The notes beneath the pieces are model-generated. The model had not been told where the DNA came from. It ran no database searches and was given only the letters and a program-made list of their open reading frames with translations. This document shows, one piece after another, positions 1-64,000 of a stretch of DNA of 64,000 nt (position 1 is the first letter of the stretch; every line of letters begins with the position of its first letter). Where the stretch lies: the NCBI GenBank assembly GCA_036172245.1, contig JAYWIR010000005.1:744001-808000 (forward strand), read 5' to 3'. This DNA is from Raillietiella orientalis (lineage: Eukaryota). A program made the translations under genes and the position numbers.

Positions 1-899
1 CTCGCTCCGGTTACGCCGGACTGGCTGCTCCTGCACACTCGCGAGGCCCGCGAAAGGAGGTCCGGACGGAGCAGCCTCCGGGAAGGTGCCGACCCGCGTT
101 CTGCGCGGCCCGGCCCGGCCCCAGCAGGCTGAACCCCCGGGCACGCGGAGGGAAACCTTGAGCGATCCGCGTCGGCGGGAGAGAACCGAGGTCCGCTTTC
201 CGAGGCAACCGCCCCTCTCGCTGCTGGCGCGCGTCCCTGCGACCCCTGCGCGCACGCGGTCCCGAGACGGCGGCTTCGGGATCGTGAGCGGGCGCGCCAC
301 CCCTTTCCGTCCCATCCTTCTCTCTCCCTGCACCCTTACTGGACGACCGCCGAAGATTCGAGAACCTGGCGGGGAGACCACCCAGTTTGCCCAATGCGAA
401 AGCGTGTCACTCAGGGATTCGCTCTGTGGCGGACCGTTCATCCCCGCTGCGGAAGATGACGACGATGTCGTCCCCTCCCCCAGCCAGCGGGTGCCTCCGA
501 TATCGGAACTGCGTGGACCATAAATGTGGCGCCCTCTGCAGCATGCTTGGTGACGCGAACTTCGGGAGGCGGCAAGGAGGAAATAGACGGGAAGCGGTTT
601 CCTTCCAGCTTCCTCTGCTTCCATTATTTATGTCACGGGACATTATGTATGTAATCTAACCGCATAACCCTTGCATTGTGTGACCGCAGATGTGAGGAGA
701 CCCCCGCCGTTTTTTCGACCTGCCAGTCGCGTTCCGGGTCGTGGCAACCAGAGAGCTCTGCGTGCGTCGGTCATCATCGCGTGTTATTTATTATCTGGCA
801 ATTCATACATGTTGCTGTGAGTCTTCACAAGTAGTCATCGCCCTGCAGTTGTCACCAAAAAAATCGTCACTACATACAAGTAGTCGCTGCAATATGTCG

Positions 900-1245
900 T
901 GGCTGCATGTTATTAGCTATTGCTGCGCATCATAAGTCGTTACTGTAATTAGTGACCACTATATATTATTACTGAGTACTAGTTACATCATCATTAGTTC
1001 TTAGTAGATCTTATGACTACGCGTCATTAGTTACTACTGCATGCTAGTGATTTTGAACTAGTGCGCATTAATAGCTATTACTGTCTTCTGTTAATAGTCA
1101 TTGCCATTTTATTATTAAGCAGCCATTACTACGTATTAGGAGTTGTAATTGCATCTTACGACCATTAGTTGATACTGCATATTATTATAAATAGTGATTA
1201 CCGTACATTATTACTAAATAGTTATCTTACCGCATATTATTATTG
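900..1245. repeat. Degenerate AT-rich minisatellite, unit about 20-27 nt
   Basis: Recurrent units such as tagctattgctgcgcatcat, tagttactactgcat, tagctattactgtc, tagttgatactgcatattattataaa, tagtgattaccgtacattattactaaa, tagttatcttaccgcatattatt. Confidence 0.6.
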
Positions 1246-1299
1246 CCTGCGCGCGCGCGGGAATCAGTCGCGTTTTCGCGGCGCACGGCGGAAGCGCCG

Positions 1300-1822
1300 A
1301 ACTCGCCACACTCACGCGAGAGGGTGCGCGCGTCCGCGCGTCTGCCGTGGCTTGCGCACCCGCGTTCAGCGGCACGTCGGCAGAGGGTGCTGCTGCGCCC
1401 CAGCTCGATCGCCGGGACGAGGCGGGACGGTCCCCCCCTCAACTCTCCAGTGACCGTCGGCAACTGGTGTGGTGGTGACCTCTGACCTCCGAGGATATTC
1501 CATTGAAACTCTCCCCGCCGAGACCCTTGGCGCCCTCTCTCAAACCCTTATCGCTGCTCTCTGTCCTCCAGCCCCCATTCCCTTCTGCTGCTCCGAGTTT
1601 TCTTCGAGGGCTGTTCTGCACCCTTACGGCATCCCTGCATCCAACTGGAGGTCAAGAATCACACGGGGCGGTTTGTTCTGTCGTCTCCTCCACCAGCCCA
1701 GGGCATTTTGGCGGAGCACGGGCCGACAACGGAGGAGGGAAACCAATAATGCATCAGGAAACCGATAATGTCAACTCGCCGCTCTCACGCGAGAGGGTAC
1801 GTGCGCGTCCGTGCACCTGCCG
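1300..1822 (+). repeat. Imperfect ~48-bp direct repeat (1300-1347, 1773-1822)
   Basis: aactcgccacactcacgcgagagggtgcgcgcgtccgcgcgtctgccg vs aactcgccgctctcacgcgagagggtacgtgcgcgtccgtgcacctgccg. Confidence 0.8.
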
Positions 1823-3379
1823 AACTCAGGACCAGCCGTCGCGATCGGCCCCTCCGGGCACGCACGATAAAAGCGTGCGCCGCCCTTGGAGGAGCTGACT
1901 AGCGAGGTCGTTTCCTGCCCATGGGGTGACACTAGAACAGGCATGCGTGCGAGGGACCTCCAGTCGCAGCCCAGGCCGGCGTTCGCGGGGGCGGCGGCTC
2001 TGACCCACAAGCGCCTCCTGCTGGACGCGCCCGTCCTGCTTGCCACACCTCCCTTCTTGTGCCGTAGGTCAGGGCAGCGTTCCTGTCGACGTTCGCCAGT
2101 GCAACATGAACTTCCGGGCAGCGGGCGACTTCTGCGGGTCGGCAGTTGCCGCCCTGGGCGCGGCATCACCACCGCCACACGCGCTTCTCCAGACGCCCGA
2201 ATAAACGCCACGACGAGAGGGAGCCCCGCCCGGAGGGTTCGGCCTGTTCGACTGTGGGGACGCAGTGGGCGCTCCCACGAGAAAGATGGGAGGGGGGGGA
2301 GTGCTCTGCGGCTCGTGCCTGAGTGACATCACGAGCGGACGGCGGCGGCAACAAACTCGCTGCCTTACGTCAGAGGGGCCAAGAGGAAAGTCAGCGGGGC
2401 CGGGTCACTTCGTGGAAAAAAAAAAATCGCCAGCGAGCGGTCGCAGCGTGCTCCGGACAGCTGCCCTTTGGCAGCGGGGTCCGAATCTGCCCCCTACGCA
2501 AGGAGAAGGTCGTGCAGACACTTCGACCTGCGGGCGTCTTGACGGCAGAGGCGGGCGCGCACGCGTGGGACGTTCAGGGCGAGACCGCGACCCGGCGGCA
2601 GCAAAGGAAGAAGAGGGCGAGCGGGGGAGGAGGGGGAAAGGGGAGGGAATTGCGTACGAATGGATGAAGAAGGAAAAGACGATCCTGGGTGTCCCAGGTC
2701 CTCAGCGTCCTTTCCGGGATGCCGGCGAGTTTCTCCTCCTCGCGCTGTCGGAGGTGCGGCCATGGCAACCGGTACCGCGTGATCGGCTGTTTGGCTGCGG
2801 CTTCCTCTTGCAGCCGCGGAAGCAGTAGCAGGCCTTTCGCCCGGTTGCGCCGCGGGGCGTCTCTTTTCACACCCAAAGGAAAAACAAGCGAGGGGAGTCC
2901 GACCACTGGGGAAGGGGGGGGGACGAGATCCTCAACATCGCGGAGGGGATGAGGGGATGAGAAAAAGTCCGCTGAAGTTAAGGGATGGGGATGAGGAGGG
3001 AAAGAATCGCATCCCTCGATGTGGGGTCCTCTGCGTCCTTTGCAGGATGCTCCTCTTCAGTATCCCCTGGCAGGCGGTTACACCCCGCCGCGATCCGGAA
3101 GAACCGAACGGGGTGGTGGTGGTGGCACCCCTGTCCTCTCTCTCTCGGAGTCGTTCCTGGAAGGAATCCCGCGCCCACAGCACGGTGCCGCGGCGGCAGC
3201 GCCAGCGGTAGCTGGCGACTAGGCACCCCAAGCAAAGAGGTTTCCTAGCACAGTCCCCAGGGTTGTCCACTGGGGAGGGGAGGGACACGGGAGCGAAACG
3301 TTCCCGCAGTACCCTGTGTTGCCCCGAGAGCAGCGTGAACGGTTGGTTCGGTGTCGCGACGTGTGACTGTGAGTCCCGT

Positions 3380-4700
3380 GACATCCCGTTCGTCACCCAA
3401 TGAGTGCTTCTGGCAAGTTGGCCTTTTCGACATTCCCACGTGGTGCTATCTCGCGGTGATCCTCGGAAAGAGTTTCACTCCCAGAGGATGCCGCCTCCGT
3501 CGCGTCGGCCTCTTGTGGCGTTCCATGCCGCCAGCATCCCGCCGCGCAGGCAGCAGATGGCTGCTAAGCGCAGGAGAGGGGAGGGGGAAGGTCTCTCCCT
3601 CTCCTGGAGCAGTTGGCACGGACGCATTGCCTCGTCCAGTGGTGGCTGCGCGCGCGTCGCATGGGAGCGCCCTACGCAGAGTCGCCGCCACCTGCGGGGA
3701 GAGGAACAAATTCTTCGCGATCGTCGGGGGCGCCTACAGCAGCTCTCCCGGTGGGACGCCGAAGTGTTTGCATCAGCGTGCAAGTTCTGGGGGACGAGGG
3801 GTCGAGGTTGTCTGCGAGCTGGCCACCTGGAGACTACTTACATCGCCAGCAGGCGGGTGCCGTGAGTCTCGGAAGCGAAAGGGACGGATAGGTGGACGGG
3901 CCGGCTCTCTGCCCGCCGCCTCCGCGGTTCTTCCGGGTCTTCCAAGATCCGCCGTCGCGGTCCCACGTTCGAACCGCCTCCTACCGCCAGGTATGGGTGC
4001 CTGCGAGGCAGCAGGAGATCCACGGTGCGCTCTTCTTGCAACGGAAGCTACTGGGCCAGGCGGGCAACCCTGCTTCTGACGGTTGCACCAAAAGCAGGGT
4101 TGCCGGTCCTTCGCAGCAGGCCGCTCCTCGGGCGGACAGATGTGCAGACGACCCATTGCCCGTAGTCGGGCGCACCGAAGGAGAGACGCGCCAGTGCCTG
4201 GCCACCAAGCCCAGTCTCCTGAAACGGAGTCAAAGCTCCACTTGCTTCAGCATCAGGGGTGCCAATTCCTCCATCCCAACGCGGAGCGCATGCGTCTTTC
4301 AGTCGGACTCGCGCGACCTCGGTGACCGTCGCAGGCGACGCTGCTCCATACGGAAAGAGGCGTTCGAGAGCTTCCTTGACCTCGTCCCTGGGGAGCTGGA
4401 GGACCGTTGCAAGACGTGCTCCGCACTTCCCATGGGAAGCCTTCCCGCGCTCGTACACCGGGAGCGGGGAGACTTCCCGCTTTGCTCACCTGGCACGGTT
4501 TGGAACCGCCCTTCCCGTAGTCCGGTGGTGGTCGCCGCCACCTCGGGGGCGGGAGGGAGCCGGTTGAAAGCGCCGCGGAGATCTTCAGGGAATCCGTCCG
4601 ACGATGTCCTATCGGGTGGGTAGCTGACGCACCGTCTAGCATCCCAGGAGTTTTTCTTTCCTCCTCTTCCCGAGATTCCTCAGAACCGACCTGCCGGGTC
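3380..4700 (-). mobile_element. Decayed L1/Tx1-like non-LTR retrotransposon, family A, 3' half of ORF2
   Basis: Frameshifted remnants ARVRLKDACAPRWDGGIG (post-RT P..GGLG motif, ~4255-4320) and AICCLRGGMLAAWN (~3515-3570), homologous to TQCCLRGIVAAWSN of the 34 kb copy. Boundaries approximate. Confidence 0.6.
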
Positions 4701-5496
4701 TAAGAGGCCGGGACAGACCGCTGCTGTCCTCTCCCTGCCGTGGAAGCGGCAGCGAATAGTCCCCCGTGTTCACGAGATCTTCCTGGGGCACCTCCTGCAA
4801 CGGATGCCGAGCCTACTGGGAAATGCCCAGGGCCGTCTTTCGTCCTCGCCCATGTGCGAACCACTCCGTGCCTTCCGAGGCAGGTCAGGTCGTGGCGAGC
4901 GTGAGACTCTGGCATGGCCCTGTGCCAAGGCGATCCGTCCGCCAAAGAAGCACCGGAGCGGCGACTCTCAACGTGGTTCTGCCGCGTCCCATTTGACCGC
5001 GGACCCGTCGGGTCGCTGGTGCGCCGACCGTCGAGGGTCACCTCGGCTGCGTGGGGAAGTGGAAGTGGAAACGAAAGGGAAAATGGATGTGAACGCTTTG
5101 GGAGACCGCTGGAGGGCGCCCTCCGCATCACACCCTCCTCAGTGCCGGCTTGGTTCGTCCGTCCGCCTAGTGTCCCGGGGGGAAGGACATCTGGCTGCGA
5201 CCCGCAGAAAGCGAATGGCGGGCTGGACGGCGTTCCTACCGACTTCGCTCCAGGCCGACACCCCAATCCCTCGTACGTAGCAGCAAGGGACTGCCGGGAC
5301 TGCTCCTGCGCGAAGAGGAGTTCAGGGACGCCCATGAGGGATGCCCGCCAGCACGCGCAGGGTCGTGCCGGAGCGTTTCCACAGGAGCCGTAGGGCGACA
5401 CGAGGAAAGCGGATTTCCGTTCCCCGCACTTGCGGCGGTCCGGACTCGCCCCAACCTACCCCGTGTCTAACGGCGTCGGCGTATGGGTCGCAGGGT

Positions 5497-6090
5497 TTTT
5501 CATCCGGTTTTGCCGGGGCGTTTATTCATAGATGATATAAAGATATCTATGGATGGACCGGTGGTCCAACCACGTCCTTTCTTTAGATACCCTGCCGTGT
5601 CACCGGTTCACAGACCGGTGAGGACCACCACGGCAGCAGAGGGAAGGAGCGAAACAAGAAGAAAAATAAAATAAAATAAAACAGTTTTGGGGGGTTACGG
5701 TAAGGGTTCACAGCCTGCTGGAGGTGGTCCTCTGCATCCTTTGGAGGATGCCGGCAAGGTCTTGCTTCATGCTATTGTCCAGTTGGGTCCATCTGGCCGC
5801 CATTCGTAAAAGCAGAGAGCGAATTGGATGGAGTCCTGTCGTTGGCTCCTCCGTTGAAGGCGCTCCACGCCGCCACAATCCCGCGTAGGCAGCAAAGTGC
5901 TGCGGGAGAAGCGGCTGGCCGCAGGGCGTCTCTCACAAAGAGGAGCCGCTGACGTTGAGGCTGGGGGTTCCAAGAACTGCGGCATCAGCACACCAGTCGC
6001 CAGAGGGGCCGGAGGGCAAAACAGTCCACTCAGAATTGCGAGAGAGATTCCCGCTCCCCGCGCCTTGCACAGCTTGGGTACACACACCTT
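5497..6090 (-). mobile_element. Family A non-LTR retrotransposon 3' end (ORF2 tail plus structured 3' UTR)
   Basis: Colinear nucleotide similarity with 33608-34200 (tttggaggatgccggcaag, atcccgcgtaggcagca, ggagggcaa), the same hairpins, and AATAAACGCCCCGGC on the minus strand. Confidence 0.8.
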
Positions 6091-6229
6091 TTAATTATGC
6101 CTGCGGGCGCTGCAAGGAGGACCCCAGTGCAAAGGCACGAATTCTGACCACTTTAGGGAGAGGGGGCGCTGCCCCCGCAACTGCCGAATGCCACTCCAGG
6201 TCTTCCCGAAGAATTCCCAGCAGATCACC

Positions 6230-7790
6230 CTAGCGTTGGAGTCTCCCGCGGAAGGGCGTCGCGGCGTCCGCCAGCTGCCCCATCCGCTTCTACCTGCGTG
6301 CGGTCTCGCAGGGGCATCTCACTTCGTCGGTCGGCTGCTGCTGCCATTCTCCTCCCTCATGGGAAGACATCACTGCAGCAAGGGGTGGGGGATCGTCTTC
6401 TCCCACGTGCTCCTACCGGGACACTCCAGAGTCCTCCGGAGCGATCGGAGGACGTGGTTGCCGACCCACAGGCAGTTCAATGTCTCGGATGTCGGCTCGG
6501 TCCTCTTCGCCCAAGTGGCAACCGTATCTTCCATCCAGGCGCTGGAGTTGGCGGGGCAGCAGGCGATTCAGCAGCTCAGACTTGGCCCCGGTGTCCATCC
6601 TCCCGGTCGGGAGTCCGCACTTCCCCACCTTTCGGCGGAGGCACAAAGGTGACGCAGTTCCTTCGCTTCCGACGAGGAGGCGCGCGGGAGCTCACCAGGG
6701 GTCGCTCCGGTACCTCGCTGCGACGGCTGACTACCTCCATAGCAGCCGGATATCTCCTCTCCACTCACTCCAGCGCCAGGAGAGGAAGAGGCTGCCGTTT
6801 CGGCGCGAAGCGCGCAACTTGCCCTGCGGGAACGGGTCGAGCTCCATCTTCACTTTCCGGAGGCGGTCGAAACCACGCGCTTCCCGGCAGGTGGAAGTCC
6901 CCCGACAGAACGCCTAGGTATTTCAAGTACCTGCCACGGAGACGGAGGGTGTGTTCTTGCGACGCGGGGGACACATGTCCGGGATCTTCGAGGCATCTTC
7001 GCCCAGCAGCTCACCTGAGCGGAGAAGTCCTTTGTACGGGACGCTCGCGGTCGCAGCCCGCGGAGCTCCAAAGGTGAGACGAAAGTATTCCAGAGGAAGA
7101 CCCGCAGTAGCCCCCGGTGCTCATGAACATCCGCGCCCTCCCTTTAAAGTGGTAGGAGTCGGCGTTGACGCTGCGGCTGCACTGGGGCCTCGCAAGCAAC
7201 TCCGCCAGCATCATTGGACACGGGTGTGTGTGGACCCAAACTGTGCAAGGCCAAACTGTTTTGCCCTCCAGCCCCTCTGGGAACGCTTTGTCACGACCCT
7301 CGGAACCTCCGGCGGCAGCGCCAGGCATAAAGCGCCTCTTCTTGCGTGACACCCTCACGCCGGCAGGCCGCAACCCTAGGAGCACTTTTCTGCCCACGCG
7401 GCGGGGCCGTGGCTGCATGCAGCAGCGCCAGAGGAGGCCAGGACGACAGAGACGCCATCTTTTTGGCTGTCCTCTTCATGAGGAGAGCGTCAAGATGGCC
7501 CATCTGGGAGTCTTGAAACAGGAACTTGCCGGCATCCTTACGAGGATGCAGAGGACGAGCTCCAGCACACTCTGATCCCTTCCTGAAGCCCCCTCAATTT
7601 TTTGTATCTTTGTTTTATTTTTATTTTTGTTTGTCTCCTCTTCCTCTGTACTGCCGTGACGAACCCCGCTGGCCTGCGTGCCTGTTCCCGGAAGGTTTCT
7701 TCTCGTAGTTATAGGTAACTTGGGTCAGGACCCAACGTCCTGCCACAGACGTGCCTGTTTATTTTTTATAGATAAACTCTCCGGCGTGAT
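6230..7790 (+). mobile_element. Family A non-LTR retrotransposon, 3' part, plus strand
   Basis: LHWGL..LRQHHWTRVCVDPNCARPNCFALQPLWERF matches LHWGVPCNVRRHHWTRGSVDLNC..ALQPLWERF of the 34 kb copy. The 3' UTR (cttgccggcatcct, T-rich tract, ctgccg, terminal hairpin, ATAAACTCTCCGGC) matches the reverse complement of the 5.5 kb copy. The 5' boundary is uncertain. Confidence 0.75.
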
Positions 7791-7949
7791 TGAGTGTCAA
7801 CCAAAGGTAAGATGTAGGTCCTTCGCTTCCGGCCACGCGGCCGGCAGGGAGGCGCGCGGAAACGCACCAGCGGGACGGTCTTGGCGCCGGCGCCATTCTA
7901 TCGGGAATCACGGAGCCACCACCGCAGCCTCGGCGGGCCGAGTCCACAG

Positions 7950-8700
7950 CCGTACCGACGCGGAGCGCATGAGTCCTTGCAGCCGATCCCGGGACGTTCG
8001 CGTGCCCTTCGACAGGCAGGAGTAAGCTCGGCCCTTACACACGTCACCTTACGGGAAGTCGCCTCTGCACACCACCGTTGTTGGCACGCCCACACGGGGA
8101 AAGGTGAGGGGGATCAGCAGGGATCCAGAGGGGGCATCACGCAGGAAGGTATAGAGGGGAGTGAGAAAAAGGAAGGTCCCGTGCGTATGCCGCCGGCGCT
8201 GAGTCGGCGAACACGAGGGGAGAAGGATGGAGTGCTCCCGGACAAGGCAAGAGAGACCGACGCAACGATGTTCACGCCATCTAAGGCTCAAGAACGGGTC
8301 TCTCCCTGCCCAGATGTCGGGAGATCCGGAAGGAGAAGAGCTGGCAGCTTTGTGAACCGTCTTCAGGCAACGGATTCACGGAGCTCCTCCTCCTTGCCCG
8401 TGTGTTGCCGTCTTCCCGCTGAAGACGGAAGGCTTCCGAGGATCTTCCGCATGAGAGGCATCCGTGTGGGAGGATGGCGAGAACTGCAGGCAGTCGAGGG
8501 AACGAGGTCGGGCTGGCCCCGTGCTCGGGACGGAAGGCGATGTGCTTCCTGCATCCCTTCTGATGTCCCGATCGAAACGCAGGTCCGAAAAGCGAGGAGG
8601 AGGTCACAGGTCGCGCGAACGCACGCGCGGAAGCGCCGCGTCAAAGTCTGTCGGCGACGCGCTCATGCCGTCTCGCGCGAGCGCTGGAATGTCGGTCCGC
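7950..8700 (-). mobile_element. Possible AP-endonuclease relic of a non-LTR retrotransposon
   Basis: GMQEAH (cf. LQETH) followed by CSPTQRRR..LYTFLRD..SLLI (cf. YAP..R..F..L..LII.GDFN). Heavily degraded. Confidence 0.3.
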
Positions 8701-8884
8701 AGACGCGAAGGCGTCGCGCCACCAGGTGGTGACCCATCCCGATGCTTCGGAACAGGCGCTCCTCCCTGCAGGGGAACCATCGTGCCCCGAGCGCAGCAGG
8801 CGAGGGGGGGTAGCAACGAAAGGTGCCCACTGGGGGGTAGCGTCTTTAGCTGAGGACCGAAATGCGGACGGTTGGGAAGGAGAG

Positions 8885-9005
8885 TTTCGGTTTATTCGGT
8901 ATAAAAATAAACAGTCGCAGTCTCTGTGGCTGGACCGGTGGTCCGACCACGTCGATTTTAAAGGGAGCCTTCCAGGTGGCCGGTACGCTGACTCGACGGC
9001 CGTGC
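8885..9005 (-). mobile_element. Family A-related 3' terminus
   Basis: TTTATT at 8891-8896 followed by GTGGCTGGACC-GGT-GGTCCGACCAC (8926-8950), the same hairpin at similar spacing as in the 5.5 and 33.7 kb copies. Confidence 0.6.
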
Positions 9006-10550
9006 CTCAGGGCGCCGGAATCTCCGCACGCTCTTTCCAGCCCTTGGACAGCCCTTTCCAGCCCACCCTCCCAGAAAAATGCCCCCACAAACAACGGGAT
9101 GGGGAGTAGCCCCGTGCCACCGATCGGCGGCGCTCCACCCGGTGGCCGACGGAGGTCCGTCCGAGACGCGAGGCCCCCGGAAAAAAATCTCCTGTCTCCT
9201 TCCCCAAGAAGGGTCCAAGAGGATCGTGTAAGATGCGGCCCGTGGGCGGGCGGCGGCAGTGGCCACTTGCGCGAGACCCGTGGAAGGCGTGGAGGCGTCC
9301 GGCTGTTCCCCCGACCGGAGGGCGGGAGGCTCATCGCCAGCAGAGCACGGGGAAGGAGGATCCGAGGAGGACCACTCTGCGCCTGCTGCCCGTCCGCGGC
9401 GGTCGTCCCCTCCCCAGTTCAAGGGTCGGGGCGCGGACTCGCGAGTTTCTACTGTCCTCTGCCACTCCGTAGGAGGGGACGCGGGGTCCTACTGCCTGTG
9501 ATCACGGGGCCTCTCTCCAGAAGGTGCTTCCCGCCTCCTGAACTTCAGTGGAGGGAGGGGAGAGGGAAAGTACAAGAGCGAGATGCCTTCACGGGCGGGG
9601 AATGCCAGGAGGCAGGGAAACGCGACCTCCCGAACCCACAGGTGTAAAGAGTGTGCTTTCGGAGCAGGGTCTCCGCTCCCCCGTCCCTCCTTTCCCCTAC
9701 CCTCCTTCGACTGCGTATTTCTGGCTGCCTCGCCCGTTCGTCCTCACTCCGTCCCTGCGGCTCTACGGCAATGGTGAGAAAAGCACACACGTTTTCCACT
9801 CGCTAGGAGGCAGCTTGGGGGCTCCCTCAGGACGAAGGACGCGTCGACGGTGCGCGAAGGCGGTTCCCCCGGAGAATTCGCGCCCGAATAGGGCAGGGTC
9901 ATTCGGAGTCCAGGCGAAACCTAGGCAGCGTCCCGTAGCCAGCCGGAGGAAGGGCTGCGAAGATGATCGGGTGGTGGGAGCAATAAGCGGGAGTGGAGCA
10001 GAGGACTCACTTCCTGGATGCGTTCTCAAGAGAGACCGTGTCCCCATCCCAGCGACGGCGGTTGTTCGTGGGGACGAAACGGAAAAGTCCGACGGTGCTG
10101 AGGTTGCGAATTGCAAGCTCTTCCTTAAGAGAGTTCGGGGCAGGTGAAGTGAAGAGAATCACCCCAAATTTACCTGCGCTGGGAGCCTCGGGGGATGACC
10201 CTTCGAGCAAACCAGCCAGGAAGGTCTAAGACGGACACGTTGGAGGTCTCTTTCAAACGTCTCTGGGCTGCAAGTGGGGTTGCCCCCCGTTTTCTGGGTA
10301 TTCGCAAGCTGCTCCTGTTTTTCCGAAAGAATTTTTTCTTCGGACGTGATGGCGCGTGTGAAGGGACGGATGAGAAAACCAGAATTGTGGGAAGGGAACT
10401 TGATTGGATCTCTCTGCTGCCTCACGGACTGCGCGCGCTCGGCGCAGGAGGCGACTGTTTCACCACTTGGTCGTCTCAGAGGAGTTTTCAGAGAAGCATC
10501 CAGACGATCCTTGTAAGGGGCAGCCGCACGGACTGTCGTGGCAGTTCTCA

Positions 10551-10647
10551 CGCAGCTGGCGGTCGCTGCTTTCCCGTCACAACAATGCAAAGCGCCTAGC
10601 AACTGCCACGCCGCTGGCGATCGCTGCTTTCCTGTCACAACGCTGCG
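10551..10647 (+). repeat. Two-copy imperfect tandem repeat, period ~58 bp
   Basis: cgcagctggcggtcgctgctttcccgtcacaac vs cgccgctggcgatcgctgctttcctgtcacaac. Confidence 0.8.
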
Positions 10648-12171
10648 TAGCGATTGGTGCACCGATGTTCGACACCTACTCTCGTATTCTCTCAGCACGT
10701 CTGGTTTTTTCGTTTCCGGTTGTGTCCGCACGCATCCCGGAGTAGCGTGACATGTAGATGACACTGTACTACGGGAAAACTGCACCTTTTTCTAAGCAGG
10801 CGACTTTCCTCGAGGATGCCCACAGCAACGTTGGCTAAGTAGGCCTTCATTCCTTCCATAAATCGTAATATAGGGGAGGGTTTTAGAAATGTGCTGGCCA
10901 GGAGGGGAGGGGGGAGGCGGTTAATGCCTGGGCGATGTCAAGCTCGAGGCACACGATGGATAGAGGAAGTTCAGAAGTTCAGTTTTCCTTCCCTAAGCGC
11001 AAGTTCCCTTCAACATCTGCAAGCTTAGATCGCGTTGCTACTGACATCAACCAAAGATTCAAAGAAAGAAAGAAAAGGCGATGAAACGAAAAGTTGATGC
11101 GCTTCTGAAAACAGGATGCCATGCTCGCCTCCTAGGAGGAGGCGAGCACGGATCTCCGAAACAGCAGAAGCTGGTGCAAAACGGGATCTCGTCCGATTAC
11201 AGTGCGACCTCCTGGAAATGCGATCACGTGGATACCATTCGCGCCAAACGTCTGATAAACCGTCGTGCCAGGCAAAACCAACAGATAAGGGAGGGGTGGC
11301 GGTAGCAAGATAAGGGAACAGACCTTGCGAAACCCTGGTAGTGCTGAGCGTGACATCATGCAGTGCCAACCAGGTTCGTACTGCGTGATGCGAGCGCGTG
11401 TGTTTGTGCGCGCGTGCGCGCTGCTTTCGAATCCCGGGGGAACGGCACGTCTGCGAGCCGTTTAAGCAACGAAATCTGTCTGAAGTTCCCGCCGTGTTTG
11501 CTCTGCAGCAGCCGCTCTCCCGCACTCCTCAGAGAAGACAGCGTTCGCGATCGTCTCAGTGGCTTCCGTGCGCAACGCTCCGCTGTGTTTTTGATTTCTT
11601 CCCCGCCCTTCCTGACGAGGCACGGAGGCCCCATGCTTGGAGTTCCCAGAGACGCACAGGCCGTTGAGTCCTTTTCGAATCGATGCGGGACCGACATCCC
11701 TTCCCGGATGCTGGCGAGAGCATTCTGGAGAGGAAGGGAAGAGGACGTACCTGCACTTGCGTGTAACGTACGCGCGTGCGTATCTGCGAGCGGGCGCGTG
11801 CGAGTCCTACCTCTCTTCCTGGGTCTCAAGGACTTCCAGCCTCCGAAACTGGAGGGTCTCCCTCTCCCAATCCTGACGTCGCCGCCGCGCGCGCGGCGGC
11901 GTCACGCCTTTCCTCGTCACGTGACATCCGCCCACCTGCCGTCACCGCCGCGTTTCCGCTCCCGTGCCGACAGGCCCTCTGCGCCACCTCGTCAATGGGG
12001 CATCCGATCCGGCTGCCGCTGAACGAGCTGACGCTTGCGCCAGACTTCTTCCGGGAGGTGCCGGAAGAAGTTTCGCGCCGGTGTCGATCCCGGGAGGGGA
12101 GGGGGAAAGAGCGGGAATCGCCAGCTTCCACCTGGCGGCGACCCCTCCTTCAACCCTGATTCCACCTTCAG

Positions 12172-12977
12172 GATTCCAGCCCTTCGTGCGGCCCCTCGAT
12201 GCGAGCGGTGTCCCTGGCGCCAGTCCGACCTATGCCTACAACCCCTACTTCATCCCCACCAGCCCCATGCCAACTTACGTGCCCACGATCACGGTCCTCC
12301 AAACAGGAAACTGCCCGAGGTGCAAGGTAAAAAGGGAACAGAGTGGTGGTGCCCGGGCGGGGCAGCGGAGCGCTTTCCCGGGGCAAACCGCCTGGGGCGA
12401 GCCACGCGAAGGCGACCCTTCCAACTGCTGGAGGGACGTCCTCCGGATGCCCTCGGGGGACAACTCGCGGCTTCCCGGGCGCGGAGGACGTTCGACTGTC
12501 GGGGGTGGGAGAGGGAGAGGTGCCTCTGCAAGCAGCTGCCCCTGGGGCCACGTTCCACGAATACGGTCTTGCGAATTCCTCTTCCTCCCTTCCTCTTCCT
12601 CCTCTTCCCTTCTTCCTCCTCTTTTGCCCCCTGCTTGCGGCCTCGCTTGTTGCTTTCCGCCCGTTCGCTGCGCTCCTCCTGCGCCGTTGCCCCCCCCCCC
12701 CTCCCGCTACTGTTTCTCCTCCGTTTGCTTCCCAAGACCAAGAACGTGAGGCTGCTGGTTCCGCTTCCCAGGCGGGGACGCTGTCCGACCGCGCCTCGAA
12801 GGTCCCCCCGAAACGCAAAGGTCCCACCCTCCCTGTCTTCCTGAATAGGTGGGGTACCTGGAGACGGACTACACCATCTGCGGCATCCTCCTCGCCGTCG
12901 TGTTCTTCCCTCTGGGCATCCTCTGCTGCTGGCTCATGAGAATGCAGAGGTGCGTCAGCTGTGGGTTTACGCCGTGA
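12172..12977 (+). CDS. BRI3: BRI3 (brain protein I3)-family small membrane protein, last two coding exons (12172-12326, 12849-12977); first exon not located
   Basis: Spliced translation ..GFQPFVRPLDASGVPGASPTYAYNPYFIPTSPMPTYVPTITVLQTGNCPRCK|VGYLETDYTICGILLAVVFFPLGILCCWLMRMQRCVSCGFTP* matches the BRI3 pattern: Pro/Tyr-rich region, CPxC, hydrophobic GIxLAxxFFPLGxLCC, terminal RCxxCG. GT donor at 12327, AG acceptors ending 12171 and 12848, AATAAA near 13093. Confidence 0.85.
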
Positions 12978-15900
12978 CCTCGGCGACCATCCCGGCGATG
13001 CATCTGGGGACGCGGACGAAGAGGTGGCAGATGCCGGTCAAGCAGGGCGCGGCGACGCGGTCTACGGAGAGTCCCGACTGTCCCGGACGCGCAATAAAAG
13101 TGGTGCCGTGTCTTTTGCTCTCTTCCTCCCTGGAGCGGGTGGGGAGGGAGGGAGGGAGCGAAGAAGGGTGCGCTGCCGCCCTCTCGCACCCACCACTCGC
13201 GAGGGGGCAGGAGGGGGCGAGATCTGCCGGCGCGCCGTTCGCCCGCGGCGGAGGAGAGGGCCCTGGCCAGCCTCGGAAGGAAATGCGTGGGGCAGAGCGA
13301 GAGGGCGACAGCGCTAACGCACCCCACCAAACCCGATGTCCGCCGGCCGGTGGAAGGCCGGAGGCGGGAACGCCCGGTGCTGCTCCGAAACGCGGCCTCC
13401 GCGTGGGGACCTGAAAGTCACGTGACGGACGAGCGACCCCACATCCCGTGCACTCGCTCGCCGGGTCGACTGTTCTCGCGGTTCGCCACGTCCCGCACTT
13501 CCCGTCGCTCCGTGGAGACCTCCGAGGTGGCGCCCACGGGTATGGAGTCACTTCGCTCGAAACGACCACGGTGAGGAAAGGCGACCGCCGGCGGCAACAG
13601 CAGCAGCATCGCATCGCGGGACGGGATGTCCCGTAGTAACGTTTCCCGAGAGGCCCCTGAAGGCGCCTTCCTTACCCCGGGGATGGGTCTTCGAAGGCTG
13701 CCAGGTGCTGTGAGACGAAAGCGAAGGGAAACCCCCCCGACCCGACCCGCTTTTGTGCGCTGCCCTCTGGCCGGCACTGCCGCAGGTGCGCCGCCGCCGC
13801 TGACAGGGAGGAAGCGAAGTGGGCGGTGCGCGCGCCTTCATCCCGGAGGCTGATACGGATTCTCAACCCGCGGGTTCGTGGGTGGCAGAAACATGTTGCA
13901 GACGCGACGTTAGGGGAACCTCGGGAAATTGCCATTGTCTGCGTGGGATGCTTTCCCAGGGCAACGTAGCTTCCGATCCGCGGCGAACTGATGAGAGCGC
14001 AATAAAATCGCACGCGGTTCGGGAAGGCGTAAGCAGGCAGCGAGGCGTTTCGGCGAACCCTGGGGGCAGGAAAAAAAAATTGGGTCCCGGCGGCATAAAA
14101 GTTGCTTTCAAGCTTTGCGGCGTGTTAATTATTCAAATAAGTTTGCCAAACAGCCGTAGGGCGCATGGGAGCGCTGACGGACGTTCACCGCTCCGCAGCT
14201 CGCCGAGCCGGAAGCTGCATTGTTGAGAGAACATACGAGAAGAGAGAGAAAAAAAAAAAAAAAGCAAGGCATTCAAAAGTGTTGTTTGCTCCAGAGGCGA
14301 GGCAAATGCGGCATTCTGGTGAGCGATTGGAATCGGTGGGTGCACGGGGGAACCTGCGTGTGCGGTGGTCACGAACGTCTTGTTGCTCCCATCCACTTTT
14401 TTCCACCTTCCCCTTGCAATTTTTGTTGTTGTTGTTACTTTCCGAAGCGATTTTGGCGTAGAAAGCCGTCGTCATCCGAAAACGGGAACCTTCGAAACGG
14501 GAACGTCTCCTTGACCGCAGGATCGCTTTCCCCACCGGAGTGCGTCCACACGCGGGCCCGGGTCGGAGAGCTTCCGACCCCACACACCATCCTGCGTCGA
14601 GCGATCCTTCGCGACAGTTGCCGGGCGGGACCCTGCCTGCCTTCGGTGGCGGGCAGGGTCGCAGCTCAACCCCTTCGGCGGCGGTGACCCTGCAATGGGC
14701 AATACGATTCGCAGGAGCGCGCACAAAGGTTCCGGCGGGGCACATCCGTGAACCAAGGGCGCGAGCAGCCGCCCCTCTTGCAAACGATGGCCGCTTCCCT
14801 TCTTGGGCAGCGGGGCGGTAGGGGAGGAAGCATCATCGATCCTCCGGCGTAGCGGTGGGCGACCCGCTGCCGCCGCGTCAAAGCCCCTGGCCCACTGCCC
14901 GGGCAGAGCGAGCGCGTGGGCCAGGGGTGCCGTTTCGTAAGCGGAGCGAGACTCGCTAAGCCCGAGGAATAATCAAAGAACGGGATCGGGAGGTGAGATT
15001 ATCCTTTCCCAGGAGAGATTCCGAATGCCGAGCCTCATTTTTTCGGCGTGGTGCGCATCCGGGCGATTGTGCTGACCTCTTTTGTATACATGCAGGCGCG
15101 CGTTCAGTACAGGCAGTGATACCACTCGTTGTTGGAAGCTACACCTAGTCATAAAGATAATAAAGAAACGATGATAAAAATAATAAAATGATCAAAAAAT
15201 CATGCATGCACGTAAACATGTATATAAGAATATGTAATATATATGTAAAATAGACACATATGTACAGATGTATTTATGAGTGGGCTGATGTTTACGTTTG
15301 CGACGACCATTTGTTTCGTTTGTTTCAATTATCGCAGGTGACTTCGTCCAAAAGAAGACAAGAAGCATCCTGGAAGTGAGCGACCTGCCATTTACGAGTC
15401 GACACAGCAAGCCTTCCTCTCTCCCTCATGTTCATCCTGCCCGCTGGTGCATCGGCTTGGAAGGGATTCGGATGCAAAGGACCTTCCGTTCTAATTATTC
15501 GCTGTGGATCTGAATGCTTCTCAATTTCGCATCGGCGCCTATCCTGTTGGAGCAGCAAGGACGCTTAGCGCCACCTTGGAAGAGCTGTTAGAAGTATTTC
15601 ATTTTTACACTGCGACTGGGAAGCTTGGATGATTATTGATCGAGGCAAAAAGAGGTTGCCCGACGCTGCGGCAGCGAGATGGATTTCCATGTCTTGCTTT
15701 CTGCGGTCATACCCTGGATGCGGTCTGTCCTTTCGCTTCCCTCAGTGAATGGCAACGGTCGGTACAGGAGTAATTGAGAGCTGAGCAGATTCTCGTGGCG
15801 GTTCAGAGGCTGACTGCAGCCTTTCGGTCACCCAGCGTCGTCTGCCCAGCCGCCGGTGCTTCCTCCTCGTCGAAAGCGCTCGGTCAGAGCAGAAGGGAAG

Positions 15901-16959
15901 GTTCTGTAGCGGCGCCTTAGCGAGGTTCTGTTGGGCGACTCCGTGTCTCTCCCGGTTCAGCACGCCCCCCGGTCCGGTGACTCGCACGAAAGGGGCAGCA
16001 CGCGGAGGTTCCAAAGTAGACGAGAGAAAGCAAAGAATTCTGGAGGAGAAAGAAAGGGAAAACGCCGGCGGAAAGAGGAGACAAAGCTCTGAGCACAGAA
16101 TGGCGCCTGAGGTGGAACAACACCCAGACCTACCGTCGATCTACTGAATCCACCCGCTTTGGTCAGCGGAATTTGTGGTGGTGATGATTGCTGCTGCCTC
16201 GTCATCACCACTGGGCGCTGCGAATCTTCGGCCTTCTCAGTCGAGGGCTCCTACCTCGTGTCGAGGCTCGAGACTGTAGGAGATTCGGAAGAACTTCCGG
16301 TCTCCGGGTGCTCGTGGGGAAAAGGCGGATGCCAGAAGGGCAGCCAATGAGAGGAGCAGACATGCGTTACTCCGATCGGGATGATTGCTACAGGAAGGAT
16401 GATGACTGGGATCTGGGAGAAGTTAACTGAGCAAGCAGAAATGAGAACGAATGCCTTGTGGCACTTGGATGAGGGGATACTTGGAGGAGAGGAGAGGCGT
16501 TTCTCGGAGTCAAGTGCCTGCCTCTAGCGGGAGGGCGCGCGGGAGCTCGCACCGCCCCACGCGAGCCCGCGGCCGAACCGAACAGGTTCCTAAGAGCGTG
16601 CGCACAAAGGCGAGAAGAGGGACGGTGGGAGTCTCCTGGCATCCTGCCCTCGAGGGCGCAGTTCCCGCGTCGCTTCGACTTGCTCCGGCAGCGCCGGCCC
16701 GGATCCCGACGGCGCATCAGGGGGTCTGGCGAGCCAGCGCCTGACCTTGTGCGACCTTGACGTCCTTAACGGAGGCGAGAGATCCGGGAAAGCTGGGAAT
16801 CTTTCGGTGGGGTTTCCGGCGCTCGTGCATCCCGTGCGTCTGAAGGGACGGACGCGCAATTTTTCCTCGTCCCTCCCCTTTCTTCATCCCGTTTTTGCTT
16901 TTTCATAGTTTTTTTTTCCTTTTCCCTTTTCACGCTTTCGTTCTCGTACACACACAGAG

Positions 16960-17750
16960 CAAGTTGCGATGTTGTCGCGCACGCGCGATCTGTCCCTACC
17001 CGCTCCGGCCACGCCTTCTACGCTTTCCTCTTCTGCTTCGCTGGCAACGACCTGGCGAGGACTTTTCCCCAGCAACGTGCTGGTTCGATGGGGCGGATCT
17101 GGGAGCCATCGGGATCTTCGAAGGGATATCGCCGTAGGGTCTCCGGAGAGGAACTCGCGCTGCCGCACGTCGGGTAGAACAGTTTCCAATGGCTGCGGTG
17201 GCCTCCAGAAGGCCCACCTTACTCTGGGATGCGGACCGACCAAAGTCCGTTCCAAGCGTTTCGGCACTCTAAAAAGTGGCAGGCGCGCGTTAGTCGTCAC
17301 CCGCCGCCGTCCGTTCCTTCCGCGTCGCACGGGCGGAGGCAGCACGGAGTGCTACGCTCCAGGACGTATGCGAACCGCCGCGAGGGATTCTCGGAGAGCG
17401 GCTTGCTGACGCATTCCCGAGCCAGGAATCGGCGGGATCCACCTTGGGGCGAACGAGGACCGGGAACCCGGATCCTCTGGACGGACGCCCTTGGACTCGA
17501 ACGATCTGCTGCTGCTTCCGGCGAGTGCTTGGCTTTGGTCGAGGTGGCGCGATGGGGCTGGCGTTGTTCTCTTGCGCTCGGAAAAATCTAACCAGTGGCT
17601 TAGGGTGTTCTTCCTGCTGCGTGGCTGCTCCGCCGCAACTGTTTGGAGGAGGGTACGAAAGAGACTCACTCTTTCGTACCCTCCTTCCCCAAAATGAATA
17701 AAGTAAATAAAGAAAAGACAAGGTATAATTTTAAAAAAGATTAAAAATAA
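16960..17750 (+). mobile_element. Family B non-LTR retrotransposon 3' end (plus strand) with A-rich tail
   Basis: 17571-17700 is a close inverted copy of 18295-18423; A-rich tail at 17691-17750; upstream ILWTDALG..CLALVEVARWGW resembles an L1/Tx1 ORF2 C-terminus. The 5' limit is uncertain. Confidence 0.5.
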
Positions 17751-18259
17751 ATGGGAGACAAAAAGCGATTCCCGGAAATCGTTTGGAGACGGCGCAAGAA
17801 CGCAAGGCCGCTCAGAGCATACCGGAATCAATCCCCCGGGACGAGATCTGAAGAGCGCCTCCATTGCTGGCAATGGCAACGGGGACAGACGCGTTGCGGC
17901 GATACAACTGCGGAAGAATCGAGAAGGAACAAGCAGAGCAATGGAACGAGGACAGCCGAGCAGAAATAAATTCGGAAATGCAGGCAAGGACTCATGCCGT
18001 TGCCTTGGTAACGGGCCGTCAACGGCAAGCTCCGCCAGTAGTGCCAATCGCATATTTTATTTTTATTTTTTTCATTTTCATTCTCTCACCATTCGTTCAC
18101 TCGAGATTATTTTTTATGCAGCCACTTTTATTTTGCTAAAATGGTTGCAACAAGAGTGGCAGGCGAGAAGAGAGACGACGATTCCGGCCACCGCGACTTT
18201 GAAGTTGTGAGAATGTTGCCGAAGAATTACAAATGCTCGTTCTTAGTACTGTGGCCCAT

Positions 18260-21050
18260 TCTTTTATTTATTGATTTTATTCAATTTTATTTCATTTATT
18301 TATTTTGGGGAAGGGAGGAGAACCGAGTCTCTTTCGTATTCTCCTTCAAGCAGTTGCGGCGGAGCAGCCACGCAGCAGGAAGAACACCCTGAGCCGCTGG
18401 TCAGATTTTTCCGAGCGCAAGATTTTTCTGCCGCGGCGCTCCTTTGGACTCTCAGTGGGATGCAGCTGAAACGGAGAGGCCCTGGCACGATACCCCCTTG
18501 ACGTGAAACACCCTCTGCTTTCGATCGCGCCAGCACGATCCCCTATGAATCAAATGGAAGGAAGGCGTGTGGGAAGCAACGGAAATGCCAGCCCCTCCAC
18601 GATGGATGTGCTCCATCCTTTCGGGGTTCGGACGAAGAAGACGGACTTCCTGTTGAACGGCATCCTCAACGAGCGTCGTGAAGTGATCACGCCGCAAGCT
18701 AGGCTCACCTTAGATTCCCCGATGCCGGCGCGATCCAGGATTGTCCGCGCTGGCCGCTATGGAGGCAAAATACATGCCCTGCAAAAATGTCCCCGAAGGT
18801 TTCCTTGTTTTTTTCTTTCTTCTCCTTCCACCACTGATGGAATGATCTCACTCAAAGGAAATGGAAAAGTCAAGGGGCTGGAAGGAGCTGGAGAGTTTCG
18901 CGCGTCCTCGGTACCGACGGATCCAGGAGGGAGGAGTGTACTCCTGGAAAACGCGGCGCCCTGCGTGCGGAGGCCGATCTGCTTGCACCTCCTGCATCTG
19001 GCCCTGGAGGAATTTCGCATTTCCCCTCCTACCCTGGCAGTGTTCCGTTGAAGCTCGCTGCTGCCCCTGGAGTTGCTCGAGGCAGCGGTCAGCTCCCCGA
19101 CCTAACAGGTCATCCTGAGTCGATCTTTACGGACCGGGCTTCTCACCTGATTCTGCCCAGTCTTGGTGCTACTCAACTGCTCTGCAAGAGCTGCACATCT
19201 CTTTGGGAGGAACCCTCTGTATTTTGCTTGGAGGCTCAGAAAGAGGAAACTTGGAAAAGACGTGCATGGTGCTGCTGCTTACCATCTCGTATTCCTCCTA
19301 CTTCTCCTTTTTTTTAATTGATTATTCTTAAGACCCATCAGCATTATGCATTGCTGACTATTATAGCTGTTGGGATGTCAGCTGACCATCTATTTGCCAC
19401 AGGATGCCTTGCGGTGATGTGAAGATCTGAAATATAAAGTCACCATGAGTGAATCCAGATGAACTGCACGTCGGCCAGCTTGATTGCTCACCATCCTGCA
19501 CCCGTTTCCTGGACCATTACATGCATAGGGGTGGCCTTTGACTGGAAGGATGGCTCGAATGGCTCTTCCCACCAGGTTTTTTTGGTGACCATCTTGCGCA
19601 TTCCAAGAGTATCTTCGTTCCAGAGCACCGCTGGCGTTCCAAGGCGTTTGACGTTATCTGGTAATTACAGCCACTATGAGGACTCCCAGAAACCTAATCC
19701 TGCAGCATCTCCTGATGAGAGCACAGGAATGTCCGTCTGGAGACATGCGTTCGTTTGCCCATTCGTTTTCTCCCTCTCATCTCCGAGGGTTCTCATGGTT
19801 TTGCGATGATTCGCATTGGATTTCCACACTAAATGTGACTGTAGTAAACCGACAACTCGTTTGTGAAGATTTCATGATGCAAGTAAATTATCGCGAAGGG
19901 TTGCCAACTCAAAACCTGGAGTCCAGTGATTTGGTTGCCATTGCTAACTCAAATCTCTGGACACACAAAGTTTCATACTTTCGGAAGAGCATCCAAAGTT
20001 TTCGTTTGTATTTTCCACAGTGCAGTTCCGTATCAGCTGGATGACATCGCTTCTTTCAACTAGTGTTTTCATTGACAAAAAGAAAAAGAGCGAAAGACCT
20101 GAAATGAGACTAATTACGATACAGAATACGCCTCGTGTTTCAAACGAATGACCTGTAAATCCCTTCAGCTCCACTTTTTTGATTTATATTTTTTTTTTAA
20201 AAAACAAAACGAAAAATTCCCAAAGAACGCAGATAGGCAAACAAATAAAAGCGACCAACTTCCCTATCTGAGCTCCTGGAAAGTCACCTGAGTCCAAGTC
20301 CATCTCTGAGCTGCAAGAACATCTCTGAACTGAAGGGGTTGCAACAAATCTACCCGTTTCAAGAACATGATAAAATCTGTCACCATTTTCAACCAAAGTA
20401 TCTCAGAGAAACATTCCACATTGAACATAAGTATAGACCGTATACACATGAATATGTAAGAGATGCTCACTTTAGATATTTACAAAGGCGTTTTCAAGCA
20501 TTCCCCAACAGTCCAATAGTAGTAGCAGTAAGTTGTAATCGAGATGGCGACTTCGAGACTGAAATTCAGTAGCCTAATGGATTTCTCCCCCTCCCCCCAC
20601 AGTTATTCCTCAGCATAATTATTTGTTTCATATACAATCCGCAGGTCTTCTTTACATTGTGTAAACTTTTGCACAACGTAAAAGAAATTTGTAATTCATG
20701 AAGATCGTTCGGAAGCGAAGGAGGATGACTCATACTTTTTGCTTGACAGCCACTTCAACCTGGTCGGACGCTAGGAAACGGACCTGGAGCCGTGTGTGCT
20801 CTGGAGATTAAAATCCCATTGTGCGGAGGCGAGGCGGCTGCAGGCGACGACCCCATCTTCACCCTTACGGATCCCCGTATCCAGCTTATGCCAAAAATTC
20901 GGAGGTAAAATTACATCTGCAGGAGGGCGCGAGCTGAGGGAAGTCAGCCACCAACCTGTGCGCCATGAGGGAGAGAGGAAAGCACCATCATCCACGCATT
21001 CCCTGATTATTAAATCACTCGCATCGTTCCAGAAGCATCATTCCAGTCAG
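18260..21050 (-). mobile_element. Family B decayed L1/Tx1-like ORF2 (RT to 3' end)
   Basis: Ordered minus-strand remnants: KLDTGIRKG (cf. GIRQG), VKKTCGLYM (cf. SGL.IN), CKYL, PAVLWNEDTL..KKTWWGRAIRAI (cf. PLW.N..W..GI..I), PERMEHI (zinc-finger remnant), then the 3' end shared with the 17.6 kb copy and a tail that reads T-rich on the plus strand. Confidence 0.5.
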
Positions 21051-21717
21051 AGGGAGGGAGTGTCTTTGAGAAATCAGGGCTGCCTTCTTCCCTAGTGGCA
21101 ATACTGCCGTCGGAGAAGATCGCGTGCGTTGTGGAGTGTGTTGTGAGGAGGAAGAAGCCCCCGTACCACACACTTCTTCCAGGAGCGCTGCCGCCGCCCG
21201 CCCGGATTCTGCTCGTCTGGCATGGCATCCGTTCCTCCTCGTTCAGCGGGAAAAGTATCAGAAAAAGCCGGAGCGAAACGTTTGGAGACCAGGAAGGAAG
21301 AGGAAAATAAAATGGAAAATTCTTTTTTTTTTTGAGCCGAGCGTTTTGAGAGGCCGAGGCTAGGCGGCGTCTGGATTTCAGCACCACCACCATCACCTTC
21401 TGCGAACCAAAGGGGAAGAAATGGGGGGGAATAAAAATAAAAAAAAATACCACACTGTTGCCAAAAACATGGAAATCATTTTCTTTTCTTTTTTTTAAGA
21501 AAAAAAGAGAGGGAGAGAGAGAGGGAGGGAGAAATTGCTTAGCTGAAGAAATTTATTTTTCTTCGAATTTCTCGCAAGTTTTTGTTGTTTGCATTGGATA
21601 TGAATGTAGTCGAATCTGAAATGCGGCAGAACTTTCCGTAAATCCGCCAAAACGGAAACCTCGAAATTCCTGTGGACGCACTTTTTAATTCCCGGCTGCC
21701 GTTATTTCGGGGATGGA

Positions 21718-21849
21718 CGAGGGGGGGAGAGAGAGGGAGAGAGAGAGACAGAGAGAGAGAGAGGGAGGGAGGGAGGAAAGAGAAGAAGAAAAAAAGAGGG
21801 GGGGGGGGGAGAAAAAAAAGAAAAGGAAAAAAAAAGAAAGTAAAAAAGC
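21718..21849 (+). repeat. Long polypurine (GA/G/A) tract upstream of CNNM
   Basis: About 130 nt almost entirely A/G, including (GA)n and long G and A runs. Similar tracts near 21498-21533 and 34653-34730. Confidence 0.85.
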
Positions 21850-22015
21850 GAGCAGTCAGAGCATTCTATCGACACTTCTACGATTTCTCCCGACCTGTAA
21901 ACATTGATGTTTTCCGTTTTAAAATACCTTGGAGCAATATCTAAATGCGCACTCGTTTTGTCAATATGGTGCTGGAGCCAAATGATTAGTACTGAGCATG
22001 TGAGGGGACGTGGAC

Positions 22016-33064
<11,049 letters not shown>

Positions 33065-33607
33065 AGACGGGAGACGGAGGGAGGCGCAGTCCCCCTGCCG
33101 TGAGGGTGGGTGGAGGAGCTCTTCCTTTCTCGCGGCGAATTCGCAGGCGGTTTGCGTCATCGCCGGTTCATTTTACGGAAGTGTCCGGCTGCTTATGCAT
33201 GCGCGGTTTCCAAACACCCGCCTTTCGCTGCCACCGTCCTGAGGACTGGCTGCTCTCGGAGGCGAGCCGGAAGTCCAGATTTTGTCTCAACTCTTTCATT
33301 AATATTGTATTTAGCCCCATGCCACCAAGCGCATCAATTAAGACACTAGCGTTATAATAATCTTATAATAAGGACTTATCTATGCGAAATCCAAGTATTG
33401 CCGGAAGCTCGGGACGTTTCACCTGCCCCGGGAATATCGGCAGACCTGGAGGCTGTCGATCGTGCCGGCCTCTCCGCAGGAAAACTCGCGCACTCACAAG
33501 TTGCCCTTCTTCCGTATGAGGGGACGAACGCGTGCTTCTGCCTTTCGTGCATTCTGTAGGCCGTTCCCTCCGACGTGCGCCCGCGACCCCTGGGGACGGC
33601 GCGCTCC

Positions 33608-34290
33608 TTTGTCACCCGGGTGCGCCGGGGCGTTTATTCTCTCGAACAAACTTTTACAAGATCTGTGGCTGGACCCATGGTCCAGCCACGCACTAGATGT
33701 TGGAAGCCTGCCGGATCACCGGTGCGCAGACCGGTGCGGTTTACCTCGGCAGCAGAGGGGAAGGGGCAAAAACAAAAAATAAATAAAAAAAACTGGGGAG
33801 GGCGCGGGAAGGAATCACAGTCTGCTGTTTTGGGGTCCATCACATCTTTTGGAGGATGCCGGCAAGCTGTAGCTGGATATTGGATTCCAGACAGGACCAT
33901 CACGTCGCTGTCCTCAAGAAGCGGACGGCGTATTCTCTGGCATCCCTATCCCTGGGTCCTCCCATCGCGTTGCTCCATGCGGCGACGATCCCGCGTAGGC
34001 AGCACTGGGTTGCTAGCGAGGCCGCTGGCGGCAGAGCGTCTCGAACGAAGAGGGGTCGAATAGCGTCTGTGGGGTTGCCTCCGGGGTCTTCCAGGGCTGC
34101 GGCAAAGCGTTCCCACAGGGGCTGGAGGGCAACACGATCGACTAATAGGTGAGGGAGGGATTCCCTTTCCCCGCACCTAACACAATTCAAGTCGACACTC
34201 CCCCGCGTCCAGTGGTGACGGCGGACATTGCATGGGACACCCCAATGCAGCACCAAAAGCGCCGACTTACGGCGCGCTCCCGGACTATCC
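33608..34290 (-). mobile_element. Family A non-LTR retrotransposon, 5'-truncated, best-preserved copy (zf-RVT-like region plus 3' UTR)
   Basis: ORF 33900-34256 reads LHWGVPCNVRRHHWTRGSVDLNCVRCGERESLPHLLVD.VALQPLW, a CxxC..H zinc finger typical of the L1/Tx1 ORF2 C-terminus. Perfect 11-bp hairpin 33665-33689; AATAAA (minus strand) 33633-33638. Confidence 0.85.
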
Positions 34291-34639
34291 TGGACTTATC
34301 CCGCTGTCGTCGTCACATGGTGCTTGCGCTAAACTCGAGTGTGAACTTCCCTCCTTCACCTCTTCCTGGGAGGATCGCGAGCTTGACGCAAGTCTTCCCT
34401 CCAGGAAATGCAACATTTCTCTCAGAGCGCCCGACGTCTCTTTTCCACCGCTCTTTGGTGAGATTCCGTGTCCTTCGCTCCCGCTCCCGGTTACGCGCGT
34501 TTCGGACCGCTGTGGCATTCTTTCCAACCGGTAGTGCGCAACTTTGAATTTCTGGAGGCACTTCATGCCAGTTTCTTCCGTTTTGTGGTTTCTCTTCTTT
34601 CGCGGTCGCAGTTCTGAAACGTTATCCGGCGCAAAAAAA

Positions 34640-34670
<31 letters not shown>

Positions 34671-37600
34671 GAGAGGGAGGGAGAGAGAGAGAAAGAAGGA
34701 AAGAAAGAGGGAAAACAAGGAAAAGAGAAGTAATGCGCACTTTCCCTTGCCGATGCCACGCGGTCAGAGCACCGCCTTGATTCACAATCACGAATCAACG
34801 GCCAGACGCAACGAGCGAGGAGGCCGCGTGCTCACAGACGCGTCTGTCAGCTGATGAGGCTGTTGCTCTCGTCGTGTGCGGACCCTCCCAATGCGAAGGC
34901 TGCCGGCCTTTCTTTCCACAGCCACTTGGCTCGCAAGCCAGGTGGAAAGGATTGCTCATGGCGTGGACTTTGGTTATGCCGGGACTCCAGAAACCTCTTT
35001 CCAACCTCTTTTGCGCTACGGGTAAGAAACCCTGCTGTTCTTGGCTGCGTTCTTGTACTTCGCTCTTGGATCTCGCGGGCAAGGGAAGAGCACCACGGAA
35101 ACTGCACAACACATTTCGTGAGCATCGATGTCGGTGCCATCTGGTGAACTGTGAGGACAGGGCGCCGTTATTTGTCGGGTCGGCTCGAAACTAGCGCAGG
35201 GCGATGGCCATCCCACGTACTTTGATGGCACCCGGACCTGTGGCTGTCGTCTTGCGGCCGTGGGCACCCCGGTTCAAAGGTGCGAGTGGTTTCTTGGGCT
35301 CGAATGCTTGAGCACCTTGCCAGAGTTTTCCGCCGTTCGGCGCCTGCAGAGCTTTTGGCCGACGTGCCTGACACCCTGACCCCACACCCACCTTTGCCTA
35401 CCCTGCATCGAACGGGTTTGGTGGTGCCCGCCCTTTGGCACGATGGAAACGAACCAACTTTTTGTCGAAACCATGGTTGCTTCGAGCCCCTCCTGGTGCA
35501 AAGCAACAACTGAAGCCGTTGCGCTCCTTCGGAACGGCGTTACAATGCTGCTGATCCGAACTCCTTTCTTCCTTTCTGTATCCCTTTTAAATGTTGCTGC
35601 TTTGCGTCGCTGCCTGGGCACGTGCATGGCCCTACTGGCTGGAGCGAGCCACATGGCGGTTGGGCGTTCTTTTATGCAAGGTTCCGCTTAAAGGTCCAGC
35701 AATTTTTTCCAGTTCTGCGAATCCATTTCCCGTTTCCTACATTGGGCGCCCAGTTCCAGAAGGAATACGGAGGTGGTTTTCGCGAAGAGTGTTTACACGC
35801 AAAGGTGTCCTGGAGCGGCAGTGGGGGCGAAGCGTTCTCGTTTCTCGGGTCCCGCCTCACCGAAAGGCGAAATCACCGTCGGTTGCAGGATTAGGTGTTC
35901 CGCGTTTCACGGGTGCCATGGGCTCTGGCTGCTACTTGTCATCGTCATGCGCGCTCCTGCTGCTCCACCACCTTTATACCACTGCATCGTGCACGCACAA
36001 CCCTGGAGAATCGCCAGATACTGGGATTCACCGACCGATTCACCCCCTTCTCAACGAACTGCACGCTGCTTGCACGAAACTGTTGACTTTTCTCTCTCTC
36101 TTCTTTCCCCTCTCCTGTTTTATCCGGGGTGAAAGATCGGGTAGCTTTTCCGCGCTGGCGTTCCTTGATCGTCATGCTGCGGGGTGCGGTTTCTGAGGTA
36201 AATTCTCTGCGGCACTGAGGTGAAATCCGCATCTCTCGAGCGCCTTTGCACGCGTCCAAAGGCCTGGTCAAATGACGGTGAGGATTCCGGTCCATTCGCT
36301 GCCAGAAGACCGTTGCTTTCTTGGGAAAGTTAAGAAGCTGCTTCGGCCTCGCCTCCACTTTTGCAGGGCTTCTTAAGAAGGTTTTTCCCCTAAAGCGGCG
36401 GGAGTAGCGACCAGGGAATCTGTGATTTCGGAGTCACCTCGACTGCCGGGAGCACCTGATCGTTTTCCCGGTCCAGCGGTTCCCGCGCTGGCAAACCTTG
36501 TCTCTGACCGGAAATAGCGGCCAAGGTCGCGCATTCGGAAGCTGGTGGTTGTCCCAGAGCCGGGTGACTACGCGCGCGCCCTCTGCTCGACGACCGTCGG
36601 TCGAAAGTCGTTCACGTAGCATGTCGTTCGTGTTTCGTGGTCACGGTAATCGGTAAAAAGAAAAGAAATGGCAAAGCGTGGTGGAGATTCTCGGCAACTC
36701 GATCGCTCGGTTGAGCAGGAGAAATCCATTCTTCGGTCAGATTTTTAGGATTTTTGTAGGGTGTCATAGGTACTGAAGCCGGTGCGTCATGCGTCGTTAG
36801 GTCGCGCCTCCTGGAACCCGTCGGCGTGCTTTTCAGCACGTAGTTTCTTTTCCCTGTTCTCGTGTCTTGCACTAGTTGGTGGAGTTCCCACCTTCAAGAC
36901 CGCAACTTCCAGATGCTGCATGGATGAGCTTTCCGAACCTTTTCCAAGCCGGGTGGTGCATCCCAGCGTCCTGCGACGTTGTGTGTGTATATTCCTGTGA
37001 CGACGCTCTTACGGTCGGGAGTGGGTCAGCGTCTGCTCTCTTCCTACAACTCTCTGTTGCTTTACGGAAGGAGAAGGGCGACCCATCTTTGTGCTCGTCA
37101 CCTTGATTTCCTGGTAATGTTCAGTTAGCTTGCTGCTGTGCCGTTAAGGTTCGATTCTATTGAGCCAGTACCATGGAGGCTGCGCGGGCGGTTCCCAAAG
37201 GCAAGAACCGTTTTCTTTTCCAGGAGACGGCCTCTGCATTTTTCTTGCTCTGTGCGTGCCTGCCTCGAGATGTGTGACCTTTGCTCGCACGCGCACACAG
37301 CGGAATGACTTGAATGGTGTGGCTTCCAACGCGTGGTTGCGCGTTTCTCCCTCCGCCTTGTGTTTTCCCGACGTACGACTTTTCTTTTCGGGCCTCCGGT
37401 GAAGGTGCAAAGACGAAGTGCATCATCACTGTGAAAGGAACTCCCGAGTCTGAGCAACACAGCAACGCAAGCGCTCTTGAAGGGCGTCGGAAACTCTCAG
37501 CCCTAACCCTTTCCGATTGCAGCATGGCATCGATTTGACCCTAGCGGTCCCCAACAGCAGCGCCGGGTGCGTTCCCGTCATCCCAGTCCTTCGTTCGTGT

Positions 37601-38802
37601 GCGGCGTGGGTGCCTCGCATCGCTTTTCGGGCGGGGTGAAGCGTTCTGTGCGGGGACGGCAAGAGTGTCGCCGGGCTCCGGCGCTGGCCCTCCTCACCGG
37701 TCCCACGCCGGATTCTCGCCTGGCCGCCGATCCCTTCTTCTCCTCATCGCAGATTCCTGACCACCTTTCCGTTTCAGAACGCAGATTCGAAATCTTCGCC
37801 AGTGTCCGAATTTCGCCGGTCGTCAAAGGCGGGTTTCGCCTCCTCACGTACGAACTCCCTGAACAGGTCCAGGAAGTCGCTGGCATCCGAGAAGTTGTCT
37901 TCCACGGAAAACAGGAGCGAATCCTTGCCCAACAATTCGTCGCCGAAGCTGCATGCCGAGAAGAAACTGGATCCTGAGTGACGGGCGAAGTTCACTTTCC
38001 TACGCCCGCAAGAGATGGGACCCCCAGTGCCGTGTCCCTTCCGCATGAGACCATCAGACTGCCCTACTTATTCAGTAACGTCCAAAGTACCTGAAGTTAA
38101 GTTGAAGTGCGGTGTTGCTATTCTTTTTTTACAACGGCAGTTCGGACGGAGCGATGGCCCCGAGCTGTAAGAAAAAAGCTCGTAATTTCCCAGTTTGGAA
38201 GTGAGTTGTTGGGAAAATAAAAACCAAAAAAAAAAAATTTGTTCCGATGGCGCGGGGCGTCTGGGTGGTGACTGCTTGCAGCCTGCGCCACTTGCTCCCC
38301 TAGTGCCTACCTCAACCAACCGCTTGTGCCGAGGCGAAGGTCCTCTCCATGGCAACGCCGGACTGCACGGGCTTTGCTGACACTGTGCGCCGTTTCCCTG
38401 TTGCAGGCGCACGGATACCGCTGCAGCCCGGCCAGGAGGAGAGCACCAGGAGATGCGGCGTTGTGTTCTGCGTCGAGAGCCCCCGCTCTTGGAAGGAGTT
38501 GGGTCAATTTCGTTATAGCAGACGCCCCTCTGGCAGTTCGCGAACGCGGTGGTAGTCGTTGCGGGAGACACTTCGGTTCGAAAAGAGCTCTCCTCATCTT
38601 CGGTGCACACCAAAAGCTTCGGGTGGAAGTGGCTCTCTACTGGTCTCGATTTATTTTCCCTCCTGTCGTGAGTCCCACCAGGGCGTCGAGCAGGGAGGGG
38701 GATGGGGCGGGGAAGGGCAACGCGGAGCATCCGAAATCTGCAATCGCGGCGGGTGCCGGGTGGGATGTGCGGGCAGGGGGAAGGATGGAGGCTTTGCTGC
38801 CT

Positions 38803-39481
38803 TCAGTTCTTCTGGCGGCACTCCTGCAGGAGCTCCTCATACTCTTTCAGCTGTTTCTGAAAGCCCAAGTTAGGGTGGCTGACTTGTCGTTTGCTTCTGA
38901 CCAGCGCGAGAGCATCATTGAAATTCATTTGCAAACTTCTCATCAGGTACGCAACCACAAAAGTAATGGACCGCGATATGCCGGCGTTGCAGTGTACCAG
39001 CACGGCGCCTTTGGCCATCCCGACCCTGATGAAATCGAATGTTTCGGAAAAATACAAGGAGATCGGGAAGTTGGGGTCATCGATGATGTTCAGCTTCTTG
39101 TATTCTATGTCTTCCGGGAAGCAGTTGCGGATGCCCGTCGCCACGTTCAGGATGTGCGTCACGTTGTGCTCCCGCAGCAGCTCTCGGTTCGAAGCGACCC
39201 ACTGGGTTCCTGGAGGCGAGAGATTCTCACACCCTCGCGTGTGCTGCCAACTTACCAACCAGGAGGTTCGGTATGATGACCGCCGGCTCGTTGTCCGACG
39301 GCTTAACCATGGAGGGTTGCATGGTCCTCAGGAGGGGTACGTTGAAAATCGGGCAGCAGCTTCCGTCGGAAGGGTCCATCTGCAGCGCACCAATCGCGTC
39401 CGCGCCTGTGGCTGGGCTTACGTTGGGGCACGGTGGGCGCGACTCCTTCCGATCATCCTTCCCCTCCTCGTGCTGGTACAT
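38803..39481 (-). CDS. DUSP19: Dual-specificity phosphatase, DUSP19-like (exons 39256-39481, 38803-39209; 46-nt intron)
   Basis: IIPNLLVG|TQWVASNRELLREHNVTHILNVA, IIDDP acid loop, intact catalytic loop VLVHCNAGISRS, AYLM and PNLGFQKQL. GT at 39255, AG ending 39210. Orthology to DUSP19 is from recalled motif similarity. Confidence 0.88.
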
Positions 39482-39715
39482 CTGATCTAACGAACAAACA
39501 AGACACTCTTGCGCTAGGCCAATAATTTTAATCGGTCAGAAGTAGAGAGGGCTCCGCTATCGGGTACGCCCTCAGTCACACTATGCGTTCGCGTCCAATC
39601 CCACCCGACCCCTTCCCTGTCCGTCTTGCTCTCTCGCCAGTCGGTATCTGCAAAAGGCACTCCCTGAACGGGGTCGTGAGCATCGGTTTTGTCCTGGACC
39701 TACTCGTGGGGACCG

Positions 39716-42700
39716 TCAATTCAGGGATGGACTCTCCCCACGGTCCCACTGCACTTCTATGTTGGGCCACTTGGTCTGCAGGCACGTCTGCATGGGGTCG
39801 TTGTCCACGGCGTACTTGACGTTGGATGCCAGCAACGCAGCCACTCCTCTATCGTATACCACCTGACAAAGCAACAAATCAGATAAGGTTCGCTTCCTTA
39901 GATGGGATGCAAGCATCCACATCCGCTGGCCGCCGGCGGCATTCGTACACGTTTGGGGGACGATGAGGACGGAAGGTGCCGATGGCGCGGGCGGGAACGA
40001 GGGGGAAGGGTGGGTTACCACCCGGGTACGCCCGGGGCGAGGGGGAAGGGGGGGGGACGGCAGTGGCGCAAGTCCGCAATTCATCGCTTGCAGCGATCAA
40101 CGCCGAATTCTGAATCGGAGACCTGCGAACAGCAGAGAGGGCAGAAAAGAAGGGAGAGCGAGGAAAAGAGAGAGAAAAAAAAGGGAGGGGGGGGCAGAAG
40201 CGGGTCCCAGGAAGGGCAAGACAGGCACTCGCGCTTCGGTCTACGTGCGTGCGTCCTCCAAGCAATACCTTTCCGTTCGGCTTAGATCCGACAAGTCCGT
40301 TACAGTGGTAAATGACGAAAGTCTCGGTCACTTCCGGTTCCCTAGCATCCGGGAAGAACTCCTCCTTGAAGGAATTCCATATAATTATACCCAGATTTTC
40401 ACTGTCGAGCTTCTTCTTGATGAAGTCCACGCTTGAGGGGAGGTGGTTAGCGCGGCGGCGGTGCGGCGGCGGCGCACGTGCGCGCCGGGCACGGGGAATG
40501 CACTTACTACAGGGGGTCGCAGACCAGGCTGCACTTTTCCAAGACCTCGTGCAGCAGCGTGGCAGAGACGAAGCCGTTGCCCTCCGGATCACACTGCTGG
40601 AATATCCGCTTCGCCTTCTCGACCGGGGTCTCCTCCCTGACTAGGCTCGTGCAGCACGAGAACAAAACTGGAAGAGAGAGCGACTGTATCAGTGATTTCC
40701 GGAAATGCTCGCCCGAGCTCGGGAGCACAAAGAGAGGAAGGACGGAAAGGCAGGAGAGGAGGAAATGCATGGCGTACCGGTGAGATGAGATTCGCTACCC
40801 AGGATCCACACCGGGTGCAGCGGATTCTTCAAGTAGTTGCCGACTTCGCAGTACCTTAAATACTCCAGCAGGCTCAGATATCCTATCTGGGATCTGCAAT
40901 CGATTCCGTTCAATCCTAGAATTCTCGAAGAAAAAAAAAAAAGGGAGGGAGGAAAAAAAAAAAAAAAAAGGGAGAAACATGTTTCAGCGACGATGTGTGG
41001 AAGGGCGCGCGGTCGGCGCACGCACACGCATGAGCATCATTGTGAAAGCCACCCACCACCACCCCACCGCGTCCATACAGCATCCCGAAGATCCCGTTCT
41101 CTCGGCAACCTTCGGGCGGGGGCGGAGCGATCGAGGCTTCTCACGTTAGCGTTCGGCCGAGCCGTGACCACTCCGTAACGAGGCTCGGAAAGAAAGCTTC
41201 CCGAAAGCTTGGACGGGACGTGCAGGCTGCAGGCGGTGCTTACCTTCTTCTTCAACAGCATCAACAAACGTGCTCAGTGGCGATCGAACGCGATTCCTTC
41301 GTGCTTGCGCACACGAAACGGACAGCAAACGGACAGCTTCCGGCCCACATGCGGCGACCCCCCCCCCCCCCTTCCCCGCACCGCTCCGCCTCCGCACTTA
41401 CTCAGGCCTCCTATGGTCCGGTCGTTGTCCCACAAGTGGCTAACCGCCTTGCCCGTGATCATCAAATTGATTAAACTCTGACTACCTAATCCATGACTTC
41501 CGTCGATCAGCGACTCCGTCTGATCCTCGAGTTCGGATCGGATGGCCTCCAATCCCTGAAATCAGGACAATGAAGCTTCCGACAGATCGCTCCGTCTGAC
41601 CGGATCGCCAGCACTGGCTGAAGCCACAGTGCTTCCAGACAAGTGGGCAGGGGCATGCGCCTTCCCCGGTCGCCCGACTCACGCGAAAGAACCTGACTGA
41701 CCAACAGGGGAAGGCCAGCGTGAAATGAGCATCAGTCGCGTGGTGGCAGTTTCCCTCGCATTCTTCCTCACGCACTCGATGACCGGTGTTCCCGTGAGGA
41801 AAAAGTAGGCCCACCCCACCAGGCCAAACGGAATTAGACAGCGACTCTCAAAGGAAAAAGACAAAACAAAAAACAAACCAAAAAACTTTTGGACTGAAAG
41901 GTGGTTTAATTCGTGTGCCCTCGAATGAGCCTATCCATCGCTGGAGAAACGCGCGCGAACACTGCCAGGTTGCAATTTACTGGTTCTGGAACACGATTTT
42001 CATCCATGCTCTTAAGAACCCAAGGATGCAGAAAGAAACTCTAGTCTGTTAAGTAGTGGCTTGGCCGTGCCTCGACGGGAGCAGCGCAGTCGAGTTCCAA
42101 CTTCCCGTGAAGCACACGAAGACACGTACATGACCTGACACGCCCACACTTCCGGGGGAACTCCCACGAAATTCTTCGGCCCCCAAAGCGTCTAGTTACA
42201 GAGCGCTAAGCTAAATCAACAGCAGTTTCACGGCTGCTCCGAATCACCGAGCCTCCTGCACTTTGCTTTGCGATGGATAACCACAATTTTTTTCGCAAAG
42301 AATTTCCCGAGGTTCGGCAAAGTGCACCGCCCGGGCGCAAGCGGTCACCAGCAGCCGTTTTTCGCGTTCGGAACACCTGCTAAAAGCTGCCAAACGATGA
42401 GATTTGCTTTCCTTCCTACCCTGAGGAAATCGCTAAAGGAGGGTTCACCGTGAAAACCGACTCTTCTTCCATGGTGGTTTGCAGAGATCAAGGCGATTTC
42501 GAGTTTACAACAAACTGTGGGAGCTCGAAAATTCATTTTTCGCCACCGAATCCTCTTGGAGAGAGCAGGCAATCCTTTGGCAAGGGCGAGTCTCTTGTTT
42601 CAATTTTTTTTGCACAGGTCACGGTTTTGGAGAAAAACGTACCCCGCACGATCACATTTACAACAAGGAAGCACTGCATGCAATTACCAAGTTGATGCGC

Positions 42701-45700
42701 AGATTTACAACGACCACATCAATGCTTCCTTAGACTGCCGAGCAAGCACGGGCAATGTCCAAGGTTTCTACAAACTTCTACGAAACTTACCTTTGTGAGC
42801 ACCACTGAGTATAAAAACATTAAGATGCCAATATCACTTTCAAAAGATTCAATCTGTTCTTCGAGCATCTCCTTCAGTTTTGCTTCTCCAGAAATATTGG
42901 TTAACCTGAAAATTGTGAAGTGACTATGAAGGCTGAAAACAAGAGATGGGCATCATCACCTGAGAAATGAGTGGAATGCTGGTAATTCCAGTTTGTATGA
43001 AGCAGTTTCTCCTCCTGCTTTTCTAATTGAAGAATTCCTCACTTCTTTTTCTGGATAACAAATCCAGTAGGAATCATGCTTAGCAATCTGTATCAGGATA
43101 TCCACCATGGCCTGAATGAGCAGCTTAGTGCATATACTGCTGGGGAGCTAGAATGGTTATGCTGTCATCGTGGAATTATGGCAGAGAATGCCATTATTGC
43201 ATTGAGCGAAGAGTAACTCATAGTAGAATTCTATCCAAGCTGGACAACTGCTTATCAAATGTATTGTTAGAATCACATTCAGTCCAACGTACAGTTTGTT
43301 TGTTTTTTATTTTCAAAGGTTCATATTCACTTGCCATATTTGAAGATGAGTTACATTATGAGACATCTGGTCTCAGTCATTTCAAGTAACTATCCTTGCA
43401 CCGAAGTTTTCTCATTTGAGCATTTGTTATGCAAATTCAGAAAAATACTTGGATGTTTAAAGCAACAATCCAAATATAGAACCAATAACATATACTCTTG
43501 TTACTGAAACACTCGTGCAACTTGCAGCCGTTTTAAAAACTACATAGTCTACACATGAAGGCAGCTACAAACTCTGTTTTTACTTTCGTGGCTCTGGGAA
43601 TTAACAGAAAATACTGACTAGCTAAGCTAAACTTAAGCGTTAACTGCTGCACGCACACACAAAAATAAAATGCAAAGAAGCTAAACATTTCCCTTATCAG
43701 TAATATGCACCAACAGTCTGATGAAATATGAGGTTGAAATTATCAAATTGTGATTTCGTACATCAATAATGGCATCAACTTGCACAACTCGTAGGGTGTC
43801 ACATCCCTGAGGGCAAAGGCAGACTTGTATGAAAACCTTAAATACAAATCCTATGTATCACATGGACCTGATGAAGCACTTTGAGGAACTCAAATAGTAG
43901 ACGTAAACAAGAGACGTGGTTACTTTCGAGCAGAAAAGAAATCTTCACTTTTTTTCAACACTGTCAGCACAGTTTCTGTAGCCTGCCATCAACATAACAT
44001 TCACATCGAATTGTGTTCCGAAAACCGTATGTTGACTTAAGGCCCTTTCTGTTTAAAACTAAACTCATCTTCGTATGCTATTGGCCACCAAAGTTTCAAA
44101 CCCATAGGATACCAGGAAAGGGAAGACTGTTCAAAGAAAAATGAGTTTATATAAGAGCAATGAAATCCTTTTTCAGTAATAAGGAACACAGAAAAAAAGA
44201 ATCACAGATAATCTTTTAGAAAAAAATTGAAAGAAACTCGACACAAAACATGAGAATTTTGAATCCCATATCATTCTAATCAAGCAGCAAAAATCATTTG
44301 AATTTGCAGGTGCAGCTGTGTTCACCATAAATGTAACTACATGATCGTCACATGTAAGACTGATACAGTAGGCTGGCAGCAAAAGGCTGAGCGAGGAATC
44401 ACTTCAACCTGGATAATTGGGGCATAGGAGATGTCAGAGAAACGCAAAAATTTGAACACAGGAACGGAAAATGGGAAAAACAACATTCAAAGGAAATAGT
44501 TTCACCATGCACTTAACAGTCATTAGATTATGTGTGACAGCAATTATGTTTTTCTCTGAGAAAACTACTGTGGCAATCCACAATCAGTTGAGATACAGCT
44601 CTTGAAATGCAATCAAAAAAAGTAACAACCAAAAGGTTCCATTCCACAGAAGCATTTGTTTGGATTTGGATTGAAGGTGTACTATAGAAAGGCGTAGCAA
44701 TATTTTTGAAAGGATATAAACAAACATTGCACACAAGCTCCAATGGATTTAACCTTAAACCTCAAACAATATTGTTTCAAATGAGATCAACAAAATTCGA
44801 ATTTCAACACATACAGAGAACTTACATGTCTGAACTCCTTCAAACAAGGAATTTCACTTATCATACCAGTATACAACATTCAAAATAACTCAAACAACTG
44901 TTCTGAATTATGTAAAACAAGGGTCCAACAATGCAAAATCTGAAACTATCAACTGCTCATTAAAATTTTACTAACGTACAAAATCTAAGAGGAAGTTTTA
45001 CCACAAATCTGAAAAAATTTCTTGGTACTAATTCAATTAATAATGGTCACATGGAAATCTTCGGCAGATGCAATTAAAGCAGAGTGCAGAAAATTAAATG
45101 AGTAGCAAATAGATGCACCTACAATCCAAAAAATGCTCACAATATCAGTAACAAACACTAATTTGTGACAATCAAATGAAGAACAAATGATTTGCAAGTA
45201 CTATGCAAATGAATTGGTGCACCAAGATGCCCAAACAAAAAAGTTTGGATTCCTTGTCAAGAATCAATCAGATGAATTATCCCTTTTGATTTAACTCAAA
45301 AAGATTTAACTGAAAAGCAAATAAGCTTGATCAGCAATGGTACAAAAAAAATGTGGCATAGCATAACAAATATGAACTCTTAGACATATGAGTTACTCCC
45401 ATCAATCACATCCGGGAACAATATAATGAATATACAATGTGAATCCAGGCATACTTTAATGACAATGAATTTATGAAAATTCATGTCAAATTTATTTTAA
45501 AAATTCAAGATTTTTGAAGAAACAACTCCAAACGAGAAGTCTGAAGGTTTGACAAATCATTTGCTTTATTCATTAGATAATAATCTTTACTCATATATTT
45601 ATAGGTGTGCAAGAAAGGCAAATGTAAGAGAGCAGAATAATAGCATTGATGAAAACAAAACAAATAACATTAAGTATCATAATAAAACACTCTTTGTTTT

Positions 45701-46655
45701 TAAAATTTTATTGCTAAGGTGATTTAATGGGAAATGAATTAATCAATCTATAACTAAATGCAAAACTGATGTAACTTTTAGAAAACCTAATCAAGGGTGA
45801 CATCAAAATCAAAACATTGATATCCATAACATGGGAAACCTTTACTCATGGCTAATAGATTGCATTATCATGCACCCAACTAAATGATAGAACTGATTTG
45901 AATAAGAAAAAAAAGAAATTCAGGATACAATATTACATCCACGTTTATGCAATTACCATTTTCCAATCTTGCTGAGGAAAGTCTCTAATTAAAGATTTGG
46001 CAATATATGCTTGAACTGGTGCTATAACTGCACATGGACCACCTGCCATCTGTTTCAAAGCAGATGGTTCATCTTCACTAAGAATAAAACCTACAAATGG
46101 AAACTTTATTTGGCTTCAATTCATTGCAACTATGATCTAATGAAACTTAAATTAGCAACAAATGCTGTATCTACTATCTAACAGTTAGCTCTATATGTTC
46201 ACACGTTTTTATATTTGAATCCAACGCATACATCAATGAATAATCAAGGCAATGCTATTCTTGCCGGGCAAAAACTTTTACTTTTGTTCTGTTTGTTTCA
46301 TCTAACAGAATGCCAGCACTTTACGTTAGACGGAAGCAATAGCATTCTTGCTTGCAAACCCAGCATCTTCGACTAACATCCTCGTTTCAAATAACAAATC
46401 TTTCTTAAAAAACTTCGCGTACCAAATCGGTTGAAGCTTATCCTATGGTTAACAGTTCGAATGAATTCAACTACAGGGATTATCTTTACGGTTACTGCTA
46501 AAAGTGAATATGTCTGTGTGTTGGTCTTTTCCTGTTGCTCTTTCGGCATGTTTACCTTGCAGCCATCGGGAAAATATTTCGATTCTTGGTTCGTCTCCCC
46601 AAATTATTTTCTTGGCTTCATTTAACAGCAGTTCGCTGTCGGTGTCGACTGCCAT
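39716..46655 (-). CDS. MINDY3: MINDY3/FAM188A K48 deubiquitinase, 9 exons (46556-46655, 45957-46090, 42960-43147, 42791-42905, 41402-41555, 40778-40915, 40508-40667, 40269-40431, 39716-39862)
   Basis: Phase-consistent splicing gives RWLQGF, catalytic GGPCAVIAPVQA, FLYSVVLTKG, GSQSLINLMITGKAVS, VGNYLKNPLHPVWILGSESHLT (catalytic His), EF-hand-like DPEGNGFV, YHCNGL and C-terminal CLQTKWPNIEVQWDRGESPSLN*. Confidence 0.95.
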
Positions 46656-47359
46656 GGAGCCTACTCAGGAGGTACTTAAGAACTGAGGACTTCCTGACAG
46701 CAGACGCAACACTGATATTTAGAAAATGTCATCAACTTGGAGGTCAACATACGCAAAAAATTAGCAGCAACTGCTACGAGGAAACGGTCGATCAGAGGAT
46801 TTGCATTCATTTCTTTAACCAAAACCGCATTCTTCGTTCTGAGCTTACGGGTTAACGTAGGAATTGCCGAGTTACCAGCACCACAAGCTCCAAATGAAAT
46901 AACTAAAATTAAAGTGCTGAAGTGAGTTTGAAAAATTCGCCCTTCCTATGACCCTATAGAATTACTCTTTTGAGATTACTTGTCATACAATCAGAAATAA
47001 TATCAAGAACAAAGTGGTTCAGTTTTTACTGAGGAAACGGGAGTTTTGCATAGCGATCTGCAAAACTAAAATTTCCTTCATCCCATTATCAGCCATGATG
47101 GAAAATCTAATAAAATCTCAGTAAAAATCCGAATCGAGTTTCTCCCTCTAGTAAATATCCTTTGGAAACCTTTTAATGCAAAAACTCGACCGGCAGAGGG
47201 AAGGGCACCTATGCGTTTATAGAGTACCTTCTTCACTCGGACACCAAAGTGGGTTTACTGCAGTTTCCCTAAGGAATTATTACAGTCTCAGAGTGTATTT
47301 AGCATTTCTCTTCATTTTTAAGTGGTTGTTGCAGTGACCTCGAAAAGAATGTAGGTTTC

Positions 47360-50300
47360 GAAAAGGTACCTGCGCTAGAGAGAAAGAGAAGAAATCGGGA
47401 TGCTGGAGAAGATGAACCTGACGACGGAAAACAACCGCCATCGAATGCGCGGGCAACTTCCATGGACTAAAGCGTGCAGTCTGCCTATTCTCGTACATGC
47501 AGTACGGGGGGAGGAAGCTGAGGGAACGAGCGTAACGGAAGATCCACCATCAACACCTCCTTCCCGCTGAGCATCGAGAGCAGTGCCAGAGAAGGTGCCT
47601 GAACTGGAACGTGAAAAAGAACATCGGGATGCTGGAGAAGATGAACCTGACAACAGAGATCTCCAACTTCCGTCACAAAGATCGGGACTACCAGGCCTCA
47701 GGGCAAGTGATGAAAGTATTCCGCCACCACTACACTGAGTTGCTCAAGAAAAGCGAAGTTGGCCAGAGATTCGACGGGTCGTGGAGCGAAGGAATCCCAG
47801 ACTACGAGGTTCCATGGACAAAGACTTCAAGGACGAGATTGTCAAGGAGGATTTCCGTAAACCGCGCAAGGACGGGGCGGAGGACCCTGATAGACGGCTC
47901 AGCATCCACTGCCAGAAGTTCCTGAGAACTCCCCTGCACCTGCTTCGTCAGCTGCTGATCCGAGTCCAGGAAGAAGGAAATTTCCCCACTCCTTCATCGG
48001 TGCAGGATGAGACTCCCGCCGAAGGGCGATCTCCGGTGCGCCACCCAGCCAAGACCAACCTCCGTCCTCAACAGCGGTGCAAAGTGGGTGACTAAAAACT
48101 AAAAAAATCTCCCTAGGAAACATCTTGGATGGCCGGTTTCTTCCACGCAGACGTGCGTCCTCCTAGGAGAGCTCTTGTGCAAGAAAAAAAAGTGAGCCCA
48201 ACCTCGCCAAGAATACAAACATTTCCTAGGAAACGACCTGGTGCTGGGCCTCACCGATATGGACTCGGTCGATCACACAGTGCTGCTGAGAATCCTGCGG
48301 AAGGCGGAGGAATCTCAGAGGGAAATCCCGGCGCACGTGGAGGCCACTAGGACACTCCGGGAAAGATCAGGTTCGAGATTTCGATCCGTGGTTCGGCACC
48401 CGAAGATATAAGATTTTACGTGCCTGTCCTGTGTGTTTTGTTTCTGAACTTATCTCCCTTATCATCAAAGTTGTGCATGCATTACACGAGACTCGTGTCA
48501 TGAGCGTTTAATTTTTGCATTGGCGCACCAATTGGAGTGCACCTCTTCAACCTTTATTGTGCTTTCAACGTACACTTATAAAACATTTGGCTAGGAATAT
48601 TCAGATTTCGTGTTGCATCGAATGCACTCGTGATACACGTGCGTGCGTTCCTCGGTGTCGTCGAGTCCATGAAGAGAGAGGATTCGGGCGTGAAAATCAA
48701 TGCCCAGAAAAGTCACCTGTTATTCATCGGAATCCTGGACCTCCCACTCCAACGGAGGAAGGATTCCGAGTGGCGGAAGAGGTGAAGTACCTGGACATCC
48801 ACCTTGGCGACTCCTCCCTATCGCAAAAGTTGTGGAAGGAAATCCTGAGGAAAACTTAAGAGGAGCCAAGTACACCCGGGTCGACTTTAACATGAAGCGG
48901 AGGGCCATCTGGTGGAATGGCGTTCTGCATCCCAAGGTGCTCTACGGATCCTCCTGCAGAATCGGCAAGAAGAACCGAGAAGAAATCGAAAACCTTCAAA
49001 GGAAGATCTTGTGGAGGGAATACAGGTCGAGGGTCAAGCTTTCAAACTTTTATGCCCCCCTCGAGAGGCAGGCGGGACCGGAATGAAGCCGTTAGAGCAC
49101 TCCGTGGACCATGAGCTCGCGGCAACTTTTGCAACTCAACTTTGCTCAGCCTTTCGCAGCGCACAGAGCCTACTAGAAGTTGTTGAACAACTCGAGTGGT
49201 CTCATGTCTGAATTTTGACAGGCGCCACTGGGGAGTGGGGGAACATCGACCCCACTTAGAAAAGAAAACAGGCTTGAATTGGTGAGGCTTCACCAATTCA
49301 AGATCGTGCATAGGAGCAAAGAGGTCTGGGATGAAAAACTGGACCTGGTGATACCCTACTTTGTCCCCGTTCCATCTGGATATACCGGAGGAAAAGGTTG
49401 AAAATCGAACAGTTCGTCACCAGTAGGAATCGCCACCAAGCGCGACTGTTTCTCTGCAGCATGGAAATCAAAGCGACATTTAGTTACCGAACATGGGAGC
49501 TTTGGAAGCAGCTGCCACATCAAACGTGGCTGTTGATGATCAAAGCCAACATGAAAGAAGCAATTTTGAAGAAACATCAAGACGACGTCCCCGATGCAGC
49601 CTCGAGGTCCTACAGACTTGCTCACGCAAACGTGCAGGCGGTCGGAACCTTCCTTCGGGCACTCAGGATGACCTCCTGTTCTATCACGGAGGGATCCTGA
49701 TTGGTTCCAGACTGCGACACTGGACCGAAAACATCCAGGACGGACTCTGCAAGGCGTGTGGAGCGGAAGAAATGCAACTCCATGCGTTCACTTGCTCCAC
49801 GCCCCTACCTGATTGGCAGGCAATGAAGGCAGTGACCGGCCTGCAAAGAAGCAAGAAGTTAGAAATTCTGGCGGACTTGTTTCAGGGGAACGGAAACGCT
49901 GCCCTGTACAACCCGATGGTTCGAACCACGCATATCCTCTTCATCACAGCAATCGTGATAAGAAGGGCAAAGATGCACACATGCTGAAGAGGAGCACCAG
50001 ATTTAGAAATCTTGAAAGCACTCGTGCAGAAAGAGATAGGGGGTCAGGAACTGCGGAACGACCCCGCCTAAACATATCTTTATATCTTGAGGAAGATTGA
50101 AGATTACGTCCAGGCAAAAGGAACAATCCCTCCCTCTCCTACCCTGAACCCAGACTCCAGAAGACGCGCAAGTGGGAAAGTAAAAGTGACGCGAAATAAA
50201 CAGTGCAAAAACAGTGAAGTTATTGGTGAAGAAAACATTGAAAAGGCGGAAAGACTCAAAGTTGTTTGTTAAAAGTCAAAAGTTTGTTTTAATAAATCCA
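47360..50300 (+). mobile_element. Decayed L1/Tx1-like retrotransposon ORF2 (RT, thumb, zinc finger), family C
   Basis: Ordered frameshifted motifs: GNFPTPS, RPTSVLNSGAKWVTK (cf. RPISLLN.DYK), STQTCVL, DSVDHTVLLRIL (cf. KAFDSV.H), EKS..VKYLDIHL, RKILW..SRVKLSNFYAP, CKACGAEEMQLHAFTC; AATAAA near 50291. The central QG/YADD part appears lost or replaced around 48400-48660. Confidence 0.8.
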
Positions 50301-50589
50301 CCCCACTGCTTGTCGGACCAGGGAACAATCGTGATACACCTAAGATAATGTTCTCAAATTGAAAACAAATGCCTCAGAATTTTCTGCATATGTAAATTTT
50401 CGTTATCGAATACGTCTGAAGTGAAAGAGGAATACTTATCAAACTTTAACCTGCAAATATTTGATGGAAATTCTGCAAATGACAAGGTTTTTTTGAAGAA
50501 GTCTACCAGAGTTTAACGATCCCATTGATACTTCTGCAGCTGGAAAGACCTAGAGGATATCAAAATATTTCCATCAAAGGTACCAAAAA

Positions 50590-51860
50590 AAAAAAAGAAT
50601 CCAAGGTACCCTGTTTCATTGAAAGACTTGGTGGTTATGCATCCCGATGGAGGTCTCAGCCCCCTGAAGCTGGAGCCGATGGAGCGACGGCTCCGATTTC
50701 GAAGACTGGCCCTAGAAGACCGACTACTGGACGATACCCTGGTGTGTCCCTGCATGCATCTTCTGCAAGCAGCCGACTCCGAGGGATTGTCAACTTTCCT
50801 TGTGTGTGGCCATCGAAGCCTGGGTCAATCTGGGTGTCAGCTTCGGCAGATGGTTGGCTTCGTGCAAAACTCCCGTATCTGCTTCCCACGAACTGCAGTC
50901 GCTTTCTGGATGCAGGAAACGGTTCCGATGGGGGCAAAAACCCGTAAGACGATCTCGGAGCAATTCGCGTGCTTGCAGCTCTCCAAGTACTCCCGTTGCT
51001 CGTTACAGGGGATCACGAGCGACCTCAGGAAGACCGCATGGACTTTAAGAACCCCCCTTACCTCAGTTCTGCCCTCCAGAAGGGAAGCAAGTGACAGTGA
51101 CCTACAGGCAAGGTGAGAGGTGACCTACAGCATTAGAGCGAAGAAGAAACCTCTTGATGGATGGCCCGCACATCAACTGGCCGCCGCTACGACCCTGAGT
51201 GCCCCACCCAAAGAACTGACCCTCTGAGCCAAGCTCCTGGAGATTCTCCCCAAAGAGCTGGCATTACCCGCAGTAATCATGCACAGTTCTACCCTGCCCC
51301 TAAAGTGGCAGGGGTCGAGGCTGCTCATGTTAAACTGAGGTCTCCCATGCAATGCTAGCTGGAATCATTGGACCAAGGGGAGTGTGGGGTCAGATGCAGT
51401 GAAGCGAAAAGCTCCCGTAACCTGTCAAGTTGATAGTGTCGCCTTCGAAGTGCATGGGGATGTCTTTCTGAATCCTCGAGATTCCCGATGGACAACCCGA
51501 AGGGGTTTCTGAAACGCCTCTTCGTGCTTGGAACAAAAGCCGCCTGTCACGGCGATCCCAGCTTTGTGCTGTTCCTGAAGAGTCGAGGATATGGGAAGGC
51601 ACTCTGAAAGGAACATTAAGATTAGCAGGGACGTCATCCCCACCGTGCTCTCTTTCCTGATGACTGGAAGAAGACGGCTCCCATTCAAGCTACAAGGTTC
51701 TCCTTGCCTGTACCATGGAGAATGCTGAGGATGCTAGGGAGGTTCCTGCAAGCGCTTCTCTTGTCCCCTCCCTCCCTCCCTCTCCACAGTTTTTTTAAGA
51801 ATATTTTTTTCTTCTTTTCTTTCGGCTTACTACTTTTCAATTTTTTTCTTCTCATGCTGA
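50590..51860 (+). mobile_element. Family A diverged copy (thumb to 3' UTR T-tract)
   Basis: HPDGGLSPLKLE (thumb motif); *GLPCNASWNHWTKGSVG..VRC matches WGVPCNVRRHHWTRGSVD..VRC; followed by C-rich then T-rich tracts as in other family A copies. Confidence 0.65.
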
Positions 51861-52169
51861 CCTCTCTGGGCAATTTGCTTACGACCTGAAACGCCTCCAG
51901 AACACGTGCCGACACAGCGGGGTTAGTAATACAACTAAGAAAGAATTCCCTTTCCTTTTTGTGTGACTGTTCACTTCTACACATGGTTTTACAATGAAGG
52001 TTCTGGAGTGACCGGGTGAAAATAGAACGACGTTGGCCCTCCGGCGGCGGAGCACCGCAGCAGTCGAGAGAGCTTTCTGGCTCTGACCTTCGTTTCGGAA
52101 ACGACGATGCTGCGCACGGCGAAGACCGCGAAATCCCGAAACGTCGAAGTTGTACTGAACCAACGGCGC

Positions 52170-54250
52170 GACGACACTAGGGTATCCCTCTCAACAGCGG
52201 ATGCTGGGTGTCCTCGTTCACGATGAGATTCTCGAAGGACGAGTGGGTTCCCCTGATTTCTAAGGTGTCGCAGGGGGGATGGGGAAGGGATAGGGGGTTG
52301 GAAACGACTCTGCAACCTGCCCTTTCACTCATCTTGCTAAAGGCCTCTGTGCTCCTCTTCTGCCCCTTCGGCCAAAGCAAAGCAGGCAGAGAAGGTTCAT
52401 TCTCTGCCAGTTGTGGACCATCAGCTCATTTTCCAAGGTCTTCCCGTCTTGGCGAGGTTGCGGGCGTCGCAAAAGGATGCATTAGCCGCGTCTCCTCCTT
52501 TATCGAAAAGTTCCCCCTAAGGCTATTCTATGGCGCAAAGACGTATCGAAATGAGAGCTCCTCAAGACGCTGAACGGAGGAGGGGCACTGGATTGAAAGA
52601 AGCGAAGGTCAGCAGCTGCCGTCCACCCCTCATGCTCTTCGCAACGGAGGAAATCCTCCGCGGACTGGCAGGGAGCTTTCAATTTGTTCCCCGTTCTTCT
52701 ACCCTCCGAGGAGGGAAAGAATCGCATAAGTCGGGTTCACCATCATCCTCAGCTGGTCCTCCAGCAAGCGAGGATTCTTCGAGAACTCCATCCTGCGCCA
52801 CCATCACGACAGAGTCACCTTCGACTTCAGGACGATGGCCTTGCTCTCGAAAAGCAGTGTACTACCTCTCCTTGTTGGCAGCTGTTGCTGCTGCTGATAA
52901 AGGCAAGATGGGTACCGCAGGCAAGGAAAATCTGTCTGTCTGTGTTGCCAGTGATCTCTCCAGAAAGGAAACGAGACGTGAGAGCAGCGCTCCTTGAAGG
53001 ACGCGCGATTCTTTACGGCAAGAAAGCTAGAGACAGCTCTCTCCTTTCCTCCTCCCACATCTGAGCTCTGAATCGAGATACTTTCTCTTTTCCTGGCTGC
53101 TCCATGTACGGCCTGCGCTGTAATTTCACTCTCGGGGAAGGCGTGGTGGGAGAAGCTTTGCGCCATTGGCGTTCCTTCACCCTCCTTATTCCTTCTGCGT
53201 CCTCTGGACCGCTTGACATCGACCACACGCCCTGAAGCAACTAGACGGTCCCTTTACTCCTTCCTAATCCCGAACGCATTCCTCAAGGTATGTGTGGCGC
53301 TTGGTAACACGTGCCAGAATGTGTCCCTAAGAAGGGAAGAGAGAAGAAAAAGGAGGCCGCTGTTCGCGACACAGTCGTCGGGGGTAGCTGAAAACCACTG
53401 CAAGATTTCAGGAGTGCGTCAGGGTTGTCACCATGGGAACTCCCAAGAACTCTGCATGTTTGACGCCCCTGTCAAACAAAGAAAAGGCACCTAGTCCCCT
53501 TGATGTTCACCATAGGACTGCGAAGGAACCTCCAACAGACCTCTTCCCACCCCTCTTCCATGGGATCCATGCGGTACGGAAAGACCTATCCGGAAGTCAC
53601 CGAAGAGGGAGGGTTTCCCATCCATGTTATCCTCGTCTTCCTTTTCACTCCTTTTCGTTTCACAACGGGGCAGAGATGTTGCTGCTGAGTGCGAGCTGGG
53701 CAGCACGCCCACTAGAGATGGGCAATTCTGCGCGCCCCCTCTTCGCGGATCTTAGAGGAGCTGCTGACGAATAGAAAGGTCTTTGCGTTCCGCGGCACAG
53801 ATTCTTCCTGCGGGAAGATCCCGGAAGGGCAGGAAAAGCCAATTCCCACCACCTCCCTAGAGGGATTGACGAACGGAAGAAACACAAACAGCCTAGCAAG
53901 CCTAGCATCACCGCGATTCAAAGAAAGAACGCGTCCTGTCACAGATCATCTACCACTGCAACAGCGGTACCTGCGACCATCCTAGGAGCTCCTGCCCCGT
54001 CGTATTGCAACCTTTTTCCTGCTTCGGCGATGCACCGGTCACCCGGGAGCCAAGGGAGCGTCTGCAAAAAGGTGATCCCTGCAACCTTTCCGCTCATCCC
54101 GAAGTAGAGAGGTTTCCAGGGCGGGGCACCCTTCAAACACCTCGAGCGACTGCTCACACTTCTATGCGATCCGACACCGACTTTCTGCCTCACGCCTTTC
54201 CCTTAAGAGATGAGCTCTCTAGGGATCTCTGAATTTACTGATCCACCACA
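52170..54250 (-). mobile_element. Possible ORF1/endonuclease relic of a non-LTR retrotransposon
   Basis: Degenerate CCHC knuckle (S)GTCYQAPHIP-EEC (needs a 1-nt indel, ~53275-53320) and IALGGTF (cf. IIGGDFN, ~52510-52530), in the expected order. Confidence 0.3.
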
Positions 54251-54497
54251 GTGCGCCTTACGAGCGCCTGCAGCAAATTCACTGCCATGCACGTGTCTAA
54301 TCAACTTGGGCTGCCTGGTGCATCACAAACAATTCTGATGGAGTGCTTGCTATGCAATTTTTTACCGAGTTCTCTGGTTTGGGAAATGACCAACACACTG
54401 TTGACTATGAAGAATAGTTTTAGCATACGCAACTTTCGGATCAACGATACGCATTCACTGCAACATCAGTAAAGTGCTTCAATTTTAAGACTGCTTA

Positions 54498-57400
54498 TCA
54501 CATCATTTTCTGCCACAATTTGTTAGAATTCTTCAGAATGGTTCTATGTTTCTGCAATGGCTTTTTGGTGATCTTTTCGATCTGAATCGCTTCTCTGCCT
54601 TCTAAATTTAGCATTTCTTCTCCATCTTGACTTTGTTGCTTGAGAGTCTTTTTGACATTGTTTATCTGAAATTCAGAGGCAGATTAGCAGTCATTTATCA
54701 CACATTCGTGTATACATTGAACCCTGCCTCACTTATCTCTACAAGCTGGCAACTGAAAGGATACTTGACATAGCTATGGAGCGTTTAAATGCAATCTCCC
54801 GCGATTCTTTTAACACACAAGGCAGACATGAGTAGCCATTACCTCTATTCCTTTGTACTTGCGAGTAAACATTCAAGTTGCAGATTCACATTAAAACACA
54901 TATCTGACAAAATAATTTTATGGTGGCAGTACTGTATCATATTGAGTGAATGCGCAGCACAACTGCATTCACAAAAATTGACGAACAAAGAAAACTGCTT
55001 AGTTTATAAGATGGATTATATAACATCAAAAAAGATAGTAACAAGACAAACCTCCTGTTCAATTGCTGCTTTCTCTTTTATTCTCCTATCTTTTTCTGCA
55101 TTGGCCCAGACGATGTTGGAATCAATACTCTCCAGAAGAACTTCACATATACTGCACCACTCCTCCAAAGTGTTTATTATAACAGGCAAATGACTACTCT
55201 CAACATCCCTTCCAATTGTATTGTCTATTTCCAATTGATTATTTTTTGGATCTAGCTTCCCATGAATCACACCTATTGAAAGAGAATTAGGGCATTCATT
55301 ATGAGTATTTTACAAAAAGGGCAATTGGGATATTTTAAGGAAACACTTGAAACAAGCAACATTAATTATTTAGTATTCTTGCAAAACAAAAAAATGATCA
55401 TGCATGTTCCAAAAACGAAATTTAATTTTGCTATTTATTTGAAGTGCACGAGAACAAAAGTAAGGACAAGTAAGGTCTAGTACAGAATGCTGCAATTTAA
55501 AAATTTTTCAAAAAATTTACAAATTAGGTCATTTATCCTGCAACTCTTACCAGACTGATGGTCTCATGATACATGATTAAACTTACTAGAACTTTTGATC
55601 ACTGTCAACGGCTCATATACTAATTTTTCCATAAGAGTTTCGATAATTTATTTGAATTCATTCAATGGTTAGAGAAGTTGTCTCAAAAACAAAAAACAAG
55701 TAAGCAACCAGTTTCAAATCTCCAATGTAAGATTTTTTGTTGGTAAAATTTATCAACCAAAGGAAGAAGAAACCAGTACTAATAGACACAAAATGCATTG
55801 CACAGTCTTTCACCTTAGTGAATCAAAAATTGATGCAAACACACAGAAAAGCATATGGGGATTTGTAAATTTATTTGCACAAAATTAATGCTGGTATACA
55901 CCTAATCTGCCCTATTTGCTCTCCTAAATATGTACAACATACTGCCTCTTCACAACTTGGAACTTTGTCTGTGTCATTCTTCCTATGTTTGGCTTTACAA
56001 AGCACCGTTATACATCCTCTGATCTAAGAACCAGTTTAGAAAGATATGTATTTTTGTTACTGCTTTATCATGCATGCACCTAAAAATGTGGTAATATATC
56101 TGATGAGACCTCATTACTTTTCTTCCATTCCAACAGAGTCAAGAAACCAACTAGGTGCTGTAAGTGAAGAATTTTAGTTGCGGAAATTGCCCAACAACAT
56201 TAGAATTTCAAAATTAGAACTTCATGAATAGAGATGTCTTTAAGTACAGAGACGTGCAAGTTATTAATTTGATATAAGAATTTCTGGTTCGATTAATAAT
56301 TGTTAATTTTTTGTGAGCTACTGTTAGTAAAATAGAATTAGGTACTCTAATATAAATAGTGGATATTAAAAGATAGGGAAGGGGACTTATATGGGGACTT
56401 TGCATTTCAAACACCTAGTTGCCAAGAAGATTCATGTTAACCAAATCTGTGCAGATTCAATGAGCTACAGATTCATGAGCATGCTGCCTACACAAACCAT
56501 ACAATACAAGGCTCAGTGCAAAGAATCATATACAAAATGAATGTAAATGTGCTTCTTTAGATGTCTTCTATTGAACTGTCAGTTAACATTAAAAAATCCA
56601 TTCATAAATGCTCAGGTCTAATTGATTGATCAGATCTTCAAATTATCCTAATTCTAAGTTCCCAGACATTATCAAAAACAACTTTATGCATTTTGTCCAC
56701 TGAAGGCTTGAAATACATAATGAAACAAACCTGCCTAAAGGAATGCACCATACTCTTTTATACATCCAGTATCCTTTTATTTCAACGAGCATTTTCGAAT
56801 AATACATTCATAAATATTAACTATTTGAATAGACTGGGGCAGGAAAGATTCCTTCAAATAATTCTTGTTATATTTTGGAAAACAAACAAACAAACAAACA
56901 TGGATTCAATAGTAATACAAGCACATGTGCACAGAAAAAAATACAACACTAAAAAACTCTTTAAAGCAAAACAATGAGGAAACAAGATCAAGACAAATGG
57001 GTGAGTGTTCTAGGAGACAAAAATCATCAGGATGGCTCCAAAAGATATTCATGATCAGCTATATCTTTCACACACCTGTCTATGGATTTCATGCATTTTA
57101 TTAAATGCAAACAACAAAACAAATATAACACTATGATATACAGATCTTTCAATTCTAATGTGCATTATCCTAGTAGTCAAATATATATATATATATTTGA
57201 AATTTAATGTTTTCATACGTATATACATAAATATAGGTATAAACAGATACAAAAATACGAACTTTCTATGACAAGGAAAAAAGTTAGAAGACATTCTTTT
57301 CTTTCGAAAACTTTCTTTGAAAACCCGTAACAGTACTGCATCAAAATGTGCAAAAAAGAAAAAATCTGTTTCATGTCTAGCATTCTAAAATCGCTGAAGA

Positions 57401-58109
57401 TTCATTTTTATATGTCACATATCAGGCAGAATTCAATCAAAAAGTAAATAAAATTATAAAGATGCTCAAACTGCTCAAAGAAATTTGGAAATCTATTCTC
57501 ATTTTCATATCAGTAATATAATACAAAGCATTTACCAGAATAAATAGCATCAATTACAATATCTTCCATTTTCCTTTTATCATCTAGATCAAGCTCTTCC
57601 ATGAGGAGATCATATGATATTTGCTGCAAAAGAGCATAAATTTCTTATTACTGAAACACAAATGCAAACTAATAATATATGCAAACTCAGAATGCTACAC
57701 AGCTACAATCAAGAACCAGAAACGAATGGGAAAATCCAATACCTTATGTTTTGCAAGTGATACTATCGTCAATTGCCTTAATTTCTTGTCCATGACTGGT
57801 GTCAGGGGTATAAAATATTCCTCATTGTTTTTAAATACTTTGTAAGTTCCAAAGGCAAACAATTTTAGCAAATTATAGTACTGTGAGTAGGGTCCATGCT
57901 GTAACTGTAACACACAACTGTGAATTGAAATTTTGGGGGCTGGAGTCTACCTCGGAAATTTTTGGAATACTCAAGAATTCTCCAAAGACAAAAATTCGTG
58001 GTTCTTCTAGTATTTCAATGATTATTTTTATGATTTCCTCATTATTTGGAGTTTCTTCAAGCAAGGACTGATAGTGTCCCACTTTCGATGCAATACTTTT
58101 CTCACTCAT
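54498..58109 (-). CDS. COPS7: COP9 signalosome subunit 7 (PCI domain), 5 exons (57951-58109, 57743-57904, 57536-57623, 55052-55272, 54498-54665)
   Basis: ILEEPRIFVFGEFL, NLLKLFAFGTY, KKLRQLTIVSLA, ISYDLLMEELD, EDIVIDAIYSGVIHGKLD, IGRD, LEEWC, AIEQEINNVKKTLK. All junctions are GT-AG and in phase. Confidence 0.93.
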
Positions 58110-59599
58110 GTTGAAAAAAAAAAATCTTAGACCATGAAGAAGTTTTGTCTACAAGACTGCAATCTTATAGCATTTCATGTGCTTCGAGTGTAATTCCTGA
58201 TGAAATCAACTCAAAGCAATCGACACACAACAAGTTGTTTAACAAATTTAACTTGAGGTGTTTTCATTATAGAAATCTCGATTTGAAATGACCTTATCTG
58301 TATCACATTCACTGTGGCAATTTCATCTGAAATGAAAGTCATCATGACAATACCAAAACTCTTAAGAGGATTTCCAGCCCTAAACCTGGGATTATTTTTC
58401 CAAACATACCAATCACGATTAGAAAGTTTAACAGGCATTAAATCAGAATGTTAGGCAGAATGCCTTTTTGAGCAGTTGCTCGAGAATGCATACAATTTTT
58501 TCGGATGATACTACCCAGGATTACATTAGAACAATAGACGTGTTACATCCAGGATACAGGAGGAAAATAGAGTAAGGTCCCTTACCACAAAATACATGCT
58601 TGGCACATGAGTACACTAACGGCATTCCCACGCAATGTACAATAATTTTCGCACCGCACTCGTGCAACACTGGTGGCAGCAGAGGTGAAAACCCATGCAG
58701 GTTAACACAAAAGATTTACTGCAGAGCCGACAGTCTAAGATCCCCCGTTGTTTTGAAACCAACGGAAGAATTGGATTCGATAGCATTCCGTGTTTCGTTT
58801 CCGGGCCCCAAACCAAAAAGACATGTACAAAACTTTCTAAATTGTGTACCAACACATACGGTGCCGACTGGAGTGTTTTTTTTTTTGGAACAGTTTCAAG
58901 GGGCCGGGTCCGCAACTTATGCGCGGCTGCTCCCAACATCGCGGTAAACCGAATGGAAATCACGGCCGGAGACTCTTCCTAAGATGGCAGAGGCCCCCCC
59001 TACTCACCTGCCCCCAGGCACGACTTCCAGGTCCCGCAGCAGCCACCTCAGGTTGGCGAGGTACGCGCTGGGGCCAGACCGGCTGGGGCCTGGTTGATTC
59101 ATCAACGGCGCCCTCCCTGCCAACCATTTGTCGGTGTGCATCAATTTGAGTCCTTTTTTTTTAAAAAAATGAAATAAAATAAAATAAGTCTAAAGCAATT
59201 CGCAAACTGTAGAACTCTTGAAATTAAATCGATAAAATGAAATGTACCTGCCAACTGAAAAGCTACTTCCCACTGTACAAGGACAGTGAGCCAACTCGGT
59301 GGAACGAAACGGAAACACAATGTTTTGCAACTTTAGCACCATCCACTCCCCCCCTCCCTTTTTTTTTCTCCTTTTCGTCTTCCTCTTTTTCTGTGTGCGC
59401 TACCCTTCATTTGTTCATCAAGCAAGGCATCCATCCATCTTTTCTGTTTGTCATTGTCCTTCTGAAGATAAGTTTTTCAGCAATCTTTGTTATTACGCTT
59501 GTAAAAATCCAAGGATTCTGAATTTCCTCTTCCCTTAAAAGCCCCTTGTGCTCGTGAAATATTCCTGTGGCGATTCCATTTTATTTCGAAGATCAGAGT

Positions 59600-61350
59600 G
59601 GAGGGTTTACGGTGCCTGCATCCGTCTTAACGACGGAAGCAGACATCGCTTTGCACTTTGGGTTCGGGGAAGGTAAGAGATAGTGCACCTCTTCCCGAAC
59701 GGGGAACGCAGCCAGCGCGGACCGCCAAACAGAGGTCCAGGAAGCGGAAGCTGCGTTTTCGTTTCGTTGCCGGCGGCCAGCGGGAATACAAAGGGAAAAG
59801 CAAGAACCTCGTGCTGCACATCTACCCTCGCGTTTGCCGAAGAAGGCGTGGGAACCAAATTCGAGGTCGATCTGAAGCGCACTTAGGCAGAGCGTCCGCT
59901 TCAAAAAAAAAAGATCCCCACCCGAGGTTCCTTCCACGCGGGATCACAAAAGGATGTTTGTGGACAAGAAGGCTCTTCAGTGGTCGGCGTTTCGAAACTC
60001 GTTCTGTGGTCCCTTGGAGGAGGTCCCGTTCACTTTCAAGGTGAAGGTCTAAAAAGCACATGGAGAATTCTTGCACTGCCTGTTTAAGAAGGCATCTCGT
60101 AGTTTGTTCCATGATGAACGAAAATGTCTGCTTCGTCACCCGAGTATTCATCTATTCAGGAAGCACTATTTGTCAGATCGTTTCTCAAGTTGGCTTCCGA
60201 CCAGAGAACGGAGGTAGGCTGGCATCTTTCCCCCGTAAGCATTTCGTTGCTTCAATGCGACCAGTTGGCTCCGTTGCCAATCTCGAGGTGAGCCCGGAGA
60301 GTGCAAAAATCTCGATCAGGTGAGAGAACCTTCCTTCGTCACTTTGAGAATTCCTGTCAGGGAACTCTCCTTGTCAGCCACTTCTGCAATTTCCCATGAC
60401 TGGAGTTGCATCAATCAATCTTCAACAGTCTACTTGTCTGCCAGAAGGGAAAACTCCTGAATCATTTTTCTGCATTCACTCCAGGACTTGTGCTGATGGC
60501 ACCGCAAGGAAGCAAAAAAAAAGAAAGAAAATAGCTCATAGTTCCCTCTCTCGAACTTTTCCCAACAGTTGTTTGGACGACCACCTGCACTGGTGTGCCA
60601 TTCGATTTTAGCCACATGGGTCCGTTGCGGATGGAGGAAGAAAAGCTTCTTGAGGATTCAGAATAGCGTGTCTTTGCCTCGGAGCATTGCAGCTCTTGGA
60701 CGCGAACGTATCCACGCTAAGCTCCTGGGTTATCCTTGCCGGCACCTGCTGTCTCCTCCTGGGAAAGCAATGTCAGAAAAATCCGTCCCCTTCGAGATAA
60801 GATGCTGGATGGGAAGTGGTAGAACAGGATCTAAATCACACACAGCATCCAATTTCAGTGAGATTACGAGTGAGGGGGGATGGGAAAAAACTTGCCTTTT
60901 TTTTTCTTTTCTTCTTCTTCTTCTTCCTTGTATTCGATGGTTGGCTGGTTCACGTTGCACACCCCGTGATCTGCGTGCCGTTGGAAGCTGCGGATTACGA
61001 CGACTTCTGCTCTTCAGTTTTCCGAAATTAAAAACCACCAGCCGCAGAATGAGGAGCTTTCCGGAAGCTCTCAGGAAGAGCAACCGAAGGTGTTGGAGTA
61101 GCGAACTGCCGCCTTGTTGCCCGGAAGTGTGAGGTCGTCCTGGTGGCAGTGGGGTGGGAGGATCGTAACGCAATATGTCTGAAGGAGAAAGAAACACCCA
61201 GCAAATACGAATTATCATAAACAGCAAAACTGCACTAAGAGGTCTTAGAGACTCCTTAATAGTAAGAAGCTTTCCAATATGAGTTGTGTAATGCTGGTAG
61301 ATGTTATATGCAGTCATAGGCATACATAGGAATAGGATGGCTGCTCAGCC
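59600..61350 (-). mobile_element. Decayed L1/Tx1-like ORF2 fragment
   Basis: Ordered remnants RPLSAVLLF (cf. PLSPLLF), FLRASG..FNFGKLKS (cf. F..SGL.IN..KS) and WRSALAAFPVREEVHYLLPSPNPKCKA (start of zinc-finger region). Confidence 0.55.
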
Positions 61351-62399
61351 GTCCCGTCGGAAATGCTTGCGTCTTCTCCCGCTGAGCAAAACTGCGAGCA
61401 GGGCAGGATTCGCGTACACGCGGGGCCTCTGCTGTCGCCAGGGCCGCCGCCGTCCCGAGGCAGCTTGCGCCGCAACAGTGGAAGCCACACGGCCCGCTTC
61501 GGCTGTCGGAGAAGGACGGGGTCCTCGGTGCCAGAGAGTAGCACGGTGGAATTTTTCGGCTCGGGTTTTCCCGGTTGGCTCCCGTCCTTCCCGTGGAGCC
61601 AAGAGCCACTTTTCGTACCGGCGCTCTATCGGTCGGTAGAGCCCCGTGCTCACGGCTCAGCGAGCCTGGCGACGGAGTTCCCAGGCAGGGAAACTTTCCC
61701 GGAAATCCCATTTTGGGAACTCCGCGGTAGGACGCGCGAAGCCTCCACGCCTCGCCCGGGAAGTGCTCGGCGCACATCCAGGAGGGCAGTAGCCATCCTG
61801 GCCCGCCTTGGGGCGAGAGTGGATCGCAGATGGTGCCGCTCCTCAGCCACTGCGCGAAGCCCCTCCCCTCCGGGTGAAAGCGCAAGACCTTCGACCTCTC
61901 ACGGGTGACCCCCCCTGTTGGTTTTCCTTGGCACTGCGGTCGAACGGGAGTTCGAAAATTCCCAGATGGCGAGCAGCTTTCCTCCGCACTCGAGCGAACG
62001 CAGGGGGAAAGTGCGCGTCCCCGTCTCTCAGGGCAACGGAGGAGGGATGGGGGGGAACTCCGAGGCATTTGCAGCGGAGCGCGCCGCCGCAGCGAGGCGG
62101 GGTGGTTTCTTGGATAGCGGCCAGAGGGCCAGAGCGCGCGCGAGTCACGAGGGATTCTGGATCTGCGCAGGCCACTCCTGGGCTCCGGCTAGGCCACACC
62201 TCTGAGCCCGGGCGGACTCCTTCGCTCCGGCGGCGGTCCGCAGCCGCCCGAGTTTTCGGAGAAGACCGTTTGCGGTTACTCTCTCGTCCTCGGTCTCTGG
62301 ACGCCACCGGCGACGAGGACACGCTCCTGCTGGTGCCAAGAAGCCCATGAGAGAGTGACGAAGGACGGCATCCCGTTGCCGCGGCGACGTGAGCGAGCG

Positions 62400-63500
62400 G
62401 AGTTTCTTCCTTGGTTCCGCCGCTTCCCGCCAGGGACGATGGGGAGGAATGTTGGGAGGTCGTCCTCCTCCCTGCAGCTCAGCGCCGGTCAAGGAGTGGC
62501 ACAGAAGCATCTCCGCCCCCATCCTCGCATCGCCATCCAGTTCGGAGCGGCACTGTCCCTCCCGGGGGATGGCTCCGCACCCCTTCCCGGCCTCTCGGGA
62601 GTTCCCGGCTTACTTTAGGGAGCTGCCCGGCAGATCCCTGAATTCCTCCGGGGAAGAAAGGAGGGGGAGAGGTGCGGCGGAAGGACGCCCGGGGCAACCG
62701 TCTCCCCTACGTCGTCGTTACGGCCCCGTCCCGTGAGCTGCGGGACGAGGGGAACCGGCGCGCGCGCGCGCCCACAGAACGCCCGTCGTCCGTGGCGGAA
62801 ACTGCGCTCATGCTCGCTGCCGCCCTCGGCTGTCTGCGGGGAGGCTGAGGGACGAGGCGTGGGGGATTTTCGGACGCATCTGTACCCTCCCCCCATCCCC
62901 GCACGGATCACAGTCCGAGGGGGAAAGCGCGGAGGGGGGGCTGCCATTCGCGGGGGCGAGACGGACAGACGAGCGGTCACAGAACAGGCCGCGTGATTCG
63001 AAGCCGGACGCTGCCCCGTCACCGCGGGAGACCTCTCGGGGGAGGATGAAAAGGGGAAGCGGAAATTTCCTTTGACATCTCAAGAAGGCGACGGACGATC
63101 TCCGCTCCCGACTGTTCAGCATCGACGATGCGATCTTCAGGAGAGCTGAGAGGAGCGCCCTTTCCTCTCCCCCTTTGCTCGCATCCGGCCAGAGAGTCAG
63201 CGGCTGCCCGGTGAAGCGAGCGTTGCCGTCTCCAAGCGACGAGTCCCGGGGGCTTGCCGCCGCGGGCCACTGTCTCATCCTCGAACCCAGGAGCTATCTG
63301 ACCCTACTCCACCCGCTCCTTCCCTTCTGGAGGGAACAACCTCGGTGGGGCGCAATTCTTTTTCCCTCCCTTCCCTCCCTCTCCCCGAGATGGACTCGTC
63401 CGCGCACATGCGTGGGAGGTCCGTCGCAGCCGCCACCGCTCTCGCCTCGTGTGGCAAAGGGGCAGGGGCCTCCCCGTCCCCCTACTTCATCCTGAGCGCC
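62400..63500 (-). mobile_element. Decayed non-LTR reverse transcriptase fragment
   Basis: GESGGGCDGPP (cf. KSPG.DGLP), LTLWP..RALLSALLKIASSMLNSR (cf. ITLIPK..RPI.LL..KI.SK.L..R) and DGRSVG..RFPSSRSSRDG (cf. NG..F.I.RGVRQG), in correct order. Confidence 0.5.
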
Positions 63501-64000
63501 GTCCTGCCGGGTGGGAGGCGAGCCCCAGCCCTTCCGAGGGAGGGAGAGGGAGGAGAAGGACGCGCTTGGAGGGGGACCTTCTGGAGAGACCGACCCCACC
63601 CCGAGTCAATGCCCGACGCCGCTTCCCGCCAGAGGGCAGAGGAGGGTCCGGGGGAGACCGCATGGGGACGACAGAGTCCCGGAAGAAGAAGACGCAGGCC
63701 TCCTGTCACCCCTAGTTACCGGAAGGAAGGTTTCGACGGAACGGCCGACTGACACTCTCCGCGGTGGTTGAGCAGCTCTCGTGGGGTCACGCCCCGGCGA
63801 GAAGGCGCCGATCCCGGGTCGTGGCATGAGAGGCGCGAGTGAGAGAAACGTCTCTCTTTCTTGGTTCCCATCCACTTCCTTCTCGTTACCTGGAGACGAG
63901 GAACTTTTTCCACTGCTTCCTTCTGTGCATCGCGGGGCGAAGGCGGCTGCAGGAATGGGAACGCTCGGGAGCGCGGCAGGAGTTCCCGAAACGCGCGCCT

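Follow-up and report, generated by a model that had tools for sequence, protein, structure and literature searches.

Organization of a tightly spaced MINDY3-DUSP19 gene pair with a possibly operon-like junction

The window analysed here, a stretch of DNA of 64,000 nucleotides, carries two co-oriented genes on its minus strand, MINDY3 followed by DUSP19. The upstream gene has a multi-exon coding span (39716..46655, minus strand) that begins with an ATG at 46655-46653 and ends with CTG AAT TGA, the stop codon TGA occupying 39718-39716. Four of the seven MINDY3 exon ORFs examined matched PF13898 (MINDY-3_4_CD), at 40692-41036 (4.6e-12), 41277-41561 (2.7e-9), 42722-42952 (4.4e-4) and 45948-46115 (1.6e-4), all on the minus strand, which upheld the identity assigned to this gene in the original prediction. 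The translations contained GGPCAV and SESHLT, and we take GGPC to be the catalytic Cys region and SESHLT to be the His region. An EF-hand match (PF13405, E 0.0098) stayed below threshold, scoring 16 bits where 25 were required. The last intron (39863..40268, minus strand, 406 nt, GT..AG) was supported by an RNA joint and leads into a last exon of 48 codons plus the stop in an open frame (39716..39862, minus strand), which weakly matched positions 325-343 of the 344 in PF13898 (E 0.048, below the cut-off). A TAG acceptor-like site was located 5 nt upstream of the MINDY3 ATG.

The downstream gene was modelled with two exons, also on the minus strand. Exon 2 (38803..39209, stop TGA at 38805-38803) encodes the whole catalytic domain and matched DSPc PF00782 with an E value of 9.5e-30, and the translation contains the active-site loop HCNAGISR (HCxxGxxR). 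The top four PDB chains were DUSP19 (best 4d3r, 7.6e-29 to 1.4e-27), DUSP14 scored 7.3e-23, and the named protein matches of the phosphatase were DUSP19; with PF00782 and the best PDB matches, the predicted DUSP identity held and could be narrowed to DUSP19. An intron of 46 nt (39210..39255, GT..AG, RNA joint 39208/39255) separates exon 2 from exon 1 (39256..39481), which as modelled comprises 75 codons plus one base and encodes a lineage-specific peptide. No homologue of these first 75 residues was accepted from a sequence search of 1.84 billion representatives or from atlas scores (at most 0.85), and a lone match of the exon 1 peptide to a 2527-aa repeat protein (E 2.5e-5) was taken as spurious. 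A profile of the N-terminal motif kept in 70 aligned DUSP19 orthologues, run against all six reading frames of the window, gave no coding match, the best hit (E 0.4) being on the wrong strand, and a tblastn search for an upstream DUSP19 coding exon, at E values up to 10, returned only noise. This DUSP19 has lost that motif.

The codon score of exon 1 was +4.1 in frame 0 as compared with −27.8 and −22.7 in the other frames, and the frame of the DUSP19 ATG was open from 39535 through to the intron. The 5' 34 codons scored only −0.9, which was judged no better than true non-coding stretches in their best frame (−3.5 to −5.1), all of these values being rough because the 691-codon training set included one mis-framed 52-codon piece. 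The modelled start at 39481 lies in the context TCAGATGT, which has no purine at −3. Two later in-frame ATGs (39323..39379, minus strand) are possible real starts, one at 39379-39377 in the context GCAGATGG and one at 39325-39323 in the context GACCATGC, where it forms an ACCATG. The true DUSP19 start could be at 39379 or 39325, 100-155 nt further down, and the low score of the 5' 34 codons suggests that it may be the ACCATG at 39325. With a start at either position, 130-185 nt would separate it from the predicted cleavage site of MINDY3, enough to accommodate a promoter.

When the minus strand was re-read, the junction coordinates of the original prediction were all correct. The spacer that separates the DUSP19 ATG from the stop codon of MINDY3 (39482..39715, minus strand) is 234 nt long as read from the sequence, a predicted value of about 235 nt being borne out, and by codon score it had no coding signal in any of its three frames. 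It contains a single ATG, at 39683, which starts a 35-codon upstream ORF; the ATG-free run of 199 nt 5' of 39481 was matched in 134 of 2000 shuffles and was not significant. The RNA fold of the spacer was ordinary (z 0.27), 121 of 200 shuffles folding as well. The nearest other recognisable genes are kilobases distant, CNNM ending at about 32086 on the plus strand and a COPS7 exon lying at 55019-55309. The claim that the junction has no room for a promoter is weakened by the later in-frame ATGs and the homologue-free N-terminus of DUSP19.

Only two AWTAAA hexamers are present on the minus strand from 41905 to 38650 (3.2 kb), one past each stop codon. ATTAAA (39527..39532, minus strand), 184 nt past the MINDY3 stop, is the likely MINDY3 poly(A) signal, and AATAAA (38650..38655, minus strand), 148 nt past the DUSP19 stop, is the likely DUSP19 signal. 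The former is among 9 of the 108 hexamers in the window that have a GU-rich stretch downstream; the tract, GTGTCTTGTTTGTTCGTT (39489..39506, minus strand, 14/20 pyrimidines, 11 T), begins 20 nt after it, and cleavage of the MINDY3 transcript is predicted near 39510. The distance from the end of the hexamer to the DUSP19 ATG is 46 nt, and that from the hexamer to the AG is 44 nt. The GU-rich tract at 39506-39489 likely acts both as a downstream poly(A)-site element and as the pyrimidine-rich run before the AG sites. That ATTAAA and the tract run into AG and ATG had also been predicted, and we found each element in its place.

In minus-strand order, an AG (39488-39487), ATCAG (39486-39482) and the ATG (39481-39479) follow one another, so that two acceptor-like AG sites abut the start codon (39482..39488), TTAG ending at 39487 and ATCAG ending at 39482, both being candidate acceptors. 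Across both strands of the window, a YAG abutting an ATG with at least 14 pyrimidines among the 20 upstream nucleotides was found at 7 of 1694 ATGs (0.4%), and a YAG of the same type no more than 10 nt from the ATG at 65 of 1694 (3.8%). The acceptor likeness is partly a by-product, since the GU-rich sequence that follows a poly(A) site resembles a pyrimidine tract in any case. As no upstream exon with the N-terminal motif is present in the window, the site is not explicable as an internal coding acceptor. No GTRAG donor was found in 39862-39482, a region comprising the last MINDY3 exon and the spacer, in agreement with the prediction of no strong local donor, and the weak GT donors GTGTGA (39581) and GTAGGT (39703) lie nearby. 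Phase 0 is shared by the CAG|ATG site and the MINDY3 donors that follow 45957, 42791 and 40269, and the phase arithmetic of the original prediction was therefore right; phase 0 is the commonest intron phase, and the match for in-frame joining is thus unremarkable. The motif layout fits the operon picture first proposed for this junction, our counts quantifying the same observation rather than supplying an independent test of it.

RNA evidence came from the only public run that contains this locus, a metatranscriptome (run X1, share 0.07) with a relative at 95-99%, in which four short contigs had 90-99% likeness to the window. The contigs confirmed four introns, including ones of 45, 46 and 76 nt, with MINDY3 joints at 39860/40267 (the last intron) and 40430/40508; introns of the 45-76 nt class are common in leader-splicing animals. 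Both genes are expressed in the relative and are under purifying selection, exon 1 of DUSP19 having one synonymous difference. None of the contigs lies on 39330-39782, and hence none covers the 5' end of DUSP19 or the acceptor or bridges the two genes; shared transcription of MINDY3 and DUSP19 is unproven. A loose contig end at 38798 corresponds to the diverged 3' UTR of the relative.

Searches for the pair in other genomes and for a leader gave negative results. Among 66 metagenome loci with DUSP relatives (best exon 2 identity 51%), none had a MINDY3-like neighbour at E <0.1, and no close relative was among them. In the window, we found no tRNAs; nor was there a spliced-leader RNA or other Rfam family, whether the gathering score was applied or E values as high as 1 were allowed. 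Leader RNA genes are usually located elsewhere, so their absence from the window is weak evidence. In a CNNM tree, the CNNM of the window fell inside Pancrustacea (SH-aLRT 99), but its exclusion from pancrustaceans was not rejected by an AU test (p 0.78), nor was its exclusion from arthropods (p 0.61), and the constrained trees outscored the quick free search. The DUSP19 tree did not resolve the placement. The top CNNM match, Trichobilharzia (705 bits), was rejected as a close relative, being a model with three tandem copies. The sequence comes from an animal, possibly a pancrustacean, but that placement is not robust.

Taken together, the placement of the poly(A) hexamer, the GU-rich tract, the rare acceptor-like site, the lack of a GTRAG donor and the isolation from other genes lead us to favour, tentatively and at less than even confidence, the reading that the two genes are co-transcribed as an operon-like pair in which DUSP19 would be leader-spliced. 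Polymerase from the MINDY3 promoter would pass the MINDY3 poly(A) site (ATTAAA at 39532-39527, cleavage at about 39510, GU-rich tract at 39506-39489), and the 5' end of the DUSP19 message would be made by splicing at the AG at 39487 or 39482 that abuts the ATG. The most likely donor would be a short spliced leader in trans, and its addition would couple the making of the upstream 3' end to that of the downstream 5' end. Cleavage at about 39510, use of the AG sites, read-through and a spliced leader in this organism are all inferred steps.

This arrangement resembles that of the SL2 operons of C. elegans, in which the genes are co-oriented, the upstream poly(A) signal has within about 50-100 nt of it a U-rich stretch and an acceptor placed a few bases 5' of the downstream ATG, and there is no local donor; unlike theirs, the arrangement here is predicted from sequence motifs, it involves just two genes, and the lineage is not a recognisable nematode one. 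As in the operons of Ciona and Oikopleura, the upstream poly(A) signal lies almost on the downstream acceptor (44 nt from hexamer to AG), whereas in those animals one leader serves both monocistronic and operon genes, the gene density here is far below that of Oikopleura, and the proteins of the window do not group with those of tunicates. The spacing in known operons is comparable: the available text of PMC7986045 gives median intercistronic distances of about 100 bp for C. elegans, 1 bp for Ciona and 31-33 bp for Oikopleura. Within Pancrustacea, the same text confines known leader splicing to copepods and amphipods and gives operons as unreported. Several considerations speak against the operon-like reading: the window yielded no spliced-leader RNA, weak as that evidence is; operons are unreported in Pancrustacea, where the CNNM tree places the window, although not robustly; the acceptor likeness is partly a by-product of the GU-rich tract; and a possible start at 39379 or 39325 would leave the room that an ordinary promoter needs.

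That last consideration belongs to a possible and only somewhat less favoured explanation, in which the two genes are independent units, transcription of DUSP19 starts in the MINDY3 3' UTR or just past the cleavage site, and translation begins at 39481, 39379 or 39325. The AG before the ATG would then stand there by chance or close a small intron in the 5' UTR, for which GTGTGA and GTAGGT would be weak donors. In animals that do not splice leaders, close tandem genes most often are independent units of this kind, and ordinary overlapping tandem units likewise have a 3' end and the next 5' end within the same few hundred bases; unlike in such units, the poly(A) signal here lies 46 nt before the modelled ATG and the acceptor-like site abuts it. 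The 75 residues that have no homologue and the weak 5' 34 codons are compatible with a start at 39325, about 185 nt past the predicted cleavage, and the ATG-free 199 nt before 39481 could serve as a scanned 5' UTR, although such a run is no rarity in the shuffles. In contrast, the frame is open from 39535 and frame 0 leads the other frames across exon 1 by over 25 bits, and if transcription started upstream of 39510, every DUSP19 transcript would carry a complete poly(A) site at its 5' end. The rarity by chance of an abutting acceptor-like site also argues against separate units, and by eye we recognised no core-promoter motif in 39482-39900. A promoter and terminator scan was empty, its consensus being a bacterial one that does not apply to a eukaryote.

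Read-through that involves no leader appears improbable. Here re-initiation or internal entry would allow DUSP19 to be translated from a mature dicistronic mRNA, or else two messages would be cut from a bicistronic precursor. Drosophila provides precedents that need no trans-splicing, the available text of PMC2776167 describing the dicistronic mRNAs of stoned and Adh-Adhr, the processed bicistronic precursor llz/CheB42a and 409 candidate pairs. These pairs (Adh-Adhr, stoned, llz/CheB42a) are, like ours, tight and head-to-tail with a downstream gene that has no evident promoter (PMC2776167, as far as that text goes), but their members are often related in function or sequence, whereas ours are a deubiquitinase and a phosphatase. 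The short spacer with its single ATG is consistent with such a message, as is the one tree that places CNNM among pancrustaceans, although its support for an arthropod identity is not robust. Most transcripts should end at the MINDY3 poly(A) site, given its complete appearance; the spacer has none of the unusual structure that would suggest internal ribosome entry (z 0.27), and TCAGATGT offers no purine at −3 for initiation.

Cis-splicing from a MINDY3 exon to CAG|ATG, through a shared non-coding first exon or as an in-frame deubiquitinase-phosphatase chimera (40269 joined to 39481, for example), seems quite improbable. The common phase 0 of the acceptor and of the donors after 45957, 42791 and 40269 would allow it, the loss of the DUSP19 N-terminal motif makes a borrowed N-terminus conceivable, and the TAG 5 nt before the MINDY3 ATG would permit a shared non-coding first exon. 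However, PF13898 was present in none of the 120 DUSP19-like proteins listed (180-2000 aa), and the relative's RNA contig has an ordinary 40269-to-39862 joint. A fusion search with a MINDY3 exon as query gave no matches, the query being only 45 aa and uninformative. The exon to be skipped has a weak match to the final positions of PF13898 (E 0.048), so a chimera would probably truncate the domain, and DUSP19 retains an ATG and an open frame of its own. The fusion reading is weakly disfavoured. Very unlikely in particular is a single polypeptide with both enzymes, in which CAG|ATG, joined to a phase-0 donor such as that after 40269, would open an alternative terminal module in cis and the MINDY3 part would replace the lost DUSP19 N-terminus.

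If DUSP19 has its own embedded promoter, the locus would be an ordinary tight pair, useful mainly as a warning to annotators, who could easily call read-through or fused models at this junction. If instead DUSP19 rides on MINDY3 transcription in the operon-like manner that we tentatively favour, an enzyme that trims ubiquitin chains and a phosphatase of kinase pathways would by design be regulated together. In that case, the organism would either add to the animals that resolve operons by leader splicing or be an arthropod-like one that has operons; the latter would be new, because none are reported in the trans-splicing crustacean groups in the available text of PMC7986045.

The window is eukaryotic DNA and carries three co-oriented minus-strand genes, COPS7, MINDY3 and DUSP19, two of them components of the ubiquitin system. 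An exon of COPS7, which encodes COP9 signalosome subunit 7, lies at 55019–55309 (PF18392, 4.3e-15) with a donor near 55046; it was the sole match among 124 ORFs in one Pfam scan. The deubiquitinase gene MINDY3 runs from its ATG at 46655 to a stop at 39718–39716, with PF13898 found on four of the seven exon ORFs given, and is directly followed by an orthologue of the phosphatase gene DUSP19 (ATG 39481, stop 38805–38803; PF00782, 9.5e-30), which converges with a plus-strand CNNM gene (26884–32086). Since further Pfam scans of 132 and 63 long ORFs in the window gave no additional match, the recognisable genes lie kilobases apart, the MINDY3–DUSP19 pair excepted. GC content is very uneven across positions 1–64000 (31% to 67% among 2-kb bins), and the long MINDY3 introns (about 43–46 kb) are 32% GC versus 55–60% in exons and flanks. 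Upstream of MINDY3, a 69-nt direct repeat (47360–47428 and 47589–47657, 77% identity, 229 nt apart) contains plus-strand open frames and may belong to an unrecognised, divergent gene.

The observation made at the MINDY3–DUSP19 junction was confirmed, and every junction coordinate of the original prediction proved correct when read from the sequence. The spacer between stop and ATG is very short (234 nt), and on the minus strand an ATTAAA at 39532–39527 and a GU-rich tract at 39506–39489 are followed by TTAG, ATCAG and, directly, ATG 39481, the two AGs forming an acceptor-like site. The noted lack of a strong local donor also held, with no GTRAG match between the last MINDY3 acceptor and this ATG. 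The layout exceeds chance in two respects, the placement of the hexamers and the rarity of the abutting YAG. Over 3.2 kb of the minus strand (41905–38650), AWTAAA occurs only twice, 184 nt past the MINDY3 stop and 148 nt past the DUSP19 stop, which would mark both hexamers as real poly(A) signals, while a YAG abutting the ATG and preceded by at least 14 pyrimidines in 20 nt was found at 7 of the 1694 ATGs in the window. The standard architecture of animal poly(A) sites is a signal, a CA and then a GU-rich element, and the MINDY3 site, with CA at 39511–39510 and the GU-rich tract immediately after, appears to have it. Cleavage of the MINDY3 transcript is predicted near 39510, which would place the modelled DUSP19 ATG about 29 nt beyond the MINDY3 3′ end. 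Unusual RNA structure was not found in the spacer (z 0.27), nor was its ATG-free run significant (matched by 134 of 2000 shuffles).

In operons of leader-splicing animals, a poly(A) signal is followed by a U-rich stretch, an AG and an ATG, no local donor is present and the genes are isolated from others; the junction presents the same order, likewise has no local donor, and the pair is similarly isolated. In C. elegans the median intercistronic distance is about 100 bp, against 31–33 bp in Oikopleura and 1 bp in Ciona (PMC7986045). Co-transcription of MINDY3 and DUSP19, resolved by a short spliced leader added in trans to the downstream mRNA, is the reading that we tentatively place first, at less than even confidence. 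The weights given to this reading and its three rivals follow from the chance rarity of the layout and from the uncertain lineage of the organism.

CNNM combines PF01595 with a CNBH domain (PF25562), an arrangement of the animal type; its 382-residue exon aligned with arthropod proteins at 80–92% coverage and about 50% identity, and in a quick tree the gene grouped within Pancrustacea (SH-aLRT 99). Because AU tests did not reject trees with CNNM outside pancrustaceans (p 0.78) or outside arthropods (p 0.61), and the DUSP19 tree gave no lineage information, we treat the organism as an unplaced animal, which affects the priors on leader trans-splicing. The process is known from nematodes, flatworms, tunicates, rotifers, cnidarians, ctenophores, chaetognaths, copepods and amphipods; in several such groups, copepods and amphipods included, operons are unreported (PMC7986045; PMC4664967). 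No Rfam family, leader RNAs included, was found in the 64-kb window. At 26884–27050 (plus strand), the large CNNM exon lacks an in-frame ATG ahead of residue 56 and follows an acceptor-like CACAG near 26970, which points to one or more exons further upstream, probably encoding the signal peptide. The top-scoring CNNM match, a 1477-aa Trichobilharzia gene model with three near-identical tandem CNNM segments and Ku domains, is probably merged or mis-assembled.

Without leader splicing, the same layout arises from overlapping independent units, from dicistronic or processed bicistronic transcripts as described in Drosophila (PMC2776167), or from cis-splicing from an upstream exon. A promoter of its own, embedded ahead of DUSP19, is a somewhat unlikely explanation, later start codons included. 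The original prediction of no room for a promoter is weakened by the in-frame ATGs at 39379 and 39325 (the latter in an ACCATG context). In a rough codon model, the ATG frame scored +4.1 over the whole of exon 1, the other two frames −27.8 and −22.7. Taken alone, its first 34 codons scored −0.9, not above what the best frame reaches in true non-coding DNA, so either later ATG could be the true start; between it and the predicted MINDY3 cleavage site, 130–185 nt would be left to hold a core promoter and short leader. Exon 1 also contains a 42-nt GT..AG stretch (39380–39421, minus strand), in frame and stop-free, that ends in a second CAG|ATG (ATG 39379–39377); as confirmed short introns here measure 45–46 nt, it may represent a very small facultative intron.

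Leaderless read-through from MINDY3 into DUSP19, as in the Drosophila-type transcripts, is improbable, and cis-splicing onto the acceptor-like site is quite doubtful. As claimed, this site and the MINDY3 donors after 40269, 42791 and 45957 are all phase 0. The gene is a DUSP19 by its named relatives in cnidarians, echinoderms, molluscs and arthropods (45–57% identity) and by the best four solved chains. An N-terminal motif is common to 70 aligned orthologues; at 39256–39481 (minus strand) it is absent, with a 75-residue peptide in its place for which neither the atlas nor, one spurious match aside, a set of 1.84 billion representatives yielded a homologue. Searching all frames of the window with the orthologues' N-terminal profile yielded no exon (best E 0.4, plus strand), and the full-length profile matched exon 2 only (8.4e-56), so the acceptor-like site is not simply that of an internal coding exon whose upstream neighbour was missed.

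Contigs from one public metatranscriptome run that includes a close relative (word share 0.07) covered part of the locus, four being placed at 90–99% likeness, all outside the junction. They confirmed minus-strand introns in DUSP19 (46 nt, 39255–39210) and MINDY3 (76 nt, 40507–40432, and the last, 406 nt, 40268–39863). These contigs, together with 13 synonymous differences out of 15 (DUSP19 6/6, MINDY3 7/9), indicate expression of both genes, and purifying selection on them, in the relative. One contig skips 45 nt in frame in DUSP19 exon 2 (38901–38857, GT..AG), removing the RP..PN.GF region conserved in all orthologues; the skip resembles either an exitron-like isoform or a product of mis-splicing. 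An in-frame MINDY3–DUSP19 chimera by cis-splicing is very improbable, given the relative's ordinary joint to the last MINDY3 exon, the weak match (E 0.048) between that exon and the final part of the MINDY domain model and the presence of a MINDY domain in none of 120 DUSP19-like proteins of 180–2000 aa. Taken together, MINDY3–DUSP19 is not yet a discovery, and is either a credible candidate for an operon-like pair of a known kind or an ordinary tight gene pair.
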